A DNA stretch of 64,000 nucleotides from Chitinophaga pinensis. GTDB taxonomy: Bacteria > Bacteroidota > Bacteroidia > 2-12-FULL-35-15. The DNA is taken from contig CAMCYR010000002.1 of the NCBI GenBank assembly GCA_945885475.1, positions 37,633 to 101,632 of the forward strand, written 5' to 3'. The notes beneath the pieces are model-generated. The model ran no database searches. It was given only the letters and a program-made list of their open reading frames with translations, and was not told the origin of the DNA. Positions 1-64,000 of this stretch are shown one piece after another (position 1 is the first letter of the stretch; every line of letters begins with the position of its first letter). Made by a program: the position numbers and the translations under genes.

Positions 1-1287
1 ACGTACACTGTGGTTGGGACAGATATAAATGGATGTAGCTCCACTAATACCGTCACAGTAACGGTGAATCCATTACCTGTTGCAACAGCTACATCTTCTG
101 CGTCAAGCGTTTGTGTTGGCACCCCTGTTACTCTTGCAGCTTCAGGTGGCGGAACTTACTCTTGGTCGCCTTCGTCTTCGCTAAGCAGCTCAACGGTATC
201 AAATCCAACGGCAACGCCATCATCAACAACAACGTATACGGTTACTGTAACCAGTGCTGCGGGTTGTACTGCAACATCAAGTGTCACACTAACAATTAAT
301 CCGATACCATCAGCGACAACAAGTGCAGATGTTGTAATTTGTGGCGGTGGATCTACAGTAATAACAGCTACTGGCGGTGGAACTTATTTCTGGAGTCCGA
401 GTGCGGGATTAAGTAGCACTGTATCTGCAACTCCTTCTGCAGCGCCAATTTCTACAACAACCTATACCGTAGTTGTATCAAATGGATCTTGTAATAACAC
501 GGCAACTGTAACGGTTACTGTGAATTCAACCTTGTCGATGACAAGTCCATCATCAACAAATTCAACCTGTGGAAATGCAGATGGAACAATCATGGCTGGA
601 GCGGTTACTGGTGGTGGAGCCCCTTTTACATATTCTTTGAACGGTGGCATTTCTCAATCCTCAGCAACATTTACAGGGTTGAGTTCAGGAACGTACACTT
701 TAACTGTAACAGACAATGCTGGCTGCACATTCAATCAAACGGTTGTTGTAAATTCGGTGTTGGGTGTGGTTGCGTCATTCACTGCAAGCCCCTCTTCAGG
801 CACCAGCCCACTTACTGTAACCCTTTCAAATTCATCCAATGGGGCAAGTGATTATTTGTGGGATTTTGGAAATGGAACGTCTTCAATTTTAACTAATCCT
901 TCTGTTGTTTATACTGCAAACGGAACCTATACCATTTTATTAATTGCATACAATGGCTCATTCGCTTGTTCTGATACCACAACGGTTACGATAAATGTAT
1001 TTGATGAAGCTTTCATGGTTGTACCAAATGTATTTACTCCCAATGGTGATTTAACAAACGACCTATTTGTAGTTCGTTCACAAGGAATTAAAGAATTAAC
1101 GGGTACAATTTTTAATCGTTGGGGGAATAAAATTTACGAGTGGAACGGTTCTCCAACAGCAGGTTGGGACGGTAAACATAGCGGGCAAGAGGCCGAGGAC
1201 GGAGTATATTTCTATGTGATCAAAGGGTTTGGTTTTGATAGAAAAGAATACGATGCATCCGGCTTTGTTCAATTATTAAGCAAATAA
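1..1287 (+). CDS. Secreted adhesin-like protein, 5'-truncated by the window edge. It has Ig-like tandem repeats, a PKD domain, and a gliding-motility/T9SS type-B C-terminal sorting domain.
   Basis: The ORF is open back to nt 1. Repeated ~80-aa units carry T(V)TVNPLP...C..G.SV.L. A PKD-like segment reads ...SPLTVTLSNSS...WDFGNGTSS. The C-terminus (VPNVFTPNGDLTNDLFVV...GVYFYVIKG...) matches the CHU_C / gliding-motility C-terminal domain. Confidence 0.8.
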   Translation, partial: TYTVVGTDINGCSSTNTVTVTVNPLPVATATSSASSVCVGTPVTLAASGGGTYSWSPSSSLSSSTVSNPTATPSSTTTYTVTVTSAAGCTATSSVTLTINPIPSATTSADVVICGGGSTVITATGGGTYFWSPSAGLSSTVSATPSAAPISTTTYTVVVSNGSCNNTATVTVTVNSTLSMTSPSSTNSTCGNADGTIMAGAVTGGGAPFTYSLNGGISQSSATFTGLSSGTYTLTVTDNAGCTFNQTVVVNSVLGVVASFTASPSSGTSPLTVTLSNSSNGASDYLWDFGNGTSSILTNPSVVYTANGTYTILLIAYNGSFACSDTTTVTINVFDEAFMVVPNVFTPNGDLTNDLFVVRSQGIKELTGTIFNRWGNKIYEWNGSPTAGWDGKHSGQEAEDGVYFYVIKGFGFDRKEYDASGFVQLLSK

Positions 1288-1360
1288 ATAATAGGAGCCT
1301 CGAGCGAGTTACTTTGTGGTTTTGTTAACAAGCTGCGGAAAAATTAGTTGAAAAGGAATA

Positions 1361-2257
1361 TTAAACTTTTTCTCTCTTTTTTTCTTTATGCTTTTCGTAT
1401 AACTGATGAACAATACCATCAGCAAGTCCGATTTGGGGAACAATAATTTTTTCTATCTCTGCTTTTTTGAGAACAGTAAGTAAAATTTTTGACGCGGGAA
1501 TAATTACATCAGCTCGATCCGGATTTAATCCAAACACTTGCATGCGCTCATCATATGAATGCGATTCGAGTAATTCGTAAAGGGTTTTTATTTTTAAAGT
1601 TGAAATAGACTTGTTGGGCTTTCTTCCAATCATTTTATACATTTTATTGATGTTTCCTCCGGAACCGATCGCGATTAAAGGTTTATATCCGGATGTTATT
1701 TCCTTGATCCAGTTTTTAAAATAGTTCCAGTATTCCTTTTCTATCTGCTCGTGCAGCATCCGGATGGTTCCTATGTTGAACGACTGAGAAACAACAACTT
1801 TGTTTTGTGAGAACAAAGTAATTTCAGTGCTTCCTCCTCCGATATCAATGTATAAATAGTTGTTTGCTTTATCTAAATGTTCCTCTATGTGATTTGAATA
1901 AATAATGTCAGCCTCTGTTTTACCATCAATGATCTCTATTTTTATTCCTGCTTCTTTTCTAACACGTGCAACGATGTCGTATCCATTTTCAGCATCTCGC
2001 ATAGCCGATGTTGCACAAGCCCGGTAATCTATGGCATCGTATACATCAATAAGATTCTTGAAGGCTTTCATTGCTGTTACCAACTTGTCTGCTTTTTTTA
2101 CGGATATTCTTTTGTTTAAAAAGGAATCTTCCCCCAAACGGATAGGCACACGAATTAATTCCGCTTTCTTAAAAAAGGTTTTACCCTTATCTTCATAAAC
2201 ATTACAAAATAATAATCTAACGGCATTGGAACCAATGTCAATTGCAGCAAATTTCAA
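1361..2257 (-). CDS. ppx: Ppx/GppA family exopolyphosphatase
   Basis: The N-terminus AAIDIGSNAVRLL is the Ppx/GppA actin-like ATPase fold. The gene lies directly downstream of ppk on the same strand, the classic ppk-ppx operon. Confidence 0.85.
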   Translation of the reverse strand: MKFAAIDIGSNAVRLLFCNVYEDKGKTFFKKAELIRVPIRLGEDSFLNKRISVKKADKLVTAMKAFKNLIDVYDAIDYRACATSAMRDAENGYDIVARVRKEAGIKIEIIDGKTEADIIYSNHIEEHLDKANNYLYIDIGGGSTEITLFSQNKVVVSQSFNIGTIRMLHEQIEKEYWNYFKNWIKEITSGYKPLIAIGSGGNINKMYKMIGRKPNKSISTLKIKTLYELLESHSYDERMQVFGLNPDRADVIIPASKILLTVLKKAEIEKIIVPQIGLADGIVHQLYEKHKEKKREKV

Positions 2258-2261
2258 TGTG

Positions 2262-4322
2262 TTACGATTTTTTTGGTTTTAATAATGTATATATTTCTTC
2301 CTGAGCGCGTATTTTAACTTTGCTGTTTGATTTACGATACGAATTGTTTTGAGTACTTCCCAATATTCTTACCTTAGTATTATCAGACCAAAGAATATTA
2401 ATTATTTTTTTTAATTGTTGCTGTATCTCTTTGTCATAAATTGGTACTGCAACTTCAGAGCGATGATCAAGATTTCTTGTCATCCAGTCGGCCGAAGATA
2501 TGAAGTATTTTTCATCACCGTTGTTGTGAAATATGAACACTCTGCTGTGTTCCAAATATTTATCTACAATACTGATTGCTTCGATGTTTTCGCTCAACCC
2601 ACTCACTCCAGCCACCAGTGAACAGATTCCGCGGACAATCAATTTAATTTTAACGCCTTCCGCACTTGCCTCATAAAGTTTTCGAATCATTTCGTCATCT
2701 ACCAAATTGTTTAATTTCAAGATGATAGAAGCCGGTTTGTTCGCTTTAGCATTCTGTATTTCTTTGTTGATAAGTTGCACCAATCGTTTACGCATGAAAA
2801 AGGGAGAAACCAACAAATGTTTATAAATCCCCCCTTTGAAATTGTCTAAATAAAAGTCAAACACTTTTTCTATTTCTTCGGTTATTATTTTATTTGACGT
2901 AAGTAATGTTTGGTCTGTATACACTTTAGATGTATCACCATTAAAATTTCCGGTTCCGATATGCGCATAGTGATTTATTTTTCCAGATTCTTTTCGCGTG
3001 ATCAGAAAAAGTTTCGAATGTACTTTTAGACCTGGAACGCCATATATTACTTTTGCGCCTTCTTCTTGCAACTTTCCCGACCAGTATATGTTTGCTTCTT
3101 CATCAAATCGCGCCTGCAACTCAATTACAGCGGTGACTTGCTTCCCGTTTTTTAGCGCATTGATCAAGGCCTTAACTATATTTGAGTTTTTGGCAACGCG
3201 ATAAAGCGTTATTCGAATGCTCTGAACTTTAGGATCAATAGATGCTTCTCTCAGAAGATCGATGATATGATCAAATGATTGATAAGGATAAGTTAATAAA
3301 ACATCTTTCTTTTTTATCACCTTAATAATAGATGATTGATCTTTTAGATCCGGATGTTTTAATGGAATATTTTTTTTATAACTAAGGTCGGGATGCCCGA
3401 TATTCGGAAAGGAAATAAAATCTTTAAAATTATGATAGCGTCCCCCGGGGATCGGATTGTCGTCTTTTCCCAGCTTAATTTTTTTCATTATAAAATCAAG
3501 CATATCCGGAGCAATCTCACTATCATATACAAGTCGTACCGGTTGTCCGGTTTTCCGCGCCTTTAATCCTTTTGATATTTTTTCAACAAAACTTTTTGAA
3601 AGGTCGGTATCAATATCTATTTCAGCATCTCTCGTTAGTTTGATGTTATAAGATTCGATATAGTCGTGGTCAAAATTCTGAAAAATATCATCCAAACAAT
3701 AACGGATAACATCGTCTAAAAGAAGAATATAATTTTTATCTTTTTCTTTTGGCAACACAACAAACCTGGAAATTGTATCTGTTGGAACTTCAATAATAGC
3801 GTATTTGTTCTTTTTCGATGAATCCTTTCGTCCAAGTTTAATGATCAAATATCCTAACCGGTCTTTCAGGTAGGGAAAGGGTGATGGGCTATCAAGCATT
3901 ATTGGAAACAATGACCCTTTCACCTTTTCTCTGAAATACTCTTTTACAAAGGTTCCCTGTGCAGGCGATAATTGCTTCTCATTGATGATGGAAATATTTT
4001 GTTTATTAAGCTCACGTATAATAACCTGATATATATGTTCAAATTTATCTTGTTGAGCAATTACCGCTTGTTTAATTTTTTCCAACAGCCGAACAGGGTT
4101 TTCCCCCATTAATTCTTCTGCTTTTTTTTGATGCTTTACAACGCGTTTAAGGGTTGCAACTCGAACTCTAAAAAACTCATCCCTGTTATTAGAGTAAATA
4201 CCTAAAAATTTTAAGCGTTCAATCAGGGGTACGGTTTTGTCCTCCGCTTCTTGCAGAACCCTGTCATTAAATGCTAACCAGCTTAATTCACGATTAATTA
4301 AAACAACATTTTTTTTTAGCAT
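2262..4322 (-). CDS. ppk: Polyphosphate kinase 1
   Basis: The protein is 686 aa. The N-terminus INRELSWLAFNDRVLQEA and the overall PPK1 architecture are recognisable, including the conserved PLD-like C-terminal domains. Confidence 0.95.
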   Translation of the reverse strand: MLKKNVVLINRELSWLAFNDRVLQEAEDKTVPLIERLKFLGIYSNNRDEFFRVRVATLKRVVKHQKKAEELMGENPVRLLEKIKQAVIAQQDKFEHIYQVIIRELNKQNISIINEKQLSPAQGTFVKEYFREKVKGSLFPIMLDSPSPFPYLKDRLGYLIIKLGRKDSSKKNKYAIIEVPTDTISRFVVLPKEKDKNYILLLDDVIRYCLDDIFQNFDHDYIESYNIKLTRDAEIDIDTDLSKSFVEKISKGLKARKTGQPVRLVYDSEIAPDMLDFIMKKIKLGKDDNPIPGGRYHNFKDFISFPNIGHPDLSYKKNIPLKHPDLKDQSSIIKVIKKKDVLLTYPYQSFDHIIDLLREASIDPKVQSIRITLYRVAKNSNIVKALINALKNGKQVTAVIELQARFDEEANIYWSGKLQEEGAKVIYGVPGLKVHSKLFLITRKESGKINHYAHIGTGNFNGDTSKVYTDQTLLTSNKIITEEIEKVFDFYLDNFKGGIYKHLLVSPFFMRKRLVQLINKEIQNAKANKPASIILKLNNLVDDEMIRKLYEASAEGVKIKLIVRGICSLVAGVSGLSENIEAISIVDKYLEHSRVFIFHNNGDEKYFISSADWMTRNLDHRSEVAVPIYDKEIQQQLKKIINILWSDNTKVRILGSTQNNSYRKSNSKVKIRAQEEIYTLLKPKKS

Positions 4323-4359
4323 ACCTCACAAAAAATATCAACACTAAAATTACGAAATA

Positions 4360-4632
4360 TTATTTTTTGCTTTTAACCTTTTTTACGGTTTTCAACTTCT
4401 TTACAGCCGTTTTAGCATTAGCCTTCTTTTTTACGGTTTTTACTGGCTTAGTCTTAATCGCTACTTCGGTTTTTTGTTTCAGTGTTTTTGAAAACTTTTT
4501 TGCAATCAATTTACACACTTCGACTGTAGTTTTTCGAATTTTAGCAGCTGCCTCTGCGTTTTGTTTTGATAGAACTTCTTCAATCGTTTTTACTAATCGG
4601 AGTTCAAGTTCTTTGCGGTGGGTCTTATTCAT
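4360..4632 (-). CDS. Histone H1-like (HC1-like) lysine-rich DNA-binding protein
   Basis: A 90-aa protein that is extremely K/A-rich, with a C-terminal KKxKxVKK repeat tail. Such proteins are typical of Bacteroidota. Confidence 0.65.
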   Translation of the reverse strand: MNKTHRKELELRLVKTIEEVLSKQNAEAAAKIRKTTVEVCKLIAKKFSKTLKQKTEVAIKTKPVKTVKKKANAKTAVKKLKTVKKVKSKK

Positions 4633-4721
4633 TGTTTTTTAGATTTAGAAATTAAAAGTGAGAAAAATAGTGTTCCATATAACCAGCAGTTTAAACCTTA
4701 ACAATTTGTTAACGGATGTAT

Positions 4722-5216
4722 TTAAGCGTGTTTTTTTGGAAAGTCGACATATGTTATGGAATTATTTTTTCTTTCAAAATATTTCCACTCTTTTTCATCT
4801 GATGTTATTCCAACTATTCCGCAAGTGGGAATTTCTTCTGAACATGCGTTCGTAAGTTCATTTGCCATGTTCGTGATTGTCGGGTTGTGGCCAAATAAAA
4901 AGACCGTTTTAAATTTGTTGTCAGTTTGGGTGATGCAGCGGAGATATTCTTTTACGGAAGTATCGTATAACTGTTGATTGATCTCTATTGTTTTTGGGTC
5001 GAGTTTAAGGGTTCTACAAAATATTAAAGCTGTTGAAAGAGCTCTAATGGCAGGACTACTTATAATTATATCTGGGATAATATTTTTGTTTTTAAAGATC
5101 AAGCTCATTTTGTGTGCATCAGCATAACCCCGCTCATTCAAAGGACGATCGATGTCAGAAATTTCAGCGAGCGAGCGATCGGATTTGGCATGACGAATAA
5201 GATAAAGTGTTTTCAT
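4722..5216 (-). CDS. sixA: Histidine phosphatase family protein (SixA-like phosphohistidine phosphatase)
   Basis: The N-terminus LYLIRHAKS carries the RHG catalytic motif. Size is ~160 aa, with a conserved GHNP motif near the C-terminus. Confidence 0.8.
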   Translation of the reverse strand: MKTLYLIRHAKSDRSLAEISDIDRPLNERGYADAHKMSLIFKNKNIIPDIIISSPAIRALSTALIFCRTLKLDPKTIEINQQLYDTSVKEYLRCITQTDNKFKTVFLFGHNPTITNMANELTNACSEEIPTCGIVGITSDEKEWKYFERKNNSITYVDFPKKHA

Positions 5217-5259
5217 TTTTATTTATTTATCTTTAAGCTGAAATTCAGATAGTAAATGT

Positions 5260-6066
5260 ATGTTATTTTTGAGGATAATTTTCCCAGTATTTCTTTTTTC
5301 TTTTTTAGGAATTGTTATTTCTAACAAAACAATAGTTCTTGAAGCGCCCTTCTTAAAAAGATTTTCCGACAGCACAAAAATATTTTCTCAAAAATTTTAT
5401 CCGAAAACAAATAAAAAAGATCAAGTTATTAAACACGTGGCTTATACGCTTTGTTACGATGAAAATTTTGAACAGGCAAAATGGGTTGCATATCTTCTCA
5501 CTTCTAAAATGTGCAGCAATAAAGAGGAGGAGCGAACGGATAACTTCAGAGAAGACCCATCTGTCATGACTGGTTCTGCTGTTCCTAATGACTATAAAAA
5601 ATCAGGTTACGATCGCGGTCATCTCTGTCCTGCAGGTGATATGGGCTGGAGTGAAGCAGCAATGAGCGAGTCTTTTTTTATGAGTAATATGAGTCCTCAG
5701 CAGCCGAAGTTTAATCGTGGTATCTGGAAAACCCTTGAAATGCAGGTGCGTGAATGGGCTAAAAAAGAAGAAGAGCTCTATGTCATAACTGCTGGCGTTT
5801 TAGAGAAAGGTTTACCATCCATCGGAGTAAAAAACAAAGTTGCTGTTCCTAAATATTACTATAAAATTATTTTGGATGTATTTGGTTCCGAAAAAAAAGC
5901 AATCGCATTTGTAATGCCGAATGAAGGAAGTAAAGAATCTATTTTCTTTTACGCTGTTTCGGTAGATTCTGTTGAACGCTTAACACAAATTAACTTTTTC
6001 CCTGCCTTGCCGGATACCCTCGAAAACAAATTAGAATCGCATTTGAACGTTGATCTCTGGAAATAG
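5260..6066 (+). CDS. Secreted DNA/RNA non-specific endonuclease (Serratia NucA-like, Endonuclease_NS)
   Basis: There is an N-terminal hydrophobic signal and the DRGHLCPAGD active-site motif with its conserved downstream N (…SNMSPQ…). Confidence 0.85.
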   Translation: MLFLRIIFPVFLFSFLGIVISNKTIVLEAPFLKRFSDSTKIFSQKFYPKTNKKDQVIKHVAYTLCYDENFEQAKWVAYLLTSKMCSNKEEERTDNFREDPSVMTGSAVPNDYKKSGYDRGHLCPAGDMGWSEAAMSESFFMSNMSPQQPKFNRGIWKTLEMQVREWAKKEEELYVITAGVLEKGLPSIGVKNKVAVPKYYYKIILDVFGSEKKAIAFVMPNEGSKESIFFYAVSVDSVERLTQINFFPALPDTLENKLESHLNVDLWK

Positions 6067-6309
6067 AAATTGGTGCTTTAAAATAAATTTTTTAAATAGA
6101 AAATCTATCTAACAAAACAGACTCTTTTTAGTGGTAATCTTTGCATTTTCTTTCATATTAAAAGCGCAGGATAATAAAGTTGAATAGACCATTAAACTAA
6201 TTGGAGTAGCTGAAATGCAAATGGTTTTTGTTTATAAGTCCTTCACAATTGAGCTATTGCTCAACGAACATAATTGTTCTAGGAAGTTAGCTGTAGTCCG
6301 ATAAAATAC

Positions 6310-6336
6310 CCCCCTCACACGATTGAGGTTTTTTTA
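6310..6336 (+). terminator. Weak hairpin plus T-run, a possible terminator
   Basis: CCTCA-cacgat-TGAGG followed by TTTTTTT. The stem is only 5 bp and the site is about 250 nt from the nearest stop codon. Confidence 0.3.
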
Positions 6337-6343
6337 CTAGAGC

Positions 6344-6613
6344 TTATTTATTTCTTCTTCTTTTTCCTTTTCCAGGAGAGTTACTAAAACCATCTCCATC
6401 AACCTTATACTCTTTCTTTTTTCTTCTATTGTATGCTGTTCCGTTGTGTTTCATTTTCGGATCTCTTTTTTGTCTGTCGAAGTGTCGCATTTGACCGCGG
6501 GGTTTTACATTCGATCCGGAGCCCTTTTCTGCACTACCTTTTCCAGCGGCCTGAGAATATCCAGCACTTGTTAATCCGAAAACAAGTAAAAACAGAAATA
6601 ATATTTTTTTCAT
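6344..6613 (-). CDS. Small secreted, highly basic hypothetical protein
   Basis: The signal peptide is MKKILFLFLLVFGLTSAGYSQA and the mature part is K/R/G-rich. The longer ORF that starts at 6667 is less likely. Confidence 0.5.
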   Translation of the reverse strand: MKKILFLFLLVFGLTSAGYSQAAGKGSAEKGSGSNVKPRGQMRHFDRQKRDPKMKHNGTAYNRRKKKEYKVDGDGFSNSPGKGKRRRNK

Positions 6614-6734
6614 TAGTGAGAGAGGTATGGGATATATGTTAGCAGCAAATATAATTATTAGTTTCAATTTATTTTCATTCGCTCGTAAAATTATGTAATT
6701 TAGTGACTAATTAACTATTTAATGTGATAATCGA

Positions 6735-6947
6735 ATGAAAAAATATACCAAAGTATTCCTTGTTTTAGGAGGCTTATGTTTGTTTTCACTACTTGCTTGC
6801 GGAGGTGCTGAAAAAAAGACTGAAGCGCCTGCTGATATTGCAAATGAAAAATATCAATGTCCGATGAAATGTACCGAAGAAATACTTGATAAAGCGGGCA
6901 ATTGTTCTCTTTGTGGAATGGAATTAGAAAAAATAACTAAAAGCTAA
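6735..6947 (+). CDS. Stand-alone lipoprotein with a heavy-metal-binding domain (HMBD; CPM...C..CGM..L motif)
   Basis: The lipobox is LLACG. The motif YQCPMKCTEEILDKAGNCSLCGMEL resembles the HMBD found at the N-termini of CusB and CopA-type proteins. Confidence 0.55.
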   Translation: MKKYTKVFLVLGGLCLFSLLACGGAEKKTEAPADIANEKYQCPMKCTEEILDKAGNCSLCGMELEKITKS

Positions 6948-6959
6948 CTAAAAGCTAAA

Positions 6960-8039
6960 ATGAAAAAAAGTCTTACAATCGTACTCGCTTTGTTTACATC
7001 AACAACAGCATTTTCTCAAGCTTACAACAGTCCAGAAAGCATCGAATTTGATTATGCGAATAACCGTTGGTTAATTTCCAACAATGGAAGTGGACAGGTT
7101 TTGACACGAAGCAGTGTAACTGGTGCTCGTGCAGTTTTTGCTTCTGGAATAACAAGCGGTCCCCATGGATTAGAGATAGTTAATGACACCTTGTATGTAT
7201 GCGATGGTGGAAATATAAAAATGTATAATATTAATACTGCGGCTTCATTAGGAACAATTGCTATGGGTGCTACATTTTTAAATGGAATCACACACGATAA
7301 TACTTATTTATATGCAACAGATTTTTCTGCAAAAAAGATCTACCGCATAAATATCGCAACCCGTGCATTCAGCATTTATGTGACCGGTTTGGCAAAAAGT
7401 CCCAATGGAATTATTTATGACGCTCCGAATAATCGTTGTGTTTTTGTGAATTGGGGAACTTCTGCTCCGATCATGGCATTGGATGTGACCACTGCTGCTA
7501 CTTCTGTAATTACTGCTACAACACTTAGTAATTGTGATGGAATCGCAAAAGACGGTACTGGAAATTATTATGTATCTTCTTGGGGTCTTAATGGAATCAG
7601 TAGGTTTAACAATACGTTCACCGGCGGCCCAACAACTGTAGTTACAGGATTAAGCAGTCCGGCAGATATTTGTTACAATATTCTTACAGATACTTTAGGT
7701 AACCCGAATTCCGGAACTTTAAACAACACAACGTATCATTATTTCGGAAGCGCGACAGCTATTGACGAATCAGAAAAATCTAAATTCAAATTTTTAGTTA
7801 ATCCCAATCCTATTGCTAAAACAGCTGAAATAAAATTTGAACTAAAGTCGGAAGGAAATGTAAAAATTGAATTATACGATGTAAAAGGACAATTGGTAAA
7901 GACAATTGTGAATCAAACTCAATCAATAGGGATGCATTCTATAAACTTTGATCGATCAAGTCTTTCTGCAGGAAACTATTTTTTCACAATTTCAACTTCA
8001 GTTGGAACTGAAACTAAAAAGGTTGTGATTGTGGAGTAA
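6960..8039 (+). CDS. Secreted beta-propeller protein (SMP-30/NHL-like) with a T9SS (Por) type-A C-terminal sorting domain
   Basis: It has a signal peptide, repeated beta-propeller blades, and the C-terminus ...KIELYDVKGQLVKTIVNQ...AGNYFFTIS...KVVIVE, which is typical of the T9SS CTD. Confidence 0.8.
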   Translation: MKKSLTIVLALFTSTTAFSQAYNSPESIEFDYANNRWLISNNGSGQVLTRSSVTGARAVFASGITSGPHGLEIVNDTLYVCDGGNIKMYNINTAASLGTIAMGATFLNGITHDNTYLYATDFSAKKIYRINIATRAFSIYVTGLAKSPNGIIYDAPNNRCVFVNWGTSAPIMALDVTTAATSVITATTLSNCDGIAKDGTGNYYVSSWGLNGISRFNNTFTGGPTTVVTGLSSPADICYNILTDTLGNPNSGTLNNTTYHYFGSATAIDESEKSKFKFLVNPNPIAKTAEIKFELKSEGNVKIELYDVKGQLVKTIVNQTQSIGMHSINFDRSSLSAGNYFFTISTSVGTETKKVVIVE

Positions 8040-8057
8040 AAATCAATTGCAATAAAT

Positions 8058-8093
8058 AAAAAAACGTCTCGCAATATTGCGAGACGTTTTTGT
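8058..8093. terminator. Bidirectional rho-independent terminator between convergent genes
   Basis: The stem ACGTCTCGCAA/TTGCGAGACGT is 11 bp and perfect, with an A-run before it and a T-run after it. Confidence 0.75.
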
Positions 8094-8102
8094 TTGAAAT
8101 GT

Positions 8103-8132
8103 TATCTGTGAAAATCTGAGTAATCTGTGGTG
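8103..8132. repeat. Triple ATCTGTG motif. A second copy is at 29289-29319.
   Basis: tATCTGTGaaAATCTGaGtAATCTGTGGTG here, compared with ttATCTGTGtaAATCTGTGaAATCTGTGGTG in the nuoM-nuoN gap. Confidence 0.4.
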
Positions 8133-8137
8133 CCTCT

Positions 8138-9469
8138 CTACAAAAACTCATTCGCTAAATTTGCTAACTCAGAACGCTCTCCTTTTTCCAATGTAATGTG
8201 CGCATATAAATTTTGGTTCTTTAATTTATCGATCAGGTAAGACAAGCCATTACTTTGTGTATCCAGATAAGGTGTGTCGATTTGATGAATATCACCCGTA
8301 AAGATCATTTTAGTGTTTTCACCTGCACGTGAAATAATTGTCTTTACTTCATGTGGCGTTAAGTTTTGTGCTTCATCCACAATAAAGAAAACATCAGACA
8401 AGCTTCTGCCGCGGATATATGCAAGCGGACAAACAACTAACTTTTCATTCTCTACCATCTCGGTTATTTGTTTGTATTCTTTATCTTTTTCAGTAAACTG
8501 ATTTTTGATAAATTTTAAATTATCCCACAACGGTTCCATATATGGATTCAACTTCGATTTGATATCTCCCGGTAAATAACCAATGTCTTTGTTGCTCAAG
8601 GGCACGATAGGCCGTGCTAAATAGATCTGATGAAATGTTCTGCGCTGTTCCAATGCTCCAGCCAACGATAACAATGTTTTTCCTGTACCTGCAACACCTT
8701 GAATCGATACTAATTTAATATCCGGATTCATGATAGCATCCAATGCAAACGCTTGTTCGGCATTGCGCGGGTTCACACCAAAAGCGGTAACCTTTTTAAC
8801 GCGCTCTAACAAATCTTTCCCCGGACTGTATGAAGCGAGTACAGATTTTGTACCGTTCTTTAAAACATAAAAATGATTAGATGTAGGCTTTTGTTTTTTT
8901 AATAATGCAGAGGGATCACAAAATCCCTTTTCATAAATTTCATTGATTACTTCCGTAGAAACTTTTTGAATTTCACTGCGTCCGGTATAAAGTTGTTCGT
9001 TTACATCTTTGATTTTTCCGGTCTCGTAATCTTCGGCATTCAAGCCCAACGATTTTGCTTTAATGCGAAGATTGATGTCTTTGGTGACCATCACTACTTT
9101 TATTTTTGGATGCTTTTCCGCAACATAAAGAGCAGTATTTAAAATTCGGTGATCTGCTTTCCGTTCACCAAATACTTTTTCTGCATCAATTTTAGAATTC
9201 TGATGCATTTCAATCTTAATCATGCCATGACCTTTGCCATTGATGTTTATCCAATCCTGAAGTATATTGCCGTTGGATATTTTGTCGATGTATCGGGTGA
9301 ACTCACGTGCAGCATAATTTTTTGTGTCGTTTCCCTTTTTGAAATTATCCAACTCCTCTAAAACCGTTATCGGAATTACTACATCATGTTCCTTGAAACT
9401 TTTGGCCGCCATGTGATCATAAATAATTACAGACGTATCAAGAACAAAAATTTTTTTTTCTTTCACCAT
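8138..9469 (-). CDS. phoH: PhoH-like ATPase with an N-terminal PIN domain (YlaK-type)
   Basis: The N-terminus IFVLDTSVIIYD indicates a PIN domain. The C-terminal half has the Walker A motif GVAGTGKT and the PhoH signature. Confidence 0.9.
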   Translation of the reverse strand: MVKEKKIFVLDTSVIIYDHMAAKSFKEHDVVIPITVLEELDNFKKGNDTKNYAAREFTRYIDKISNGNILQDWININGKGHGMIKIEMHQNSKIDAEKVFGERKADHRILNTALYVAEKHPKIKVVMVTKDINLRIKAKSLGLNAEDYETGKIKDVNEQLYTGRSEIQKVSTEVINEIYEKGFCDPSALLKKQKPTSNHFYVLKNGTKSVLASYSPGKDLLERVKKVTAFGVNPRNAEQAFALDAIMNPDIKLVSIQGVAGTGKTLLSLAGALEQRRTFHQIYLARPIVPLSNKDIGYLPGDIKSKLNPYMEPLWDNLKFIKNQFTEKDKEYKQITEMVENEKLVVCPLAYIRGRSLSDVFFIVDEAQNLTPHEVKTIISRAGENTKMIFTGDIHQIDTPYLDTQSNGLSYLIDKLKNQNLYAHITLEKGERSELANLANEFL

Positions 9470-9809
9470 AAACAGAACGCTTAAATAAGGTTGATATTCA
9501 ACTAAACATTTTCAACAGTAATCTGGAGGTTATGCAGATAGAACAGCGGTTTAGTTTCGGGATAAAGCTATAAAAACAAAAACGCCCTTTGCAGATGGAT
9601 ATTATAAAGTAATGAACAATTTGTTGTTAGCGTTGTTAAATTTACTTAAAGATTATATAAAAATAAGTTTCAATTAAGTCTGAAATTAGTTTATGAAAAA
9701 GTATTCAGCTATCAAAAAGAAGTATTCATCTAAAAGAAATCGAAAGACTTGTTTCGTTGAAAATTATAAACGAAATTCGTTTCATAAATCTCTCAAAACT
9801 ATATTTTAA

Positions 9810-12800
9810 ATGAAAAAAACAGTTCTTTTTTCTTTATGCGTTGTGTTTACATTTTTCGTAAATAAAACATCTTCACAAACATGGGTAGAGCAAATGCAAG
9901 ATCCGAATGTCAATTTTTATGATGTGCAGAAAGCATTTAATGATTACTATAAAAACTACGAACCCAAATTTAGAGAAACAGAAAAGCTAAAAAAAGCTTC
10001 TGCAATAGCAACTTCGACTATAACCCCTTTTATCCCGGTAAAAGGTGCAGCTACAACTTCTTCAATAGCCGCTGCTAGCGTTCCAGAAAAAGTAAAAATG
10101 GCTGGTGGCTGGAAGGCTTATAAACGCTGGGAAAATTATATGGAGCAGCGTTTATACCCATCCGGAGATCGTTCTGTTATGGTGAACGCATGGAACGAAT
10201 ATTTAGATAATTTTTATGCTGGTTCCGCTTCGGGAATGAGAGCTTCTGGTCCGGGAGCTCCTGCAACAATGGCCGCTAATTGGTCCCTTGTAGGACCAAC
10301 AACAACTATCCCAACCGGCGGAGGTGGTGCAGGAAGGGTGAATTTTGTGAGATTTGATCCCGCTGCTTCTACAACAATTTATGTTGGTTCTCCTGGTGGC
10401 GGACTTTGGAAAAGCACCAATAGCGGCAGTACCTGGTCTACCGGAACCGACAACTTAGCGGTAATCGGATGTACCGATCTAGCGATTCATCCTACAAATT
10501 CATTAATTCAATATCTTGCAACGGGCGATGGAGAAGCTCAGGATACCTATTCAATCGGTGTATTAAAAACGACAAACGGTGGAACATCGTGGAGCCCCTC
10601 CGGATTAACCTGGTTGGTAACCCAAGGCAGAACAATCAGTCGCTTATTAATTAATCCGCAAAATCCGAATACTCTTTTTGCTGCAACCAGCAATGGTGTT
10701 TATAGAACCCGTAATGCTGGAGCTGCATGGACTCAGATTGCTACTGCGATTGCGAATGTAAAAGATATCGAATTTAAGCCTGGCGATACGACAACCGTAT
10801 ACGCTTGTTCTACAACCTTATTTTATAGATCTACAAATGCAGGAACAACTTTCGCAACAACGTCTACGGGTTTGCCTGCTGCTGCTTCCGTTTCGCGATT
10901 AGCAATTGGTGTTTCGGCTGCAAACGCTACTTATGTTTATGTGTTAGCTGCTAATGCAGCCTTCGGATATCAAGGAATATACCGCTCTGCGAATAGTGGA
11001 GCAACATTTACAGCGCGGTCTACAAGCCCTAATTTATTGGGTTACAATAGTACCGGTTCCGATGCTGGTGGACAGGGTTGGTACGATCTTTCAATTGCAG
11101 TTTCTCCTTTAAATGCTGAGCAAGTAATTGTTGGTGGTGTTAATATATGGCGATCAATTAATGGCGGAACGAGCTGGACAATCAATGCGCACTGGACAGG
11201 TACTGGAGCGCCATACGTGCATGCAGACATTCACGCCTTAGAATTTTTACCGGGAAGTGGTACGACCTATTTTTCTGGTAATGATGGCGGATTATTCAGA
11301 ACAACAACCAGCGGAACATCTTGGAGCGACCTGAGTAACGGCTTGCAAATTTCTCAGATATACCGAATCGGTCTTTCTACTACGAATCAAAATCTTTTAT
11401 TGTCAGGTTGGCAAGATAACGGAACAAACAGGTGGAGCGGAACAGCAACGTGGAGCCGACCTTTGGGTGGTGACGGAATGGAGTGTATTGTCGATTGGTC
11501 GAATGCAAATGTTCAATACGGAGAACTCTATTATGGTGATATCAACAAGACCACAACCGGTGGAAATTTAACAACGAATATCGTTGCTTCCGGTGGTACA
11601 GGTGTAAATGCAGATGGTGATTGGGTTACTCCTTTCATTGAAGCGCCTAGTAACGCTGCTACATTGTTTGTTGGGAAAGCTCAGGTATATAAAAGTACAA
11701 ACAGTGGGGGAACTTGGGCGCAAGTCGGTACAATTTCAGGGGGTACCGGAAGTGTAATTGCACTGGCAAATGCCGCTTCAAATATTAATTATATCTATGC
11801 TGCTAAAAGAGATAAGTTTTACGCGTGTACAACTGGTGCTGCTTTTACAGATAGAACAGCTGGTTTGCCGACGGCTTCCGCTGCCATCTCCTACATTGCT
11901 GTTGATCCTTTAAATGCAAACAGAGTTTGGGTTACTTTTTCCGGATACTCTGCTGCAAATAAAGTATGGTACTCTGCGAATGCGGGTGTAACCTGGAGCA
12001 ACTATTCAACAGGATTGCCCAACTTACCTGCGAACTGTATCGTTTACCAAGGAAGTTCAACAAATGATCCGCTTTATGTTGGAACAGATGTTGGCGTTTA
12101 TTACCGCGATAATACTGCAGGTTCATGGGTTGCTTATAATACCGGATTGCCAAATGTTTCTGTCCGTGAATTAGAAATTCAATACACTGCTCTTAAATTA
12201 CGAGCAGCAACTTTTGGTCGTGCTGTTTGGCAATCCGATTTAGCATCTCCTGGCACTTCCCCTCCTGTAGCTGATTTTTCAGCAAACAGAACAACTATTT
12301 GTGTTGGTGATTGCATTAACTTTACAGATCTTTCCAGTGGTTCTGCTACTTCCTGGGCTTGGACGTTTACAGGTGCATCTACTACTTCTTCAACCTTACA
12401 AAATCCTACAGGAATTTGTTACAATACCCCCGGTACCTATCAGGTTTCTATGATCGCAACCAATACAAACGGTAACAATACGATGACAAAAACAGCCTAT
12501 ATAACTGTTTCTTCTCCAATTGCTTTGCCTTTGGTTGAAGGGTTTCAAGGTGCAGCATTTGTTCCTTCGGGTTGGTATTTGAGTAACCCGGATTTAGATA
12601 TGACCTGGGCACAATCAACAACGGTTGGTGGTTTCTCAACAAGTACAAATAGTGCTGCAATGGATAACTTAACTCCTGCAACCTCTATTGCAGGTTCTGT
12701 TGACGAGTTGTGGACTCCCAAATATAATTTTACAGGTGTTTCTTCTGCTACCATGACATTCGATGTTGCTTATTGTAGGTACAATGCAACCTACTTCGAT

Positions 12801-15800
12801 TCACTGATTGTTTTTGTTTCTACGAATTGTGGTTCAACGTGGTCGAGGGTTTATTCTAAAGGAGGAACAGGATTAGCGACTGCAGCAGATAATGCAACTA
12901 CCGTTTTTGTTCCTACCGCAGCGCAATGGAGAACAGAAACAGTGAGCATGACTCCTTATGCCGGACAAGCAAATGTGATGGTGAAATTCCAAAATAAATC
13001 TGGATGGGGACAAATTCTTTATTTAGATAATATCAATATCACCGGTATAGGCGCCCCGGTTGCCGGTGTTACAATTGCATCAAATGATGCTGATAATGTG
13101 ATTTGTGCAGGAACATCTGTTACCTTCACGGCAACTCCTACAAACGGAGGAACAACTCCTACGTATCAATGGCAGGTTAATGGTGTGAATGTTGGTGGGG
13201 CAACCGCTTCAACTTTTACGACATCAACTATAACTACAGGTCAAATTGTAACATGTAACATGACTTCAAGTCTGGCGGGTGTTGTGGGAAGTCCGGCTCC
13301 TTCCGGCCCGATAACAATGACTGTTAATCCATTGCCAGCTACCCCAACACCAGGTAGTAATTCCCCGGTTTGTGTTGGTTCAACAATTAATTTAACGTCG
13401 TTTACTGTTGCTGGTGCAACCTACAGCTGGACTGGTCCTGGAGCTTTTTCTTCTTCATTGGAGGATCCAACCCGTCCTGGCGCTTCATTATCAATGGCAG
13501 GAACATACAGTTTAACTGTAACTGTCGGTGGATGTGCCAGCTTGGTGGGAACCACTGTCTTAGTTGTAAACGCATTGCCAACAACACCTACTGCTGGAAG
13601 CAATTCTCCTGTTTGTGTAGGAAGTATAATCAACTTAACCTCAAATACTGTTGCCGGTGCAACCTACAGTTGGATCGGACCAGGTGCATTTTCTTCCGCG
13701 CTAGAAGATCCAAGCCGTCCATCTGCTTCAACAGCAATGGCTGGAACATATAGTTTAACAGTAACCGTTGCTGGCTGTTCAAGTGCTGTTGCAACAACAG
13801 TGGTTGCAGTAAATACAGCACCAGCAACACCAACAGTAGGAAGCAGCACTCCAGATTGTGTTGGACAAACTATGAGTTTAACATCAAATACAATAGCAGG
13901 TGCAACGTATAGTTGGACAGGACCAGCAGCATTTAATTCTGCATTAGAAGATCCAACTCGTCCTTCAGCAACTCTTGCAATGGCAGGAACCTACAGCTTA
14001 ACAGTTACAGTAGCTGGTTGTACAAGTGCTATGGCAACAACAACGGTTGTTGTGAATGCATTGCCAGCAACTCCAGTTCCAAGTATAAACGCAAGTACAA
14101 CTCCTGCTGCAATTTGTGCAGGTGGTACAATTACTTTAACTACTCCTAATTTGGGTGCTGGTTTCACTTATAGCTGGACTGGCCCCAATAGTTATGCTGC
14201 CGCTGTAAGAAATCCTCCAGCTTTAACAAGTGTTACAACAGTAATGGGTGGAACGTATTCATTGACGGTTACCAATGGTGGTTGTTCAAGTTTAGCGGGA
14301 ACGGTTACTATTGTAGTGAATCCGACTCCTGCAGCACCAACTGCCGGAAGTAACTCTCCTGTATGTACAGGCTCTTCAATTTTATTGACTTCAAATACCG
14401 TTGCGGGTGCTACTTACGCTTGGACCGGTCCAAGTACTTTCACCTCAGCATTAGAAGACCCTTCTCGTCCTACTTCAACATTAGCAATGGCTGGAACATA
14501 CAGCGTAACCGTTACTGTGGCAGGATGTACAAGTCCTGCAGGAACAGTAGTTGTTGCAGTTAGTGGTAGTGTTGTTCCTACAAATGCAATTACAGCAAGT
14601 CCAAGTGGTGCTATTTGTGCTGGAACTTCCGTTACGCTCACGGCAAGTGCTGGTGGAGGTGGAACAACTCCAACATATCAATGGCAAGTAAATGGAAGTA
14701 ATGTTGGAACAGGCGGAACAACATACACTTCAAGTGCGTTAACAAGCGGACAAATTGTAACATGTATATTAACGTCAAGCTCTTCTTGTGCTGTTCCAAC
14801 TACAGCAACGTCCAATACAATTACAATGCTTGTAAATCCAGTTGTAGTGCCTTCGGTAAGTGTTGCGGCTAGTCCATCAGGAGCAATTTGTAATGGAACA
14901 TCAGTGGCGTTTACTGCAACCCCAACAAATGGCGGAACAACTCCAACATACCAATGGCAAGTAAATGGAAGCAACGTAGGAACAGGTGGAACAGCATATT
15001 CAAGTTCAGCCCTTGCAAGTGGAGATGTTGTAACTTGTACAATGACATCCAATGCAACATGTCCATCTACAGCTACCGCAACATCAAGCGGAATAACAAT
15101 AACAGTGAATCCAACGATAACTCCAGCGGTAAGTGTTGTTGCAAGTCCTGCTGGTGCAATTTGTTCAGGAACATCTGTATTGTTTACAGCAACCCCAACA
15201 AATGGTGGAACAACTCCAACGTATCAATGGCAATTGAATGGAAGTAACGTAGGAACAGGTGGAACAACGTATACAAGTGCCTCACTTGTAAATGCTGATA
15301 TTGTAACTTGTACTGTCACATCCAATGCAATATGTGCTAGTTCGCTTACAGGAACAAGTACAGGCATTACAATGGTTGTAAATCCAACCCCTGCAACGCC
15401 AACCATTTCTGTGTTAGGATCAATATTAACATCTAGTTCTCCAACAGGAAATCAATGGTATTTAAATGGAATATCTATAGCAGGTGCGACTAACCAAAAC
15501 TATACGTTTACAGCAAATGGAACGTATACCGTTATTGTAACAGTAGTTCCTTGTTCATCGGCCGAATCAGCTCCTGAAGTGATTACTACTACTGGAATAG
15601 AAGATGCAAGCAATCAATATGGATTAAACATTTATCCAAATCCAAACGATGGAAACTTCAACATCTTATTCAATGCAAATGTTGTTGCAGATTACACCAT
15701 TGAATTGACAAATGCTTTAGGTCAATTGATTCACAAAGAAGAGTTGAAAAACTATTCTGGTGCGTATAGAAAACCATTTAGTGTTGTTGATTACGGAAAA

Positions 15801-15866
15801 GGTGTATACACAATTACTTTAACCAACGATAAAAATGAAGTAGTTAAAAAGATTATCGTATACTAG
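9810..15866 (+). CDS. Giant (2018 aa) secreted T9SS cargo or adhesin. The order of parts is BNR/Asp-box (sortilin/Ycf48-like) beta-propeller repeats, then a PKD domain, then tandem Ig-like repeat arrays, then a T9SS type-A CTD.
   Basis: A signal peptide is present. SxDxGxTW-like motifs recur many times in the first ~750 aa. A PKD-like segment lies around aa 810-900. Two families of ~80-85 aa repeats follow. The C-terminus NIYPNPNDGNFNILF...YTITLTND...KIIVY is a Por sorting domain. Confidence 0.9.
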   Translation: MKKTVLFSLCVVFTFFVNKTSSQTWVEQMQDPNVNFYDVQKAFNDYYKNYEPKFRETEKLKKASAIATSTITPFIPVKGAATTSSIAAASVPEKVKMAGGWKAYKRWENYMEQRLYPSGDRSVMVNAWNEYLDNFYAGSASGMRASGPGAPATMAANWSLVGPTTTIPTGGGGAGRVNFVRFDPAASTTIYVGSPGGGLWKSTNSGSTWSTGTDNLAVIGCTDLAIHPTNSLIQYLATGDGEAQDTYSIGVLKTTNGGTSWSPSGLTWLVTQGRTISRLLINPQNPNTLFAATSNGVYRTRNAGAAWTQIATAIANVKDIEFKPGDTTTVYACSTTLFYRSTNAGTTFATTSTGLPAAASVSRLAIGVSAANATYVYVLAANAAFGYQGIYRSANSGATFTARSTSPNLLGYNSTGSDAGGQGWYDLSIAVSPLNAEQVIVGGVNIWRSINGGTSWTINAHWTGTGAPYVHADIHALEFLPGSGTTYFSGNDGGLFRTTTSGTSWSDLSNGLQISQIYRIGLSTTNQNLLLSGWQDNGTNRWSGTATWSRPLGGDGMECIVDWSNANVQYGELYYGDINKTTTGGNLTTNIVASGGTGVNADGDWVTPFIEAPSNAATLFVGKAQVYKSTNSGGTWAQVGTISGGTGSVIALANAASNINYIYAAKRDKFYACTTGAAFTDRTAGLPTASAAISYIAVDPLNANRVWVTFSGYSAANKVWYSANAGVTWSNYSTGLPNLPANCIVYQGSSTNDPLYVGTDVGVYYRDNTAGSWVAYNTGLPNVSVRELEIQYTALKLRAATFGRAVWQSDLASPGTSPPVADFSANRTTICVGDCINFTDLSSGSATSWAWTFTGASTTSSTLQNPTGICYNTPGTYQVSMIATNTNGNNTMTKTAYITVSSPIALPLVEGFQGAAFVPSGWYLSNPDLDMTWAQSTTVGGFSTSTNSAAMDNLTPATSIAGSVDELWTPKYNFTGVSSATMTFDVAYCRYNATYFDSLIVFVSTNCGSTWSRVYSKGGTGLATAADNATTVFVPTAAQWRTETVSMTPYAGQANVMVKFQNKSGWGQILYLDNINITGIGAPVAGVTIASNDADNVICAGTSVTFTATPTNGGTTPTYQWQVNGVNVGGATASTFTTSTITTGQIVTCNMTSSLAGVVGSPAPSGPITMTVNPLPATPTPGSNSPVCVGSTINLTSFTVAGATYSWTGPGAFSSSLEDPTRPGASLSMAGTYSLTVTVGGCASLVGTTVLVVNALPTTPTAGSNSPVCVGSIINLTSNTVAGATYSWIGPGAFSSALEDPSRPSASTAMAGTYSLTVTVAGCSSAVATTVVAVNTAPATPTVGSSTPDCVGQTMSLTSNTIAGATYSWTGPAAFNSALEDPTRPSATLAMAGTYSLTVTVAGCTSAMATTTVVVNALPATPVPSINASTTPAAICAGGTITLTTPNLGAGFTYSWTGPNSYAAAVRNPPALTSVTTVMGGTYSLTVTNGGCSSLAGTVTIVVNPTPAAPTAGSNSPVCTGSSILLTSNTVAGATYAWTGPSTFTSALEDPSRPTSTLAMAGTYSVTVTVAGCTSPAGTVVVAVSGSVVPTNAITASPSGAICAGTSVTLTASAGGGGTTPTYQWQVNGSNVGTGGTTYTSSALTSGQIVTCILTSSSSCAVPTTATSNTITMLVNPVVVPSVSVAASPSGAICNGTSVAFTATPTNGGTTPTYQWQVNGSNVGTGGTAYSSSALASGDVVTCTMTSNATCPSTATATSSGITITVNPTITPAVSVVASPAGAICSGTSVLFTATPTNGGTTPTYQWQLNGSNVGTGGTTYTSASLVNADIVTCTVTSNAICASSLTGTSTGITMVVNPTPATPTISVLGSILTSSSPTGNQWYLNGISIAGATNQNYTFTANGTYTVIVTVVPCSSAESAPEVITTTGIEDASNQYGLNIYPNPNDGNFNILFNANVVADYTIELTNALGQLIHKEELKNYSGAYRKPFSVVDYGKGVYTITLTNDKNEVVKKIIVY
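13050..15400 (+). repeat. In-frame tandem DNA repeats inside the giant CDS. There are two unit families of ~240-250 nt, each present 4-6 times.
   Basis: Family 1 reads P(L/A)P(A/T)TPT.GSNSPVCVGS.INLTS.TVAGATYSW.GPGAFSS.LEDP.RP.A...MAGTYSLTVTV.GC. Family 2 reads ASPSGAIC.GTSV.FTATPTNGGTTPTYQWQVNGSNVGTGGT.Y. Nucleotide identity between units is high enough to create spurious antisense ORFs. Confidence 0.85.
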
Positions 15867-15886
15867 AAATCAAATAGTTTGAAAAT

Positions 15887-15930
15887 AAAAATGTCCTGGT
15901 TCTTCATTGAGTCGGGACATTTTTATTTTT
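15887..15930 (+). terminator. Rho-independent terminator downstream of the giant CDS
   Basis: ATGTCC...GGGACAT hairpin followed by TTTTTATTTTT. Confidence 0.7.
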
Positions 15931-16087
15931 AATTCAATCGGATTCAAAGGGCCTAAAATGGATTTGGTCTAAATAAGTAAATAAGTACATTTCCTTACCT
16001 ATAAAACAGTAAATTTGTCTGCAAAATTTGGGTTATTTCAAAAGAAATACCTAAAATTGAGGTCGAAAAGAAATTAAACTTGTTTAT

Positions 16088-16465
16088 ATGTTATTAGCCG
16101 TTCAAAGCACTCCCCTTGATTTTCTTCCTATCGCCTTGATGTTTGTTGTAGCCCTTGGTTTTGTTGTGATTATGCTCTTTTTAACACATCAACTCGGACC
16201 AAAGAAGAAATCAAAAGTAAAATTGGAAACTTTTGAGTGTGGTATCGAAGTTCAAGGAAACGCTCGTTTGCCTTTTTCAATTAAGTACTTTCTTGTCGCA
16301 ATTTTATTTGTTTTGTTTGATGTTGAGGTGATTTTCATGTATCCATGGGCAGTAAATTTTAAACAATTAGGATTAATCGGATTTGTTGAAATGCTCACAT
16401 TTGTTGGCTTTTTATTGGTAGGCTTTTATTATATCCTTAAAAAAGGCGCATTGAAGTGGGAATAG
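16088..16465 (+). CDS. nuoA: NADH-quinone oxidoreductase subunit A
   Basis: A small protein with three transmembrane segments, carrying the conserved ...FECG...FLVAILFVLFDVEV.FMYPWAV motif. Confidence 0.95.
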   Translation: MLLAVQSTPLDFLPIALMFVVALGFVVIMLFLTHQLGPKKKSKVKLETFECGIEVQGNARLPFSIKYFLVAILFVLFDVEVIFMYPWAVNFKQLGLIGFVEMLTFVGFLLVGFYYILKKGALKWE

Positions 16466-16477
16466 ATTACAGATAAA

Positions 16478-16528
16478 GCACTTCGACTTTAGTTTATGGT
16501 GAGCGGAGTCGGATCCACTCCGTGTGAC
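16478..16528. repeat. Degenerate copy of the CGAGCGGAGTCGAG (REP-like) family
   Basis: cacttcgac...GAGCGGAGTCGgatcCACTCCGtgtgac, an internal palindrome in the nuoA-nuoB gap. Confidence 0.45.
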
Positions 16529-16578
16529 AAAGAGAGTAGAGAGTTCGTGTATTAATAAAATTATTGTTAGAACAAATT

Positions 16579-16608
16579 CCCCCTTTGAAAAAGGGGGTTA
16601 GGGGGATT
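16579..16608 (+). repeat. GGGG-hairpin intergenic repeat (nuoA-nuoB gap)
   Basis: CCCCCTTTgaaAAAGGGGG tta GGGGGATT. Confidence 0.5.
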
Positions 16609-16638
16609 AAAAACAATGCCCATTTAAAAAAGAAATAA

Positions 16639-17199
16639 ATGAGTACAATAGAAAAATCAAAAGTAGATCTGAAAGCAGATGCTCCTCCGGGAATTGAAGG
16701 ACCTGGATTTTTTGCAACTCGTATTGATAAAGTTGTCGGAATGGCGCGTGCTAATTCTCTGTGGCCACTGCCTTTCGCTACCTCTTGTTGTGGAATCGAA
16801 TTTATGGCAACCATGGCTTCTACCTACGACTTGGGTCGTTTTGGCTCGGAGCGTTTAAGTTTCTCGCCCCGTCAGGCAGATTTACTGATGGTGATGGGTA
16901 CCATCTCCAAAAAAATGGCTCCTGTTTTACGTCAGGTTTACGAACAAATGGCCGAACCTAAATGGGTTTTGTCAATGGGCGCTTGTGCTTCCAGCGGTGG
17001 AATTTTTGATACATACAGTGTTTTGCAAGGAATCGACAGAATTATTCCTGTTGATGTATATATTCCCGGTTGTCCTCCCCGTCCCGAACAAGTTTTGGAC
17101 GGCATCCTTCAGATTCAGAAACTCGTGGAATCAGAATCAACTAGACGTAGAGATAGTCCTGAATACAAAGCGTTGTTGAATAAATATGGAATTGAGTAG
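16639..17199 (+). CDS. nuoB: NADH-quinone oxidoreductase subunit B
   Basis: [18 protein letters not shown]...GCPPRPE (the N2 cluster ligands). Confidence 0.95.
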
Positions 17200-17283
17200 A
17201 AAATTCAAAAGAAAAAAGAGAAAAAATTCAAAAGCAGAAATTGAGATCAGAAAAGGAATCATATAATTAAAACAAAATCTTCC

Positions 17284-17322
17284 GCCCTCACCTTGAACAA
17301 GGAGAGGGGCCAGGGGTGAGGT
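17284..17322 (+). repeat. GGGG-hairpin intergenic repeat (nuoB-nuoC gap)
   Basis: CCCTCACCttgaacaaGGAGAGGGG cca GGGGTGAGG. It is related to the copy at 20231. Confidence 0.5.
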
Positions 17323-17834
17323 CTATGGAAAAAGAAGCATTATTAATAGCAGTTGAAAGTAAACTGAAGGCTCAATTCGGAGAGGGTTTCATCTCTTCGA
17401 AATTGAATGTTGACTTTCCTGAATTTACTGTAAAAAGAGATCTTATCTGTGAGGTTGTAAAGTTTCTTTACGACGATGAAGAGCTGGCTTTTCAGTACTT
17501 AACAACTATGGCAGCCATTCATTATCCCGAAAATCAGGGTCACGAGTTTGCTGTAATGTACCAATTACACAACCTTCCAAAGAACTTCCGCATCCGCTTG
17601 AAAATTGAGTTCAGCAACAGCGATGTGAATGTTCCTTCTATAACTTCTGTGTTTTCCGCTGCAAATTGGATGGAACGTCAGGAGTTCGATTTCTTTGGAA
17701 TCATCTTCAGAGGACATCCGAATTTAAAACGTATTTTAAATATGGATGAGATGAACTATCACCCGATGAGAAAAGAATATGCTCTCGAAGACGGTACACG
17801 TGAAGATAAAGATGATAAAATGTTCGGACGATAA
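17316..17834 (+). CDS. nuoC: NADH-quinone oxidoreductase subunit C (the 30-kDa subunit, separate from NuoD)
   Basis: The Complex1_30kDa motifs are present (…WMERQEFDFFGI…). The position within the operon also fits. Confidence 0.9.
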   Translation: MRSMEKEALLIAVESKLKAQFGEGFISSKLNVDFPEFTVKRDLICEVVKFLYDDEELAFQYLTTMAAIHYPENQGHEFAVMYQLHNLPKNFRIRLKIEFSNSDVNVPSITSVFSAANWMERQEFDFFGIIFRGHPNLKRILNMDEMNYHPMRKEYALEDGTREDKDDKMFGR

Positions 17835-17856
17835 AAGAAGAAAGTTAAATGAGAAG

Positions 17857-18290
17857 AAAGTCAAAAGTCAAAAGAGCTTTTGATGGCTGAAGGGATTTAT
17901 GGAATACGAAAAGGATATTCGGGTTAGGACAAAGAAGTTTGCGGTTAGAATAATTAAGTTAGTACTTGAATTAAAAGTTCAGGGCGTTGAATATTCGTTA
18001 AGAGATCAAATATTGCGTAGCGGCACATCTGTGGGAGCAAATGTTAGAGAAGGGAAAGCGAGTAGTTCAAAAAAGGAGTTGATAAGGTATTATGAAATTG
18101 CTTTACGTTCAGCAAATGAAACAGATTTTTGGATGGAAACAATAGAAGAGGGATATGATTTAGATAGTAGTTTAATGAAAAACGATAAAAGTGAATTATT
18201 AGAAATTTCAAAAGTACTTGGAACAATAATTATTAACTTGAAGAAATAAGGTAAAGCCTTTTTGACTTTTGACTTAAAAATTTTTGACTT
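17857..18290. mobile_element. ~430-bp cassette bounded by 17-18 bp terminal inverted repeats, carrying a four-helix-bundle gene and inserted between nuoC and nuoD
   Basis: The left arm AAGTCAAAAGTCAAAAG (17859-17875) is the reverse complement of the right arm CTTTTTGACTTTTGACTT (18258-18275). An extra TTTTTGACTT lies at 18281-18290. Confidence 0.5.
17899..18249 (+). CDS. Four-helix-bundle protein of the 23S rRNA intervening-sequence (IVS) family, TIGR02436-like
   Basis: The protein is 116 aa. ...[21 protein letters not shown]...[28 protein letters not shown] matches the family pattern. Confidence 0.75.
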
Positions 18291-18300
18291 ACAGAAGCTA

Positions 18301-19518
18301 ATGAGTAAAGAAAAAAATATAAACACAAATAAAGAGGTTGTCGAGAAAGAATATTCTACGCTGAACCTTGGTCCTACACATCCCGCAACACACGGTATTT
18401 TCCAGAATGTGTTGAAGATGGATGGTGAAATAATAATGGATTCAGAGTCTACGGTTGGATACATCCACCGCGCTTTTGAGAAATTAGCAGAAAGAAGACC
18501 GTATTACCAGATCACTCCGATCACCGATCGTTTGAATTATTGCTCTTCACCAATCAATAACATGGGTTGGCATATGACAGTTGAAAAATTGTTGGCAATA
18601 GAAATTCCTAAGCGTGTTCAATACCTTCGGGTAATCATTATGGAGTTGGCGCGTATTTCTGATCACGTTATTTGTAACAGTGTTATTGGAGTGGATACAG
18701 GTGCAATGACTGGTTTTTTGTATATTTTCCAGATGCGTGAGCGCATTTATGATATATATGAAGAATTGTGTGGTGCGCGTTTGACAACTAATATTGGTCG
18801 TATTGGCGGACTTGAAAGAGACTTTTCTCCAAAAGCATGGGACCTGCTGGAGAAATTTTTAATTGACTTTCCACCAGCATTAAAAGAGTTTGAAAGCTTA
18901 TTGATGCGGAATAGAATTTTTATGGATCGCACCATTGCTTGTGGTGGCATCAGTGCCGAAAGAGCATTGAATTATAGTTTCTCAGGACCAAACTTACGTG
19001 CTGCAGGAGTTGATTATGATGTGCGTGTAATGAATCCATATTGCTCTTACGAAGAATTCGAGTTTATTATTCCTGTTGGAACAAATGGTGATACCTATGA
19101 TCGTTTCATGGTGCGCCAGCAAGAAATGTGGGAGAGTGTGAAGATCATTCATCAGGCAATTGCAAAAATTAAGAAAGAACCTGCAGGTATATTCCATGCG
19201 GATGTTCCTGAATTTTACCTTCCTCCGAAAGAAGAAGTTTATAACAACATGGAAGCATTGATCTATCACTTTAAAATTGTGATGGGTGAAACGGAAATTC
19301 CGAAAGGGGAAGTGTATCACGCTGTTGAGGGAGGTAACGGTGAAGTAGGTTATTATCTGATCAGTGATGGAGGAAGAACACCCTACCGTTTGCATATGCG
19401 CAGACCGTGTTTTATTTATTACCAGGCTTACGCGGAAATGATTAGAGGTGGAATGCTATCTGATGCAATTTTAACTATGAGTAGCATGAATGTGATTGCT
19501 GGAGAATTGGACGCATAA
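18301..19518 (+). CDS. nuoD: NADH-quinone oxidoreductase subunit D (the 49-kDa subunit)
   Basis: Carries the conserved NuoD (49-kDa subunit) sequence motifs. The ORF track starts at 18262, but that ATG lies inside the inverted-repeat arm. The more likely start is MSKEK at 18301. Confidence 0.9.
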
Positions 19519-19639
19519 TGAATAAAAATAAATTTATTATTTTATTTGCTAGTGCATCTTGTTTTTCAAAAATAGGAAGCTTCGATTTGCCCAACCTAAA
19601 ATCGATCTCCAGGATTAATTTCTTGAAACAGAATATAAC

Positions 19640-20179
19640 ATGAGTAACGAAATAAAATTTAACGAGGAAACGCTCGCACTGGTCCATAAGATGATCAAGC
19701 GTTATCCGGAAGGAAAACATAAATCGGCTTTACTGCCGATCCTGCACATCGCTCAGGCAGAATTTGGCGGCTGGTTAAGTCCGGAAACGATGGACTACGT
19801 GGCATCCATTTTAAACATCAAACCGATTGAGGTATATGAGGTCGCATCGTTTTATTCGATGTATAACTTAAAGCCTGTTGGAAAATGTTTGCTTGAAGTA
19901 TGCCGTACTTCTTCTTGCTGGACAAGGGGTGCAGAAGATGTTGTAAGGCATTTAGAAAAGAAATTAGGCATCAAAGAAGGTGAAACAACTGCCGATGGAA
20001 TGTTTACTATCAAAACAGTAGAATGTTTGGGTAGCTGCGGAAGCGCTCCAATGCTTCAATGTGGTGCATCTTACCATGAAAATCTTACTATGGAAAAAGT
20101 AGATAACCTTTTGGAAGAATACCGCGCAATAGGAAAACAAAGAAGTTATACGGACATGGACTACAAGAATACGTTGTAG
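19640..20179 (+). CDS. nuoE: NADH-quinone oxidoreductase subunit E (24 kDa, 2Fe-2S)
   Basis: The cysteine motif is C...C....C..C (…CRTSSCWTRG…CLGSCGSAPM…). Confidence 0.95.
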   Translation: MSNEIKFNEETLALVHKMIKRYPEGKHKSALLPILHIAQAEFGGWLSPETMDYVASILNIKPIEVYEVASFYSMYNLKPVGKCLLEVCRTSSCWTRGAEDVVRHLEKKLGIKEGETTADGMFTIKTVECLGSCGSAPMLQCGASYHENLTMEKVDNLLEEYRAIGKQRSYTDMDYKNTL

Positions 20180-20230
20180 TGAAAAAGAATTTGATAATAG
20201 AACTAAAATCATATAACTAAACTAAATCCT

Positions 20231-20267
20231 TCCCCCCTCTCCAGCTGGAGAGGGGTTGGGGGTGAGG
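20231..20267 (+). repeat. GGGG-hairpin intergenic repeat (nuoE-nuoF gap)
   Basis: CCCCTCTCCagctGGAGAGGGG is a perfect palindrome, followed by ttg GGGGTGAGG. Confidence 0.5.
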
Positions 20268-20272
20268 CAATA

Positions 20273-21616
20273 ATGGGCAAAAAACTATTAATTCATAACG
20301 ACAACGTTCCGGGAATCGCTACACTTGAAGTGTATCGCCAGAATGGTGGATATGCTTCTGTTGAGAAGGCATTGAAAACAATGACACCTGCTGATGTAGT
20401 CGAAGAGGTGAAGAAATCAGGACTAAGGGGTCGTGGTGGTGCAGGTTTCCCTACAGGAATGAAATGGAGTTTCCTTGCGAAGCCGGAAGGTGTTGAGCGT
20501 TACCTTGTTTGTAATGCCGATGAATCTGAACCAGGAACATTCAAAGATCGTTACTTGATGGAAAAAATTCCACATGCTTTGATTGAAGGAATGATTACTT
20601 CGTCCTATGCATTAGGTGCAAAAACATCTTACATCTATATCCGTGGTGAATATTTTTACGTGGCTCGCATTGTTGAGAAAGCTATTGATGAAGCATATGC
20701 TGCGGGATTGCTTGGTAAAAATATTTTAGGCACCAACTTCTCTCACGATTGCTATGTGCAAGTGGGTGCTGGTGCATATATCTGCGGTGAAGAAACTGCT
20801 TTGTTAGAATCATTAGAAGGCAAGCGTGGTAATCCCCGTATCAAGCCGCCATTCCCGGCCATCGCTGGTTTGTATGGTTGTCCTACTGTTGTAAACAATG
20901 TTGAAACAATTGCTGCTGTTTGTCCAATCGTGATGATGGGTGGTGATGAATATGCTAAAATTGGTATCGGAAGAAGTACTGGTACTAAATTAATTTCTGC
21001 ATCCGGACATATCAATAAACCGGGTGTTTATGAAATTGAATTGGGATTGCCGGTTGAAGAATTTATATACTCAGAAGAATATTGCGGTGGTATTATCAAT
21101 GGAAGAAAACTAAAAGCGGTTGTTGCCGGTGGATCTTCTGTTCCTATTTTACCTGCTGAATTAATTCTTAAAAACGATAAAGGTGAAGCTCGTCTGATGT
21201 CATACGAGTCATTGAGTGAAGGGGGCTTTGCAACAGGAACAATGCTTGGATCCGGGGGATTCATTGTGTACGATGAAACAACTAGTATCGTAAAAAATCT
21301 CTATACGTTTGCCCGTTTCTATCATCACGAAAGTTGTGGACAATGTTCTCCTTGCCGTGAAGGGACAGGTTGGATGGAAAAAATTCTTCACCGTATCGTT
21401 GAAGGTCAAGGGAAACCAAGTGATGTTGATCTACTTTGGGATATTCAAAGAAAAATTGAAGGAAATACAATTTGTCCTTTAGGCGATGCTGCTGCATGGC
21501 CCGTAGCAAGTGCGATCCGTCACTTCCGTCACGAGTTTGAAGAATATATCAATCACCCGGAAAGAATTAAAGATGTTAAACATTATTACAGTGTGCATCA
21601 GTTGGCTGGAGCATAA
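20273..21616 (+). CDS. nuoF: NADH-quinone oxidoreductase subunit F (51 kDa; FMN, NADH and 4Fe-4S binding)
   Basis: GRGGAGFPTG is the FMN-binding motif. ESCGQCSPCREG is the N3 cluster. Confidence 0.95.
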   Translation: MGKKLLIHNDNVPGIATLEVYRQNGGYASVEKALKTMTPADVVEEVKKSGLRGRGGAGFPTGMKWSFLAKPEGVERYLVCNADESEPGTFKDRYLMEKIPHALIEGMITSSYALGAKTSYIYIRGEYFYVARIVEKAIDEAYAAGLLGKNILGTNFSHDCYVQVGAGAYICGEETALLESLEGKRGNPRIKPPFPAIAGLYGCPTVVNNVETIAAVCPIVMMGGDEYAKIGIGRSTGTKLISASGHINKPGVYEIELGLPVEEFIYSEEYCGGIINGRKLKAVVAGGSSVPILPAELILKNDKGEARLMSYESLSEGGFATGTMLGSGGFIVYDETTSIVKNLYTFARFYHHESCGQCSPCREGTGWMEKILHRIVEGQGKPSDVDLLWDIQRKIEGNTICPLGDAAAWPVASAIRHFRHEFEEYINHPERIKDVKHYYSVHQLAGA

Positions 21617-21640
21617 TTGTAAATTGTAAAAGATAAAAAG

Positions 21641-22633
21641 ATGGCAAAAGTAACGATAGACGGACATAGCATAGAAGTACCCGATGGAACAACGATCCTT
21701 CAGGCTGCGCGGATGCTTGTAGATAATAATCCGGAGGTGGATGCAAAAGTTGCCCCTCCGACAATGTGCTATTATTCAAAATTAAAAACCAGCGGTGGAT
21801 ATTGCCGTACTTGTGTTGTAAAGGTAACCAAGGGTTCTGAAAAAGATCCGCGTCCAATGCCAAAGCCTGTTGCCTCTTGCAGAACAACAGTAATGGATGG
21901 AATGGAAGTGGTTAACATCACCTCTCCCGAAGTTTTGGAGGCACGAAAAGGTGTTGTTGAATTTTTATTGATCAATCACCCTTTGGATTGCCCGATCTGT
22001 GATCAGGCGGGCGAATGCCATTTGCAGGATCTTGGCTATGAACACGGTTTGGCTAAAACACGCTACGATTTTTCAAGAAGAACATTTAATCAGATCGATA
22101 TCGGTCCGTATATCAAATTACACATGACGCGTTGCATCATGTGCTTCCGTTGTATAAAAGTTGCTGATCAGATCACCAATAATCGTTATCAGGGAATGCT
22201 GTTCCGTGGCGATGCTTCTGAAATCAGTACTTACATCGAGAAAGCAGTTGATAATGATTTTTCAGGAAACGTGATTGATGTTTGTCCGGTAGGTGCTCTA
22301 ACCGATAGAACATTCCGATTTAAAAGTCGTGTTTGGTTTACAAAACCAATGGATGCGCATCGCAACTGTACAAAGTGTTCTGGAAAGGCTGCTGTTTGGC
22401 TGAAAGGAAACGACGTGTTGCGTGTTACAGCCCGCAAAGATCAGTGGGGAGAAGCAATCGACTGGATCTGTAACGAATGTCGTTTCGAGAAAAAAGATGC
22501 GAAAGATTGGGTAATTGAAAAACCAAGCCACATTGATCGTCACTCTGTGATCTCACAAAATCATTATGAGAATTTAGCGCAATTGAAATTAGATATTTCT
22601 AAACAGCAGAAACAAATTGCCGGAAAAAAATAA
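21641..22633 (+). CDS. nuoG: NADH-quinone oxidoreductase subunit G (short form, ~330 aa)
   Basis: An N-terminal 2Fe-2S ferredoxin fold is followed by CxxCxxxC...C motifs. The gene is truncated relative to proteobacterial NuoG, as is typical of Bacteroidota. Confidence 0.9.
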   Translation: MAKVTIDGHSIEVPDGTTILQAARMLVDNNPEVDAKVAPPTMCYYSKLKTSGGYCRTCVVKVTKGSEKDPRPMPKPVASCRTTVMDGMEVVNITSPEVLEARKGVVEFLLINHPLDCPICDQAGECHLQDLGYEHGLAKTRYDFSRRTFNQIDIGPYIKLHMTRCIMCFRCIKVADQITNNRYQGMLFRGDASEISTYIEKAVDNDFSGNVIDVCPVGALTDRTFRFKSRVWFTKPMDAHRNCTKCSGKAAVWLKGNDVLRVTARKDQWGEAIDWICNECRFEKKDAKDWVIEKPSHIDRHSVISQNHYENLAQLKLDISKQQKQIAGKK

Positions 22634-22639
22634 GATACT

Positions 22640-23686
22640 ATGACATTAGATTTTCTGATTTATAAAATTATTTTAGTGTTGATTGTTTTTTCAATCACAT
22701 TATTGGTGGCGACATACAGCACCTATGCCGAAAGAAAAATTGCGGCTTTCCTTCAGGATCGTATCGGTCCGGACAGAGCTGGCCCATTCGGAATTCTTCA
22801 GCCATTAGCCGATGCTGTTAAAATGTTCATGAAGGAAGAAATTATTCCGAACGTTTCTAACAAGGCGCTCTTTGTTTTAGGTCCCGGAATTTGCATGCTT
22901 ACCGCTTGTATGACGGGTGTTATTATTCCATGGGGTAAAACAATTAACATAGGTGGAACCGATTATCCCTTGCAAATTGCAGATGTAAATATCGGGATCC
23001 TCTATTTGTTTGGCGTACTTTCATTAGGGGTCTATGGTATTATGATTGGAGGTTGGGCATCAAATAATAAATACTCATTGCTTGGTGCTATCCGCGCTTC
23101 TTCACAAATGATTAGCTACGAAGTTGCAATGGGAATCTCCATTATTGCTTTGGTAATGACCACGGGAACGTTGAGTACCGCTGAAATTGCAGCTCAACAG
23201 CATGGATGGCACTGGAACGTGTTGATCCAGCCTCTGGGTTGTCTGATCTTTATTATCTGCGCATTTGCTGAAACAAATCGCGCTCCTTTCGATTTACCTG
23301 AGTGTGAAACAGAACTTGTTGGCGGTTACCATACTGAATACAGTTCAATGAAACTTGGTTTGTTCTTGTTCTCTGAATATATCAACATGTTCATTTCCTC
23401 CGCTGTGATTGCTACTTTTTATTTTGGTGGGTACAACATGCCCTTGATCGGACGATGGGTGCATGATCCGAATGCGTTAGCGATTCTTGGAATTGTTTTC
23501 CTATTCATGAAAATTGTCGGATTTATATTTTTCTTCATGTGGGTGCGCTGGACATTACCCCGCTTCCGCTATGATCAACTGATGAATCTGGGATGGAAGA
23601 TTTTAATTCCTTTGTCAATATTGAACCTGGTATTAACAGGCGCATGGATGATGCGTCATGAGATCATGGTTTATTTTGTAAAATAG
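22640..23686 (+). CDS. nuoH: NADH-quinone oxidoreductase subunit H
   Basis: RKIAAFLQDRIGPDRAGPFG...ETNRAPFDLPE.E.ELVGGYH.EYSS. Confidence 0.95.
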   Translation: MTLDFLIYKIILVLIVFSITLLVATYSTYAERKIAAFLQDRIGPDRAGPFGILQPLADAVKMFMKEEIIPNVSNKALFVLGPGICMLTACMTGVIIPWGKTINIGGTDYPLQIADVNIGILYLFGVLSLGVYGIMIGGWASNNKYSLLGAIRASSQMISYEVAMGISIIALVMTTGTLSTAEIAAQQHGWHWNVLIQPLGCLIFIICAFAETNRAPFDLPECETELVGGYHTEYSSMKLGLFLFSEYINMFISSAVIATFYFGGYNMPLIGRWVHDPNALAILGIVFLFMKIVGFIFFFMWVRWTLPRFRYDQLMNLGWKILIPLSILNLVLTGAWMMRHEIMVYFVK

Positions 23687-24267
23687 TTGGCAGTTGGCAA
23701 TTAAAATAGTTGGCAAAGGAGAAGTAATAAAATAATAGTTCTTTTAAATATATGGGAAGTTTCAGAGATTTGAATGTTTACAAAAAAGCATTTGATTTAT
23801 CAATGCTAATTTTTAAAGAATCAAAAAAATTTCCAAATGAAGAGAAATTTGGTCTAACAAGTCAAATTAGAAGATCATCTCGTTCTGTTTGTTCGAATGT
23901 TGGTGAGGGTTATAGAAAAAGACTTTACCCTGCTCATTTTGTAAGCAAATGTTCAGATGCAGACATGGAAAACAGCGAGACTCAAGTATGGTTAGATTTT
24001 GCTTTGGCTTGTGAATATATAGAGAAAGAGCAGTTTGATGAATATTTAAAACGTTCAGAAGAAATAGGTAGGATGATCGGGCACATGATCGAGAATCCAG
24101 AAAAATATAAAGGAAAATAAATGCAGTTGGCAATTAAAAAAGTTGGCAATTCGCAAAAATAAAATTTAAGAAACAGATTAAGTATAAACAGGTTGACATT
24201 AGAAGAGTTTGCTTACAAAATGACTGAAATCATTTTCCAACTTTTTTAATTGCCAACTGCCAACTGA
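23685..24267. mobile_element. ~580-bp cassette carrying a second four-helix-bundle gene. It is flanked by direct repeats and ends in a 144-bp element with 28-bp terminal inverted repeats.
   Basis: The direct repeat is AGTTGGCAGTTGGCAATTAAAAtAGTTGGCAA (23685-23716), matching CAGTTGGCAATTAAAAAAGTTGGCAA (24124-24150). Its reverse complement CCAACTTTTTTAATTGCCAACTGCCAACTG lies at 24238-24267, right against the nuoI start. Confidence 0.5.
23752..24120 (+). CDS. Four-helix-bundle protein of the 23S rRNA IVS family (TIGR02436-like), second copy
   Basis: ...NVYKKAFDLSMLIF...KFPNEEKFGLTSQIRRSSRSVCSNVGEGYRKR...ENSETQVWLDFALACEYI is a canonical pattern. The protein has diverged from the copy at 17899. 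Confidence 0.8.
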   Translation: MGSFRDLNVYKKAFDLSMLIFKESKKFPNEEKFGLTSQIRRSSRSVCSNVGEGYRKRLYPAHFVSKCSDADMENSETQVWLDFALACEYIEKEQFDEYLKRSEEIGRMIGHMIENPEKYKGK

Positions 24268-24271
24268 TAAA

Positions 24272-24883
24272 ATGATGTTAACAAATAGATCGCAAGTTGT
24301 TGTTAAAAAGGAAATGACATTCATTGAACGGATGTATCTGCCGGCTATTTTTAGCGGTATGCTCATTACCTTTAAACACCTTTTCAAAAAATCGGCAACG
24401 ATTAAGTATCCGGAACAAACACGTGAGTTTAGTAAAATTTACCGCGGACAACATGTTTTAAAACGTGATGAAAAAGGTGCCGAACGTTGCACGGCGTGCG
24501 GATTATGCGCTGTTGCCTGTCCAGCAGAAGCTATCACGATGATTGCGGCAGAAAGAAAGCCTGGTGAAGAAGCTTTATACAGAGAAGAAAAATATGCTGC
24601 AACATATGAAATCAATATGCTGCGTTGCATCTTTTGTGGCGACTGTGAAGAAGCTTGTCCGAAAGAAGCGATTTTCTTAACCGATAGAAAAGTAGACAGC
24701 TTCTATACACGTAAAGAATTTATTTATGGAAAAAGTATTTTGGTGGAAGGACTTGAAAGCGACAAGCGTGTTGATGTAAGTGTCCGCGAAACAAAAGCTG
24801 TGGAAGAATTTAAAAAACACAAAGAGTTTGCTCACAACGAAACATACGATAAAAATAAAAAGAAAACAGTTGCTGGACACTAG
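24272..24883 (+). CDS. nuoI: NADH-quinone oxidoreductase subunit I (two 4Fe-4S clusters)
   Basis: CTACGLCAVACP and CIFCGDCEEACP. Confidence 0.95.
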   Translation: MMLTNRSQVVVKKEMTFIERMYLPAIFSGMLITFKHLFKKSATIKYPEQTREFSKIYRGQHVLKRDEKGAERCTACGLCAVACPAEAITMIAAERKPGEEALYREEKYAATYEINMLRCIFCGDCEEACPKEAIFLTDRKVDSFYTRKEFIYGKSILVEGLESDKRVDVSVRETKAVEEFKKHKEFAHNETYDKNKKKTVAGH

Positions 24884-24927
24884 TTCTCAAATAACACCTT
24901 CAACAACCAACAACGAATATTAAAATT

Positions 24928-25428
24928 ATGATTACAACATACTTGTTTTATCTGCTTTCTTTTCTGGCGATCATGTTCGCTTTGATGGTGGTATTCTCCA
25001 AAAACCCAATACACAGTGTGCTGTATCTGGTTCTGGCATTTTTTACAATCGCTGGTCATTATGTATTGCTAAATGCGCAGTTCTTGGCTGCCGTGCACAT
25101 CATCGTTTATGCCGGTGCGATCATGGTTTTATTCCTCTTTGTGATCATGCTTTTAAACCTGAATAAGGAAACAGAGCCTCACAAAAGCGTTTGGTTGAAA
25201 GCCTCTGCTGCTGTTGCATCGGGTTCATTGCTGGTTGTTCTTGTTGGTTCTCTTAAAGGTGCTGCCGGTATCCAGTCTGCAAAAACATTTGACGCAAGTA
25301 TCGGATTGATCGAAAATTTAGGACAAACATTGTTCAACGATTTTTTATTGCCATTTGAAGTATCCTCTATCTTGCTGCTGTCAGCAATGGTTGGTGCAGT
25401 TATGTTGGGTAAGAAAAGTATTAAGTAA
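24928..25428 (+). CDS. nuoJ: NADH-quinone oxidoreductase subunit J
   Basis: A membrane protein of conserved size, in the expected position in the operon. Confidence 0.9.
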   Translation: MITTYLFYLLSFLAIMFALMVVFSKNPIHSVLYLVLAFFTIAGHYVLLNAQFLAAVHIIVYAGAIMVLFLFVIMLLNLNKETEPHKSVWLKASAAVASGSLLVVLVGSLKGAAGIQSAKTFDASIGLIENLGQTLFNDFLLPFEVSSILLLSAMVGAVMLGKKSIK

Positions 25429-25493
25429 TTGAAATATTAAAAATCACAGATCAGAAACGTCACAATTTTTGATCGTCAATTTAAAAATAAAGA

Positions 25494-25811
25494 ATGAGCG
25501 CAATACAAACAATTCCTTTAGAGTGGTACCTCTTACTGAGTACGGTCCTTTTTACCATTGGTGTATTAGGTGTGCTTTTTAGACGAAATGCCATTATCAT
25601 TTTTATGTCAATTGAGTTGATGTTAAATGCTGTTAACCTTTTGCTTGTTGCATTTTCAAGTTATTTGTCTGATAGCAAAGGACAAGTATTTGTGTTTTTT
25701 ATTATGGCTGTAGCGGCCGCGGAAGTAGCTGTTGGACTCGCAATTCTGATGATGGTGTACCGAAATACAAACTCATCGGATATTAATACCTTGAATAAAT
25801 TAAAATGGTAA
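25494..25811 (+). CDS. nuoK: NADH-quinone oxidoreductase subunit K
   Basis: ~100 aa with three transmembrane segments and the ...[14 protein letters not shown]... motif. Confidence 0.95.
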
Positions 25812-25858
25812 TTCACTACTGTCTGTTTAATCAGATAGAGAAAAAATAAAAGAAGAGT

Positions 25859-27757
25859 ATGATAAAATTAGTTTGGTTAGTTCCGCTTCTCCCGCTTATA
25901 GGATTTATAATCATCGGATTATTCGGAAAAAAATTATCGAAGGGAATCGTTGGGATAATTGGCAGCGGTGCTGTATTAGGTGCCTTTGCAATTGCTCTTG
26001 GAATATTTTTTGAATTGAAAGGGAGTGTCCAAAAAGAACACACCATCGATTTGTTCAATTGGATCTCTGCCGGTAAGTTGTCTATTCCATTCTCCTTTCT
26101 GATTGACCCTCTGTCTTCCTTATTCTTATTGATTATCACTGGGATCGGATTTTTGATCCATGTATACTCTACCGGTTATATGAGCCATGACGAAGGCTTT
26201 TTCCGTTTCTTCGCATACTTGAATCTTTTCATCTTCTTCATGTTGTTGTTGGTATTGGGCTCTAATTACCTGATCATGTTTGTTGGTTGGGAAGGCGTTG
26301 GATTGTGCTCTTATCTATTGATTGGCTTCTGGTTTAAAAATACAGCGTATAATAATGCTGCAAAAAAAGCATTCATCATGAACCGTGTAGGTGACTTAGG
26401 TTTCCTGTTAGGAATTATACTGATTTTTGTAACCTTTGGAAGCATTGGATATCACGATGTTTTTGAACAAGCAAAAAACATGGCTTCCGGAAATGCAACC
26501 TTAACAGCTATTGCTTTATTGTTGTTTGTTGGTGCAATGGGAAAAAGTGCCCAGCTTCCTTTATACACGTGGTTGCCCGATGCGATGGCTGGACCAACTC
26601 CTGTATCAGCTTTAATTCACGCTGCTACCATGGTAACAGCCGGTATCTATATGATTGCTCGCTCAAATATTTTATACACACTTTCTCCGGATGCAATGAA
26701 TGTTGTTGCGATCATTGGAGTGTGTACAGCCTTGTTTGCTGCAACAATCGGACTGGCACAAAACGATATTAAAAAAGTATTGGCGTATTCGACCGTTTCA
26801 CAATTAGGATATATGTTCCTTGCTCTTGGTGTTGGTGCTTATACCGGAGCTGTTTTCCATGTGATGACGCACGCGTTCTTCAAAGCATTATTATTCCTTG
26901 GTGCAGGAAGTGTTATCCATGCGATGAGTGGTGAACAGGACATTCGTAAAATGGGAGGATTGAAAAAATACATCTCTACAACACACATTACATTTTTATT
27001 AGGAACACTTGCTATTGCTGGTTGTTTCCCTTTCTCAGGATTCTTTTCCAAAGACGAAATTCTTGCTCATGCATGGGAACATAATAAGCTGCTTTGGTTC
27101 TTGGGAATTTTAGGTGCAGCGATGACGACCTTCTATATGTTCCGTTTATATTTTCTTACTTTCCACGGTAAATTCAGAGGAACGCATGAACAAGAGCACC
27201 ACCTGCACGAGTCGCCAAAGTCAATGACGATTCCCTTGATCGTTTTAGCGATACTTTCAGTCGTAGGTGGTTTGATCGGTATTCCGGAAGCATTGCATGG
27301 CACGCATTATTTAGAGGAATTCTTAAGCCCTGTATTTGAATCTTCTTCTTTCCGTCTGGTTCACCATTTATCGCATGAAACAGAATATTTATTGATGGGT
27401 ATGGCAACATTAGTAATGATTGTTGCGATCTATTTCGCACACTCAATCTATGTTAAGAAAAACACAGTACCTGCTGCAGAAGGTGAAGAATTACAACCAC
27501 TTCATAAATTGGTTTACAATAAGTATTGGATTGATGAATTGTATGAAAGCCTGATTACGAAACCTCTGAATTTAATTTCAGAAGCATTCTACAAGCTGGT
27601 AGATAATCAAATTGTTGATGGAATTGTAAATGGTGTAGGTTCTCTTATAACATGGCTAAGTAGCGTTCTCCGCCTTGCTCAAACAGGTAACATCGGATTT
27701 TATGTGTTTGTAATGGTCATTAGTATTGTTTTGATTTTGTTTACGCAACTGTTTTAG
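25859..27757 (+). CDS. nuoL: NADH-quinone oxidoreductase subunit L
   Basis: A 632-aa antiporter-like subunit carrying the conserved NuoL motif WLPDAMAGPTPVSALIHAATMVTAG. Confidence 0.95.
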   Translation: MIKLVWLVPLLPLIGFIIIGLFGKKLSKGIVGIIGSGAVLGAFAIALGIFFELKGSVQKEHTIDLFNWISAGKLSIPFSFLIDPLSSLFLLIITGIGFLIHVYSTGYMSHDEGFFRFFAYLNLFIFFMLLLVLGSNYLIMFVGWEGVGLCSYLLIGFWFKNTAYNNAAKKAFIMNRVGDLGFLLGIILIFVTFGSIGYHDVFEQAKNMASGNATLTAIALLLFVGAMGKSAQLPLYTWLPDAMAGPTPVSALIHAATMVTAGIYMIARSNILYTLSPDAMNVVAIIGVCTALFAATIGLAQNDIKKVLAYSTVSQLGYMFLALGVGAYTGAVFHVMTHAFFKALLFLGAGSVIHAMSGEQDIRKMGGLKKYISTTHITFLLGTLAIAGCFPFSGFFSKDEILAHAWEHNKLLWFLGILGAAMTTFYMFRLYFLTFHGKFRGTHEQEHHLHESPKSMTIPLIVLAILSVVGGLIGIPEALHGTHYLEEFLSPVFESSSFRLVHHLSHETEYLLMGMATLVMIVAIYFAHSIYVKKNTVPAAEGEELQPLHKLVYNKYWIDELYESLITKPLNLISEAFYKLVDNQIVDGIVNGVGSLITWLSSVLRLAQTGNIGFYVFVMVISIVLILFTQLF

Positions 27758-27781
27758 AATTTAGAATTTATTTATAAAGAT

Positions 27782-29248
27782 ATGATCACATTATTATTAA
27801 TATTTTTTCCATTACTTGCTGGCTTACTTTTATTATTTGTAAAAGGTCCGCAAGTAAAAAACATTGCACTGGGTGCTGCAATACTTGAATTTGTAATTGC
27901 AATTTTTGCACTTTCTCAATTTCATCGCGATGCAACTACGCAGTTTGAGTGGAATTCGGCTTGGATCCAATCCATGGGCATTTCGTTTCATGTTGGAATA
28001 GATGGTATCTCAATGTTGTTGGTTCTTTTAACAACATTTCTTGTTCCTGTTATTATTCTCACTTCGTTTAAAACCGATTACAAAAACCCTTCTGCCTTCT
28101 ATGCATTAATCATGTTTATGCAAATGGCGCTTGTAGGTGTCTTCGTTTCATTAGACGGTTTTTTATTTTACGTGTTCTGGGAATTAGCATTGATCCCGAT
28201 CTACTTTATCTGTTTGTTGTGGGGTGGAGAAGACAGAGCAAGAATTACATTCAAGTTTTTTGTATACACCCTTGCCGGAAGTTTATTCATGTTGGGAGGA
28301 TTAATTTATCTTTACCTGCATACTTCAGGAACCCATAGTTTTAATATCACAGCGCTATATGCAGCCGGACAAAGCCTTGACCTTGTTCATCAGGGATATG
28401 TATTCTGGGCAATGTTCATCGCATTCGCTATTAAAATGCCCGTTTTCCCATTTCATACATGGCAGCCGGATACATATACAACGGCTCCTACACAAGGTAC
28501 CATGCTGCTTTCCGGTATCATGTTAAAGATGGGAACATTTGGTGTGATCCGCTGGTTGTTGCCATTGGCTCCATTAGGTGTTGAACACTACGCAAATGTT
28601 GTGATCGGATTATCCGTATTCGGTATTGTTTACGCATCTTGTATCGCTATCGTACAAAAAGATTTCAAACGATTAATCGCTTATTCATCGATTGCACATG
28701 TTGGCTTGATCGCTGCGGGTATATTATCCATGAACGCTCAAGGTGTTCAGGGTGCAATGATTCAAATGTTAAGTCACGGTGTAAATGTAGTGGGCTTGTT
28801 CTTTATTGTTGACCTGATTCAGAAACGTACAAACACCAGAGAAATTCAATCGCTCGGTGGAATCAGAAATGTGAATCCTCAATTTGCTGTTCTGTTTTTA
28901 ATTGTATTGTTAGGCAGTGTCGCACTTCCATTAACAAACGGATTTATTGGCGAGTTTTTATTGTTGAACGGTTTGTTTCAGCACAATGCTTGGATGGCTG
29001 CCTTTGCAGGTTTGTCGGTAATCTTAGGTGCCGTATATATGCTGCGGAGCTACCAATCAATCATGTTAGGAGAAACAAATGCAGCAACAGCTTCTTTTGC
29101 TCCATTAGAAACAACCGAAAAAGCAGTGCTGATAATTATTTGTTCTGCAATTATTGTTTTTGGAGTGTTTCCAAAACCATTAACGGATATTTGTTCACCT
29201 GCTGTTGATCAGCTAGTAAACAATGTGAAGATGGCATTAGGAAAATAA
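27782..29248 (+). CDS. nuoM: NADH-quinone oxidoreductase subunit M
   Basis: An antiporter-like subunit with ...FHTWQPDTYT... and ...AYSSIAHVG.... Confidence 0.95.
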   Translation: MITLLLIFFPLLAGLLLLFVKGPQVKNIALGAAILEFVIAIFALSQFHRDATTQFEWNSAWIQSMGISFHVGIDGISMLLVLLTTFLVPVIILTSFKTDYKNPSAFYALIMFMQMALVGVFVSLDGFLFYVFWELALIPIYFICLLWGGEDRARITFKFFVYTLAGSLFMLGGLIYLYLHTSGTHSFNITALYAAGQSLDLVHQGYVFWAMFIAFAIKMPVFPFHTWQPDTYTTAPTQGTMLLSGIMLKMGTFGVIRWLLPLAPLGVEHYANVVIGLSVFGIVYASCIAIVQKDFKRLIAYSSIAHVGLIAAGILSMNAQGVQGAMIQMLSHGVNVVGLFFIVDLIQKRTNTREIQSLGGIRNVNPQFAVLFLIVLLGSVALPLTNGFIGEFLLLNGLFQHNAWMAAFAGLSVILGAVYMLRSYQSIMLGETNAATASFAPLETTEKAVLIIICSAIIVFGVFPKPLTDICSPAVDQLVNNVKMALGK

Positions 29249-29288
29249 AAAATAAAATAAAAAAAATTAAATCCAGTTCACAAAAGGT

Positions 29289-29319
29289 TTATCTGTGTAA
29301 ATCTGTGAAATCTGTGGTG
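29289..29319. repeat. Triple ATCTGTG motif, second copy (nuoM-nuoN gap)
   Basis: See 8103-8132. Confidence 0.4.
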
Positions 29320-29333
29320 AAAAATAAAAGTAT

Positions 29334-30701
29334 ATGAAAGCATTAATATTACTTTCTTCATTAGGTGTAATTGCATTATTGGCTGAGATCTTCAGCTTTA
29401 AAAAACTCTTGTATCCTATCGTGTTGCTTGGTTTAATTACCACATTCGTATTAAATATGTTTGATTGGGATACCAACAAGTTGTATTTTAAGATGATGCA
29501 GTTTGATAACTATGCCGTAGCATTTACTGCAGTTATTTTAGTTGTTGCTTTTCTGTGGTTCATAATGGCGGAAGGATTTTTTAAAGAAGAATCCAACTTA
29601 ACCGATCATTTTGCTTTAGTGCTATTTGCATTGGTGGGTGCGGTAATGATGGTTTCCTATACAAATATGGCTATGTTATTTTTGGGAATCGAGATTTTGT
29701 CCATTCCAATGTACATTTTAGCAGGAAGTAATAAAACGGATGTCTCCTCCAACGAAGCGGCATTCAAATATTTAATAATGGGTGCTTTCGCTACCGGTTT
29801 TTTATTGTTTGGTATCGCATTGGTATACGGAGCAACCGGCTCATTTGATCTTTCCGAGATCGCTGCAGCCGTTTCCGGTGGAACTGCTTTATCTTCCATT
29901 TTTTATGTTGGTGTGTTGTTGATGTTAGTCGGAATGGCATTCAAAGTTTCTGCTGCTCCTTTTCACTTTTGGGCTCCGGATGTTTATCAGGGTGCACCAA
30001 CTGTTGTTACTGCATTTATGGCAACCATTGTTAAAACAGCAGCATTCGCAGCATTTTTAAGATTGTTCTCTACTACATTTAGTGGTGTTAGCGAAACGTG
30101 GATGCAAACTGTTTGGGTGATGGCTGCTTTAACATTACTGGTAGGTAATATTACTGCAGTAATGCAAACCAGCACAAAACGAATGTTAGCGTATTCAAGT
30201 GTTGCACATGCAGGTTACATGTTATTGGCCTTATTAGCTGCTAACAATTACTCGAACAGTGCTATTTTGTATTACGCATCAGCGTATTCTATTGGCTCAA
30301 TTGCAACATTTGCAATCGTAAATATTATTTCAGATGCTAAAAATTCGGATGGTGTGGATGCTTTCAACGGTTTGTCAAAAACAAATCCGATGCTTGCAAT
30401 TGTCATGACCATCGCGCTGTTATCATTGGCTGGTATTCCGCCTACAGCTGGTTTTTTCGCTAAGTATTTTATATTTACTTCTGCGTTCATGGCAGGGAAT
30501 ATAGGACTAGTGCTGATCGCGATCATCGCTTCTTTAATCGGAGTTTATTACTATTTCCGCCTGATCATTGCAATGTATTTCAAAGAAAGTGACGGACAAA
30601 CAATTGCTGTTGAATCCAATCACAAAATAGTATTGGTCATTATCGCAATTGCTATCGTTGCTTTAGGTCTCTTTCCGGATTATATTATCGGTTTGTTGTA
30701 A
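29334..30701 (+). CDS. nuoN: NADH-quinone oxidoreductase subunit N
   Basis: An antiporter-like subunit with ...FHFWAPDVYQGAP... and AYSSVAHAGY. Confidence 0.95.
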   Translation: MKALILLSSLGVIALLAEIFSFKKLLYPIVLLGLITTFVLNMFDWDTNKLYFKMMQFDNYAVAFTAVILVVAFLWFIMAEGFFKEESNLTDHFALVLFALVGAVMMVSYTNMAMLFLGIEILSIPMYILAGSNKTDVSSNEAAFKYLIMGAFATGFLLFGIALVYGATGSFDLSEIAAAVSGGTALSSIFYVGVLLMLVGMAFKVSAAPFHFWAPDVYQGAPTVVTAFMATIVKTAAFAAFLRLFSTTFSGVSETWMQTVWVMAALTLLVGNITAVMQTSTKRMLAYSSVAHAGYMLLALLAANNYSNSAILYYASAYSIGSIATFAIVNIISDAKNSDGVDAFNGLSKTNPMLAIVMTIALLSLAGIPPTAGFFAKYFIFTSAFMAGNIGLVLIAIIASLIGVYYYFRLIIAMYFKESDGQTIAVESNHKIVLVIIAIAIVALGLFPDYIIGLL

Positions 30702-30832
30702 AACAAGAAGTGTTTTCGATACGCTCCAATTCTTCCGCTAATTGAACTTACAAATACAAGGGCACTGCGAGTAATTCCGATAAAAGGAGGAGTGTATCGA
30801 GAAGTGCTTGTATCAAGAACCGATTTCAAATG

Positions 30833-30866
30833 AAAGCTTCTCAATCTGAGAAGCTTTTTTTATTTT
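30833..30866 (+). terminator. Rho-independent terminator ending the nuo operon
   Basis: AGCTTCTCA-atc-TGAGAAGCT hairpin followed by TTTTTTTATTTT. Confidence 0.75.
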
Positions 30867-30948
30867 ACAAAGTGTATATTTGTTTTAAATAAATTCCTCA
30901 GCGTCCTCTGCGAAATATCTTTGCGACCTCTGCGGTAAAAAACAAACT

Positions 30949-32196
30949 ATGAAATTTAAAAAACCATCGCTCATTGTTCAGATATTTTCAGGAATGCTCC
31001 TGGGAATCATTGTTGGATATTTCTGGAAAGACTTCGCACCAAGTTTGCACATTCTGAGCGATATTTTTATGCGCTTCATCAAAATGATCATTGCTCCACT
31101 GGTATTCTCCGTATTAGTGGTTGGTGTTGCCAAGGTGGGCGACTTTAAATCTGTAGGACGAATAGGAATAAAGACACTTTTGTATTTTACAACAGCTGCA
31201 ATTATTTCATTATTATTGGGATTAATGCTGGTGAATGTTTTTGCTCCCGGTAAAAAAATGCATCTGGAATTGCCCCCGGTTGATGCTGAAGTAGGTGTTC
31301 AGGTAGCGAAAGAATTTGACACAAAAAATTTTATCAATCACATTATCCCTGAAAGTATTGTGGATGTGATGGCTAAAAACGAAATATTACCCATCGTTAT
31401 TTTTGCTTTGTTTTTTGGTATTGCTGCGGCATCTGTTGGTAGCAAAGGAAAAGTGGTGGTCGATTTTTTCGATTCTATTTCTCACATCATGTTTAAGGTT
31501 ACTAATTATGTAATGTCTTTTGCTCCCTTTGGCGTGTTTGGTGCTTTAGCTGCAGTGGTCGCAAAGCAAGGACTGGGCGTTCTCACGGGTTATCTCTACC
31601 TGATCGGAACATTCTATCTCGGATTATTTTTGTTTGTTTTCGGGGTGTTATTTCTGATTTGTTTTTTCATGAAAATAAATTTTTTCAAACTGCTGAACTA
31701 CATCAAAGAACCAATTTTGCTGGCTTTTAGTACGGCAAGTTCAGAAGCGGCAATGCCAAAAACAATTGAGTCGCTCGAACGATTTGGTTGCGGTAACCGG
31801 ATTGTAAGCTTTGTTTTGCCACTTGGGTATTCTTTTAACCTTGATGGTTCTATGATGTACATGACTTTTGCTACCGTATTTATTGCTCAGGCTTACGGTA
31901 TAGAAATGTCTGTTGGTCAGCAGATCACGATGTTGTTGATTTTGTTAATTACCAGTAAAGGGGTAGCGGGAATACCTCGTGCCTCACTTGTTGTTATTGC
32001 AGGAATGCTTGCTCACTTTAATATTCCTGTTGCAGGATTGCTGTTATTGTTGGGCATCGATCAGATTTTAGATATGGGACGCTCCGCAACCAATGTAGTA
32101 GGGAATGCTGTTGCAACAGTCGTCATCTCCAAATGGGAAGGGGAGCTCCATGAGCATAAGGTCAATCCCGACATTGATAAAGTAAAATTGGATTAA
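30949..32196 (+). CDS. Dicarboxylate/amino acid:cation symporter (DAACS family, GltP/DctA-like)
   Basis: It is 415 aa with multiple transmembrane segments and carries conserved DAACS motifs (…PLGYSFNLDGS…, …IDQILDMGRSATNVVGNAVA…). Confidence 0.85.
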   Translation: MKFKKPSLIVQIFSGMLLGIIVGYFWKDFAPSLHILSDIFMRFIKMIIAPLVFSVLVVGVAKVGDFKSVGRIGIKTLLYFTTAAIISLLLGLMLVNVFAPGKKMHLELPPVDAEVGVQVAKEFDTKNFINHIIPESIVDVMAKNEILPIVIFALFFGIAAASVGSKGKVVVDFFDSISHIMFKVTNYVMSFAPFGVFGALAAVVAKQGLGVLTGYLYLIGTFYLGLFLFVFGVLFLICFFMKINFFKLLNYIKEPILLAFSTASSEAAMPKTIESLERFGCGNRIVSFVLPLGYSFNLDGSMMYMTFATVFIAQAYGIEMSVGQQITMLLILLITSKGVAGIPRASLVVIAGMLAHFNIPVAGLLLLLGIDQILDMGRSATNVVGNAVATVVISKWEGELHEHKVNPDIDKVKLD

Positions 32197-32256
32197 TTTT
32201 AGTAAAATAATTTCATACAAAAGTCGAAACATTAATTTGACGTCACCCTGAGCCCT

Positions 32257-32362
32257 GTCAGTTCGAGCGGAGTCGATTGTCAGTTCGAGCGGAGTCGAGA
32301 ACAAGATTAATAATAGTAAAGAAAAATGCTTGTCGCCAGTCACTTCGAGCGGAGTCGAGAAG
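32257..32362. repeat. Three tandem units of the CGAGCGGAGTCGAG (REP-like) family
   Basis: tGTCAGTTCGAGCGGAGTCGAttg, GTCAGTTCGAGCGGAGTCGAGAAc and GTCACTTCGAGCGGAGTCGAGAAg. Confidence 0.6.
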
Positions 32363-33009
32363 CAAAGGGCTTAATTCATAGCACAGTGATAGAATTCCTA
32401 AAACAACTTACCGATCCCCATTCCATCATACAATTTGGTGGAATCGCCCTTTTGCTTTTTGTGATATTTGCTGAAACGGGTTTGTTGGTCGGTTTTTTCC
32501 TTCCCGGTGATTCACTTGTTTTTATTTCAGGAATGGTCTGTGTTTCAAAGCCGGAGCTTCTTGGAGTAAATCTTCCCGTTTTGATCTTGTCATTGTCGGT
32601 AGCAGCTATCGTTGGAAATGTTGCCGGTTATTGGTTCGGCAAAAAGGTTGGTACTCCCTTGTTTCAACGAACAGATTCTTTTATCTTTAAAAAGCGATAC
32701 TTGGAAGTTACCCGAAGATTTTATGCTAAAAATGGGGGCAAAACACTCATTATTGGGAGGTTTTTGCCCATCATACGCACTTTTGCACCCATTCTTGCCG
32801 GAGTTATCAACGTTGATTTTAAAAAATTTATGGTGTACAATATCATTGGAGCCTTCGCTTGGATCGGCTCCCTGTGTAGCATCGGATATTTCCTTGGAAC
32901 GCATAAATGGGTCCAGGAAAATATTGGCGCCATTGTGATCGGACTAATTATTATCACTGCCATTCCTGTGCTTACCACCTTCCTTCAAGAAAGAAAAAAT
33001 AAACAATGA
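32326..33009 (+). CDS. DedA family (VTT/SNARE-associated domain) membrane protein
   Basis: GFFLPGDSL and ...IGRFLPIIRTFAP... are the motifs. The first 20 codons of the tracked ORF are translated REP repeat sequence. The true start is probably the GTG at 32386, by alignment with the paralog at 33014. Confidence 0.8.
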   Translation: MLVASHFERSREAKGLIHSTVIEFLKQLTDPHSIIQFGGIALLLFVIFAETGLLVGFFLPGDSLVFISGMVCVSKPELLGVNLPVLILSLSVAAIVGNVAGYWFGKKVGTPLFQRTDSFIFKKRYLEVTRRFYAKNGGKTLIIGRFLPIIRTFAPILAGVINVDFKKFMVYNIIGAFAWIGSLCSIGYFLGTHKWVQENIGAIVIGLIIITAIPVLTTFLQERKNKQ

Positions 33010-33013
33010 TTTT

Positions 33014-33688
33014 TTGTCTTGTATTTCATCAGTAGATTATTGTAATTTTGCGGCCCGAATGGAAGTAGTACAATTTATCAGGAATTTTAGTGATGCCCAG
33101 TATATCATTAATTGGGGTAGTCTGGCTTTCTTAGTCTTTATCGTTTTTGCAGAATGTTCTTTTCTTGCAGGGTTTTTCCTGCCGGGAAACTCCCTCCTCT
33201 TTATGGCAGGGATTCTTTGTTATTCCAAGCCCCATATATTGGGAGTCAATCTTCCTATATTGATTGTTTTGCTGTCCATCGCTGCCGTGGTTGGCTATTA
33301 CATAGGTTATTGGTTCGGTTTTAAAACCATGGGTCCACGATGCATGAAACCGGATACGAAGATCTTTATCTTCAAAAAATGGTGGATCGACCGCACGGTC
33401 AATCTCTATGACCAACATGGTGGAAAGATATTAATAGTAGGGCGTTTCTTGCCTTTAATACGCAATTTTGCACCTGTCATTGGAGGCATGATTCAGATGA
33501 ATTATAAAAAATACATGATCTATAATGTTATCGGAGCGGTAATATGGGTAGGATCTTTGGCTGGAATAGGTTACTTTTTGGGCTCCAACGAATGGGTTTT
33601 TAGGAATATCGGGTATATTATTATCTGCTTGATAATCATAACGGTAGCCTTTCTTTTCATAAAAACAAAGGCCGTAGATAAGGGGTAA
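33014..33688 (+). CDS. DedA family membrane protein, tandem paralog
   Basis: GFFLPGNSLLF and ...VGRFLPLIRNFAP... are the motifs. Confidence 0.85.
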   Translation: MSCISSVDYCNFAARMEVVQFIRNFSDAQYIINWGSLAFLVFIVFAECSFLAGFFLPGNSLLFMAGILCYSKPHILGVNLPILIVLLSIAAVVGYYIGYWFGFKTMGPRCMKPDTKIFIFKKWWIDRTVNLYDQHGGKILIVGRFLPLIRNFAPVIGGMIQMNYKKYMIYNVIGAVIWVGSLAGIGYFLGSNEWVFRNIGYIIICLIIITVAFLFIKTKAVDKG

Positions 33689-34040
33689 TTCTGCATTGCC
33701 ATTTAATGCCAGGAACCGCCTGTTATTGCTAAAAACCAACCGCTCAATAAAGTAGAGGCACAGACAACAATTTTTTGTGGTAATTCGTGTTAAAGAAACA
33801 CCTGTTTATCAAAAGTTATGTTTAATCATACAGCCCCAATCCTTTAAATAATAACGAAGATATGGCATATTGCAGCGAGCATAAAAAAAAACAATTACTT
33901 CACATAAAAAATTTTTACTTTCAAAATAGATTTAGTATGTTTGGAGCCTTGTTAAAGAAAATAGTGGGAAAAGCGTTCTGTTTTCAAAAATTTGTATATA
34001 TTAAAAACTAAATAATAAAATAAACCAAAATCAAATCAAT

Positions 34041-34838
34041 ATGAGTAATACAAAATCAACATCAGGCGGGTTTAACTTTATGACCGCACTTTTAGCAATC
34101 GTAGTATGTTTAGTAATCGGGTGGTTAATTTATTCATTTATTCTGGGTGCGCCAGCAAACTTTGATGCTGAAGGTCATCCAAAAGAAGGAAATATGTTAG
34201 GAATGATGTATTCAGGTGGATTCATTGTACCTATCTTAATGGCAATTTTTATGATTATTGTTACTTTTTCTGTTGAGCGTTTATTTACAATTGCAAAAGC
34301 AAAAGGGACTGGTAAAGCAGATGTGTTTTTACGCAACATCAAATCACTTTTGGCAAGCAACCAATTCGAAGATGCAATTGCTGCTTGTGATAAACAACAA
34401 GGCTCTTTAGCAAATGTTGTTCGCTCTGGAATTGAAAAACTTCAAACCGTACAAAACGATTCTTCTATGAACAGCGAAGAGAAAATCGAAGCAGTTCAAA
34501 AAGAATTGGAAGAAGCAACTTCTTTGGAATTACCAATGCTTTCTAAAAACTTATCAATCATCACTACTTGTGCAACCATTGCAACACTTTGGGGTTTGAT
34601 CGGAACCGTTTTGGGTATGATTCGTTCATTTGCTGCGATGTCTGCTGCAGGTTCTCCTGATACAGCTGCCCTTGCAACAGGTATCTCTGAGGCACTTATC
34701 AATACAGCATTAGGGATCAGTGGATCAGTTGTTGGGATTATCATGTACAACTATTTTAGTACTCGTGTTGATACTATCACGCACAGTATGGATGAGGCTG
34801 GTTACAGTTTATTGCACACATTAAAACTTTCTAAATAG
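34041..34838 (+). CDS. exbB: MotA/TolQ/ExbB family proton-channel protein
   Basis: It has three transmembrane segments and the conserved C-terminal ...TGISEALINTALGI... motif. It is the first gene of the exbB-exbD-exbD-tonB cluster. Confidence 0.85.
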   Translation: MSNTKSTSGGFNFMTALLAIVVCLVIGWLIYSFILGAPANFDAEGHPKEGNMLGMMYSGGFIVPILMAIFMIIVTFSVERLFTIAKAKGTGKADVFLRNIKSLLASNQFEDAIAACDKQQGSLANVVRSGIEKLQTVQNDSSMNSEEKIEAVQKELEEATSLELPMLSKNLSIITTCATIATLWGLIGTVLGMIRSFAAMSAAGSPDTAALATGISEALINTALGISGSVVGIIMYNYFSTRVDTITHSMDEAGYSLLHTLKLSK

Positions 34839-34879
34839 TTTTAGGATCTATTACTAATATAAATAATAAATAAACAGAT

Positions 34880-35545
34880 ATGGCTGAAGTACAATCATCT
34901 AAAGGTAGCCCTTCATTGGACATGACTCCAATGGTAGATTTGGCTTTCCTTTTGGTTACCTTCTTTATGCTTACTGCTACTTCAAGAGTGACCGAGCCGG
35001 TTGTGGTTGACACGCCTTCGTCGACGGCAGATAAATTACTTCCTAAAAATGTAATTTTAATCTCTATCGATGATAAAGGAAAACCCTTCTACAACATCAA
35101 CAATTCAGAGGTTCGTAAAAAAACCTTGCAGAAAATGGGTCAACAATACCAGATCACTTTTACTGAAAAAGAATTACAGACGTTTGGTGGAATGACAAGT
35201 ATTGGTGTGCCAATGGCAAAATTGAAGGAGTATATCAATATGGAAGATGCCCAACGCGTGGCTAAACCCTCTCCTGGTATTCCTCACGATTCGCTTCATA
35301 ACGAATTGGGCGATTGGATACAATTCGGTAGAATTGAAGCAGCAAAGCAAGCAAAAACAGAGGAGGAGAGAGCAGAAAAATTAGGGCGTGAATTTAAATA
35401 CGAACCACTTCGTTATGCGATTAAAGCTGATGGACAATCAAATTATATTGCTGTAAAAGAGATCATCAAAGTGTTTACCGATATTGATATTTATCGTTTT
35501 AACTTGATCACAGATCTTGAACAAGGACCTGTTGTAGCAAAATAA
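34880..35545 (+). CDS. exbD: ExbD/TolR family biopolymer transport protein
   Basis: DMTPMVDLAFLLVTFFMLT. Confidence 0.85.
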   Translation: MAEVQSSKGSPSLDMTPMVDLAFLLVTFFMLTATSRVTEPVVVDTPSSTADKLLPKNVILISIDDKGKPFYNINNSEVRKKTLQKMGQQYQITFTEKELQTFGGMTSIGVPMAKLKEYINMEDAQRVAKPSPGIPHDSLHNELGDWIQFGRIEAAKQAKTEEERAEKLGREFKYEPLRYAIKADGQSNYIAVKEIIKVFTDIDIYRFNLITDLEQGPVVAK

Positions 35546-35622
35546 AAAATAATTGTGGAATACGATAAGGTAATGCACCTATAAAGTAATTCCAAGATTA
35601 TAAACATTTAAATAGTATAAAA

Positions 35623-36255
35623 ATGGCAGAAGTAAATACTGATGGTGGCGGCGGTGGAAAGCACGAAAAGAAACGCGCCAAAAAATCATCGACACGAATA
35701 GATATGACGCCAATGGTAGATTTGGCGTTCTTGCTCCTTACGTTTTTCGTATTAACATCTACTTTTGCGAAACCTAAAACAATGGAGATCAATTATCCCG
35801 CAAAACCCGAGGATGATAAAGATCAAATAAAAGTAAACAATGCATTGACCTTTATTCTTTCTAAAGAAAACGCTGTCTTTTATTATTATGGTGAGTTTTA
35901 TCCTGCCGGAAACGAAAAAGGAATGGCTCCGACTACCCTAACAAAAACAGATTTTTCGGATGAAGGTTTGCATAAATTACTTTTAGACAGAAACAAACCT
36001 ACAACAGTTGCTATTGACGCATTGACAGAAAAGTTGAAACGAAAAGAAATTGTTGACACCACCTACAAGCGCTTAGTGAACAGAGAAAAAGGTTCAAAAG
36101 AGGCCTTAACTGTGCTTATTAAAGCAGATGACCAAGCAGTATACAAAAACGTGATTGACGTAATTGACGAACTGAACATTTGCAACATTGGTAAATACGC
36201 GGTTGTGGATATGGGTGCAAAAGAAAACGAATTACTAAAAGCAACGTCTAAATAA
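35623..36255 (+). CDS. exbD: ExbD/TolR family protein, second paralog
   Basis: DMTPMVDLAFLLLTFFVLT. Confidence 0.85.
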   Translation: MAEVNTDGGGGGKHEKKRAKKSSTRIDMTPMVDLAFLLLTFFVLTSTFAKPKTMEINYPAKPEDDKDQIKVNNALTFILSKENAVFYYYGEFYPAGNEKGMAPTTLTKTDFSDEGLHKLLLDRNKPTTVAIDALTEKLKRKEIVDTTYKRLVNREKGSKEALTVLIKADDQAVYKNVIDVIDELNICNIGKYAVVDMGAKENELLKATSK

Positions 36256-36262
36256 TACGAAG

Positions 36263-37078
36263 ATGGCAGAATCATTATTTAATAATTGGAACAGTGTTGT
36301 CTCTCCTGTGCGTAACGATATTGTTTTCGAAGATCGGAATAAGACCTATGGAGCTTATGATCTTCGTAAAAATCACAATCGGAGTGTAACATTTGCATTG
36401 TTGATCACGGGTGCTTCATTTGTGTTCGCTGTCAGCTTACCTGCAATTATCGATTGGATCAAAAATGTAACGGAAGAAGTGGAAGTGCCTGTAGATATTA
36501 CTCCTGTAGATCTTACTGCTCCTCCTCCCTTGGACGAAACAGAACCACCACCGCCACCACCACCACCACCACCGGTAATGGAAACGGTAAAATTTACGCC
36601 TCCTGTAGTTACGGATGAAGAAGTAATTGATGAGCCACCTCCTGTTCAAACAGAGGAAACGCCACAAATTAGTACTGTTACACAAGAAGGTACTGGCGAT
36701 AACGAGATTATTATTCCTGACGAAGGTACAGGTCAGGTTGTTGAAGCAGTTATTGAAGCGCCATTGACAATTGTTGAGCAGATGCCTTCATTCCCGGGTG
36801 GTGAATCTGAAATGATGAAATACATTCAAAAAAATGTATCCTACCCACAAATGGAAAAGGAAGGTCAGATTCAAGGAACGTGCTACGTGACTTTTGTTGT
36901 TGAAAAGGATGGAAGTATCACTGATGTGAAAGTATTAAGAGGTGTATCAGGCGGAAAAGGTTGCGACAAAGAAGCGATGCGCGTTGTAAAATCAATGCCT
37001 AACTGGAAAGCCGGTAAACAAAACGGTCGTGAGGTTCGTGTTCAGTTCAATTTACCGATCAAGTTCACATTGCGATAG
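36263..37078 (+). CDS. tonB: Energy transducer TonB
   Basis: An N-terminal transmembrane segment is followed by a proline-rich spacer, PPPLDETEPPPPPPPPPP. The C-terminal TonB domain reads ...GTCYVTFVVEKDGSITDVKVLRG... Confidence 0.9.
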   Translation: MAESLFNNWNSVVSPVRNDIVFEDRNKTYGAYDLRKNHNRSVTFALLITGASFVFAVSLPAIIDWIKNVTEEVEVPVDITPVDLTAPPPLDETEPPPPPPPPPPVMETVKFTPPVVTDEEVIDEPPPVQTEETPQISTVTQEGTGDNEIIIPDEGTGQVVEAVIEAPLTIVEQMPSFPGGESEMMKYIQKNVSYPQMEKEGQIQGTCYVTFVVEKDGSITDVKVLRGVSGGKGCDKEAMRVVKSMPNWKAGKQNGREVRVQFNLPIKFTLR

Positions 37079-37138
37079 TGCTCACGTTTATAAACGGGTA
37101 TTAACATAAAATATATCTTTAACAGTAATTCTTTTTCC

Positions 37139-37342
37139 GTGGATAAAATACGCTATTATTCAAACTTTTTAATGATAGCGGTTTATCTGGGATTGGGATT
37201 ACTGTTTTTTTTTACTGACATCGCTTCCAATACATTTCCTACTTACAGAAAAGAATTGGGAGTTACAATGTTGGTTTATTCAATCGTCAGATCAGGTTTA
37301 ATGATCAGAAAATACAGAAAAGAGCGGGAAGATGAGCGTTAA
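37139..37342 (+). CDS. Small two-TM membrane protein, hypothetical
   Basis: It is 67 aa and paralogous to the next ORF. The shared motif is L.IA.YL..G.LF.FTD. Confidence 0.45.
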   Translation: MDKIRYYSNFLMIAVYLGLGLLFFFTDIASNTFPTYRKELGVTMLVYSIVRSGLMIRKYRKEREDER

Positions 37343-37601
37343 GATAAAGATCAAACATTCATGGAATAAACTAAGGTTCTACCTTAGTTTTTTGCTTTTG
37401 GCATTTTATCTGACCATTGGTTTTTTGTTTCTGTTTACCGATACCTGGATTGATCTTTTGCCCCAGGGAAGAAGTAGTATCGGAATTGTTTTAATTTTAT
37501 TCGGCACTTTGCGTTTTTACATTGCTTATCGTAGATACATCAATAAGTTATTGCGAATTAAATCGTCTGTTAAAGAAAAAGAAACAGCGCAGGTCGAATA
37601 G
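37332..37601 (+). CDS. Small two-TM membrane protein, hypothetical, paralog of 37139
   Basis: 89 aa with the same fold signature. Its start overlaps the stop of the upstream ORF. Confidence 0.45.
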   Translation: MSVKIKIKHSWNKLRFYLSFLLLAFYLTIGFLFLFTDTWIDLLPQGRSSIGIVLILFGTLRFYIAYRRYINKLLRIKSSVKEKETAQVE

Positions 37602-37617
37602 AAAAATAAAAATACGC

Positions 37618-38553
37618 ATGAAAAAGATAGTTTTTGGAATTGTTGTTCTTGCATCAACCTTGCTAGTTGCTTGTTCTGGAGGATCTGATGCCCCGAAACC
37701 AACAGATACCCCCACTTCTGGTGAGGTCAATATTTCTGTAGATGAATCGTTTCAAAAATTGTTTGACAATCAGATTTATACGTTCGAGGCAATTTACAAA
37801 AATGCAAAAGTGCATGTGAATTACATTCCCGAAAACGAAGCACTTACCAGCCTCATAAACGATTCTTGCAAAGTAGTTGTGATGTGCCGCGACCTTACTG
37901 CAACTGAGCGCAAATCATTTGAAGCTAAAAACATATTCCCGATCTCTACCAAAATTGCTGAGGATGCAATTGTATTGCTTGTTCATCCTGAAAACATGGA
38001 TACCGTATTAACAGTTGAACAAGTGAAAGCGATCTTGCTTGGCAACGATTCACTTTGGAAACAAGTAAACAATAAATCACTATTAGATGGAGTGAATGTC
38101 GTTTTTGATAATGCAGGTTCTGCAAATGCCCGTTACATGAAAGACACGCTTCTTCAGGGGAAGAATTTTGCGACGAATGTGTTTGCTGTTAAATCTAACC
38201 CGGAAGTTATCGAGTATGTTAGCACACATAAAAATGCATTGGGCATTTTAAGTGTTAACTGGATCAGCGATATCGACGACTCTCTTACAACCAATACGCT
38301 TAAAAAAGTGAAGGTTGTGGCTATTGCCAAAGACATCACATCAAAGCCGTTTAAGGCTTATCAGGCGTACATAAAAACCAAAGAATACCCTTTTACAAGA
38401 GATGTGTTTATGATCAACAGACAAACGCGTGCAGGACTTGGTATGGGATTTGTATCCTTTGTGGCTGGAGATAAAGGACAACTCATGATATTAAAAGCAG
38501 GATTGATCCCGGCTATCGCTCCAGTAAGATTGGTACAAGTAAATATTGAATAA
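37618..38553 (+). CDS. PstS-like phosphate-binding lipoprotein (PBP superfamily), as often found downstream of tonB in Bacteroidota
   Basis: The lipobox is MKKIVFGIVVLASTLLVACSG. The fold is a periplasmic binding protein. The longer tracked ORF from 37522 lacks a signal peptide. Confidence 0.75.
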   Translation: MKKIVFGIVVLASTLLVACSGGSDAPKPTDTPTSGEVNISVDESFQKLFDNQIYTFEAIYKNAKVHVNYIPENEALTSLINDSCKVVVMCRDLTATERKSFEAKNIFPISTKIAEDAIVLLVHPENMDTVLTVEQVKAILLGNDSLWKQVNNKSLLDGVNVVFDNAGSANARYMKDTLLQGKNFATNVFAVKSNPEVIEYVSTHKNALGILSVNWISDIDDSLTTNTLKKVKVVAIAKDITSKPFKAYQAYIKTKEYPFTRDVFMINRQTRAGLGMGFVSFVAGDKGQLMILKAGLIPAIAPVRLVQVNIE

Positions 38554-38634
38554 ATTAAATTATGAAACAACCATATCCTCTAATTTTAAAAACAGGATAA
38601 TATTTGGTTGTTCCATCTCACAAAAATAAAGAAT

Positions 38635-40230
38635 ATGAAAAAAGAGATTAAAAAGACGAAATTAATAATTGGATTGTTCCTGATTGCTGGCTCAGCGACA
38701 GTTGCTCAAACACTCAATGACGCAATAAAATTAACTACAAATGAACAGTTTGAATCTGCTGATGCAGCTTTCAAAGTGCTTCTTCAGTCGCAACCCAATA
38801 ATGGCGATTATTGCTTTTATTTTGGAGAGAACTATTTCAAAAATGATAATATAGAAATGGCAAATGCAATGTATCAGAAGGGTGCAGACGCAAATCCAAC
38901 AAATCCTATTTCATATGTAGGTCTTGGAAAAGTGCAGTGGTATAAAGATCAGTCTGCTGATGCGAAAGCAAATTTCTTTAAAGCAACAACACTTGCTGCT
39001 GGAAAAAATGCTACTGTTTTGATGAAAATTGCTGAGGCATATACAAACGCTCCTACAAAAAATCTGACGGATGCTTTTACTTTATTGGCACAAGCGGCAA
39101 AGCTGGAACCTAAAAATCCGGAGGTCTATATTTTGACTGGAGATGCTTTTTTAGAGCAAAATAATGGAACGAAAGCAGTTGAAAATTACGAGAAAGCAGG
39201 AGCACTTGATCCGAAATCTCCAAGAGCATTATTGAAGCAAGGGCAAATTTGGAACCGAGCAAAAAATTATCAATTGGCAATTGACACCTATAAAAAAGCA
39301 AAATTAATTGATTCTACATTCGCTCCTGCTTTCCGTGAAGCTGCAGAAATTTATCACAAGGCAGGTCAAGATAAAATTGCGTATGGTCAAATGAAAAAAT
39401 ACATTCAATTAAATAACGATTGTGGTGCCCGTGCCCGTAGCGCTGGATTCGCATTGGAATCAAAATTTTACAAAGAGTGTATTGTGGATGCTAAAGAAGC
39501 GCAAAAGTGCGACTCTACTAATGTTTTTATACACAGGTATTTAGCGTATGCAAAATATGAAACGGTTGATTATGCTGGTGGATTAGAGAACATCAATTTC
39601 TTTTTTGCAAATGCTCCAGCAGATAAAGTAATTCCTCAGGATTATGAATACCGTGCGAAATTGCTTTCTAAAACAGGAAAAGATTCATTGGCTATTTTAG
39701 ATTTTAAAAAAGCAATGGAGCTGCAGCCGGATAAAGTGGAGTTGAACGGAGATATCGCAAACGCATACGTGCAGATGAAAAAATATCCTGAAGCCATTGC
39801 AGCATATAAAGTTAAAATGGAAAAAGGAAAACCTGGTGTAAATGATTATTACAAATTGGGAATAGCCTATTATAAATCAAAAGATTTTATAAATGCCGAC
39901 TCTTCTTTTGTTCAAGTAATAAAATTACAGCCAGAACTTACACTGGGACATTTATGGAGAGCAAAATCGAATTCGCAATTAGATCCTAAGAATGAGAAGT
40001 GGTTGGCTAAACCATTTTACGAAATATACTTAACGAAAGTGAAGCCAGAAGACACAGAAAAGAGCAAAAGTGATTTGATAGGTGCCAATACATACATGGG
40101 AGTTTACTTTATGAATAACAAAAATGTATGCGAAGCAAAAGCCTATTTCAAAAAGGTTGCTGAGCTAGAACCTGCAAATGCGAATGCAAAGAAATTCTTA
40201 GAAAGTGCTGAAGCAAAAAAATGTCCTTAG
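38635..40230 (+). CDS. Tetratricopeptide-repeat protein with a signal peptide
   Basis: TPR-like A..Y.KAL...P motifs recur many times. It is the terminal gene of the exbBD-tonB cluster. An alternative start is at 38608. Confidence 0.8.
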   Translation: MKKEIKKTKLIIGLFLIAGSATVAQTLNDAIKLTTNEQFESADAAFKVLLQSQPNNGDYCFYFGENYFKNDNIEMANAMYQKGADANPTNPISYVGLGKVQWYKDQSADAKANFFKATTLAAGKNATVLMKIAEAYTNAPTKNLTDAFTLLAQAAKLEPKNPEVYILTGDAFLEQNNGTKAVENYEKAGALDPKSPRALLKQGQIWNRAKNYQLAIDTYKKAKLIDSTFAPAFREAAEIYHKAGQDKIAYGQMKKYIQLNNDCGARARSAGFALESKFYKECIVDAKEAQKCDSTNVFIHRYLAYAKYETVDYAGGLENINFFFANAPADKVIPQDYEYRAKLLSKTGKDSLAILDFKKAMELQPDKVELNGDIANAYVQMKKYPEAIAAYKVKMEKGKPGVNDYYKLGIAYYKSKDFINADSSFVQVIKLQPELTLGHLWRAKSNSQLDPKNEKWLAKPFYEIYLTKVKPEDTEKSKSDLIGANTYMGVYFMNNKNVCEAKAYFKKVAELEPANANAKKFLESAEAKKCP

Positions 40231-40249
40231 TAATAGAGCGAGTATAATA

Positions 40250-40287
40250 AAAAAAGCGTCATGCAATTTGCTTGACGCTTTTTTTAT
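40250..40287. terminator. Bidirectional rho-independent terminator between the TPR gene and kup
   Basis: An A-run, then the AGCGTCA-tgcaatttgct-TGACGCT hairpin, then a T-run. Confidence 0.7.
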
Positions 40288-40296
40288 TGAAACCTA

Positions 40297-42270
40297 TTAT
40301 TTAAAATTAAGAGGCGGTTCGTCTACGATTCGCTTTAGATTCAATGCTTTTGGTGGAGCAATGATAAGCGGAACAGCTTCAACTGTAACGGAGCTTGTGT
40401 CCAATCCGAACGCTTTCTCTTCTGATAAACTGAAGTGTTTAAGGAATCCATAAACGTCCAGAATAAATTTCTCATAGAATGGCAATTCGTTCTCATAGGA
40501 TAAAAATTTCTCGATAACGATGAATCTGAAATCTCCAATAATGTTGTTCTTATTCAATGATTTGTAACGGCTAGTAATATCTACTTCTTTGTTCTTCACC
40601 ATGTCTTCCACCACTTTTCTGAACATGAGATTTACACGCGGAGCCACACGGAATCCTAATTTAAAGTCGATGCGAATAACATCATCGTGAATAAATTCGC
40701 ATACTTTGTATTCCATGCGATACGGTTCATCTACAACATCTACATGTACGAACCAATATATATCAGCACGTTTGGGTTGCTTTTGCATGATCGAATAAAT
40801 AATTTTCGATTCTATTTCTTCTCTGTTGTCTGCACTTGTTAAGTAAACTAAATGCGTTGCATATTTTGGAACACTTAAATCGCGACTCAAATCTTCAAGT
40901 ATTGGCAAGTGATCCGTTAGTTTTACAAACTCCACATATCTGTTTCTGATCTTTCTTGCGTAAAACCAGATCAGCATAATAGAAGCAAGCAGCATCGCGA
41001 TCATTAAACTGATCCAGCCACCCTTTAAAAACTTATCCATTTGAGCAACCAGAAACGAAAGCTCAACAAAAAGGTATACAACAATGAATGCAGAGATAAT
41101 CGGTCGCCAGAAGCGCTTAATACGCATATAGTAAGCAAGTAAACGCGAGGACATTAACATCCCTAAAATAATTGTAAGTCCGTATGCCGCTTCCATTTTT
41201 GTTGACTCTTCAAAGTAAAGAACCACAATGATACATCCAGTGCAGAGCAGCCAGTTTACGGAAGGAATATATAACTGACCTTTCAGGTCACTTGGATATT
41301 TAATTCTTGCTTTAGGCCAAAAATTCAGACGGATCGCCTCATTAATAAGGGTAAAAGAGCCGCTGATCAATGCCTGACTGGCGACAATTGTGGCGATAGT
41401 TGCCAATGCAATTCCAAAAGGAAGGAACCATTCGGGCATGATCGTGTAAAACGGACTTGCACCATTGAGGTGTTCGCCTTGATGCGCAATCAGCCATGCG
41501 CCTTGTCCGAAATAGTTTAAAACAAGTGTTATTTTTACAAAGATCCAACTGATACGAATGTTTTCCTTTCCACAGTGACCGAGGTCGGAGTACAATGCTT
41601 CCGCTCCGGTAGTACACAGGAATACAGCACCCAGCACCCAGAATCCTCCCGGGTGTTTCACCAACAGGTCGTATCCATACATTGGGTTTAATGCATTTAA
41701 TACCGACCAGTTATCAGAAAGCTGAGAAACACCTAGAACTCCCAACATCAAAAACCAAACAAGCATTATTGGCCCAAATAGTTTTCCAATAGACTTTGTT
41801 CCGAATTGTTGAATAGCAAAAAGAAGAATAATAATGACAATAACAATCGGAACGGTGGGAATATGTTTTAGGGAATCAACCATTCGTAATCCTTCAATGG
41901 CAGAGGAAACAGAAATAGGTGGGGTGATGATTCCTTCTGCTAAAATTGCACTGCCTCCAATTACTGCAGGAAACATTAACCATTTTACTTTTGTCTTTTT
42001 TACCAATGTGTAAAGTGAAAATATTCCACCCTCACCTTTATTATCGGCACGAAGTGTTAATACAACATACTTCAAAGTTGTTTGCAGTGTTAGTGTCCAG
42101 AAGATACAGGAAATGCCACCGAGTACAGTGATGCTGTCGATTGGGTGTTCCCCGACAATTGCTTTTAATACATATAAAGGAGAGGTTCCGATGTCTCCAA
42201 AAATGATTCCTAGTGTTACAAGTAAACCCGCTGCTGACAGCTTGTGAACGTGATGATGGTCTTTGCCCAT
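40297..42270 (-). CDS. kup: KUP/HAK/KT family potassium uptake protein
   Basis: The N-terminus ...LGIIFGDIGTSPLYVLKA is the KUP signature. The protein has 12 transmembrane segments and a cytoplasmic C-terminal domain. Confidence 0.95.
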   Translation of the reverse strand: MGKDHHHVHKLSAAGLLVTLGIIFGDIGTSPLYVLKAIVGEHPIDSITVLGGISCIFWTLTLQTTLKYVVLTLRADNKGEGGIFSLYTLVKKTKVKWLMFPAVIGGSAILAEGIITPPISVSSAIEGLRMVDSLKHIPTVPIVIVIIILLFAIQQFGTKSIGKLFGPIMLVWFLMLGVLGVSQLSDNWSVLNALNPMYGYDLLVKHPGGFWVLGAVFLCTTGAEALYSDLGHCGKENIRISWIFVKITLVLNYFGQGAWLIAHQGEHLNGASPFYTIMPEWFLPFGIALATIATIVASQALISGSFTLINEAIRLNFWPKARIKYPSDLKGQLYIPSVNWLLCTGCIIVVLYFEESTKMEAAYGLTIILGMLMSSRLLAYYMRIKRFWRPIISAFIVVYLFVELSFLVAQMDKFLKGGWISLMIAMLLASIMLIWFYARKIRNRYVEFVKLTDHLPILEDLSRDLSVPKYATHLVYLTSADNREEIESKIIYSIMQKQPKRADIYWFVHVDVVDEPYRMEYKVCEFIHDDVIRIDFKLGFRVAPRVNLMFRKVVEDMVKNKEVDITSRYKSLNKNNIIGDFRFIVIEKFLSYENELPFYEKFILDVYGFLKHFSLSEEKAFGLDTSSVTVEAVPLIIAPPKALNLKRIVDEPPLNFK

Positions 42271-42387
42271 ATGGCTGTAGAATTTTTAGCCCACAAAGCT
42301 ACAAAATAATAAAGGAAACAGGAGTTAAAAATGCCACAAATAAAAAGTTGATTGTGAAGGATTTCTTATTTAAGATAGCGCATTGTT

Positions 42388-42666
42388 CTATAACGCCTCC
42401 TGTTTTTTCTTTTTATCAGGAAAATAAGGTTCAGAGATCCCGGGTTGCATCACTCCAAATTCATCACTTACATGCAACCATTTATTTTTTAGTATTGGAG
42501 AAGGTTTTGGTATTTCTGGATGTACTATCTCCTCAATAATAGTTTCTGCTGCTTCTTTGTAAATGATAGGTTTTAATGTTTCTGCTTTTTTTGCATTTAC
42601 TACATACACAAGTAAAATCACAAGGAGTAGTAAAAGTAATAGCAACAACAACAGCAGTAAATACAT
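42388..42666 (-). CDS. Small membrane-anchored hypothetical protein with a poly-Leu transmembrane segment
   Basis: MYLLLLLLLLLLLLLVILLVYVV is encoded by a CAA/CAG/TAG-like simple-sequence tract. It lies immediately upstream of kup. Confidence 0.3.
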   Translation of the reverse strand: MYLLLLLLLLLLLLLVILLVYVVNAKKAETLKPIIYKEAAETIIEEIVHPEIPKPSPILKNKWLHVSDEFGVMQPGISEPYFPDKKKKQEAL

Positions 42667-42924
42667 ATTAATTAAAGAAAAATAGTGTTATTTATGAAAG
42701 GAGAGTATAAAACCTATTCAAAGATAAACTATTTTTTACGAAAGGCTCACTTTCATTAAGCATAGAAATACTAAGCGTTTTAAGGTTTTTGTTCGCTCCC
42801 CTTTTTTCAAAAAAGATACAGCCATGTGGAGTAAATTAATTTTCGAATTATTAAAAAATTTGGTCTTTGAGTTTTGCGAAAAGGGTGCTGTGCTGTTTTA
42901 CGTTAAATTTAATAACTTTGCTTC

Positions 42925-43440
42925 ATGACACGACGCGGCGATTTAAACGATGTTATCCTATTACAGAGCATTGGCAGAAAGACCTTTGACGACGCCTTTG
43001 GCAATACATGCACAAGGGAAGACATGCGTGGCGTTTTAGATGTGTATTTCAATTCAGCTCAGGTTGCGGAAGAGTTACTCGATGCAACCGATAATTTCTT
43101 TTTTTTTGAGGAGGATGGGATTGCGAAAGGGTATATGCGAATCAATGCAAAACATGCTTGTCCCTTGGATTCCTTCCAAGATCGGAAATGTATTGAGTTG
43201 GTTCGGTTGTATGTATTAAACGAATTTCATGGAACGGGTGTTGCCAATGCGCTTATGAATTTTGCTATTGATTTTGCCCGTAAAAACGGCTTTCAATGGA
43301 TGTATTTGTCGGTTTGGGAATACAACTTCCGCGCCCGAGGTTTTTACGAAAAACACGGCTTTTTGAATTCAGGAGTGGAGAATGATTTCCCGCTGGGATC
43401 TACGTCCCAAACAGACTATTGGTTTGTAAAAGAATTGTAA
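42925..43440 (+). CDS. GNAT family N-acetyltransferase
   Basis: It is 171 aa. The acetyl-CoA-binding motif is ...LYVLNEFHGTGVANALMNFAIDFAR... Confidence 0.8.
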   Translation: MTRRGDLNDVILLQSIGRKTFDDAFGNTCTREDMRGVLDVYFNSAQVAEELLDATDNFFFFEEDGIAKGYMRINAKHACPLDSFQDRKCIELVRLYVLNEFHGTGVANALMNFAIDFARKNGFQWMYLSVWEYNFRARGFYEKHGFLNSGVENDFPLGSTSQTDYWFVKEL

Positions 43441-43566
43441 CAAAAAAAGCTGATAGATACCCTTCTTTTACTTAGAATTGTGCGTATTCAATGAAGCAGC
43501 AAGTTTTTTCTAGAAGTATAAAACAACCCTAAAGAGGAAATTTCAACTATAACATACAAAAAACAA

Positions 43567-43652
43567 AAAACCTTACAACATAATAGCTGTAAGGTTTCTT
43601 TTTGCTCCCTCTGCTGGACTTGAACCAGCGACCCTCTGATTAACAGTCAGAT
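43567..43652 (-). repeat. att-like direct repeat, copy 1. It is a 48-nt copy of the 3' half of tRNA-Asn (43605-43652) plus an adjacent terminator hairpin (43571-43595).
   Basis: On the minus strand CTGACTGTTAATCAGAGGGTCGCTGGTTCAAGTCCAGCAGAGGGAGCA is identical to the anticodon-stem-to-3'-end of the intact tRNA at 51319-51392. There is no 5' half, D-arm or acceptor partner. The hairpin is CCTTACA...TGTAAGG. Confidence 0.75.
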
Positions 43653-43768
43653 AACCAAATTGGGTAAACCCAATATTGGTAGGCTCTAACAGGTATAGAG
43701 AAATATTTGTGCACATAATTTGCAAGTTTTAGCCTGATTATTATTTCGTTTACTGCAAATATAATATT

Positions 43769-44209
43769 TTACAGCATGCCTTCATCAGCAAATGAAAAAT
43801 ACCCTTCATCAGTTATAATCAAATGATCTATTAAGACAATATCCATTATTTTACCTGCTTCTTTTAGACTTTTGGTGATTTTCTGGTCTGCTTCACTAGG
43901 CTTTAAATTACCACTTGGATGGTTGTGGCAAAGAATGATTGAACTGGCATTTGATTTTAAAGCTGTCTGAAATACAACTTTAGTATCTACTATTGTTCCT
44001 GATGTCCCTCCAAGTGATATTTTACTATATCCCAACACCCTATTTGCTCGATTTAAGAGCATTAAATACATTTCTTCAATATACTGAAGCCTATCACTCC
44101 AAATTGCTCTAAACTGCGTTTCTGCATCTCTAGAAGTAACAACTTTTGGTAGTTCAGAGAGCTTATTTTTGTACTGATAATTGATTGATATTTCACATAA
44201 TGTTTCCAT
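43769..44209 (-). CDS. RadC-like JAB/MPN domain protein
   Basis: ...IILCHNHPSGNLKPSEADQKITKSLKEAG..MDIVLIDHLII carries the H.H...(S/D) JAMM motif. Confidence 0.8.
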   Translation of the reverse strand: METLCEISINYQYKNKLSELPKVVTSRDAETQFRAIWSDRLQYIEEMYLMLLNRANRVLGYSKISLGGTSGTIVDTKVVFQTALKSNASSIILCHNHPSGNLKPSEADQKITKSLKEAGKIMDIVLIDHLIITDEGYFSFADEGML

Positions 44210-44283
44210 AATAATATTTTAGGTTAGAAAATTAATAGCTATGTATTTATTATAAACTGATTTTTTAATTATTGAAATTTGAC

Positions 44284-44634
44284 CTAATTAAAGGTGGTTT
44301 GAATGCTGGTAGGTTTGGATATGATCATAAAGTAATGATGGTAGAATGCTTTGTTCTGAATAATATAAACAAGCTTGAATTCTGGACTCATTTTTACTGC
44401 AATTACAGTTATTTCTTGACCCACTACATAGCTTTCAATCTCCAAAATACAGGTGGCTTTAAATGGGCAAAAAAGCCTATATATGCCAGCTTTACAAATC
44501 ACTAATATGCTGTTGTTTGAACAGATTTTTGCTAAACTTGTTATGTTGTTTTTATCCATGATTTTTGTTTTAAGTGTTTGAGAATAAAAAAAGGAGTACC
44601 CCAATGGATACCCCCTTATCAACCACACAATCAA
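44284..44634 (-). CDS. Hypothetical small Cys-rich protein. It is low-complexity and AT-rich, so it may not be coding.
   Basis: It lies 4 nt downstream of the preceding ORF. Its composition (I/F/Y/C-rich) is unusual. An alternative start is MDKNN. Confidence 0.3.
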   Translation of the reverse strand: MIVWLIRGYPLGYSFFYSQTLKTKIMDKNNITSLAKICSNNSILVICKAGIYRLFCPFKATCILEIESYVVGQEITVIAVKMSPEFKLVYIIQNKAFYHHYFMIISKPTSIQTTFN

Positions 44635-44640
44635 CAGAAA

Positions 44641-44979
44641 CTAACTAATCGCCCCAGAATAGACAGCTTCTTCCACATTAGTACTTTCACCAATGAATTG
44701 ATAATTGTGGCTTAATGTGATTGTTTCATTTGTTCCTGGTACTTGATATGAATAATCTTCACATTCAATTTTTACTATTTTACCAGGGAACTGTGTGTTG
44801 ATTAAAGCCTTACATGAAGCTTCATTTAAAGTTGTGGTTATTGTTGCCTTGCGGGCATGAGCATAGAATTTTCCGGTATTCACTGCTCTAATTAATTCCA
44901 CATCGCCTTGAAGTTCTAGTACATGAAATACTTCTTCTTTGGCATTTTTTCTTTTACTAAATCCAATTACTGTTACCAT
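44641..44979 (-). CDS. Hypothetical protein (112 aa), the first gene of the RadC-like operon on the island
   Basis: Codon usage is good. No motif was recognised. Confidence 0.5.
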   Translation of the reverse strand: MVTVIGFSKRKNAKEEVFHVLELQGDVELIRAVNTGKFYAHARKATITTTLNEASCKALINTQFPGKIVKIECEDYSYQVPGTNETITLSHNYQFIGESTNVEEAVYSGAIS

Positions 44980-45432
44980 TGTTATAGGGTTTTTATATAA
45001 TATAAATAGGAAAGCGTTTCTTCCCTAATGGTAAGTGGGGGAGGTGTCAGGAGTAAGCTCAGGGGTTAGTATGCAAAAAAAAAAAATTAATAACCCATTG
45101 GCAAAGCCTAAATATAATAGATTAATGAGGGTTAATGAGAGGGTTAAAGGATGTGTTGCTGCAAATTAATGGGAGGGGATTAGTAATCTTGTATAAAAAA
45201 TAGAAATTTTATATCCTCAGTAGATTGGGAACTGCAAACCTACCTTTTAAACGGGAGGATGTTCTTTGAAATCAAAATTTTTAGGCTAGATATCACTATG
45301 TCTGCATTTTAGATTAAATATGCCTAGTGTAGAGAGATTTCAACCTAAATTGGCAATTAAATAAAAAGAGGAAAAACGTAAGTCTTTCCTCTTTTTAAGT
45401 AAAATTGTCTTTTAAAAAAATTTCTGCACTTG

Positions 45433-45909
45433 TTATTTTGCTATAATTATACAGTTTAACATTTCTTTATAATAGCGTATTTGAGGAACTTCACAATCAT
45501 AAATATACAAACGAAAGCTAGCTATTAGGCTTTCTTTTAACATTTTAACATCCTCATTACTTAATACAATCATTGATGAATAATTGAATCCTTGATCTCC
45601 AACACTAACATTTATTTTTGCATCTGGCCTAGAAATTTTTTTCCCATTATTAAGCAATATAATAACTCCTTTTTCAATAGAAATAGTCTCACCTTTCGTT
45701 TCAAGCCTAATCATTATTAACGTATCCTTGCCTAATATTTTTTTATAAAAAACTACCGGATGCTCTTGCAAATTATCTTCAACAAATGAAGGTGACATAA
45801 ATTTTGTTTCTCCTGTAAATTTATCAACCTCTTTGGTTATGTCTGAACATTGTGAAAACAAGTTAGATGTTACCGATAAAATAAAAAATATTGATAATAA
45901 TTTTTTCAT
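45433..45909 (-). CDS. Hypothetical lipoprotein
   Basis: The signal peptide plus lipobox is MKKLLSIFFILSVTSNLFSQC. Confidence 0.55.
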   Translation of the reverse strand: MKKLLSIFFILSVTSNLFSQCSDITKEVDKFTGETKFMSPSFVEDNLQEHPVVFYKKILGKDTLIMIRLETKGETISIEKGVIILLNNGKKISRPDAKINVSVGDQGFNYSSMIVLSNEDVKMLKESLIASFRLYIYDCEVPQIRYYKEMLNCIIIAK

Positions 45910-45981
45910 TTAATATTTATTAGAAATAATAATTATAAGTGCATCACTTTTTTGTATATATTTTTAATTTGAACCTTTATT

Positions 45982-46797
45982 CTAAAATCTTATTCCGACA
46001 TTAATACCGAGTCTAAATAGGAGGTTGTCATAATATGGAAAAAAGTCACTAATACCGATATCTATAGCACAAAAAATGGGTTTAATAGGGTGATAAACTA
46101 ATCCTCCATAAATGACTCCAGTACCCCAAGATGATTTATCAGTATAGGTTTTATTGTAAACTAAATCTTTAAATTCAAATTCAAATGAACCATATTCAAT
46201 TCCAATTGCTCCAAAACCTCTTAATTTACCTTCTCCAGTTGGATAAAATTTTAAATGGGCTCCAACAGCGAATCCTTTTGTTACGGTAGTGACATATCTA
46301 TTATTATAACTAGGAATATAGCAAAAATATTGAAATCTAGTTGCGCTAGATAATAAATTGGAGGAAGAATACCCTAAGTACAAAGGAATCTTGATAGCCA
46401 ATTTTTGCCTTGCAAAAAAACGTTCATAAGAAATATTGAAATCTTTAAAAAGAAAGGGAACGATATTAATAGAAAATATATTTTTCCCATAAACATTTAC
46501 AAATTTAACTTTTTCCTTAATCTGTGGTTCAGAATTAGTTGGAGGTATAATTACATCATTTTTCTTTGCAATTACTTCAGTCTCACCATTTTTATAGATA
46601 ATCATTAAAACATTGCTTTTTGATATTGTATATAAAGGACCTTCAATATTAGAGAATTTTTTATACTTAATTTCTGTAGTGTTTATTTCTATTATTTTAG
46701 TCAAAACTTCAGTACCATCTTTCAAATAAATTTTATCTTGAGAGTAGATTAAAGAAGTTAATAGGAGGGAAGTTATTAATAGGAGTGCTTTTTTCAT
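45982..46797 (-). CDS. Secreted protein with an N-terminal ~70-aa conserved module and a C-terminal putative outer-membrane beta-barrel-like half (paralog A)
   Basis: It has a signal peptide. The N-terminal half is ~95% identical at DNA level to the next gene. The C-terminal half has alternating hydrophobic residues and ends ...GINVGIRF, an aromatic terminus like an OMP beta-signal. Confidence 0.65.
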   Translation of the reverse strand: MKKALLLITSLLLTSLIYSQDKIYLKDGTEVLTKIIEINTTEIKYKKFSNIEGPLYTISKSNVLMIIYKNGETEVIAKKNDVIIPPTNSEPQIKEKVKFVNVYGKNIFSINIVPFLFKDFNISYERFFARQKLAIKIPLYLGYSSSNLLSSATRFQYFCYIPSYNNRYVTTVTKGFAVGAHLKFYPTGEGKLRGFGAIGIEYGSFEFEFKDLVYNKTYTDKSSWGTGVIYGGLVYHPIKPIFCAIDIGISDFFPYYDNLLFRLGINVGIRF

Positions 46798-46827
46798 ATA
46801 TATTAATTATTAAATACAATCTTGATT

Positions 46828-47724
46828 CTAATAACGTACACCTAAACTAATACCAATTCTAGTTAATGTGTTACCAGAATTTTTAAATTTGCCGGGAAAC
46901 GGAGCCGTGGATTTACTAAAACCAATATCAAAAGAGCAAGATAAAAGCTTATTTGGTTGATAGGATAATCCTCCATAGATAATCCCAGAAATAATGGACA
47001 AATATTTATTATAAGAAATATCTGAGAAGTATTGGCAATAATAACCAGTACAGGTTTCATTAATCTGCAATTCTAATTTAGCATATTCAACTCCAATTGC
47101 TCCAAAAGCTCTTAATTTACCTTCACCAGTTGGATAATATTTTAAATGCGCTCCAATTCCCCATCCTTTTATTATTTTCTGAGTTATATATATTCTATTT
47201 TTCATATTATCCGAATAATAATCATCATTGACTGAATAGTATTGAAATCTATTATCGTTAGACAAAAAATTGGGAGAAGAATAATCTAAATAAAAAGGAA
47301 TTTTAATAGCCAATTTTTGCTTTGCAAAAAAACGTTCATAAGAAATATTGAAATCTTTAAAAAGAAAGGGAACGATATTAATAGAAAATATATTTTTCCC
47401 ATAAACATTTACAAATTTAACTTTTTCCTTAATTTGTTTTTCCTCAACTTCTGGTTCAGAATTAGTTGGAGGTATAATTACATCATTTTTCTTTGCAATT
47501 ACTTCAGTGTCACCATTTTTATATATAATCATTAAAACATTGCTTTTTGATATTGTATATAAAGGACCTTCAATATTAGAGAATTTTTTATACTTAATTT
47601 CTGTAGTGTTTATTTCTATTATTTTAGTCAAAACTTCTGTACCATCTTTAAAATAAATTTTATCTTGAGAGTAGATTAAAGAAGTTAACAGGAGGGAAGT
47701 TATTAATAGCAGTATTTTTTTCAT
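46828..47724 (-). CDS. Paralog B of the above. The N-terminal module is the same and the C-terminal half has diverged.
   Basis: N-terminal 120 aa are near-identical to paralog A (DNA 46380-46800 ≈ 47290-47727). The C-terminus ends ...GISLGVRY. Confidence 0.65.
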   Translation of the reverse strand: MKKILLLITSLLLTSLIYSQDKIYFKDGTEVLTKIIEINTTEIKYKKFSNIEGPLYTISKSNVLMIIYKNGDTEVIAKKNDVIIPPTNSEPEVEEKQIKEKVKFVNVYGKNIFSINIVPFLFKDFNISYERFFAKQKLAIKIPFYLDYSSPNFLSNDNRFQYYSVNDDYYSDNMKNRIYITQKIIKGWGIGAHLKYYPTGEGKLRAFGAIGVEYAKLELQINETCTGYYCQYFSDISYNKYLSIISGIIYGGLSYQPNKLLSCSFDIGFSKSTAPFPGKFKNSGNTLTRIGISLGVRY

Positions 47725-47729
47725 ATATA

Positions 47730-48335
47730 TTAATTTCGAACCAATAAATAATAAGTAAAAACATTAACCGCAATACCAATACCAAAACCACCCCAGACGC
47801 GCCCCCATTTCTTTTGCTTCATTTTATGTTTGTATCCACTGAGATAATCTGGATTTTTAATTAAATTTGAATCAGGGTTTGTTTGTTTTATTGCACCAGC
47901 TGTTGGTTTACACAAACCAATTATTAATCCAGTAACAATACCAGCTGGAGAAAATATAATTGTAGGCACAAAAGTGCCCCAAAATGGTTTATAGCTTGTA
48001 TATTTAATTCTAGCATCTTCTTCCCCTAATCTCATCATTTCAGCAGATGACTTTCCAATAGTATTTTCGTTTATACTGTTGTTTTCATTGGCCTTTTTTA
48101 CTTCAGCAAAAACATCTTTATCACCATTTTCATATATAATCATCACTATTTCACTTATAGAAACAACTATTGTAGGGCCATCTTGGTAGTTATATTTTTT
48201 ATATTTAATTTCAGCGGAACCCACTTCTGTTACCTTTGCATCAATATAGTCACCACTATACAAGTATATCTTATCTTGAGAGAATGAATTAAATATTGAT
48301 AGAAAAAAATAGGTGATAAATAATGTTTTTTTCAT
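47730..48335 (-). CDS. Secreted protein with a related N-terminal DKIYL...EIKYKK...IIYENG module (paralog C) and a C-terminal membrane segment
   Basis: Signal peptide MKKTLFITYFFLSIFNSFSQ is followed by the ~70-aa module shared with paralogs A and B. The tracked ORF starts 20 codons earlier, at 48395. Confidence 0.55.
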   Translation of the reverse strand: MKKTLFITYFFLSIFNSFSQDKIYLYSGDYIDAKVTEVGSAEIKYKKYNYQDGPTIVVSISEIVMIIYENGDKDVFAEVKKANENNSINENTIGKSSAEMMRLGEEDARIKYTSYKPFWGTFVPTIIFSPAGIVTGLIIGLCKPTAGAIKQTNPDSNLIKNPDYLSGYKHKMKQKKWGRVWGGFGIGIAVNVFTYYLLVRN

Positions 48336-48498
48336 AGATTGCTTTAGTGTTGAAAAATATTTTATTAATCCAGCAAAATCAGATTTTGTGGCCATGACTG
48401 AGCAGTAGTAAACACGTTAAATAATAAAATTATTAAATGTTTTTTGTTTATCAATAATATTTAATTGTAATCAGTTTTATCTTCAGTTTATGAGTCAA

Positions 48499-50493
48499 TT
48501 ACTCTTTCACAAACTTTTCTTTACCAATTACACTTCCTTTAGTATCTACTAATTGAATAAAATATATTCCACTAGGTAATGAACTTAGATTTAGTAGTGT
48601 TGATTTTTCTTTGGTAAACACAACCTGACCTAACATATTTATAATCTGTATACTGCTATAATTTAAACTAGTATTTATTGTCAGAGTCGAATTTGTTGGG
48701 TTAGGATAAACAGTAAATGATGCAGTATTACTTGCTGCATTTATTCCGGTGCAAAGATTTACAACCATTGTTATTTGAGCAGTATTTGCACACGCATTTA
48801 TATCTGTATACGTATACGTGATAATGTGTGTGCCTGCAGCAGCAATAGAAGGAGAGAAAGTACTACCCACAATACCTGCACCAGTCCATGTTCCTCCTAA
48901 AGGCAATGCTATTAAACTAACCGCAGAAGAAGAAATACATACATTGGTATCTGCAGCTGCTACACTTAATGAAGGCAAGGAGTTAACAGTTAAGTTTGTT
49001 GTTACAGTGCTATCACATCCATTGAACGCTGTGAGAATATCAGTATAAGTACCAAAGGTTGTGTAGGTGCTTGTTCCTACCTGATAATTTTCGCCTACAC
49101 AAATAGATGGAGATTGTATTCCCGTTATTGCAGCAGGTTCTGTTATAGTTCCAGTAGTTGAAGTGCTACAACCGTTAGCATCTGTAACAGGATAAGCATA
49201 CGTTCCTGCACTTGCAGTATATGTTCCTGTTCCAGTATAAGGAGCTGTACCATCCATGGCATTAACCGTTATTGTTGATGAACCACCATTACAAAAGATA
49301 GCTGTTGATGAAGATGTTGCCATTAGAGCATTGGGCTGAGTAATAACAAAACTTTGTTCGGCAGTACAACTATTTGCATCTGTAACAGAACAAGTATAAC
49401 TACCTGCAGAAAGTGCTGATGCAGTAGCGCCTGTTCCTCCACTTGGTGACCATGAATAAGTATAACCCGGTGTTCCACCAGCTGCTGCAATTGTAGCAGA
49501 ACCATTACTTAATCCATTACAACTTACATTGGTTTGTGCGCTTGCAGTTGTAGTAGGAGGAAGAGTTACATTTACTAAAGAAGTAGTAGTAGAAGTACAA
49601 CCTAATCCATCCGTACCTGTAATAGTATATGTAGTTGTAGTGCTCGGTGTTACTACTACAGAATTTCCTGATAAACTACCTGGCATCCATGTGTATGAAG
49701 ATGCACCACTTGCAGTAAGGGTGGTTGGTAAGCCTGAACAAATAGTTGAGGAACTTGCATTCACTGTTATACTAGAAGCTCCTGATTGGTATAGTGCATT
49801 AATTTCACATGGGGTTAAAGCTCTGTTCCAGATGCCAATATCATCTATTGTTCCGTCAACAGTGTTATATGAATTAGATCCATATGTTCCAAATCTTAAA
49901 TTAAAGTTTGATGAAACAAGTTGCGAAGTGGTAGGGAAAGAATTGGTTAAAACTCCATTTAAATAAATTCTGCACATTGACGCAGGGCCTCCATTATAGT
50001 CATAAGTTAAAACTGCATTATTCCATTGATTTAGAGATGTTAATGTATTTGTTTGAAAGGCACTCGTGTTATCATAATAAAAGTATAAACCAGTATTATT
50101 TCCAGCAAATAAAAAATGATTTTGACTTGATTGGTCTGATTTATTAATGAAATGATTATAGCCACAACATGATGACGGATCATTGTAGCTTTGGATATTG
50201 TACCAAATGGATAATGTCAATTCAGTTATACTATCTAATACTGCATTATTCATAATATCAATTGACTGTGCAGCTGAGCGGTTGAATTGGTAAGCAGAAT
50301 TTGGATTACTAAAGCGGTCTGTTGTTAAAATTGGACCATTCACAACCCCATTATTCCCATTACCGCTGCTATCAATAGCATTGCCATTAAACGGCCACCA
50401 ACCAACTAAGCCAGCTGATGGAACATAACTTGGTACTTGTGAAAAAGCATTTATGCTAAATACTAAACTTAAAATTAGTAGTAGTTTTTTCAT
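48499..50493 (-). CDS. T9SS cargo protein. It has an N-terminal concanavalin-A-like (LamG) lectin domain, SprB-type Ig-like repeats, and a Por type-A C-terminal sorting domain.
   Basis: A signal peptide is present. ...LTPCEINALYQSG marks the end of a LamG-like fold. Repeats such as NVSCNGLSNGSATIAAAGGTPGYTYSWSPSG follow. The C-terminus reads FTVYPNPTNSTLTIN...GIYFIQLVDTKG... Confidence 0.8.
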   Translation of the reverse strand: MKKLLLILSLVFSINAFSQVPSYVPSAGLVGWWPFNGNAIDSSGNGNNGVVNGPILTTDRFSNPNSAYQFNRSAAQSIDIMNNAVLDSITELTLSIWYNIQSYNDPSSCCGYNHFINKSDQSSQNHFLFAGNNTGLYFYYDNTSAFQTNTLTSLNQWNNAVLTYDYNGGPASMCRIYLNGVLTNSFPTTSQLVSSNFNLRFGTYGSNSYNTVDGTIDDIGIWNRALTPCEINALYQSGASSITVNASSSTICSGLPTTLTASGASSYTWMPGSLSGNSVVVTPSTTTTYTITGTDGLGCTSTTTSLVNVTLPPTTTASAQTNVSCNGLSNGSATIAAAGGTPGYTYSWSPSGGTGATASALSAGSYTCSVTDANSCTAEQSFVITQPNALMATSSSTAIFCNGGSSTITVNAMDGTAPYTGTGTYTASAGTYAYPVTDANGCSTSTTGTITEPAAITGIQSPSICVGENYQVGTSTYTTFGTYTDILTAFNGCDSTVTTNLTVNSLPSLSVAAADTNVCISSSAVSLIALPLGGTWTGAGIVGSTFSPSIAAAGTHIITYTYTDINACANTAQITMVVNLCTGINAASNTASFTVYPNPTNSTLTINTSLNYSSIQIINMLGQVVFTKEKSTLLNLSSLPSGIYFIQLVDTKGSVIGKEKFVKE

Positions 50494-50900
50494 AGGGTTT
50501 TGGTTTTAAGTAAAATTGTTTTGTTCAGAAGATACAAGTTGCTGCATACCAATAGATATGAAACCTTAATGTTTTTTAATAAAGAAAATATTGTGGATTA
50601 TGATAGGAGAGTATATAATCAATACAAATGTAAACTATTTTGTATAAAGTGCTAATTTTAAATAACCACAGTATCTCTAGGGTTTTTTAGTTGATTGATT
50701 TTAGCTTTAAACCAATTAGCAGAGGCATTTTATTCATTACCTTGAACAAAGCAGTTTTTAAAACAGTTAGGAGAAGCAATAACTAAGCACAGATTAAAAC
50801 TGTAGCTTCTCCTAAATCATTTGCATGTAATTTGCATGTGGAGGGTCATTTTCCTACCTCAAAAGCCATTTCTGACCTTAAGGGTTTAAAAAACAAAAAA

Positions 50901-51013
50901 CCTTACAACTTAATAGCTGTAAGGTTTCTTTTGCTCCCTCTGCTGGACTTGAACCAGCGACCCTCTGATTAATCCCGCACGTGCGGGACTCTAACCAGCT
51001 GAGCTAATTTCCC
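50901..51013 (-). repeat. att-like direct repeat, copy 2. It is a terminator hairpin (50901-50925) plus a tRNA-Asn-derived pseudo-tRNA (50934-51013).
   Basis: The 3' 39 nt (50934-50972) and the D-arm (50990-51008) are identical to tRNA-Asn. The acceptor 5' strand and the anticodon stem are replaced (GGGAAAT... and CCCGCACGTGCGGG), so no cloverleaf can form. Confidence 0.7.
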
Positions 51014-51289
51014 TTCTGGTATAAAGTCTGTATTAATCAACTTTTCGATTAGTTTTTTAGACTTCTGTTTTTTGATAAAACGTTCCAATGTTACTGCCTC
51101 AGATTGTGTTCCTGCTTCAAACACTGCTTTCAATTCCGACGGCTTGTGCTTGGAAGAAAATGTTCCTTCTTCTTTTGTATTATGCTGAATCAATCTCTCT
51201 GCAGGACTTTCACTATACCCGATATATGTAATATCGGATTTCAAACTATGAAGAATGTATATGTAGAACACGGGACTAAGGTAAAACAA
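50969..51289 (-). CDS. Small GIY-YIG domain nuclease-family protein, of the type common next to tRNA genes in Bacteroidota
   Basis: FYIYILHSLKSDITYIGYSESPAERLIQHN is a GIY-YIG motif. The last ~15 codons read through the pseudo-tRNA (…LAQLVRVPHVRD). Confidence 0.65.
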   Translation of the reverse strand: MFYLSPVFYIYILHSLKSDITYIGYSESPAERLIQHNTKEEGTFSSKHKPSELKAVFEAGTQSEAVTLERFIKKQKSKKLIEKLINTDFIPEGKLAQLVRVPHVRD

Positions 51290-51318
51290 AAAAGCCTCAC
51301 ATTTCTGTAAGGCTTTTG

Positions 51319-51392
51319 CTCCCTCTGCTGGACTTGAACCAGCGACCCTCTGATTAACAGTCAGATGCTCTAACCAGCTGAGCTAAGAAGGA
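51319..51392 (-). tRNA. tRNA-Asn (anticodon GTT)
   Basis: On the minus strand the sequence is UCCUUCU-UA-GCUC-AGCUGGUUA-GAGC-A-UCUGA-CUGUUAA-UCAGA-GGGUC-GCUGG-UUCAAGU-CCAGC-AGAGGGA-G. The 7-bp acceptor stem has one G-U pair. The anticodon loop CU-GUU-AA gives GUU. The T-loop is GTTCAAGT. The 5' U is as in E. coli tRNA-Asn. A terminator hairpin lies at 51292-51315. Confidence 0.9.
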
Positions 51393-51500
51393 ATTTAATT
51401 ATGCTCTGGTTAATATCCTTTTGAAAAAGGAGTGCAATATTAGTATGTTCAAAGCAAATATGCAATATATTTGCACGAAATTTTAATAAAAGTCTAAAAT

Positions 51501-52424
51501 ATGAGTTTATTAGTTGTAGGAACAGTTGCTTTTGATGCCATTGAAACCCCTTTCGGGAAAACCGATAAAATTCTTGGTGGTGCTGCCACATATATTTCAT
51601 TAGCAGCATCTTACTTTACAAAAAATATCAATTTGGTATCCGTTGTTGGAGGCGATTTTCCTGCTGAACACATCGAAATGCTTAAAAAGCATCACGTGAA
51701 TACCGACGGTTTACAAATTCTGAAAGATCAAAAAACATTTTTTTGGGCCGGTAAGTATCACAATGATATGAATAGCCGCGATACCATCACCACTGAATTA
51801 AACGTTTTGGAATCGTTTAATCCTGTTGTTCCTGATGCATACCAGGATTGTGAGTTCTTAATGCTGGGGAACCTTGTTCCTAAAGTGCAGCAACAAGTGA
51901 TTTTACAATTAAAAAAACGTCCGAAACTTATTGTATTGGATACCATGAACTTCTGGATGGATATCGCCATGCCTGATCTCTTGGAAAATATTGCCATGGT
52001 AGATGTTCTGACAATCAATGATGGTGAAGCGCGTCAGCTTTCTGGTGAGTACTCCTTGGTAAAGGCAGCTCAAAAAATATTGGCGATGGGACCAAAGTAT
52101 TTGATTATCAAAAAAGGGGAACACGGTGCTTTATTGTTTGATAAAACACAAGTGTTTTTTGCTCCTGCATTGCCTTTAGAAGATGTTTTTGATCCAACAG
52201 GTGCCGGAGATAGTTTTGCCGGTGGATTCATCGGTTATTTGGCCGAAACGAAAGATATTTCTTTTGAGAATATGAAACGTGCAATCATTTTTGGTTCTGC
52301 AACCGCATCTTTCTGCGTTGAAAAATTTGGAACAGAGAATTTGGTTGGTTTAACAGCTGAACAAGTAGATAGTCGTTTTCAGCAGTTTATTGACCTTGTG
52401 CAGTTTGATATTGCATTGGCATAA
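51501..52424 (+). CDS. PfkB-family carbohydrate kinase (ribokinase-like)
   Basis: There is an N-terminal GG dipeptide region. The C-terminus ...DPTGAGDSFAGGFIGYL is the PfkB signature 2. Confidence 0.85.
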   Translation: MSLLVVGTVAFDAIETPFGKTDKILGGAATYISLAASYFTKNINLVSVVGGDFPAEHIEMLKKHHVNTDGLQILKDQKTFFWAGKYHNDMNSRDTITTELNVLESFNPVVPDAYQDCEFLMLGNLVPKVQQQVILQLKKRPKLIVLDTMNFWMDIAMPDLLENIAMVDVLTINDGEARQLSGEYSLVKAAQKILAMGPKYLIIKKGEHGALLFDKTQVFFAPALPLEDVFDPTGAGDSFAGGFIGYLAETKDISFENMKRAIIFGSATASFCVEKFGTENLVGLTAEQVDSRFQQFIDLVQFDIALA

Positions 52425-52459
52425 TTTCTCAACGATACACTACGTTTTTTATAATCAAA

Positions 52460-52493
52460 GAAAAATGCCACGCTAAAAGTGTGGCATTTTTCT
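52460..52493. terminator. Bidirectional rho-independent terminator
   Basis: AAAAATGCCAC-gctaaaagt-GTGGCATTTTT. Confidence 0.7.
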
Positions 52494-52517
52494 TTGATCT
52501 TTAATTTCAATTGTAGG

Positions 52518-53270
52518 CTAGATGGTATAAATGTTCTCGGCAGTCTCCCAATTCACCACATTCCACCACGAAGTAATATAATCAGCGCGTTTGTTTTGGT
52601 TTTTAAGATAATACGCATGTTCCCACACATCCAAAGCCAATACCGGCATTCCTTTTACTTCAACCGATTCTAAATTCATTAATGGGTTATCCTGATTGGC
52701 TGTTGAGCTGATCACCAATTTCCCTTCTTTTGTTTTTACTAACCAGGCCCAACCGGAGCCAAACCGTTTCATGCCGGCATCTGTAAATTGTTTTTTGAAT
52801 TCTTCGAAGGATCCAAATGTTGTTTTGATCGCATCTGCCAGTTTGCCCTTGGGTTCGCCACCGCCATTCGGTTTCATTAAACTCCAAAAAAGAGAATGGT
52901 TGTAATGCCCACCTGCATTGTTACGCAGCGCCATTGGTAATTTCGCAACGTTGTCGAAAATATTCTCAACTGTTTGCGGACTTCCTAAGATCTTTCCATC
53001 AAGGGTTTCCAAGGCTTTGTTCATATTATCAACATAAGCTTTGTGATGTTTGCTGTGGTGGATCTCCATCGTCAATTTATCGATGTGTGGCTCTAAGGCA
53101 TCATAAGCATATGGTAAAGCGGGAAGTATAAATTTTCCTCCATCAGCCAAACCATTTTCTTTTTCAAGAGATTCGTTTGCAGATAATACATTTCCTATAG
53201 ATGAAGAAACAGCGATTGCACCGAATGCGAGTGCTGATTTTTTAATAAAATCTCTTCTTGAATTTTCCAT
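52518..53270 (-). CDS. sod: Fe/Mn superoxide dismutase with an N-terminal twin-arginine (Tat) signal
   Basis: SRRDFIKKSALAFGAIAVSS is a Tat motif. HHSKHH...DVWEHAYYL are the SOD metal ligands. Confidence 0.9.
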   Translation of the reverse strand: MENSRRDFIKKSALAFGAIAVSSSIGNVLSANESLEKENGLADGGKFILPALPYAYDALEPHIDKLTMEIHHSKHHKAYVDNMNKALETLDGKILGSPQTVENIFDNVAKLPMALRNNAGGHYNHSLFWSLMKPNGGGEPKGKLADAIKTTFGSFEEFKKQFTDAGMKRFGSGWAWLVKTKEGKLVISSTANQDNPLMNLESVEVKGMPVLALDVWEHAYYLKNQNKRADYITSWWNVVNWETAENIYTI

Positions 53271-53345
53271 TTCGAATAAAAATTTATGTGTGTCTTTTAA
53301 ATAAAACGATTTGTCCCAATGTTTAATTCCTGAAGAGATCCGGGA

Positions 53346-53849
53346 TTATCCGAAATTGATCAATACCTGGTTTTTTTCAACAGCAAGGCCCTTTTTTACA
53401 TTGATCTTTTTAATCGTTCCATCGCTTGGTGATTTGATAATGTTTTCCATTTTCATAGCTTCCAACACTAAAATAGGATCGCCTTTTTTTACAGTATCTC
53501 CTTCTGAAACACGAATATCTAAAACCAATCCAGGCATAGGCGCTTTTATCTCATTTACCTTTTTTGCGCTTAGATCATCAAAGCCTAAACTCTTCAGCAA
53601 CTCATCAAATTTATCTTTGACATTTAACTGATATTTATTGCCATTTACGCTAACCAAAAAACTCTTTTCTGCTGCATCTGATTTTATCACTTCAACATTG
53701 TAAGAGCGATTGTCTTTGATCACATGAAAACTACCGTCTTTCACCTCGATTACATCCCAGGCAAATGCTTTGCCATCGATCGTTCCGGAGTTTACGTCCG
53801 CAAGCACAATACTGTGCTCTTTCTGATTGTTTACTTTTACTTTTAGCAT
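53346..53849 (-). CDS. Biotin/lipoyl-attachment domain protein (biotin carboxyl-carrier-like) with an unknown N-terminal domain
   Basis: The C-terminus ...GDPILVLEAMKMENIIKSP carries the AMKM biotinylation motif. Confidence 0.8.
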   Translation of the reverse strand: MLKVKVNNQKEHSIVLADVNSGTIDGKAFAWDVIEVKDGSFHVIKDNRSYNVEVIKSDAAEKSFLVSVNGNKYQLNVKDKFDELLKSLGFDDLSAKKVNEIKAPMPGLVLDIRVSEGDTVKKGDPILVLEAMKMENIIKSPSDGTIKKINVKKGLAVEKNQVLINFG

Positions 53850-53889
53850 ATCACAAATATATTGATTTTTACACCGCTTAACAAAATAA

Positions 53890-53987
53890 TGTCACTTCAG
53901 ACAATGTGAGTTTTGTCATTTCTGAGCTCATCCAATTTCTTTATTTCGAGCGGAGTCGCTTGTTATTTCGACAGCAGTCGAGAAATT
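53890..53987. repeat. Degenerate units of the CGAGCGGAGTCGAG (REP-like) family
   Basis: gtcacttcag...TTCGAGCGGAGTCGct...TTCGAcaGcAGTCGAGAAat. Confidence 0.45.
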
Positions 53988-54038
53988 ATTTGAAATCAAC
54001 ATTATTTTCACAACCTTTGAGTTCCTAAAAATCAGCGA

Positions 54039-56720
54039 ATGAGTTCTATTAAACATGTTTTTATCATTGCAACAGCGGTTGTGTTTTCTTCTTGTAATGT
54101 ATTTAAAAAGGCCAGCGAAAAAGACGATGATCTGTTTGTGATGAATCTGGATACCATCCAGGCCTTGTCAACGATTCAGGAACCCGTTCTTTATCGCGCT
54201 TCTGAAACACGCGTCAATGATATCATTCATACAAAATTGGATGTGAGTTTCGATTGGAAAAAACAATACTTGTATGGAAAAGCAACCATTACATTGAAAC
54301 CCTATTTTTATCCGACTTCCTCCCTGCAGCTTGACGCAAGGGGCATGGAACTGAAAGAATTGTCCGTATTAAAAAAAATAGTTCATGAATCCAAGCCTGC
54401 TAAAAAGGGTGTGGCTGCCGAACCGGCTGTTGAAGAGCTCATTAAAACACCTTTGCAGTACAGTTATGAAAACGATGTTATTACCATTCAGTTGGATAAG
54501 GTCTACAAAAATAATGAAGAATATACCGTTTTTATCGAGTATGTTTCTAAGCCCAATGAGTTGAAAAAAGTAGGTGGCAGCGCAGCCATAACCGATGATA
54601 AAGGATTGTATTTTATTAATCCGGAAGGAAAAGAAAAAGACAAGCCGATGGAGATCTGGACGCAAGGAGAAACGCAATCAAGCTCTGTTTGGTTTCCTAC
54701 AATTGATCGCCCGAATGAGCGTATGACCCAAGAGATTTATATGACCGTTGATAAAAAATACGTTACGCTTTCCAATGGGGAATTGGTTTCTTCCTTCGAC
54801 AATGGTGATAGCACACGCACCGATTACTGGAAAATGGATTTACCGCATGCTCCGTATTTAGCAATGATGGCTGTTGGTGATTTTGCTGTTGTGAAGGATA
54901 ACACCTGGAGAGGCAAGGAAGTGAATTATTATGTAGACAAAGCTTTTGAACCCTATGCAAAAGCTATTTTTGGAAACACACCCGAGATGCTCGAGTTTTT
55001 TTCTAACACTTTAGGTGTAGAATATGTATGGAATAAATATTCTCAAATTGTTGCCCGCGATTTTGTTTCGGGTGCCATGGAGAATACCACCGCAACATTA
55101 CACAGTGAATATTTACAGCTTACCGACAGAGAACTGTTAGATAAAGATTATGAGGATTATATTTCTCACGAACTATTTCATCAATGGTTTGGTGATTTGG
55201 TTACCTGTGAATCTTGGAGCAACCTGCCTTTGAATGAATCTTTTGCAACATATGGTGAATATTTATGGGAGGAATATAAATATGGTTTGGATGCAGCTGA
55301 TCAGCACAGTGCCGAATCCCGTGCAGGTTATTTTGCGGAAGCAGATAGAAAACAAGTCAGTCTGATACGTTTTCAATTCGATGACAAAGAGGACATGTTT
55401 GACGGACATAGCTATAATAAAGGCGGACAAGTTCTGCACATGCTTCGTAAATATGTTGGTGACGATGCCTTTTTTGCTTCTTTGAAATTGTATCTCGAAA
55501 CAAATAAATATACTTCTGTTGAGATCCATCAGTTGAGAATGGCATTTGAAAAAGTGTGTGGTGAAGACTTGAATTGGTTTTTCAATCAATGGTTCCTGTC
55601 TCCCGGACACCCCGATCTTATTATCAATACAGAATACGATGCAACAGCTAAAATTCAAAAAGTACAGATAAAACAAGTACAGGATTTTTCAAAAACACCC
55701 TTGTTTAAAATTCCAATGTTCATTGATTTATATGCGAATGGTAAAGTAGATCGCCAAAAAATTACCATTACAAAAGCGGATGAAACATTTGAGTTTGCAG
55801 CCGTTTCAAAGCCAAATCTAGTAAATGTAGATGCACAAAAAATGCTGTTGTGCACAAAGAACGAACAGAAATCGCTTGTGGAATGGGCTTTTCAATACAG
55901 GAATGCCCCTTTATATTTAGATCGATTTGAGGCAATCACCAAATTAACGGAACAGGCGGACGACTCCCTATCAACTGAAATTATACTTTCAGCGCTGAAT
56001 GATAAATTCTGGAGCTTACGTTTAGATGCCATAAATTCATTGACAAACATTCAGCCGGGACACGAGAAAATCATTAAGGATAAATTGGTCTTGCTAGCAC
56101 AAAAAGATCCTAAATCGTTAGTCCGCTCAACGGCAATCGAATATTTGGCTTCACACTATAAAGATGCTGATCTGGAAACGGTTTATAAAAATGGATTAGC
56201 TGACCGGTCTTATTATGTGTTAAGTTCATCACTTTCTGCAATCGGCAGATTAAATCCGAGTGAGGCAATTGTATTGGCAAAACAATATGAGAATGATACC
56301 AATGAGGACGTGTTGTTTGCTGTTGCTGATTTGTATTCTTTAAGTGGATTGGATGAAAACAATGAATTTTTTGTTAAAAATGTTTCAAAATTCAGCGGTT
56401 ATTCCATGATCGGATTTATTTCCCAATATGCGGCTTTTTTGAAAAAAGTAAAAAAGGATGAAACGGTGAACAAAGGTGTTGAGGTGTTAGCAACGATTGC
56501 AAGTGACAAGGATGTAACAAAATGGGTGGCCTATTATGCTAAAAAGTCGATCAAAGAAATTGTAAATATGTATGACGATAGAATAACGGCGAATACAGAA
56601 AAAATTAAAAAACTAAAAGATATAAATCCAAATGCGGAAGTGCGTGAATTAGAAATTCAAATTGAAAGCGCTAAAGCACAAAAGGAAAAAGTTGCGAAGG
56701 TTTTCGATACAGTAAAATAG
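54039..56720 (+). CDS. pepN: M1-family zinc aminopeptidase (aminopeptidase N-like) with C-terminal HEAT/ARM-like repeats
   Basis: GAMEN (VSGAMENTTA) and HELFHQWFGD...ESFATYGE (HEXXH-X18-E) are the motifs. It has an N-terminal signal or lipoprotein peptide. Confidence 0.9.
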   Translation: MSSIKHVFIIATAVVFSSCNVFKKASEKDDDLFVMNLDTIQALSTIQEPVLYRASETRVNDIIHTKLDVSFDWKKQYLYGKATITLKPYFYPTSSLQLDARGMELKELSVLKKIVHESKPAKKGVAAEPAVEELIKTPLQYSYENDVITIQLDKVYKNNEEYTVFIEYVSKPNELKKVGGSAAITDDKGLYFINPEGKEKDKPMEIWTQGETQSSSVWFPTIDRPNERMTQEIYMTVDKKYVTLSNGELVSSFDNGDSTRTDYWKMDLPHAPYLAMMAVGDFAVVKDNTWRGKEVNYYVDKAFEPYAKAIFGNTPEMLEFFSNTLGVEYVWNKYSQIVARDFVSGAMENTTATLHSEYLQLTDRELLDKDYEDYISHELFHQWFGDLVTCESWSNLPLNESFATYGEYLWEEYKYGLDAADQHSAESRAGYFAEADRKQVSLIRFQFDDKEDMFDGHSYNKGGQVLHMLRKYVGDDAFFASLKLYLETNKYTSVEIHQLRMAFEKVCGEDLNWFFNQWFLSPGHPDLIINTEYDATAKIQKVQIKQVQDFSKTPLFKIPMFIDLYANGKVDRQKITITKADETFEFAAVSKPNLVNVDAQKMLLCTKNEQKSLVEWAFQYRNAPLYLDRFEAITKLTEQADDSLSTEIILSALNDKFWSLRLDAINSLTNIQPGHEKIIKDKLVLLAQKDPKSLVRSTAIEYLASHYKDADLETVYKNGLADRSYYVLSSSLSAIGRLNPSEAIVLAKQYENDTNEDVLFAVADLYSLSGLDENNEFFVKNVSKFSGYSMIGFISQYAAFLKKVKKDETVNKGVEVLATIASDKDVTKWVAYYAKKSIKEIVNMYDDRITANTEKIKKLKDINPNAEVRELEIQIESAKAQKEKVAKVFDTVK

Positions 56721-56750
56721 AATGCCTAAAAAGAGGGTGTATGTATTGAA

Positions 56751-56955
56751 CTTGACATGGACATTTAAGTATAGATAGGGACACTTGGCTTCTCGACTCC
56801 GCTCGATTGACTTGGGACAAATACTTTTCTTACTTATATTCATCTCGTTCTCGACTCCGCTCGATTGACAGTATTTAAATGACAGCTCAATTGATATCAG
56901 ATAGTCAGTTCGAGCGGAGTCGAGAACCGTATTGTACTAAATAGCAGATTTAAAT
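56751..56955. repeat. Composite REP/MITE-like element A (205 bp). It is built from three 22-24-nt CGAGCGGAGTCGAG-family units, two forward and one inverted.
   Basis: cttgacatggacatttaagtatag...TTCTCGACTCCGCTCGATTGAC ×2 ... GTCAGTTCGAGCGGAGTCGAGAAC...agatttaaat. It abuts the stop codon of the TPR gene. Confidence 0.65.
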
Positions 56956-56956
56956 C

Positions 56957-57274
56957 CTAGTCTTCCAGCATCCACAGCGCTTCATTTAATTCGCCAAGTG
57001 CTTTGTTGTTTTTAATGCTTTTTGCAATCGCTATTCCTTTTGTGTATGTGTCGATTGCCTTCGGTAAATCCTGAATTTGCTCGTAAAATTTACCCAATTG
57101 ATAATAGGCGCCTAAATAATTCTCCTCTCTTAAAAGAACATTTTCAATCAGTTCTATTGCTTTATGTACATCATTCGCTTTCGCGAACTCCAGTGCCAAT
57201 GCATAATTTAAGAAGGAGTCGTTTGGCTCCGTTTTAAGCATTTCTTCAATTTGGGATAATCTTGACATGGACAT
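56957..57274 (-). CDS. Small tetratricopeptide-repeat protein (105 aa) tightly bracketed by REP/MITE-like elements
   Basis: ...ALALEFAKANDVHKAIELIE...GAYYQLGKFYEQIQDLPKAIDTYTKGIA are TPR helices. The first 4 codons lie inside element B. Confidence 0.55.
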   Translation of the reverse strand: MSMSRLSQIEEMLKTEPNDSFLNYALALEFAKANDVHKAIELIENVLLREENYLGAYYQLGKFYEQIQDLPKAIDTYTKGIAIAKSIKNNKALGELNEALWMLED

Positions 57275-57407
57275 TTGAGTATAGACAGGTACACTTGGCT
57301 TCTCGACTCCGCTCGATTGACTATATTTAAATGTCCGCTCGATTGATATCAGATAGTCAGTTCGAGCGGAGTCGAGAACCGTATTGTACTAAATAACAGA
57401 TTTAAAT
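57261..57407. repeat. Composite REP/MITE-like element B (147 bp). It is the same as A except that one 52-nt unit is missing.
   Basis: It is ~93% identical to element A over the shared parts and has the same end sequences (cttgacatggacattt...cagatttaaat). Confidence 0.65.
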
Positions 57408-58411
57408 TGTTTCAGGAATCGTACATCGTTCTCAAAAAATAACCGGAGATCTTTCACCTGGTATTTCAACATTGCAATACGTTCGATCCCCATTCCAAAT
57501 GCAAAACCGCTGTACTGTGTACTGTCGATCTGACAGTTTTCTAAAACAGCGGGGTCAACCATTCCGCAGCCCAAAATTTCTACCCAACCGGCACCTTTAC
57601 AAATGTTGCAGCCGTCTCCTTTGCAAAAGGGGCAAGAGATATCCATTTCAGCGCTGATCTCTGTAAAGGGAAAGTAAGAGGGGCGAAGACGTATTTTTGT
57701 TTCTTCGCCAAACATTTCTTTTGAGAAATATAAAAGCGTTTGTTTCAGATCAGCAAAGGATACTTTTTTATCGATGTACAGGCCTTCTACTTGATGAAAC
57801 TGACAATGTGCACGTGCGGAAATTGCTTCGTTACGATATACTCTGCCTGGAGAAATTGTGCGGATAGGAGGTGCTGTGCCTTCCATAATATGCACTTGAA
57901 CGGATGATGTTTGCGTGCGCAAAACGGTATCCGGATTTTCAGAAATATAAAAGGTGTCCTGCATATCCCGTGCAGGATGATCTGCTGGCGTATTTAATGC
58001 AGTGAAATTATGCCAGTCATCTTCAATTTCCGGTCCATCAGAAACGGTAAATCCGATGCGCGAAAAAATTTCAACAATCTGGTTGCGCACAAGCGATAAT
58101 GGATGACGAGAACCAACAGCAATATTTTCAGCAGGAAGTGTAAGGTCAATTTTTTTATCCTGTGATGTATCGGCCTGCTCGTACTTATCTTTCAGCTGGT
58201 TGATCTTCTCCTGTGCTTTGTTTTGTAGTTCGTTCAGCTTTATCCCGACTTCTTTTCTTAGTTCAGGAGCAACCGTTTTAAACTCTTCAAAAAGTTCTTT
58301 TACCTTTCCTTTTTTACTTAATAGCTTAATACGAAAATCTTCCACATGCTGCAGATTACTTGCTGTGAATGTTTCAATTTCGTTTAATAATTCTTCAATA
58401 CGATCTCTCAT
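57389..58411 (-). CDS. pheS: Phenylalanine--tRNA ligase alpha subunit
   Basis: ...FTEISAEMDISCPFCKGDGCNICKGAGWVEILGCGMVDP... shows the class II aaRS motifs. Confidence 0.95.
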   Translation of the reverse strand: MRDRIEELLNEIETFTASNLQHVEDFRIKLLSKKGKVKELFEEFKTVAPELRKEVGIKLNELQNKAQEKINQLKDKYEQADTSQDKKIDLTLPAENIAVGSRHPLSLVRNQIVEIFSRIGFTVSDGPEIEDDWHNFTALNTPADHPARDMQDTFYISENPDTVLRTQTSSVQVHIMEGTAPPIRTISPGRVYRNEAISARAHCQFHQVEGLYIDKKVSFADLKQTLLYFSKEMFGEETKIRLRPSYFPFTEISAEMDISCPFCKGDGCNICKGAGWVEILGCGMVDPAVLENCQIDSTQYSGFAFGMGIERIAMLKYQVKDLRLFFENDVRFLKQFKSVI

Positions 58412-58435
58412 CTGTTTTTAAAATAATATACGAAG

Positions 58436-59281
58436 TTAAGGAATAATTGAAACACTGATGATTCGAATATCTTCAATTGGACGTGCATTTTTATCTGTTT
58501 TTTGTGCGGCAATCTTATCCACAATATCTAATCCTTCATATACTTCACCAAAAACTGTGTATGTATTGTCCAGCATTGGCGTTCCTCCAATGCTTGTGTA
58601 TGCTTTTAGTTGTTCTGGAGTGAATTTATACTTCGCAACATTTGGCAATTCTTTTTCTACTTTGGCATCAAAAATATCGTTGATGTATTTCATACTATCT
58701 GCCTTTTCTTCTTTCGAATAGCGTTTATAATCCGCTAGATAATGCTGGTTTTCTGATAGTCCGACAAAGTAGTTGAACAGCGTTCTTTTTGTAATTTTGA
58801 GTGCTTGAATTTGCAGGAGGGAGTCGGTATATGTTTTCCCTTGAACAATATAAAACTGGGATCCGGATGACGCTTTTGTGGGGTTGTCAAGGTCGCTTTC
58901 TCGGGCAGCAGCCAATGCTCCTTTTTTATGAAAAATACCAGGAACTATTTCTGCCGGCACAGTGTAATTCGGGCCACCATCTCCAAGCACTTCTCCGGGT
59001 AGGGCATTTTTTGAATCGGGGTCGCCACCTTGAATCATAAATTTTTGGATCACGCGGTGCAGCAGCAGACTATCAAAATAGTGTGCTTTTATCAATTTCA
59101 CAAAGTTGTCGCGGTGAAGTGGTGTCTCGTTGTATAGTTTTATTTTAATATCCCCGTAATTGGTTTGGATGAGCACGTTGATGTTCTCCGAAACAGTGCT
59201 CTTGTTCGTTTTAAATGATACTACCAGCACAAAAACCGCTAAAATGAATGAAAATCGCAGCAAAAGTTTTTTGTTATTCAT
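58436..59281 (-). CDS. Cyclophilin-type peptidyl-prolyl cis-trans isomerase (secreted)
   Basis: An N-terminal hydrophobic segment is present. ...HRVIQKFMIQGGDP is the cyclophilin motif. Confidence 0.9.
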   Translation of the reverse strand: MNNKKLLLRFSFILAVFVLVVSFKTNKSTVSENINVLIQTNYGDIKIKLYNETPLHRDNFVKLIKAHYFDSLLLHRVIQKFMIQGGDPDSKNALPGEVLGDGGPNYTVPAEIVPGIFHKKGALAAARESDLDNPTKASSGSQFYIVQGKTYTDSLLQIQALKITKRTLFNYFVGLSENQHYLADYKRYSKEEKADSMKYINDIFDAKVEKELPNVAKYKFTPEQLKAYTSIGGTPMLDNTYTVFGEVYEGLDIVDKIAAQKTDKNARPIEDIRIISVSIIP

Positions 59282-59369
59282 TATAATTGTGTTAAATTTG
59301 TTAATCGTAAAGGTAATTAAGTCTTACATTCATCGTACCGAAAACAACGTATTTTAAAAAAATATATCC

Positions 59370-59729
59370 ATGAAATCATTTATTTTTAAAATTTCAGCAA
59401 TAACAGGTGTTTTGATGTTATTTACATTAATGTTTATAGCAGCATCATGTAATAAAGATCAAACGTGCCGTGGAACGGTTACGGTCCTTGATACTGTTGG
59501 TGCAGCGGTTGCAAGTGCAAATGTAAAACTATCCGCTCCTTCGGTTGGCGGAGATGTTGTATATGATGGAACGACAGATGGTTCCGGAACGGTTACTTTT
59601 GATGTTAAATTGCCTGCAATATTTGATGTGTACGCTACCAAAGCTAGTTTCCCGGGTTTAGCCGGTGTTGGAGTTATACGTTTGGATGAACCGGGCAAAG
59701 AGGCTGAAGTGAAAGTGATTATTCAATAA
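59370..59729 (+). CDS. Small lipoprotein with a carboxypeptidase-regulatory-like (Ig-like) domain
   Basis: The lipobox is FIAASC. ...GTVTVLDTVGAAVASANVKLS...DGTTDGSGTVTFD. Confidence 0.55.
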   Translation: MKSFIFKISAITGVLMLFTLMFIAASCNKDQTCRGTVTVLDTVGAAVASANVKLSAPSVGGDVVYDGTTDGSGTVTFDVKLPAIFDVYATKASFPGLAGVGVIRLDEPGKEAEVKVIIQ

Positions 59730-59732
59730 TCA

Positions 59733-60068
59733 TTACTGAATTTCTACCGTTTTAAAATATTCTACAATCGCTTGTTTAATAATTTCTTGTTGCTGTGCCG
59801 GTTTTAATGGTGGCAGTTTTTCCGTTGTTTTCCAGTGCGGCCATCCGTCTTTATCTAATCCCTCAAACTCATAATATCCGTATGGCGAAAGCAGTGTGCA
59901 GATTGCAATGTGCATAACATCCAGCTTTTCATTTTTAGAAAGTTTTACTTTCCCTTTCCCTAGTTCCTGCAGTCCGATTATAAAAAGAAGTCCTTGTATA
60001 TCGATGTCATCACCAAATTGTTTTGATATTTTCTTTAAGGCATTTTGATATTCAAATTCTGTTTCCAT
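59733..60068 (-). CDS. Hypothetical cytoplasmic protein (111 aa)
   Basis: Codon usage is good. No motif was recognised. Confidence 0.5.
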   Translation of the reverse strand: METEFEYQNALKKISKQFGDDIDIQGLLFIIGLQELGKGKVKLSKNEKLDVMHIAICTLLSPYGYYEFEGLDKDGWPHWKTTEKLPPLKPAQQQEIIKQAIVEYFKTVEIQ

Positions 60069-60271
60069 TTTACAAAGGTAATTAATAAGATTCAGTTTAC
60101 TGTAAATTGCAAACGCCTACCTATATTTTAACTAGTAGGCGTTTGTTTGTGTCTTTTGTATCCTGAATATGATGAAATCAAACTTTTGAAAGGCCTGTAT
60201 TGTTGGGGCGATAAGAACACGTTGTATCTTTAGAACATAAATCCGAGCGAATTAAGAAGGAATACTCAGCC

Positions 60272-60469
60272 TTGTTGAAGAAAGAAGAATATAGTCCTCA
60301 GAAGCAAATGGTAACAGCAATTGATAAGATGGTAAAATCGGATGGGATAAAAAAAGACAAGCAACTGTTAAAAGAGCTTAAGATGTTGCTTGAAGGAGAA
60401 TTGTCGAACAGCAGTTCGAATTCAGATATTATAAATTACAGTGATTGGCTGAAATTGAAAATTAATTAG
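60272..60469 (+). CDS. Hypothetical small protein (65 aa)
   Basis: It is a short ORF and its stop overlaps the convergent gene. Support is weak. Confidence 0.3.
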   Translation: MLKKEEYSPQKQMVTAIDKMVKSDGIKKDKQLLKELKMLLEGELSNSSSNSDIINYSDWLKLKIN

Positions 60470-60878
60470 CATTCATTTTAAAGTCGAGTATCACTTTGCT
60501 GCCATTATCTTCAAAAGAAACTTTATCAGCGAGATTGCGCATCAAAAATACACCACGACCGTTTGGGTTCTCTATATTTTCAGGATTTGTAGGATCTGGA
60601 AGTGTCTCATAATTAAATCCGCTTCCTTCATCTTTTACAATAAAAGAAACATGATCAGGGAAAGATTTAAAAAAGATATCGATGTTTTTCGTTGGATTCG
60701 CTTGGTTTCCGTGATAGATGGCATTGGTTACCGCTTCCGTTAATGCGACAAGAATATTACCATAATAGTCCTCACTGATATTAAATAGATCACACACATC
60801 TTCAATCATTCGCTCAACAAGAATAATATTTTCTGCTCTCGAAGTGATCCGTATTTTTTGATTTTCTGCAAGTACCAT
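60462..60878 (-). CDS. Anti-sigma regulatory factor-like Ser/Thr kinase (HATPase_c, RsbW/SpoIIAB-like)
   Basis: ...ALTEAVTNAIYHGN...VKDEGSGFN...NGRGVFLM are the N, G1 and G2 boxes. Confidence 0.8.
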   Translation of the reverse strand: MVLAENQKIRITSRAENIILVERMIEDVCDLFNISEDYYGNILVALTEAVTNAIYHGNQANPTKNIDIFFKSFPDHVSFIVKDEGSGFNYETLPDPTNPENIENPNGRGVFLMRNLADKVSFEDNGSKVILDFKMNAN

Positions 60879-60879
60879 A

Positions 60880-63800
60880 TTAGTTTCCGAAGTTGTTAAA
60901 GTATTGGTTTACTTTTGCTTTAAAGAAGGGCGTTAGTGACGGTGGAACCGTTTTGAGTAATTCCGTTTCTTTTTGTTTCAGCATGTTATACTCTAAAAAT
61001 TCATTAGGGTTACTAAAATTTTCATTTTTCGCTTCATTTGATTGTCTTTTCTCATCCATTTCTCTTTCCTTTTCCGCCTTTTCGCTCTCCAATAGTCGTG
61101 TTAAGATCTCTTCCTGACGCTTGATCGTTTCTTGGCTGATCATCTTATTTACAAGATCGGTCTCCGTTTCTTCCATTTTTTCGGCAATTTTGCTGATGCC
61201 TCCTGCACCCTTTCCATCCTTATTGATCTGATCCGACATCTTTTGTATTTCTTGCCGTAAAGCAGCTTGCTGAGCCGCTAATTTTGCCAATTCCTGACTC
61301 ATTCCTCCGGTTCCCATTCCGGGTTTATTCCCCGGCTTATTGCCACCTTTTTCCATTCCTTCTTTCAGCTTTTTTATTTGCTGATTGATCTGCTCCTGCA
61401 TTTGACGCATGTTTGCCATGGATGGTTTTTGTCCTTTCCCTCCTGGTTTTTTGCAGCTCCCACTTCCTGGTTTTCCTTTTTTAGCCGCATCCTGCATTTG
61501 GCTTAAGGCTTCATTAAGCATCAGCGCCAGATTATTAATGGAGGTCATAGCAAATTGCTGCCGGCTCATTGCTTCCTGTTTGTGGTTTTTTCCATCCACA
61601 GAAGGAGTTTGTGATTCGGTAATTTCTTCCAATGCCTTATCCATATTCATGTTGATAGCGCTGATCTCCTTATTAACGGCAGCAGCAATCTGAGGAACAC
61701 GTTTGCTGAGTGCTAATAAAGTATCTTCGATCATTTTTGAATCATCCTTCAGTTTTTTCTGTTTCTGATTGATTTTTACATACTGAGGATCATTCGGTTT
61801 TGTTTTGGAAAGTTGCCCCATCAAAGCCTCTTGGCCAAATGAAAGCTGGATCAAGTTTTCAAGTAAACCTCTTAGCTTATCTATATCTTCGCCTTCTTGC
61901 TGTTCTTCTTCTTTTTCCTGAGCCTTTTCCATTTGCTGGCTCATCTCTTCTATTTTTTTAGCGGCTTCCTTTTGTGATTTTGCAGCCTCTTTCTTTTTGT
62001 TTTCACTCAGGTTCTCGCTGCTTTTCTGCATTTCTTTTTGAACTTCCTCTTGCTTCTGTTCGCTGTTCTCTAATTTCTTAGGCTCTTCCAGCTCGCTGTT
62101 CTTTTTCTCGAGTTCTTTCAAATCCTTTTTAATATCCTCAAATTTCTTATTCAGCTCATCCTGCTTGATTTTCTGCTCCTTGGCATCCGATTTTTTTTCT
62201 TCCGACTGTTTCGCAAGTTCATCCTGCTTTTTTGCCAGATCATTTAATTTATTGATATTTTCCTGGATTTTTTGTTCAACTTCCAGCTGTTTAAAAATCT
62301 CCAGATTGCGGTCTAATTCTTTCAACAGATCTTTATTATCCAACTTCATTTTCTCTAAGGCTTCTTGTACCTTTTCCTTGTCGAGTTTCTCCAATAGTTT
62401 TTGCATCTCATCGTACTTCTCCTTTAATTCAGGAGTCATCACCTTGTTAAATAGTTCCTCTAGTTGTTTTTGCTTCTCAAGTATTTCCTCGTTTGGTTGT
62501 TTGTATTCATTCTTTTGTTCGTTATTTTGAAGATTTTCGTTTTTTACATTTTCAATCTTTTTTTGAAGTTCTTTTTGTTTTTCGAGCAGTTCCTTCAACT
62601 TCTTTTTCTCTTCCCAGGAAAGATCCTTTTTCTCAGCCACTTTGCGTTGCAAGTCAGCCAATTCTTTTTGAACTTCCTTTGCCTGACGAATACTTTCTTC
62701 CAGATCTTCCTTGATCTTGTTATTGTTCTTATCGGTGTTCTCTTCTAATTCTTTAAGTGTTGCTGCCTTGAAAATCATTTTTTGTGAACGGGAAGATTTG
62801 CTGCCTGTTACACCATCATTGTCCCAAACTTCAAAGTAATATTCAATTTGGTCGCCGGGGGAAACGCCAAGTTCGGTCATATCCCAGTAGTGAAAAAACT
62901 GATCTTGTGTAAGTGAATTGTTAATTGCGACCGGACTGCTATTGGTGGTCATTTTTTTATAACTATCTGTAACAGCAGTATCGTTGTTGCTGATGAAACG
63001 GTAGTTGAAAGAAAGTTTATTGAAGCCATAATCATCTTTTACTTCACCGCGGAAATAAATACGTTTGGTTGAAGTGGAGTCTTTTTTCTCGGCAACAGTT
63101 ATTTGAGGATATGCATCCGGTATAACATTTATAGAATAGGTGACGGAGTCTTTGCTTTTTAAAAATTGATTTGCTGTTGTAATAGAATAGCTTTTGTCGC
63201 GGAAAAGTCGCGTTGAATAACTGAAATTATTTTCGTTCGTGGGAGAAACGGCAAAAGAGGAGTCGTTAAAATTTAGGCGGACTTGTTTCGTATTTTGAGT
63301 ATTAAAATTCCAACTGATTTTTGTTCCGGCCGGAACAACCAGATCTCCTGTATTTTTTAAACGTTCATCTTTTTTGTTGAGGTATTTTGGGAATGAAAGG
63401 GCAATATCAAAATTCAGTAAAACAGGGTTTGGAAGGGCCACCAATTCGTATTCCCTGGATTTAAAGCCATCTGCAGCAAGTTGAAACCGCATGCTTTTTT
63501 GAACATTCTTAAAAACATAATTGAAATTTACGATGCTCTCTTTGTCGAGTTTAAATTCATTTCCGTCAATTTCCAGGTATACATTTTCCGGAACTTCATC
63601 GCCAGTGAGTTGAACCTTCAGTTCGTAATCTTCCTGAGTTACAGTTTTGAGATCCGAATTGGTGATCACAAATTGAAATGGTGCTTCCTTCTCAAAATAT
63701 TCACCGTGTTTTACCAGCCTGTTTGTTCCATCGGTGATGATACTCGGAGCGGCAAACAGGATAACCGTAATGATTAGTATGGGTAAAAGTGCATATTTCA

Positions 63801-63957
63801 GATATTTTCTGTTTTCAGAAAAATCAACAGCAGCGCTAAACGGAATTGGTTTTAGTTCTTTTGTTTTCTGATTGATACTGGCTTCAATTAGTTGATAGTT
63901 GTTAGTCGTTGGTTGTTGGTTTGTGTCCTGTAACGACTGTAATTGTAATACATTCAA
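60880..63957 (-). CDS. Large (1025 aa) single-TM membrane-anchored protein with a long K/E-rich coiled-coil region. It possibly belongs to a Bacteroidota DUF4175-like family.
   Basis: There is a transmembrane segment at aa ~62-84. The N-terminal ~400 aa are beta-rich. About 330 aa follow with a heptad-like E/K/Q/L periodicity. A G/K/P-rich low-complexity tail follows that. Its stop lies 1 nt before the start of the RsbW-like gene. Confidence 0.7.
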   Translation of the reverse strand: MNVLQLQSLQDTNQQPTTNNYQLIEASINQKTKELKPIPFSAAVDFSENRKYLKYALLPILIITVILFAAPSIITDGTNRLVKHGEYFEKEAPFQFVITNSDLKTVTQEDYELKVQLTGDEVPENVYLEIDGNEFKLDKESIVNFNYVFKNVQKSMRFQLAADGFKSREYELVALPNPVLLNFDIALSFPKYLNKKDERLKNTGDLVVPAGTKISWNFNTQNTKQVRLNFNDSSFAVSPTNENNFSYSTRLFRDKSYSITTANQFLKSKDSVTYSINVIPDAYPQITVAEKKDSTSTKRIYFRGEVKDDYGFNKLSFNYRFISNNDTAVTDSYKKMTTNSSPVAINNSLTQDQFFHYWDMTELGVSPGDQIEYYFEVWDNDGVTGSKSSRSQKMIFKAATLKELEENTDKNNNKIKEDLEESIRQAKEVQKELADLQRKVAEKKDLSWEEKKKLKELLEKQKELQKKIENVKNENLQNNEQKNEYKQPNEEILEKQKQLEELFNKVMTPELKEKYDEMQKLLEKLDKEKVQEALEKMKLDNKDLLKELDRNLEIFKQLEVEQKIQENINKLNDLAKKQDELAKQSEEKKSDAKEQKIKQDELNKKFEDIKKDLKELEKKNSELEEPKKLENSEQKQEEVQKEMQKSSENLSENKKKEAAKSQKEAAKKIEEMSQQMEKAQEKEEEQQEGEDIDKLRGLLENLIQLSFGQEALMGQLSKTKPNDPQYVKINQKQKKLKDDSKMIEDTLLALSKRVPQIAAAVNKEISAINMNMDKALEEITESQTPSVDGKNHKQEAMSRQQFAMTSINNLALMLNEALSQMQDAAKKGKPGSGSCKKPGGKGQKPSMANMRQMQEQINQQIKKLKEGMEKGGNKPGNKPGMGTGGMSQELAKLAAQQAALRQEIQKMSDQINKDGKGAGGISKIAEKMEETETDLVNKMISQETIKRQEEILTRLLESEKAEKEREMDEKRQSNEAKNENFSNPNEFLEYNMLKQKETELLKTVPPSLTPFFKAKVNQYFNNFGN

Positions 63958-64000
63958 AAGTTTGTCCTGTACATTTGAGAAGTGTCTTCCGATAATTTCA

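Follow-up and report, generated by a model that had tools for sequence, protein, structure and literature searches.

INTRODUCTION

What is a gene for a small four-helix-bundle protein, enclosed by inverted repeats, doing in the spacer between nuoC and nuoD, within a complete nuo operon? The protein is of the type found in the intervening sequences (IVSs) of 23S rRNA, and, to our knowledge, these sequences and their conserved open reading frame (ORF) have remained unexplained since the early 1990s. In Coxiella burnetii, the IVS is 428 nt long, lies in helix 45 of the 23S rRNA and holds the S23p ORF (PMC4990558). The terminal inverted repeats give it a 28-bp stem inside which RNase III cuts, three tandem heptamers (GACAGAT), whose copy number varies between strains, directly precede the ORF, and the ORF itself is decaying and apparently untranslated (PMC4990558). 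For Leptospira, the same source cites an IVS with a conserved ORF, and an old proposal that this ORF served mobility (PMC4990558). Here, we examine the nuo-borne gene, the repeats that surround it and the distribution of both among related strains and across the protein family.

RESULTS

Anatomy of the nuoC-nuoD insert

The + strand of the 64-kb stretch of DNA analysed here, referred to as the window, carries a complete nuo operon according to ORFs and Pfam matches, and the position between nuoC and nuoD, given in a preliminary description of the locus, was borne out by Pfam. The insert in the nuoC-nuoD spacer is referred to as cassette 1 and its gene as gene 1.

16088-16465, + strand: nuoA (ORF and Pfam)
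16639-17199, + strand: nuoB (ORF and Pfam)
17316-17834, + strand: nuoC (PF00329)
17835-18300, + strand: nuoC-nuoD spacer in its filled state, 466 nt, in place of the 12-nt AATTGTGATGGA of cassette-free strains
17842-17849, + strand: outer-left degenerate heptamer unit AAGTTAAA, pairing with 18283-18290 in the predicted fold
17857-17880, + strand: left arm, tandem heptamers AAAGTCA AAAGTCA AAAG, then AGCTTT
17899-18249, + strand: four-helix-bundle gene 1, 116 aa, intact, PF05635 / TIGR02436
18253-18275, + strand: right arm, complement of the left arm, AAAGCC TTTTTGAC TTTTGAC TT
18281-18290, + strand: third right-hand unit TTTTTGACTT, the outer-right pairing partner, ending 10 nt before the nuoD ATG
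18301-19518, + strand: nuoD (PF00346), true start ATG 18301 (also used in empty-site strains), 405 aa
up to 30701, + strand: nuoE to nuoN (ORFs and Pfam)

Based on profile matches, the predicted product of gene 1 belongs to the PF05635 / TIGR02436 four-helix-bundle (23S rRNA IVS protein) family, as had been proposed. It scores 71.2 bits against PF05635 (cut-off 33.8, residues 10-107) and 86.3 bits against TIGR02436, 'four helix bundle protein' (cut-off 24), and a profile of its subfamily matches PDB entries 2RLD (E=5e-28) and 2GSC (2.8e-07).

The left arm begins 23 nt 3' of the nuoC stop codon. Both arms consist of tandem heptamers, GTCAAAA and its complement, with (AAAGTCA)x2.4 at 17857-17874. 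The core arm sequences, AAGTCAAAAGTCAAAAG at 17858-17874 and CTTTTTGACTTTTGACTT at 18258-18275, had been described as reverse complements of each other, which is right overall apart from one extra T. Extended to 17858-17880 and 18253-18275, the arms are 23 nt long, 91% complementary and 372 nt apart, and their duplex has an energy of -32 kcal/mol. They form the closing helix of the predicted minimum-free-energy fold of the spacer, and in the same fold an outer helix joins 17842-17849 with 18283-18290. The unit TTTTTGACTT is kept in all cassettes of the subfamily. A paralog of cassette 1, 70% identical and with a broken ORF, lies between nuoF and nuoG in L014, L005 and L020, and the homology between the two spans 17851-18291 of the window. 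The arms of this paralog are intact (AAAGTCAAAATTCAAAAGAAA / TTTCTTTTGAATTTTGACTTT) and differ from those of cassette 1 by a compensated change, G>T with C>A.

The preliminary description had also placed the right arm over the first in-frame ATG of nuoD. This was incorrect, as the arm instead covers an in-frame TTG at 18262, and the first in-frame ATG follows the last repeat unit at a distance of 10 nt, at 18301. The ORF listing and gene callers start nuoD at this TTG, yielding 418 aa versus 405 aa, but strains without cassette 1 start nuoD at the ATG corresponding to 18301. The TTG start is spurious and 18301 is the true start; such cassettes thus mislead gene callers, which here call nuoD 13 codons too long. 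No terminator-like site was found within cassette 1. The strong one, at 30832-30858, lies 3' of nuoN and is the terminator of the nuo operon, in agreement with the earlier remark that the insert has no obvious terminator. An Rfam search of the nuo operon gave no known RNA family in this cassette or in the second one described below.

Inverted heptamer arms across the PF05635 family

The family is large, with 19,459 representatives at 50% identity (E <= 0.001) spread over Bacteroidota, Cyanobacteria, Acidobacteriota, Clostridia, Planctomycetota and others. We sampled 80 loci encoding relatives, one genome per species, of which 75 were usable, from Bacteroidota, Nostoc/Dolichospermum, Pyrinomonadaceae, Clostridia, Planctomycetota, Opitutales, Chloroflexi, Desulfobacterota, candidate phyla and others. 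Each locus was given the score of its best ungapped inverted repeat with one arm within the 150 nt 5' of the ORF and the other within the 300 nt 3' of it, and was compared with 404 displaced windows from the same loci and with upstream and downstream regions paired across loci. A score of at least 13 was found at 81% of the 75 loci versus 0.7% of the 404 displaced windows, the median score being 18 and 8, respectively. Only 7% of the cross-locus pairings reached this score, and the complementarity is therefore locus-specific. The score of cassette 1 is 17, a value reached in none of the 404 displaced windows (99th percentile, 12), and its inverted arms are far from chance. Inverted heptamer arms are the norm for the PF05635 family across many phyla.

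The sequence of the arms varies between loci, and at least 13 distinct heptamer classes with an exact inverted partner were found. For the upstream arm, a period of 7 fitted best in 58 of 61 loci, and this arm is strand-asymmetric in composition (A 47%, T 27%, G 19.5%, C 7%). The median distance from the upstream stop codon to the start of the left arm is about 4 nt, and that from the end of the right arm to the downstream ATG is 11 nt. Both neighbors were co-oriented with the four-helix-bundle gene at 50 loci, and both were opposite at 5. Several stems of the nuo subfamily are short and AU-rich, with scores of 10-14. The sampled hosts are ordinary operons, with topoisomerase genes of gyrB/gyrA type, restriction genes (helicase-methylase and hsdM), ychF-lgt, or an ABC transporter together with a peptidase; tRNA genes adjoined 3 of 20 family loci tested, and none of these 20 was located in rRNA. 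Other inserts in the nuo spacers of related strains, namely ORFs of 139, 193/213 and 546 aa, a lipoprotein gene, a methyltransferase-like ORF and an MNT-HEPN pair, had no heptamer arms, and the arms therefore belong to the four-helix-bundle gene and not to any insert.

The arms are AT-rich and repetitive, and one could suppose that A-rich and T-rich spacers of low complexity are complementary by accident. Besides the displaced and cross-locus controls, two observations speak against this. The arms are kept in homologous cassettes, with the compensating change mentioned above, and of the 11 perfect tandem heptamer arrays in the window, 7 of which lie in nuo spacers, only 4 have an inverted partner, and these are the ones that flank the two four-helix-bundle genes. 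We therefore consider accidental complementarity hardly credible.

A second cassette between nuoH and nuoI

The other four-helix-bundle gene of the operon lies between nuoH and nuoI, in a cassette of the same design.

23685-24268, + strand: cassette 2, between nuoH and nuoI
23685-23720, + strand: left arm of AGTTGGC units, covering the last bases of nuoH
23752-24120, + strand: four-helix-bundle gene 2, 122 aa, PF05635 113.7 bits
24123-24149, + strand: direct copy of the left arm, directly 3' of the gene 2 stop codon
24230-24265, + strand: right arm, 36 nt, ending 6 nt before the nuoI ATG

The products of gene 2 and gene 1 are 23% identical. The two arms of cassette 2 are 92% complementary (-47 kcal/mol) and their closing helix dominates the predicted fold (z = -7); the direct copy at 24123-24149 can alternatively pair locally with the right arm (27 nt, 96%, -38 kcal/mol). 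Cassettes 1 and 2 thus share a design but have unrelated arm sequences, which rules out a shared transposase-binding end and points to complementarity and heptamer periodicity, rather than arm sequence, as the conserved properties.

Presence and absence among strains

Exact-protein look-ups gave contigs for comparison, some from the same species and others from a sister lineage with 94-95% identity. The cassette occupies the nuoC-nuoD junction of the window and of L001-L010. The junction is empty in L014, whose flanks are 99.5% identical, and in L011 and L013 of the sister lineage (94%), where a 12-nt spacer, TAA-AATTGTGATGGA-ATG, joins the two genes; the presence/absence comparison of relatives suggested in the preliminary description therefore did reveal cassette-free strains. 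The nuoF-nuoG junction is variable as well.

21617-21640, + strand: nuoF-nuoG spacer, empty in the window, 24 nt, with a solo tandem heptamer (AATTGTA)x2

L015 has one AATTGTA heptamer at this position versus two in the window, and L002 and L003 carry the 546-aa ORF in place of the paralog. A comparison of filled and empty alleles gave no convincing target-site duplication at either junction, nor a convincing remnant of the empty-type spacer at the filled ones. At both junctions, the spacer alleles differ over their full length, from stop to start codon. L014 has six differences within the last 190 nt of nuoC, and L014, L005 and L002 diverge by about 5% over ~700 nt upstream of the nuoF-nuoG junction, against a background of 0.5-1% elsewhere. 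Such clusters of substitutions beside the junctions are typical of imported recombination tracts and speak for homologous recombination of spacer alleles. From these alignments, the strain polymorphism seems best explained by homologous recombination of old, diverged spacer alleles. Fresh transposition as the source of presence and absence among strains was rejected, since the flanks are recombination mosaics.

These data also bear on the possibility that the insert is a non-autonomous transposon that resembles a MITE (miniature inverted-repeat transposable element), with a passenger gene and with terminal inverted repeats on which a transposase acts in trans. Like MITEs, the cassette is short, has inverted ends, lacks an enzyme of its own and is present in some strains only. 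However, its ends are internally repetitive heptamer arrays that differ between loci and even between the two cassettes of one genome, there is no target-site duplication but a spacer replaced from stop to start codon, and, unlike MITEs, it carries a conserved ORF in strict co-orientation with the host genes. In addition, a search of the 64-kb window gave no other copy of the cassette 1 arm. Because arms are cassette-specific, this search is by itself uninformative, and the proposal that arms occurring nowhere else would count against a mobile cassette is ill-posed. We consider a MITE-like transposon very improbable, and the interpretation of the arms as transposon-like terminal inverted repeats had to be abandoned. 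The related suggestion that the gene moves as a small cassette is partly upheld: relatives occur at five different nuo junctions, but the strain differences are a matter of allele exchange.

The two cassettes have had different recent histories. Cassette 2 differs from its sister-lineage counterpart at 4 positions in 584 nt (99.3% identity), whereas the flanking genes show 59-66 differences in 1045 nt (nuoH) and 28 in 612 nt (nuoI), i.e., 94-95% identity, and the tract of low divergence, 23628-24291, hugs the cassette. This pattern indicates that cassette 2 spread recently between the lineages, either by a process akin to homing or within a short tract of recombination. The divergence between cassette 1 and its counterpart in L101 equals that of the flanks, which is consistent with vertical descent.

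A subfamily resident in nuo operons

All placed relatives of gene 1 with 53-99% identity, over 20 loci, are located in nuo operons of Bacteroidota, where they occupy five different junctions.

Junction C-D: the window, L101, L106, L021, L124-L126
Junction A-B: L102 (82% identical protein)
Junction F-G: L014 (pseudogene), L127, L129, L103, L022, L060, L028, L034
Junction D-E: L023-L025, L104, L105, L111
Junction E-F: L059

A distant member from Ignavibacteria, L081, lies at the A-B junction. The dN/dS ratio of gene 1 is 0.057 relative to L101 and 0.081 relative to L102 (dS 1.26); the comparison with L103 was left out because the frames were misaligned. The intact copies are under purifying selection. 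Pseudogenes are present in L106, L022 and L060 and at the F-G junction of L014, and hairpins of subfamily arms without an ORF were found at the C-D junction of L127 (2685-2765), before nuoF in L028 and after an unrelated ORF in L104.

Such long vertical persistence under strong purifying selection is unusual for an element that is a selfish passenger and nothing else, and is a hint of a function that matters to the host. This could mean that the gene has been domesticated, with a role in the expression or assembly of complex I and with the arms kept by the host as a cis-regulatory device. The confinement of all placed relatives to nuo operons, the dN/dS values of 0.06-0.08 over dS > 1 and the presence of two four-helix-bundle genes within one operon fit such a role. 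On the other hand, near-identical strains do without the cassette, pseudogene copies are common and the junction is variable, the wider family resides in unrelated operons (restriction-modification, topoisomerase and tRNA neighborhoods), and the Coxiella homolog is apparently untranslated (PMC4990558). Weighing these points, we regard domestication as unlikely.

DISCUSSION

The window cassette shares with the 23S IVSs of Coxiella and Leptospira a length of about 430-440 nt, a PF05635 ORF of roughly 116-120 aa, terminal inverted repeats with a stem of at least 20 bp, and tandem heptamers just 5' of the ORF whose copy number is strain-variable. Sporadic occurrence among strains, decay of some ORF copies and transcription from a host promoter are further common traits. 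Unlike the 23S IVSs, the cassette is located in the spacer of a protein-coding operon and not in an rRNA helix, its ORF is intact and under purifying selection, and its arms abut stop and start codons. It matches the IVS anatomy except for location and is not an IVS in the strict sense; the original view of a discrete promoterless cassette of 23S-IVS type has held up.

Our best explanation, which as a whole we think somewhat likelier right than wrong, is that the insert of 441-466 nt is an IVS-type cassette without a promoter that forms part of the nuo transcription unit, that the arms most likely pair in the nuo transcript, loop the gene out and are cut by RNase III, and that the cassette family is an old nuo resident in this Bacteroidota lineage, with few changes of junction, with decay, and with gain and loss by recombination. 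In the proposed mechanism, the A-rich upstream arm would pair with the U-rich downstream arm over 17 bp, a short mismatch and 5 bp, plus an outer helix of 8 bp. The helix would loop out gene 1 and, since the arms border on the stop codon of nuoC and the start codon of nuoD, reunite the host genes. A perfect RNA duplex of 17-23 bp (at least 23 bp for cassette 2) should be a substrate for RNase III, as experiments have shown for the 23S rRNA IVSs of Coxiella and Leptospira, and cleavage would free the mRNA of the small gene and split the nuo transcript at both cassettes. The A-rich upstream arm probably also provides the small gene's translation initiation region. In favor of a parasitic life at the transcript level are the co-orientation with both neighbors (50 loci against 5), the closeness of the arms to the flanking stop and start codons, the A-rich and C-poor upstream arm and the lack of a terminator in the cassette.

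The mismatches in the stems are relevant here. Among 115 mismatches on the sense strand, 21 are G:T/T:G and 20 are A:C/C:A, so that there is no excess of G:U-compatible mismatches in these stems, and the pairing may owe its maintenance to a copying process or to events at the level of DNA, and not to selection on the RNA helix. The short, AU-rich stems of several subfamily cassettes also count against the transcript-level explanation. The cassette could be a mobile element that is copied into spacers as DNA, with RNA pairing incidental and the heptamer arrays acting as a substrate for recombination or replication, either as a hairpin or cruciform in single-stranded DNA, or as binding sites for the pentameric four-helix-bundle protein or a host enzyme. 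Together with the lack of a wobble excess, this would account for arms that covary perfectly at many loci, as if templated, for changes in heptamer copy number by slippage (as in the spacers of the window and L015; PMC4990558), for the 99.3% identity of cassette 2 between flanks of 94-95%, with the tract 23628-24291 hugging the cassette, and for relatives at five different nuo junctions. It does less well with the absence of a target duplication and of a shared end sequence, and with a 116-aa protein that has no recombinase or nuclease motif. Moreover, a symmetric DNA substrate would not be expected to show a strong orientation bias or arms that are strand-asymmetric, and ordinary homologous recombination accounts for the strain polymorphisms. 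A DNA-level element is a serious rival but seems to us rather unlikely, and we retain pairing in the transcript as the preferred explanation.

Several known systems resemble the cassettes in part. The life cycle of homing-endonuclease genes consists of invasion, fixation, decay, loss and reinvasion, and here, too, empty sites and relics without an ORF occur alongside intact copies and pseudogenes, and cassette 2 is far less diverged than its flanks. Unlike homing-endonuclease genes, however, the cassettes encode no recognizable nuclease, and homing is only an analogy here. With integron cassettes they share imperfect inverted repeats and an ORF that lacks a promoter and runs in the direction of an external one, but the repeat halves flank the ORF, versus a single 3' attC in integron cassettes, and there is no integrase, attI, cassette array or conserved R boxes. 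Gene 2 has a sub-threshold match to bAvd (34.5 bits, cut-off 40), and gene 1 has none. The bAvd family (PF22296; PDB 4DWL) is that of Avd, the accessory protein of diversity-generating retroelements. Avd has a homologous four-helix-bundle fold and belongs to a homologous family (PMC10053308). Unlike at Avd loci, the neighbors of genes 1 and 2 are the nuo genes of a housekeeping operon, and no reverse transcriptase, template or variable repeat lies beside them. A more far-reaching reading, which we put forward as a long shot, is that heptamer-armed PF05635 cassettes are phylum-spanning, self-propagating 'operon introns' of which the 23S IVSs and Avd would be specialized offshoots, that the pentameric four-helix-bundle protein binds, in RNA or DNA form, the heptamer arrays of its own cassette, and that it promotes the copying of the cassettes into the spacers of transcribed operons and into rRNA helices, possibly with a reverse transcriptase in trans as for its homolog Avd.

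In the searchable literature, we found no account of a heptamer-armed architecture for non-rRNA members of the family, which does not prove that none exists; the heptamer-arm rule for PF05635 seems to be undescribed. The 23S IVS module, with its gene, heptamer arrays and closing stem, is found here inside a protein-coding operon, and a complete genome carries several such elements. The nuo operon of Chitinophagaceae bacterium LGM1 (CP075895.1) holds a full cassette and an ORF-less hairpin besides other inserts. The family-wide arms make the old IVS puzzle experimentally approachable, and the natural arm variants, the pseudogenes with intact arms and the ORF-less relics provide material for testing the roles of the protein and of the heptamers. 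Should the arms prove to be cut by RNase III, core operons, including those for nuo, topoisomerase and restriction-modification genes, would have their mRNAs fragmented, and the cassettes would constitute a hidden layer of operon processing.

Spacer repeats in the nuo operon

Seven of the 11 perfect heptamer arrays in the window lie in nuo spacers, and tandem heptamers were also found there without a four-helix-bundle gene:

16531-16544, nuoA-nuoB spacer: AGAGAGT x2
21615-21630, nuoF-nuoG spacer, otherwise empty: AATTGTA x2 (one copy in the close relative L015)
27753-27770, nuoL-nuoM spacer: TTTAGAA x2.5

None of these three solo heptamers has an inverted partner, and they may be either traces left by cassettes since lost or parts of the spacers that are prone to slippage. 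Two further genomes have ORF-free nuoK-nuoL spacers with AGTACAA-type heptamer arrays whose inverted partner is partial (L127 10420-10516; L129 9886-9979).

A second kind of repeat, a GC-rich hairpin composed of CCCCTCTCC..GGAGAGGGG and then a TTGGGGGTGAGG-like tail, is present at the following positions of the window:

16560-16600, nuoA-nuoB spacer
17285-17324, nuoB-nuoC spacer
20228-20268, nuoE-nuoF spacer

The sister lineage (L011 and L013) lacks these repeats, its nuoB-nuoC gap being 2 nt and its nuoE-nuoF gap 8 nt. The hairpins have the look of a family of small REP/MITE-like repeats, another coloniser of nuo spacers. Similar hairpins were noticed in the nuoE-nuoF spacer of another locus, L104.

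Other ORFs at nuo junctions

Several junctions contain, or once contained, other ORFs:

L011 5372-5953 and L013 5030-5671, nuoD-nuoE: intact 193/213-aa ORF
L002 13723-15363 and L003 13596-15236, nuoF-nuoG: 546-aa ORF
L028 5546-6183, nuoH-nuoI: nucleotidyltransferase-like ORF, then HEPN/DUF86-like ORF

The 193/213-aa ORF has a signal-peptide-like N-terminus, and the nuoD-nuoE spacer of the window (19519-19639), in which its start and end segments are still discernible, is its remnant, produced by deletion. The 546-aa ORF looks secreted and gave no Pfam match in L002 or L003, which are strains of the window's species; this nuoF-nuoG site is unoccupied in the window, and L014 has a decayed four-helix-bundle cassette at it. 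Judged by eye, the ORF pair of L028 (Chitinophagaceae bacterium LGM1, CP075895.1) resembles an MNT-HEPN toxin-antitoxin pair, and this nuo operon also holds a full cassette between nuoF and nuoG and, upstream of nuoF, a heptamer hairpin that lacks an ORF.

Cassette arms and start codons

Gene callers prolong nuoD by 13 codons into the right arm of the cassette (window 18262-18300), so that it is called as 418 aa in the window versus 405 aa in strains whose site is empty. Cassettes of this kind are the cause of this systematic annotation artefact.

In three distant loci of the family a tRNA gene, encoding another transcript type with heavy processing, directly adjoins the cassette:

L055 3411-3495
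L089 2533-2612
L090 2871-2955

In L090 (arms 2974-3006 / 3381-3413), as well as in L043, L059, L062 and L076, the left arm overlaps the four-helix-bundle gene's start codon. This does not hold for cassette 1 of the window, between nuoC and nuoD, where the ATG lies 19 nt beyond the left arm. Where arm and start overlap, closing of the stem would sequester the gene's own ATG, which suggests that translation of the four-helix-bundle gene in these loci is under stem-dependent control.

Follow-up and report, generated by a model that had tools for sequence, protein, structure and literature searches.

ORFs of the S23p family are found in IVSs of the 23S rRNA genes of Coxiella burnetii, Leptospira, Xanthomonas and Brucella. 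These ORFs, noticed in the early 1990s, and the STRR heptamers, described in 1990 with words of the GCAGGGG type as the classic consensus, are two old observations that have stayed without explanation. The IVS of Coxiella consists of an S23p ORF between the halves of a 28-bp terminal inverted repeat with tandem heptamers (GACAGAT); its stem is cut by RNase III and its transcription depends on the host unit (PMC4990558). STRR sequences were described from heterocystous cyanobacteria as repeats, without reference to S23p. They form hairpins of tandem 7-bp words in spacers inside operons, for example between hupS and hupL, where an effect on transcript stability or translational coupling has been suggested (PMC2670836), and they are also present within RNase P RNA, a structural RNA (Vioque 1997). 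REP/BIME hairpins and MITEs are likewise small units with inverted repeats that lie in operon spacers and may influence mRNA stability segment by segment. The protein fold has a further relative in Avd, the accessory protein of DGRs, which is a homologous four-helix bundle.

Here we analyse a Bacteroidota locus in a 64-kb stretch of DNA, called the window below. Its positions 23685–24265 form one complete IVS-type S23p cassette, inserted in sense orientation in the nuoH–nuoI spacer.

Structure of the nuoH–nuoI cassette

The features of the cassette and its host genes are as follows.

22640–23686 (+): nuoH, upstream host gene (PF00146 at E 4.7e-121)
23671–23679 (+): predicted outer extension of the stem in the 3' end of nuoH (MFE fold, duplex fold)
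23685–23720 (+): 5' arm (copy A), AGTTGGC AGTTGGC AATTAAAA(T/A)AGTTGGCAA AGGA (inverted repeat, TRF)
23736–23751 (+): pre-start motif T(A/T)GTTCTTTTAAATAT (comparison of the window, L024, L080, L081 and L084)
23752–24120 (+): S23p / four-helix-bundle gene, 122 aa, Avd-like (PF05635, TIGR02436, PDB matches)
24123–24149 (+): copy B, internal direct copy of the arm, 3 nt past the stop codon (repeat search, folding)
24150–24229 (no strand): species-specific spacer between B and C (inverted repeat, strain comparison)
24230–24265 (−): 3' arm (copy C), reverse complement of A (inverted repeat, strain comparison, folding)
24272–24883 (+): nuoI, downstream host gene (4Fe-4S domain matches; called nuoI at all related loci)

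The presence of a 122-aa IVS-family gene in this spacer, proposed earlier from the letters, is borne out by profile matches to PF05635 (E 6e-33, 113.7 bits against a cutoff of 33.8, residues 5–110 of 122) and TIGR02436 (7.6e-30, 103.3 against a cutoff of 24). Scores for the Avd profiles stay below their cutoffs, with 34.5 against 40 for PF22296 (bAvd) and 33.1 against 80 for NF033474 (Avd equivalog). Among solved structures the protein matches the four-helix-bundle homologues 2RLD (3.7e-10) and 2GSC (8.7e-09), each deposited as five chains. The cassette is flanked directly by nuoH and nuoI, with neither a reverse-transcriptase gene nor a TR/VR pair adjoining it. The first word of the 5' arm shares bases with the TAG stop of nuoH (23684–23686). 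The motif at 23736–23751 also precedes the start codon in orthologous cassettes from other species and, being conserved, is a likely translation-initiation region of the S23p gene. Strains L020 and L022 have lost one nucleotide of the A7 run at 23817–23823, which shifts the reading frame of this gene.

The likeness to the Coxiella IVS is close. Both proteins belong to PF05635, both ORFs lie between terminal inverted repeats, which measure 36 nt in the nuo cassette and form a 28-bp stem in Coxiella, both 5' sides carry heptamers (GACAGAT three times in Coxiella, AGTTGGC twice plus one here), and the total size is about 430–580 nt. However, IVSs of 23S rRNA sit in helix 25 or 45, whereas the nuo cassette occupies an mRNA operon spacer, and its protein is under strong purifying selection while the ORF of Coxiella is in decay and is probably not translated. 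With the cyanobacterial STRR sequences the nuo cassette shares tandem 7-nt words and hairpins in a spacer inside an operon, although its word is AGTTGGC. In contrast to REP/BIME hairpins and MITEs, the nuo unit has a conserved ORF and lineage-specific arms of tandem words.

Arms and heptamer words

The sequence AGTTGGCAATTAAAA occurs in three exact copies in 64 kb, at 23692 (+), 24125 (+) and 24244 (−), which agrees with the two direct copies and one reverse complement described in the earlier note. With two or fewer mismatches allowed, 5 matches are present against 0.83 expected, a number that none of 100 shuffles reached. The direct pair (23690–23716 / 24123–24149) is 27 nt long at 96% identity. 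That note had overlooked that the arms are made of the tandem heptamer AGTTGGC (x2.1; TRF, period 7), with copy A consisting of the tandem word and a third word copy. Also overlooked was the inverted repeat formed by copies A and C around the whole gene (23685–23720 / 24230–24265; 36 nt, 92% complementary). Position 23707 is T in the window and A in all other strains, so that at this position their copy A agrees with B and C. Copy C ends about 5 nt before the ATG of nuoI (last repeat base 24266, ATG at 24272). Two changes in copy C of L001-type strains affect pairing: T>G at 24236 brings back a C-G pair, and A>G at 24240 produces a U·G pair.

The segment from copy B to copy C had been taken for an independent 144-bp element with terminal inverted repeats. 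The inverted pair does exist (24123–24149 / 24234–24260; 27 nt, 96%, 84-nt loop), and copy B can pair locally with copy C. However, the 84-nt core has no copy beyond this locus in any DNA fetched, the L024 orthologue, which has a B-like copy, carries a shorter B–loop–C version, and a direct B-type copy is absent in L080, L081 and L084. For these reasons the independence of the element is not supported, and from such comparisons the segment is best read as the 3' arm of the cassette together with an additional, internal arm copy. As a dispersed MITE the 144-bp unit was rejected as well, its core being without a second copy in the fetched DNA. Strains of the same species share the spacer at 24150–24229 with 100% conservation; elsewhere it is absent, including from the L024 orthologue. 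Within it, 24208–24223 is a perfect 16-nt reverse complement of gene codons 23934–23949 (HFVSK), and this stretch may be the remnant of an inverted gene fragment.

Age and selection

Orthologues of the nuoH/I cassette (IVS2) occupy the same site in four other species (L024, L080, L081 and L084), and dN/dS against them is 0.04–0.07 with dS > 1. The idea of a recent landing of this copy is contradicted by these same-site orthologues and by the conserved protein. For mobility of the copy, the earlier note had itself named repeats unique to the locus and conserved across genera as contrary evidence. In the 64-kb window the exact arm 21-mer is in fact confined to this locus, a same-species, possibly partial MAG has it on one contig only, and the cassette is conserved across species. 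On these comparisons the nuoH/I copy appears as an old, vertically inherited copy under purifying selection. Relatives with 61–77% amino acid identity and GTTGGCA-type words adjoin dut, ispG, rlmB-like, dxr-region and pbpC genes; as judged from such placements, mobility is shown for the family and not for the nuoH/I copy. S23p genes can thus match complex I subunits in conservation and stay in one operon across species, which is unlike the behaviour of a decaying selfish ORF.

Between the window and L001-type strains the cassette is 99.3% identical, while nuoH and nuoI are 93.7–95.4% identical; as the compared loci had been chosen for an identical protein, this tract of low divergence is only suggestive of recent exchange.

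A sister cassette in the same operon

The window holds a second cassette (IVS1) in the nuoC–nuoD spacer and a solitary word array nearby.

17200–17217 (+): solo word array AAAATTCAAAAGAAAAAA in the nuoB/nuoC spacer
17854–18290 (+): sister cassette in the nuoC–nuoD spacer (profile match, TRF, duplex of -27 kcal/mol)
17854–17874: 5' arm of the sister cassette, AAGAAAGTCAAAAGTCAAAAG
17899–18249 (+): gene of the sister cassette, 116 aa, PF05635
18258–18275: 3' arm of the sister cassette, CTTTTTGACTTTTGACTT, with an extra TTTTTGACTT at 18281–18290

That the sister cassette shares the design of the nuoH/I cassette with another word (AAAGTCA x2.6 at 17857–17874, inverted at 18258–18275; TRF) had escaped the first reading. 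Over 18 nt the solo array AAAATTCAAAAGAAAAAA is identical to the 5' arm that the nuoF/G cassette has in strain L004. That the repeats of the two cassettes are unrelated, as had been stated, holds for the word, which differs, but not for the architecture, which is the same; both cassettes are therefore members of one class. The proposal that the two insertions were independent is strengthened by their separate histories: IVS1 is absent from the same-species strains L001, L002 and L004, and absent or a pseudogene in some strains, whereas IVS2 is present in every strain seen and in the four other species. The nuo operon does emerge as a favoured home. In the species complex three of its spacers are occupied by S23p cassettes (nuoC/D, nuoF/G and nuoH/I), and all of the 7 IVS1 homologues examined (61–84% aa) lie in nuo operons, in nuoC/D or nuoF/G.

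The arms of the IVS1 lineage read AAAGTCAAAAGTC / GACTTTTGACTTT in the window, AAAGTCAAAATTC / GAATTTTGACTTT in L004 and CACAAGTCACAAG / CTTGTGA in L100; compared in this way, the two arms co-vary between lineages. Against L091, IVS1 has a pS of 0.55, below the 0.67–0.79 of NuoB/C/D, a difference that is not relied on because the values are near saturation and come from 116 codons only.

Architecture of the family

Inverted word arrays flank most relatives of the S23p gene. Matched flanks have a median score of 31 against 16 for cross-paired controls (Mann-Whitney p = 6e-15), and 26 of the 36 metagenome relatives exceed the 95th percentile of the controls for inverted flank words. Inverted heptamer arrays, there similar to STRR repeats, also bracket four-helix-bundle genes at 4 of 6 plasmid loci of Nostocales/Oscillatoriales, so that the same three-part design of an S23p gene, inverted arrays and a lineage-specific 7-nt word is met in Bacteroidota operons and on Nostocales plasmids. 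The word differs between protein lineages. Neighbouring genes are co-directional with the cassette in 42 of 45 cases. One S23p case, with an upstream array only, lies in a type I-D cas operon. On the sense strand the 5' arms are purine-rich and C-poor (A 352, G 272, T 269, C 98). Word arrays without an adjacent S23p gene were found at L012–L014 and L016, and L013, L014 and L016 are without any S23p gene. The search for the arm 21-mer in the MAG revealed no high-copy identical family in the genome sampled. Matches to the 21-mer at L015 and L017 in the scan of the genome collection lie inside coding sequence and were dismissed as chance.

Predicted RNA fold and proposed processing

In the scan of the cassette no terminator was found, and sigma-70-type promoter-like sites are at shuffle level. 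Since a promoter or terminator of its own is unrecognisable, the cassette most likely lies within the nuo polycistron. A sigma-54 promoter read from GTTGGCA...TTGGCA was rejected by inspection, the GG-N10-GC spacing being wrong. Rfam recognises only two tRNAs in the window, with no rRNA and no other known RNA family.

In the MFE fold of the full-cassette RNA, arm A pairs with arm C (z = -6.97). The A:C duplex has a predicted energy of -51.2 kcal/mol in the window and -61.2 in L001, and the ensemble prefers A:C to B:C, C pairing with A at 28.9 of 32 positions. The B:C hairpin fold reaches -43.1 kcal/mol (z = -6.4). The stem is predicted to extend outwards by pairing of 23671–23679 with 24267–24275, which takes in the ATG of nuoI.

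We consider it, on balance, probable that the cassette is a vertically inherited resident which is co-transcribed with its host genes and whose arms form a dsRNA stem cut by RNase III. Transcribed as part of the nuo polycistron, arms A and C would pair in the nuo RNA into a duplex of about 36–47 bp, and by analogy with IVSs in the 23S rRNA of Coxiella, Leptospira and Salmonella the duplex would be a substrate for RNase III; excision by this enzyme has been shown for rRNA elements and is proposed here for the nuo cassette. Cleavage would set the S23p RNA free and separate the nuoA–H segment from the nuoI–N segment, while copy B would offer an alternative local hairpin right after the S23p stop codon. 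Cleavage within the essential nuo operon is assumed to be harmless. The nuoH/I copy would then be an ancient resident with its protein kept by purifying selection, and the family would move between operon spacers.

What the words may be for

Mismatches across 28 stems comprise 25 of the G·U type and 29 of the A·C type, i.e. they show no bias. This counts against selection of the stems as sense RNA, for which an excess of G·U is predicted. In L084 every word of the 3' arm is GTTTGCA, whereas GTTGGCR/GTTGGTA persists in the 5' arm, and complementarity is estimated at only about 73%; the words have thus been homogenised within one arm without matching the other. The word is conserved across species with saturated synonymous sites, and a duplex alone needs no tandem words, which suggests sequence-specific recognition of the words. 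Given the lack of G·U bias and the conservation of the words as sequence, binding of the protein to the words would be a live rival to RNase III processing alone, although we regard it as somewhat unlikely. The heptamers would be iterons for a ring-shaped oligomer of the S23p protein, on RNA or DNA, with one word per subunit; the arrays would serve autoregulation, RNP formation or synapsis of the ends for movement, with duplex formation of secondary importance. The TRAP ring, which reads repeated triplets, offers a parallel. Avd, the S23p relative, is said to bind nucleic acid and reverse transcriptase, reportedly from work of Alayyoubi et al. in 2013. The five chains of 2RLD and 2GSC are consistent with a ring, and the consistently purine-rich, C-poor 5' arm with a sequence that is read. 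Within one genome the word follows the protein lineage, AGTCAAA going with IVS1 and AGTTGGC with IVS2. All IVS1 homologues except L100 keep AGTCAAA/ATTCAAA-type words, L100 (66%) has the one-base variant AGTCACA in both arms, and every IVS2 orthologue keeps GTTGGCA-type words although dS exceeds 1. However, plain co-inheritance of the gene and its flanks predicts the same correlation of word and lineage, arrays exist without S23p genes, and sites spaced by 7 nt would fall on different faces of duplex DNA. Binding of this kind is compatible with RNase III processing, and both could coexist.

It is quite unlikely, in our judgement, that the cassette is a host regulatory device specific to nuo, in which hairpins would tune the stability or translation of nuoA–H against nuoI–N and the S23p protein would be a domesticated accessory factor. 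REP hairpins in E. coli operons provide a parallel for such segmental stability, and the effect suggested for the hupS–hupL hairpins points the same way. The retention of the cassette at nuoH/I over long divergence at the low dN/dS given above, the occurrence of the IVS1 lineage in nuo operons in 7 of 7 homologues and the predicted cover of the nuoI ATG by the extended stem would all fit. However, relatives with the same word reside in many unrelated operons, strains can do without the sister cassette, two strains carry a frameshift in the S23p gene at nuoH/I, and it is in rRNA genes that the family is best known. A non-autonomous MITE or foldback transposon, with the S23p gene as a passenger and the TIRs read by a transposase encoded elsewhere, would account for the long TIRs around the unit, for family members at unrelated loci and for the presence or absence of the sister cassette among strains, where two alternative nuo spacers are seen. 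A 6-nt TAAAAT, a possible target-site duplication, adjoins both arms in the window, an AT-rich and weak match. Such an origin is nevertheless very unlikely: arm sequences differ between the cassettes of one genome, so that one transposase could not recognise both, and between filled and empty alleles of the sister cassette the entire spacer is replaced, with no clean target duplication. The single MAG contig with the exact arm 21-mer also argues against it, and the ORF, under strong purifying selection and always in sense orientation, is not passenger-like.

Beyond processing at this locus, a wider reading can be put forward tentatively, and we think it rather unlikely as a whole. S23p genes with heptamer arrays would form one cross-phylum class made up of 23S rRNA IVSs, STRR hairpins and Bacteroidota cassettes, in which the S23p ring reads its own words, one per subunit, and this recognition drives processing of the host transcript, site-faithful spread, or both; IVS1 and IVS2 would be long-term residents of complex I operons that segment nuo mRNA. 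The IVS and STRR puzzles may then be one phenomenon, and the cassette makes two hypotheses testable, cleavage by RNase III and word-specific binding by S23p. It might also explain why four-helix-bundle genes score as linked to other systems, such as CRISPR adaptation modules.

Two other candidate insertions in this region were set aside. An apparent third S23p remnant at 13083–13208 (−) is spurious because the + strand is coding there. The insert between nuoD and nuoE of L001 and L002 is not a cassette but an ordinary lipoprotein-like gene of 193 aa; in the window this gene survives as a deleted remnant.

The nuoH/I cassette

The cassette in the nuoH/I spacer (cassette 2) is real and its gene is correctly identified. 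An IVS-family gene with flanking repeats had been described here in the earlier note, and this is borne out by three exact repeat copies and by matches of the gene product to the four-helix-bundle S23p family (PF05635, E 6e-33; TIGR02436, 7.6e-30). The features of the locus are as follows.

22640-23686, nuoH, upstream neighbour
23685-23720, copy A, upstream (5') arm, inverted-repeat partner of copy C
23752-24120, S23p gene IVS2, 122 aa
24123-24149, copy B, downstream direct copy, inside the A-C unit
24230-24265, copy C, reverse-complement (3') arm, inverted-repeat partner of copy A
24272-24883, nuoI, downstream neighbour

The three exact matches of AGTTGGCAATTAAAA in the 64-kb window all lie at this locus, at 23692 (+), 24125 (+) and 24244 (-). 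With up to two mismatches, five matches are present in the window against 0.83 expected, a number reached in 0 of 100 shuffles. The arms are composed of the tandem heptamer AGTTGGC, and the repeat finder joins A and C into a 36-nt inverted repeat, 92% complementary, which encloses the whole gene. Copy B is internal to this unit. The 144-bp stretch at 24124-24267, earlier taken as a unit in its own right, is part of the cassette.

Age and spread of the IVS2 lineage

The closest relatives of IVS2 (L024, L080, L081 and L084; 85–89% amino acid identity) all occupy the nuoH/I site in other species, where NuoH is 83–87% identical to that of the window; cassette 2 is thus not a fresh insertion. Its dN/dS is 0.04–0.07 where dS is estimable (about 1.0–2.2), which leaves out L080, whose synonymous sites are too saturated. 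The protein is conserved about as well as NuoH and better than NuoI. The common site, the low dN/dS and the NuoH-like conservation together show that this copy is ancient, vertically inherited and functional.

Relatives of 61–77% identity with GTTGGCA-type words (cassette-specific tandem heptamers) are found elsewhere: in a dut/nucleotidyltransferase spacer, before Nif3-like, rlmB-like and ispG genes, in the neighbourhood of dxr, and in a spacer flanked by pbpC and an alpha-2-macroglobulin-like gene (neighbour names were read by eye from N-terminal translations). Their presence at these loci indicates that the S23p gene and its words move as a unit.

The nuoC/D cassette and strain variation

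The cassette in the nuoC/D spacer (cassette 1) is built in the same way but from another word, AAAGTCA, present 2.6 times upstream, with the inverse and one further copy downstream of a PF05635 gene of 116 aa (IVS1, 17899-18249). The view that the two nuo cassettes are independent stands, and both belong to one class; their repeats are unrelated only in the word itself. The IVS1 lineage is small (206 matches), with dN/dS of 0.10–0.22. All seven homologues examined (61–84% amino acid identity) occupy the nuoC/D or nuoF/G spacer of a nuo operon, and six of the seven have AGTCAAA/ATTCAAA-type words, the one-base variant AGTCACA being found in both arms of L100. At the nucleotide level, identities are not cleanly separated by these two sites, a hint of movement or conversion inside the nuo operon.

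At a nuoC/D cassette of another species (L091, 1837-2446) there are three upstream and two downstream arm copies, and an ORF-less hairpin precedes the gene; the arms appear to proliferate locally.

Strains of the same species complex were compared using metagenome and MAG contigs found by exact-protein look-up, including a 246-kb contig of 100% identity and L011, a Lake Mendota "Bacteroidia bacterium" MAG. Their nuo operons are 95–100% identical to the window; the spacers differ. The nuoH/I cassette is found in every strain seen. In L020 and L022, which are independent assemblies, a common 1-nt deletion in the A7 run at 23817-23823 frameshifts IVS2; the run may be prone to slippage, or the deletion may be a homopolymer artefact of sequencing. 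Between the window and L001-type strains the cassette is 99.3% identical, against 93.7% for nuoH and 95.4% for nuoI; this hints at recent exchange, to which we give little weight since these loci were picked for an identical protein.

The nuoC/D cassette is missing from L001, L002 and L004, where a 10-nt spacer stands in place of 466 nt, and no target duplication is seen between these empty alleles and the filled allele of the window. A frameshifted pseudogene of the cassette 1 lineage, with arms AAAGTCAAAATTCAAAAG / CTTTTGAATTTTGACTTT, lies between nuoF and nuoG in L004, L008 and L009. Relative to cassette 1 of the window, one arm has a G>T change and the other the matching C>A, and 18 nt of the window's nuoB/C spacer are identical to an arm of this pseudogene.

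A class of S23p genes with heptamer arrays

A metagenome scan yielded 56 loci with relatives at 31–89% identity. Inverted arms of tandem 7-8-nt words enclose the ORF at almost every AT-rich, Bacteroidota-like locus, the word depending on lineage. The GTTGGCA family is found in most relatives with identities of 67% or more (L027 and L030 have the one-base variants AGTCGGC and AGTCTGC); words in other lineages include GGGAGAT, GGATGAT, AAGGATTC, GAGTAGC, TATGAAAA, TTGTTAAA and others. The median flank score is 31 for matched flanks versus 16 for cross-paired controls (Mann-Whitney p = 6e-15), and 26 of 36 matched flanks exceed the control 95th percentile. Neighbouring genes are co-directional with the S23p gene in 42 of 45 cases, and on the sense strand the 5' arm is rich in purines and poor in C.

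Plasmid members found by tblastn are mostly from Nostocales. GCAGGGG-type heptamer arrays stand inverted around the gene in four of the six plasmid loci inspected, and as direct arrays on both sides in one, from Oscillatoria. In Anabaena sp. 90 pANA02 (L090, 1126-1901) a four-helix-bundle gene with a long CAGGTGA/CAGGGAA array upstream lies within a type I-D operon, flanked by cas6 and cas4. Such insertions might explain why a statistical association of '23S rRNA IVP' with CRISPR adaptation modules has been reported.

Similar designs are known from rRNA. The Coxiella 23S rRNA IVS contains an S23p ORF flanked by terminal inverted repeats with a 28-bp stem, inside which RNase III cuts, and, at its 5' end, GACAGAT heptamers in tandem; IVSs have long been proposed to be mobile elements (PMC4990558). 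The STRR (short tandemly repeated repetitive) elements of cyanobacteria consist of 7-bp repeats and fold into hairpins within operon spacers (PMC2670836). STRR are also reported from inside RNase P RNA. Our literature search, of incomplete coverage so that novelty is unproven, found neither a description of S23p cassettes in protein-coding operons nor a link between S23p genes and STRR-type arrays.

S23p genes flanked by inverted heptamer arrays, the heptamer being specific to the lineage, form a class which occurs in rRNA, operon spacers and plasmids across phyla, and some of its lineages keep to the complex I operon. The class as a whole is a more interesting result than the single nuoH/I cassette.

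Long ORF-less arrays with no adjacent S23p gene were also observed in spacers of other Bacteroidota and Chlorobi-like MAGs (L013, 648-883; L014, 136-300; L016, 5780-7760), some 3' of infC and of feoB, others flanked by AbrB/PIN toxin-antitoxin modules. Their words are CAGTTGGCAA(WWAAAA), AGTAGGC, AGTGCTG and similar.

Possible role of the arms

In the predicted fold of RNA 23670-24285 (z = -6.97), A pairs with C and the stem reaches over the nuoH end and the nuoI ATG. For the window, the calculated energies are -51.2 kcal/mol for the A:C duplex and -38.1 for B:C; for L001 they are -61.2 and -44.3. At equilibrium C is predicted to pair with A. No terminator was found at the cassette, and promoter-like sites occur no more often than in shuffled sequence. 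Given this fold, these energies and the lack of such signals, the most economical reading is that the cassette would be co-transcribed with nuo and its arms would serve in the transcript as an RNase III substrate, as in rRNA IVSs.

Several points weigh against RNA-level selection alone. Stem mismatches have no G·U excess (25 G·U-type vs 29 A·C-type), and there are arrays that lack an S23p gene. The word is conserved as a sequence across saturated divergence, and a plain duplex needs no tandem-word structure. In the L084 orthologue the arms are only about 73% complementary (estimated from the sequences), yet the words within the 3' arm are homogenised. These points keep alive specific recognition of the words as a candidate role, the simplest reader being the oligomeric protein of the cassette itself. 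A transposase acting in trans on the arms is unlikely, because arm sequences differ between cassettes of one genome. Co-transcription with RNase III processing remains our preferred reading of the cassette.

Other content of the nuo spacers and the window

Nuo spacers of related genomes also contain other genes. The nuoF/G spacer is hypervariable: it is empty in the window (21617-21640, AATTGTA x2.3), holds the S23p pseudogene in L004 (3413-3889), and in L020 (305-1945) and L021 is occupied by a 546-aa gene that matches nothing in Pfam. In related species (the L080, L081, L084 and L101 set) it holds an intact S23p gene, with a HepT-like or TonB_C gene just 5' of nuoG; PDDEXK_3 is found in nuoE/F and a ParE toxin in nuoG/H. 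The window's nuoD/E spacer (19519-19639) retains a deleted remnant of a lipoprotein-like gene of 193-213 aa, with no Pfam match, which is intact in L001 (1312-1953) and L002.

A hairpin rich in G+C, with a G-run after it, for example CCCCCCTCTCCAGCTGGAGAGGGG TTGGGGGTGAGG, is present in nuoA/B (16579-16606), nuoB/C (17282-17315) and nuoE/F (20232-20267); these units look to be a second family of small repeats within the operon. Short tandem words in nuoL/M (TTTAGAA x2.6, 27753-27770) and nuoM/N (ATCTGTGTAA x2.7, 29291-29316) have no inverted partner. The core GAGCGGAGTCG of a perfect 22-nt tandem duplication at 32256-32298 (TGTCAGTTCGAGCGGAGTCGAT x2) recurs in the nuoA/nuoB spacer, in a stretch that resembles a hairpin (16494-16530). 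Within a large coding region with repeated 'TATPTNGGTTPTYQWQVNG'-type domains, a 243-nt tandem repeat of 2.7 copies with 72% matches spans 13382-14049.

Follow-up and report, generated by a model that had tools for sequence, protein, structure and literature searches.

A TGTCA-tagged hairpin repeat dispersed through Bacteroidota and its linkage to small GIY-YIG genes

In the NTS-ssnA-NTS arrangement, the nuclease binds its hairpin only when this is present in single-stranded form, and the cut falls a few bases upstream of a tag that contains GTC (PMC11893778). SsnA cuts CGTCA-tagged hairpins, with the three bases upstream of the palindrome governing cleavage, and Sphingomonas is among the Ssn hosts (PMC11893778). 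A second relevant group is that of the CGTC/TGTC-tagged REPs, for which no partner enzyme was known until 2025; this superfamily includes Neisseria dRS3/NIME, Rickettsia RPE-4/RPE-6, and has been reported from one Bacteroidetes genome, that of Gramella forsetii (PMC3733652). The general principle of a tagged hairpin that is served by a GIY-YIG nuclease is already published; activity and mobility in the elements considered here are predicted.

Here we analyze a dispersed repeat in a 64-kb stretch of DNA (the window, at its full length), together with its relatives in other genomes. We consider it probable that the repeats are a selfish element of REP-like form, with an Ssn-type GIY-YIG nuclease that acts on single-stranded DNA (ssDNA), and not a RAYT transposase, as the likely partner.

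The repeat unit and its copies in the window

One unit of the repeat is 25 nt long and consists of TGTCA as an unpaired 5' tag, a stem of 4 bp and the invariant core GAGC-N3-GTCGA (GAGCGGAGTCGA in the window), which tandem G.A/A.G pairs together with a single G-C pair can close. The stem sequence is free, yet complementary. The base before TTC is complementary to the base after GAA in 129 of 139 copies, against 59 expected, and among 111 units with other stems, 75 have four of four flanking pairs where 8.5 would be expected. A set of 374 distinct units, picked by the core alone, shows 94-98% pairing at the four stem positions (shuffle means 41-81%), with 2-4 pair types at each; the next two positions outward of the stem are at chance (40% and 21%), indicating that pairing ends at the tag, which is itself unpaired and is kept as T/G/T/C/A in 308/311/329/304/265 of the 374 units (71-88% per position). 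Folding of a single unit, whether as RNA or as DNA, shows no advantage over shuffles (z about 0), so the argument for the hairpin is one of covariation alone, and thermodynamic stability was dropped as evidence for it. Formally, the unit can be drawn as nine positions with a GGAG loop, three of the nine being non-Watson-Crick. Adjacent unit pairs number 73 among 229 units; these gene-less doublets comprise 42 with tags outward (median gap 20 nt), 18 with tags inward and 13 in tandem, and doublet folds reach z of -6 to -8. A search of the whole window against Rfam at gathering thresholds returned tRNA only, and a permissive search of the repeat regions gave chance matches; the repeat is not one of the described RNA families.

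The window contains nine matches to the core TTCGAGCGGAGTCGA at two or fewer mismatches (32262+, 32284+, 32344+, 53945+, 56793-, 56851-, 56909+, 57303- and 57361+); shuffles lead one to expect 0.03, and 0 of 100 reach nine. The 23-mer of a preliminary description of this DNA has five window matches against 0 expected. A covariance model (R1) was trained on 102 units from other genomes; applied to the window without filters, it finds four strong full units, all on the plus strand (32276-32304, 32336-32364, 56901-56929 and 57353-57381; E 3e-9 to 2e-8), three weaker minus-strand units (56846-56872, 56791-56806 and 57301-57316; E 0.002-0.003) and one marginal plus-strand unit (53959-53987, E 0.84). 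The core counts and the model bear out what had been proposed, namely a dispersed family of small imperfect palindromes in both orientations. The inclusion of 16501-16528 in that family does not survive: the model misses it at E up to 10, and all that it has in common with the units is GAGCGGAGTCG and, on the opposite strand, a TGTCA, so that it is a decayed relative at best. We leave this doubtful relative (16498-16529, minus strand; TGTCA followed by a CGGAGT/ACTCCG hairpin that holds GAGCGGAGTCG; DNA fold -5.3 kcal/mol, z -1.25) uncounted.

The block at 32257-32362, taken earlier for three tandem units, resolves into a half fragment, an arm-less unit, a full unit, a 35-nt spacer and another full unit, all on the plus strand. 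The fragment (32241-32253), read directly, is CGTCA-CCCT-GAGC, the left half of a unit with a different stem subtype, and it breaks off immediately behind GAGC; the CCCT/AGGG stem is common elsewhere, and the same break is seen again at 53914-53927 and in another genome stretch (L070). The next unit (32256-32276; direct reading and core match), TGTCA-GTTC-GAGCGGAGTCGA, has no 3' stem arm and is joined by one T to the unit that follows, a junction (GTCGA-T-TGTCA) found again at 53959/53960 and four times in locus L157. The first full unit (32278-32302), TGTCA-GTTC-GAGCGGAGTCGA-GAAC, is an exact 23-mer and the top match of the model (42.2 bits, E 3e-9); the second (32338-32362), AGTCA-CTTC-GAGCGGAGTCGA-GAAG, is likewise a 23-mer and scores 39.2 bits. 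The spacer between them (32303-32337) is a conserved part of a composite module, two units some 35 nt apart, as judged by recurrence of the module: that at 32278-32367 has an inverted copy at 56784-56870, and a copy of its right half follows an unrelated gene in L011, a different metagenome-assembled genome.

Residues 5-12 (SHFERSRE) of the DedA ORF at 32326-33009 are the translation of the unit at 32338-32362, which thus falls within the first 20 codons and inflates the ORF in the way that the preliminary description had suggested. The later GTG start proposed there for dedA is also upheld, since the alignment with the tandem DedA paralogue sets in precisely at V21 (residue 21), GTG 32386. 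Given this start, every window copy sits between long ORFs.

Farther along the plus strand, a left-half fragment, TGTCA-TTTCT-GAGC (53914-53927), is evident from direct reading and scored by no tool. It is followed by a degenerate unit that lacks the 3' stem arm, has a tag decayed to CTTTA and matches the core with one mismatch (GAGCGGAGTCGC; 53939-53959), and by a degenerate full unit, TGTTA-TTTC-GACAGCAGTCGA-GAAA (53961-53985; 11.7 bits, E 0.84; repeat family D6 at 85%), which is shared with a 98%-identical relative (L208) that carries two further substitutions in it. Two minus-strand units whose 5' stem arm is one base short, AGTCA-ATC-GAGCGGAGTCGA-GAAG (56789-56812; 20.5 bits, E 0.003) and TGTCA-ATC-GAGCGGAGTCGA-GAAC (56847-56870; 21.1 bits, E 0.002), together make up the inverted copy of the composite module. 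The latter pairs with a full plus-strand unit, AGTCA-GTTC-GAGCGGAGTCGA-GAAC (56903-56927; 23-mer; 39.8 bits), into a long hairpin with tags inward (DNA fold of 56840-56940, -23.1 kcal/mol, z -6.0). The last doublet lies between pheS and a small TPR gene; its left arm is a minus-strand unit, AGTCA-ATC-GAGCGGAGTCGA-GAAG (57299-57322; core match and model), the stem of which is intact in L208 (C-TTC...GAA-G), and its right arm is a full plus-strand unit, AGTCA-GTTC-GAGCGGAGTCGA-GAAC (57355-57379; 23-mer; 39.8 bits), that ends 10 nt before the pheS stop codon. This doublet folds at -52.4 kcal/mol as RNA (z -8.2) and at -27.4 kcal/mol as DNA (z -6.7), in agreement with the earlier view that inverted pairs form long hairpins. 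The visible effects in the window are the falsely extended DedA ORF and the long hairpins in the pepN-TPR and TPR-pheS spacers; no host function has been demonstrated for the window copies, and their tags are drifting.

Spread and genomic location

The exact 17-mer is present in at least 120 genome stretches, nearly all from Bacteroidota, and is thus not restricted to the loci at which the motif was first seen; among the matches listed are Flavobacteriia, Sphingobacteriia, Chitinophagia, Cytophagia, Bacteroidales and Salinibacter. Copies are intergenic in 112 of 140 cases (roughly 80%), compared with 21% of random positions. The remaining 28 lie in long ORFs, mostly as in-frame inserts (V-x-SSGVE-K/N) in housekeeping genes, so the early statement that units are always intergenic is right for the window and wrong for the family. 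An insert is one 25-nt unit of about eight residues, with one reading frame strongly preferred, and the host genes include HisA (at a position where solved homologues have a gap), metH, purL, leuS and argS; the copies in conserved genes are inserts that occur in several reading frames and in genes that are unrelated, and do not form a conserved coding motif. Viral contigs yield five exact matches in 2.9 million (a count with no chance baseline) and eight distant protein relatives, and phage was rejected as the main carrier of the element. A literature string search with the core and its variants returned primer coincidences only, the RepRanger paper giving no sequence for the core.

Between the window and the 98.35%-identical relative (L208) differences cluster in tags and spacers, with about 17 in some 360 nt of spacer and 0 in the 318-nt TPR gene, and no presence/absence polymorphism is found between these two near-identical relatives, all units being common to both. 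In another relative (L072), the stretch that separates pheS from the TPR gene is free of units, and one of opposite orientation follows the TPR gene.

Units flanking small GIY-YIG genes

A physical association with small GIY-YIG genes is evident from the loci that carry the repeat. In 3 of the 120 unit-selected loci listed (L012, L057 and L077), a small GIY-YIG gene is directly flanked by units, that of L077 (4211-4531) belonging to Psychroflexus planctonicus, and the intact small GIY-YIG copies at unit loci have Pfam PF01541 (E 1e-15 to 1e-16) as their sole significant domain. In the reverse test, which took 80 metagenome loci encoding relatives of this protein (43-72% identity), a unit lies within 200 nt of the gene in 58 and on both sides in 48; the density of units is 3.1 per kb near the gene and 0.04-0.15 per kb beyond 400 nt, a 20- to 80-fold difference. 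The nearest upstream unit is on the plus strand and the nearest downstream unit on the minus strand in 37 of 49 loci, which places the tags outward. Spacing is 7-40 nt between unit and start codon and 1-30 nt between unit and stop codon; with a gene of about 100 codons, this gives a cassette of 370-450 bp, the ends of which have no visible target-site duplication. In three loci (L139, L142 and L175), the cassette ends on the right with TGTCAGTTCGAGCGGAGTCGAGAAC, a unit present in exactly this form in the window. The cassette proteins are 95-114 aa long with a single GIY-YIG domain, and their alignment (A2) keeps Y7, Y17, G19, R27, H31 and E66. GIY-YIG genes of Methylobacterium and Sphingomonas are 40% identical to the cassette protein (E 2e-15 and 9e-12), and the Sphingomonas plasmid homologue is itself flanked by GTTCA-GGCT-GAGCGAAGTCGA-AGCC units.

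There is no cassette of this GIY-YIG type in the window and some 13 kb beyond it (about 7.7 kb to the left and 5.7 kb to the right), and those two flanks have no further units. The window's own GIY-YIG gene (50972-51271) was rejected as the cognate nuclease: it belongs to another lineage, is 28% identical, has no flanking units and is tied to tRNA-Asn and another palindrome. In L208, this gene coincides with a 100-N scaffold gap. The window copies are most probably non-coding orphan copies of a tagged DNA-hairpin element.

We infer that the cassette GIY-YIG protein binds and cleaves the units, and we propose a route of spread along the following lines. The hairpin would extrude where DNA is single-stranded, as in replication, repair or uptake; the cognate nuclease would recognize tag and hairpin and nick beside the hairpin, its predicted substrate being single-stranded TGTCA-GTTCGAGCGGAGTCGAGAAC; and repair or recombination at the nicks could copy, delete and rearrange units, with singletons, gene-less doublets, fixed-junction tandem arrays and in-frame inserts in genes as the expected products. 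Points against this explanation include that GIY-YIG nucleases cut and do not ligate, that mobility has to our knowledge not been demonstrated even for SsnA, and that the window doublets have their tags inward, which is the minority arrangement. A bolder reading, which we offer tentatively and think somewhat doubtful, is that a TGTCA/GTTCA tag, a free 4-bp stem, a GAGC-N3-GTCGA core with tandem G.A pairs and a GIY-YIG gene of about 100 aa together define an undescribed autonomous selfish lineage, active across Bacteroidota and reaching Alphaproteobacteria, that is the source of orphan hairpins and of in-frame inserts in essential genes. If so, it would rank with the smallest autonomous elements of bacteria (only about 0.4 kb), and its ssDNA nuclease specificity would be new and outside the published SRM consensus, which might extend the Ssn paradigm to UPF0213-like proteins.

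The linkage could also be a matter of target choice, with the small GIY-YIG gene a homing-type parasite of doublet spacers and the units an independent REP-like family that is moved or kept in some other way. GIY-YIG enzymes are classic homing endonucleases, the commonest doublets are those with tags outward, and the cassettes resemble such doublets with a gene in the gap; moreover, the left and right units of one cassette often differ in their stems, and orphan units outnumber cassettes, as the 3 flanked genes in 120 listed unit loci indicate. We nevertheless regard this as unlikely, given that no other candidate mobilizing enzyme was found next to units and that the distances from unit to start and stop codon are tight and regular; SsnA, too, binds the NTS hairpin itself and cuts beside it (PMC11893778), so that specific recognition of the unit is expected under either reading. 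Much less probable still is a classic REP/BIME (REPIN) family mobilized by a RAYT, an IS200-like Y1 HUH transposase with one gene per genome. The form of the repeat would suit such a family, with imperfect palindromes of 25 nt, a conserved unpaired 5' tag, doublet hairpins and a mostly extragenic location, and RAYT subclasses 2.4 and 2.6 occur in Bacteroidetes (PMC6006769). However, the tag is TGTCA and not GT[AG]G, the REPs given for the Bacteroidetes RAYT subclass 2.6 have a different sequence (GCTAGCGCGAGCGTCCCGCTCGTG), the core is identical across the phylum, unlike species-specific REPs, the unit-bracketed gene is a GIY-YIG gene in 58 of 80 loci, and for REPs with a CGTC/TGTC tag Di Nocera et al. 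found no linked transposase (PMC3733652). A jackhmmer search from an IS200 TnpA seed found no IS200/Y1-type ORF in the window and 1.22 Mb of loci that carry units, an absence that weighs little because RAYTs are single-copy. The preliminary description of a REP/BIME-style family is therefore accurate as to form (dispersed, mostly intergenic, with doublet hairpins) but not as to the implied RAYT partner; where it had suggested looking for a RAYT-like transposase, the gene bracketed by units encodes a GIY-YIG protein.

That the units are host cis-elements, whether terminators or attenuators, mRNA-stabilizing hairpins or binding sites for a conserved host protein, and that the core is kept by host function, seems to us quite improbable. 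Identity of the 12-nt core across Bacteroidota classes suggests strong constraint, doublets give very stable transcript hairpins, and copies are depleted in divergent (promoter) spacers (10, compared with 20 in convergent and 57 in tandem spacers). Set against this, a terminator and promoter scan of 32100-32500 is empty, the units are not followed by a U-tract, both orientations to the upstream gene are represented (57 sense, 40 antisense), a single unit is no stable hairpin, and no Rfam family matches. Units are also translated as inserts inside essential genes, their tags and spacers drift between 98%-identical strains, and the presence of a copy varies between related spacers, as seen for the pheS-TPR spacers of L072 and the window.

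Implications and comparison with known systems

Units in Bacteroidota genomes and metagenome bins yield false N-terminal extensions, as for DedA here, and short "hypothetical proteins", as well as odd 8-residue inserts (SSGVE, LDSAR, FERSRE, RAESR) in housekeeping proteins; recognizing the unit removes such errors. The linkage gives an uncharacterized and very common Bacteroidota GIY-YIG family a predicted substrate that is unlike the published consensus, and the identical 17-mer in unrelated genera is explained by cassette linkage. There is demand for site-specific ssDNA nucleases as tools, and every further hairpin-nuclease pair offers a candidate for a new specificity.

Rickettsia palindromic elements (RPEs) resemble the repeat in their in-frame insertion into conserved housekeeping genes, but are 100-150 bp long and genus-restricted, whereas the insert here is one 25-nt unit. 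The REP/BIME/REPIN-RAYT systems of Proteobacteria likewise consist of small imperfect palindromes outside genes, each with a conserved tag 5' at the hairpin foot, and form long hairpins from inverted doublets; in both cases repeats flank a small nuclease gene (REPtron-like) and action on ssDNA is presumed. They differ in the tag, which is GTAG/GTGG there (0-2 nt 5' of the hairpin) and TGTCA here, in the enzyme, a Y1 HUH transposase that cuts and rejoins there and a GIY-YIG nuclease here, and in range, REPs being species-specific. The CGTC/TGTC-tagged REPs (Di Nocera et al. 2013, PMC3733652) share a terminal unpaired CGTC/TGTC tag followed by A (the TGTC positions are each present in about 81-88% of the 374 units here), a predominance of tags-outward dimers, in-frame intragenic copies and the lack of a linked transposase; the composite unit-spacer-unit modules here recall NIMEs. 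The families described there have perfect 8-9 bp stems that open with complementary A-T pairs, 4-5 nt in the loop and a CCA-like tail of 3 nt, while here only four Watson-Crick pairs covary, the A after the tag is at chance (40% vs 42%) and no tail is conserved.

The closest solved sequences to the cassette protein are those of UPF0213/COG2827, BH0048 (PDB 1ZG2, E 8.7e-11) and EF2693 (PDB 1YWL, E 1.6e-6). Cassette and UPF0213 proteins are both single GIY-YIG domains of about 100 aa, and we know of no repeat partnership described for the latter; by gene-repeat architecture, the cassette protein is likely Ssn-like. As in the Ssn/NTS system (Chenal et al. 2025, PMC11893778), in which dispersed copies number in the hundreds, there is an oriented unpaired 5' GTC tag (CGTCA there; TGTCA here, which fits the HGTCW start of the published SRM pattern), a gene for a GIY-YIG-only nuclease of about 95-107 aa bracketed on both sides (48 of 80 loci here, compared with 42% with the SRM pattern there) and a similar spacing of the catalytic Tyr/Tyr/Glu (Y7/Y17/E66 here, Y6/Y17/E64 there). 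The differences lie in the hairpin, with a free 4-bp stem and a GAGC-N3-GTCGA core with G.A pairs here and a perfect 9-bp ATTCCCGCG stem there, and in a host range that is Bacteroidota-wide here. The full SRM pattern, HGTCWYN(0-2)YYVSBRHN(0-5)WNVSBRGN(0-2)RNCYNB, which matches the NTS control, matches 0 of 208 units near GIY-YIG genes and none in the window. The element is REP-like in form and Ssn-like in its probable partnership.

A covarying tagged hairpin and its spread

The 15-nt core TTCGAGCGGAGTCGA matches nine times in the 64 kb of the window (<=2 mismatches) against 0.03 expected, and the 23-mer on which the preliminary description had built a REP-like family occurs five times against 0 expected, so the repeat family is real. 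A base-by-base reading gives four intact units on the + strand (32278-32302, 32338-32362, 56903-56927 and 57355-57379), three on the - strand whose 5' stem arm is one base short (56789-56812, 56847-56870 and 57299-57322), two that have no 3' stem arm and are linked onto the unit that follows (32256-32276 and 53939-53959), a degenerate unit (53961-53985) and two left-half fragments. A covariance model trained solely on units of other genomes finds the same set; it does not recover 16501-16528, which had been counted as a member and which we exclude. A different short repeat-like motif, cccctttgaaaaagggggttagggggatt (16575-16606), adjoins this doubtful element (16498-16529). The REP-like form had been read correctly: copies stand in both orientations, and inverted doublets (adjacent inverted pairs of units) fold strongly, with z of -6 to -8.

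The architecture of the unit emerges from copies in other genomes. In an alignment of 139 flanked copies of the exact 17-mer, TGTCA is conserved five bases upstream, and the base before TTC is complementary to the base after GAA in 129 copies vs 59 expected, as G:C, T:A or C:G. Units from the same loci that share just the core GAGC-N(2-4)-GTCGA differ widely in their flanks (GTTC/GAAC, CATC/GATG, CCCT/AGGG, GGCT/AGCC and others), and all four flanking positions are paired in 75 of 111 of them vs 8.5 expected. When 374 distinct units are picked solely by their core, pairing reaches 94-98% at the four stem positions, where shuffles average 41-81%, and each position uses two to four pair types; pairing ends abruptly at the tag, where the values of 40% and 21% equal chance. 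Since pairing is confined to four positions and ends at the tag, the unit consists of the tag, a 4-bp stem, the invariant core and the 3' stem arm. One way of drawing the core gives G.A, A.G and G-C plus a six-base loop. A single unit folds no better than shuffled sequence in nearest-neighbour folding (z about 0), so it is covariation, and not predicted stability, that supports the hairpin.

Classic REPs are species-specific, whereas this family is not restricted to a few loci: the exact 17-mer is carried by at least 120 genome stretches from about 100 genomes. Among the matches listed, nearly all hosts are Bacteroidota, including Flavobacterium, Maribacter, Mesonia, Psychroflexus, Chitinophaga, Sphingobacteriaceae, Algoriphagus, Bacteroidales, Saprospiraceae and Salinibacter, and the few matches outside that phylum are also tagged. 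The motif is rare in viral contigs, and no Rfam family matches it. Crude ORF calls place 112 of 140 copies between genes, vs 21% of random positions; divergent spacers are under-represented among those bearing units, and units run both with and against the upstream gene (57 sense, 40 antisense). The statement that the repeat is always intergenic thus stands for the window, where all copies lie between long ORFs, but not elsewhere, where the remaining 28 lie inside long ORFs. Those 28 fall in several frames of unrelated genes, among them metH, purL, leuS, argS, hisA, wecB, hsdM and a GH3 glucosidase; one frame, read as V-x-SSGVE-K/N, serves 15 of 27 inserts, and the HisA position is a 4-residue gap in solved homologues. 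The intragenic copies are inserts rather than a conserved coding motif. In-frame single-unit inserts in these genes come from the comparison loci L022, L023, L026, L027, L050, L061, L067, L080, L084, L090 and L103; most of them give V-x-SSGVE-K/N, and some, translated from the other strand, give x-LDSAR-x-D.

Physical linkage to a small GIY-YIG nuclease gene

A CGTC/TGTC-tagged REP superfamily has been defined for which no transposase is known (Di Nocera et al., PMC3733652). SsnA, a 94-aa protein made up of a GIY-YIG domain alone, binds CGTCA-tagged hairpins (NTS, generalised as SRM) and cuts them, in both cases only as ssDNA; its gene is typically repeat-flanked (Chenal et al., PMC11893778). 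We examined linkage both ways, from units to genes and from genes to units. Of the 120 loci selected by units, L077 (Psychroflexus planctonicus) and L012 have a small GIY-YIG ORF with units immediately on either side, and L057 has one as a pseudogene. An alignment of these three proteins was used to fetch 80 metagenome loci with relatives 43-72% identical; a unit lies within 200 nt of the GIY-YIG gene in 58 of the 80 and on both sides in 48, and units number 3.1 per kb close to the gene, compared with 0.04-0.15 per kb more than 400 nt away. The tags point outward in 37 of 49 loci (nearest upstream unit +, nearest downstream unit -). The resulting cassette is regular, running TGTCA-hairpin, 7-40 nt, ATG, ~100 codons, stop, 1-30 nt, hairpin-TGACA over 370-450 bp, with AT-rich, unconserved DNA outside; no target duplication is visible at the ends of the cassettes read. 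The right end of several cassettes is the window's own unit sequence. A Sphingomonas plasmid encodes a homologue (40% identity, E 9e-12) that stands between same-core units with the tag GTTCA, so the pairing of hairpin and nuclease crosses phyla.

The RAYT partner (an IS200-like Y1 transposase) that the preliminary description had proposed to look for is not supported: a search of 1.22 Mb of unit-bearing loci plus the window found no IS200/RAYT-like ORF, and the REPs listed for Bacteroidetes RAYT subclass 2.6 differ in sequence from these units, which bracket the GIY-YIG gene instead.

L205 (Spirosoma oryzicola plasmid NZ_CP089542.1) has a further GIY-YIG gene, around 48003-48296, bordered by TGTCA-tagged hairpins. 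Their build is a third one, TGTCA-TCCC-GAG-GAA-CGA-GGGA-TC, which keeps the inner GAG...CGA but has a loop of 3 nt; Bacteroidota would thus seem to have a broader range of tag-hairpin-nuclease pairs. The window itself encodes, at 50972-51271 (-), a 100-aa GIY-YIG protein of a different widespread Bacteroidota lineage (548 matches), just downstream of tRNA-Asn (51318-51392, -) and with a tRNA-like tail (50929-51010). Its C-terminus, LAQLVRVPHVRD followed by the stop, is invariant in every context read (window, L223, L224, L225 and L226) and is encoded by a tRNA-Asn-like D-arm plus the perfect palindrome TCCCGCACGTGCGGGA, which stands in place of the 5' half of the anticodon stem, the remainder of the tRNA then following. 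The palindrome is similar to the NTS stem of Neisseria and is present three times around the tRNA of L223; one possibility is that this lineage is a tRNA-targeting GIY-YIG cassette equipped with a hairpin of its own.

State of the window copies and neighbouring repeats

Neither the window nor the 13 kb read past its ends contains a cassette of the unit-bracketed type. On a contig 98.35% identical over 17.9 kb (L208), all units are at the same positions, and the differences are concentrated in tags and spacers (about 17 in ~360 nt, vs 0 in the 318-nt TPR gene), the pattern that decaying orphans, units without a cassette gene, would show. An inverted copy of the unit-spacer-unit module 32278-32367 stands at 56784-56870, and another metagenome-assembled genome has the module's right half after an unrelated gene; composite pieces, and not just single units, are thus copied. 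In a more distant relative (L072; pheS 73% identical), no unit lies between pheS and the TPR gene and one unit of opposite orientation follows the latter; spacer occupancy thus changes over longer time. The ORF of DedA from ATG 32326 runs through the unit 32338-32362, and similarity to the adjacent paralogue begins at residue 21, GTG 32386, which supports the later start and agrees with the earlier suggestion that the repeat inflates this ORF.

A local duplication (56751-56955 / 57261-57407, 94-95% identity) places the pheS-TPR spacer with its doublet on the other side of the TPR gene as well, together with 18-20 nt from the end of pheS and 14 nt (ATGTCCATGTCAAG) from the start of the small TPR gene; its downstream copy has one extra unit plus spacer (58 nt). 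Because it is common to L208, it is not recent. The 3' part of tRNA-Asn is present three times (43600-43652, 50929-50981 and 51314-51366, the first and last 100% identical); the copies at 43.6 and 50.9 kb share a terminator-like hairpin, and the stretch of about 7.3 kb between them, with a RadC-like ORF (43769-44209), looks like an island integrated at tRNA-Asn. Inverted repeats on AGTTGGCAGTTGGCAATTAAAA (23685-23720, 24123-24149 and 24230-24265; 92-96% complementary, about 85-510 nt apart) are unrelated to the TGTCA-tagged family. Long tandem coding repeats at 13090-15288, in units of 243-273 nt, lie in a large ORF, which we take to be Ig/PKD-like from similar ORFs called on the same contig, and 46048-47735 is a duplicated gene pair, 83-96% identical.

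Proposed mechanism and relation to the Ssn/SRM system

By analogy with the SsnA work, the hairpin would form when the DNA is single-stranded, the GIY-YIG protein would read tag and hairpin and nick alongside, and repair or recombination at such nicks could multiply and rearrange the units. In the main rival reading, the nuclease gene may instead be a homing parasite whose targets are doublets that existed before it. The window has the junction GTCGA|T|TGTCA twice (32256-32302 and 53939-53985) and L157 has it four times (1880-1960), in tandem arrays where each unit, without its 3' stem arm, is joined on to the next; the L157 units are of another stem and core subtype and lie immediately upstream of a GIY-YIG gene. 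Unit fragments end exactly after GAGC. The fixed junction and this break hint at defined cut or join points.

In favor of a nuclease partnership of the Ssn type, the HGTCW tag, the single-domain nuclease and the bracketed gene are common to both systems, whereas the hairpin departs from the published SRM hairpin. The SRM pattern, whose NTS control matches, finds 0 of 208 units beside GIY-YIG genes and none in the window, and the nearest solved relatives of the cassette protein are UPF0213 proteins; we therefore say that the cassette probably works like an Ssn-hairpin pair, and place it as a variant rather than a proven member. Taken together, the evidence favours a GIY-YIG partner of the Ssn type, paired with a hairpin whose architecture lies outside the published consensus.
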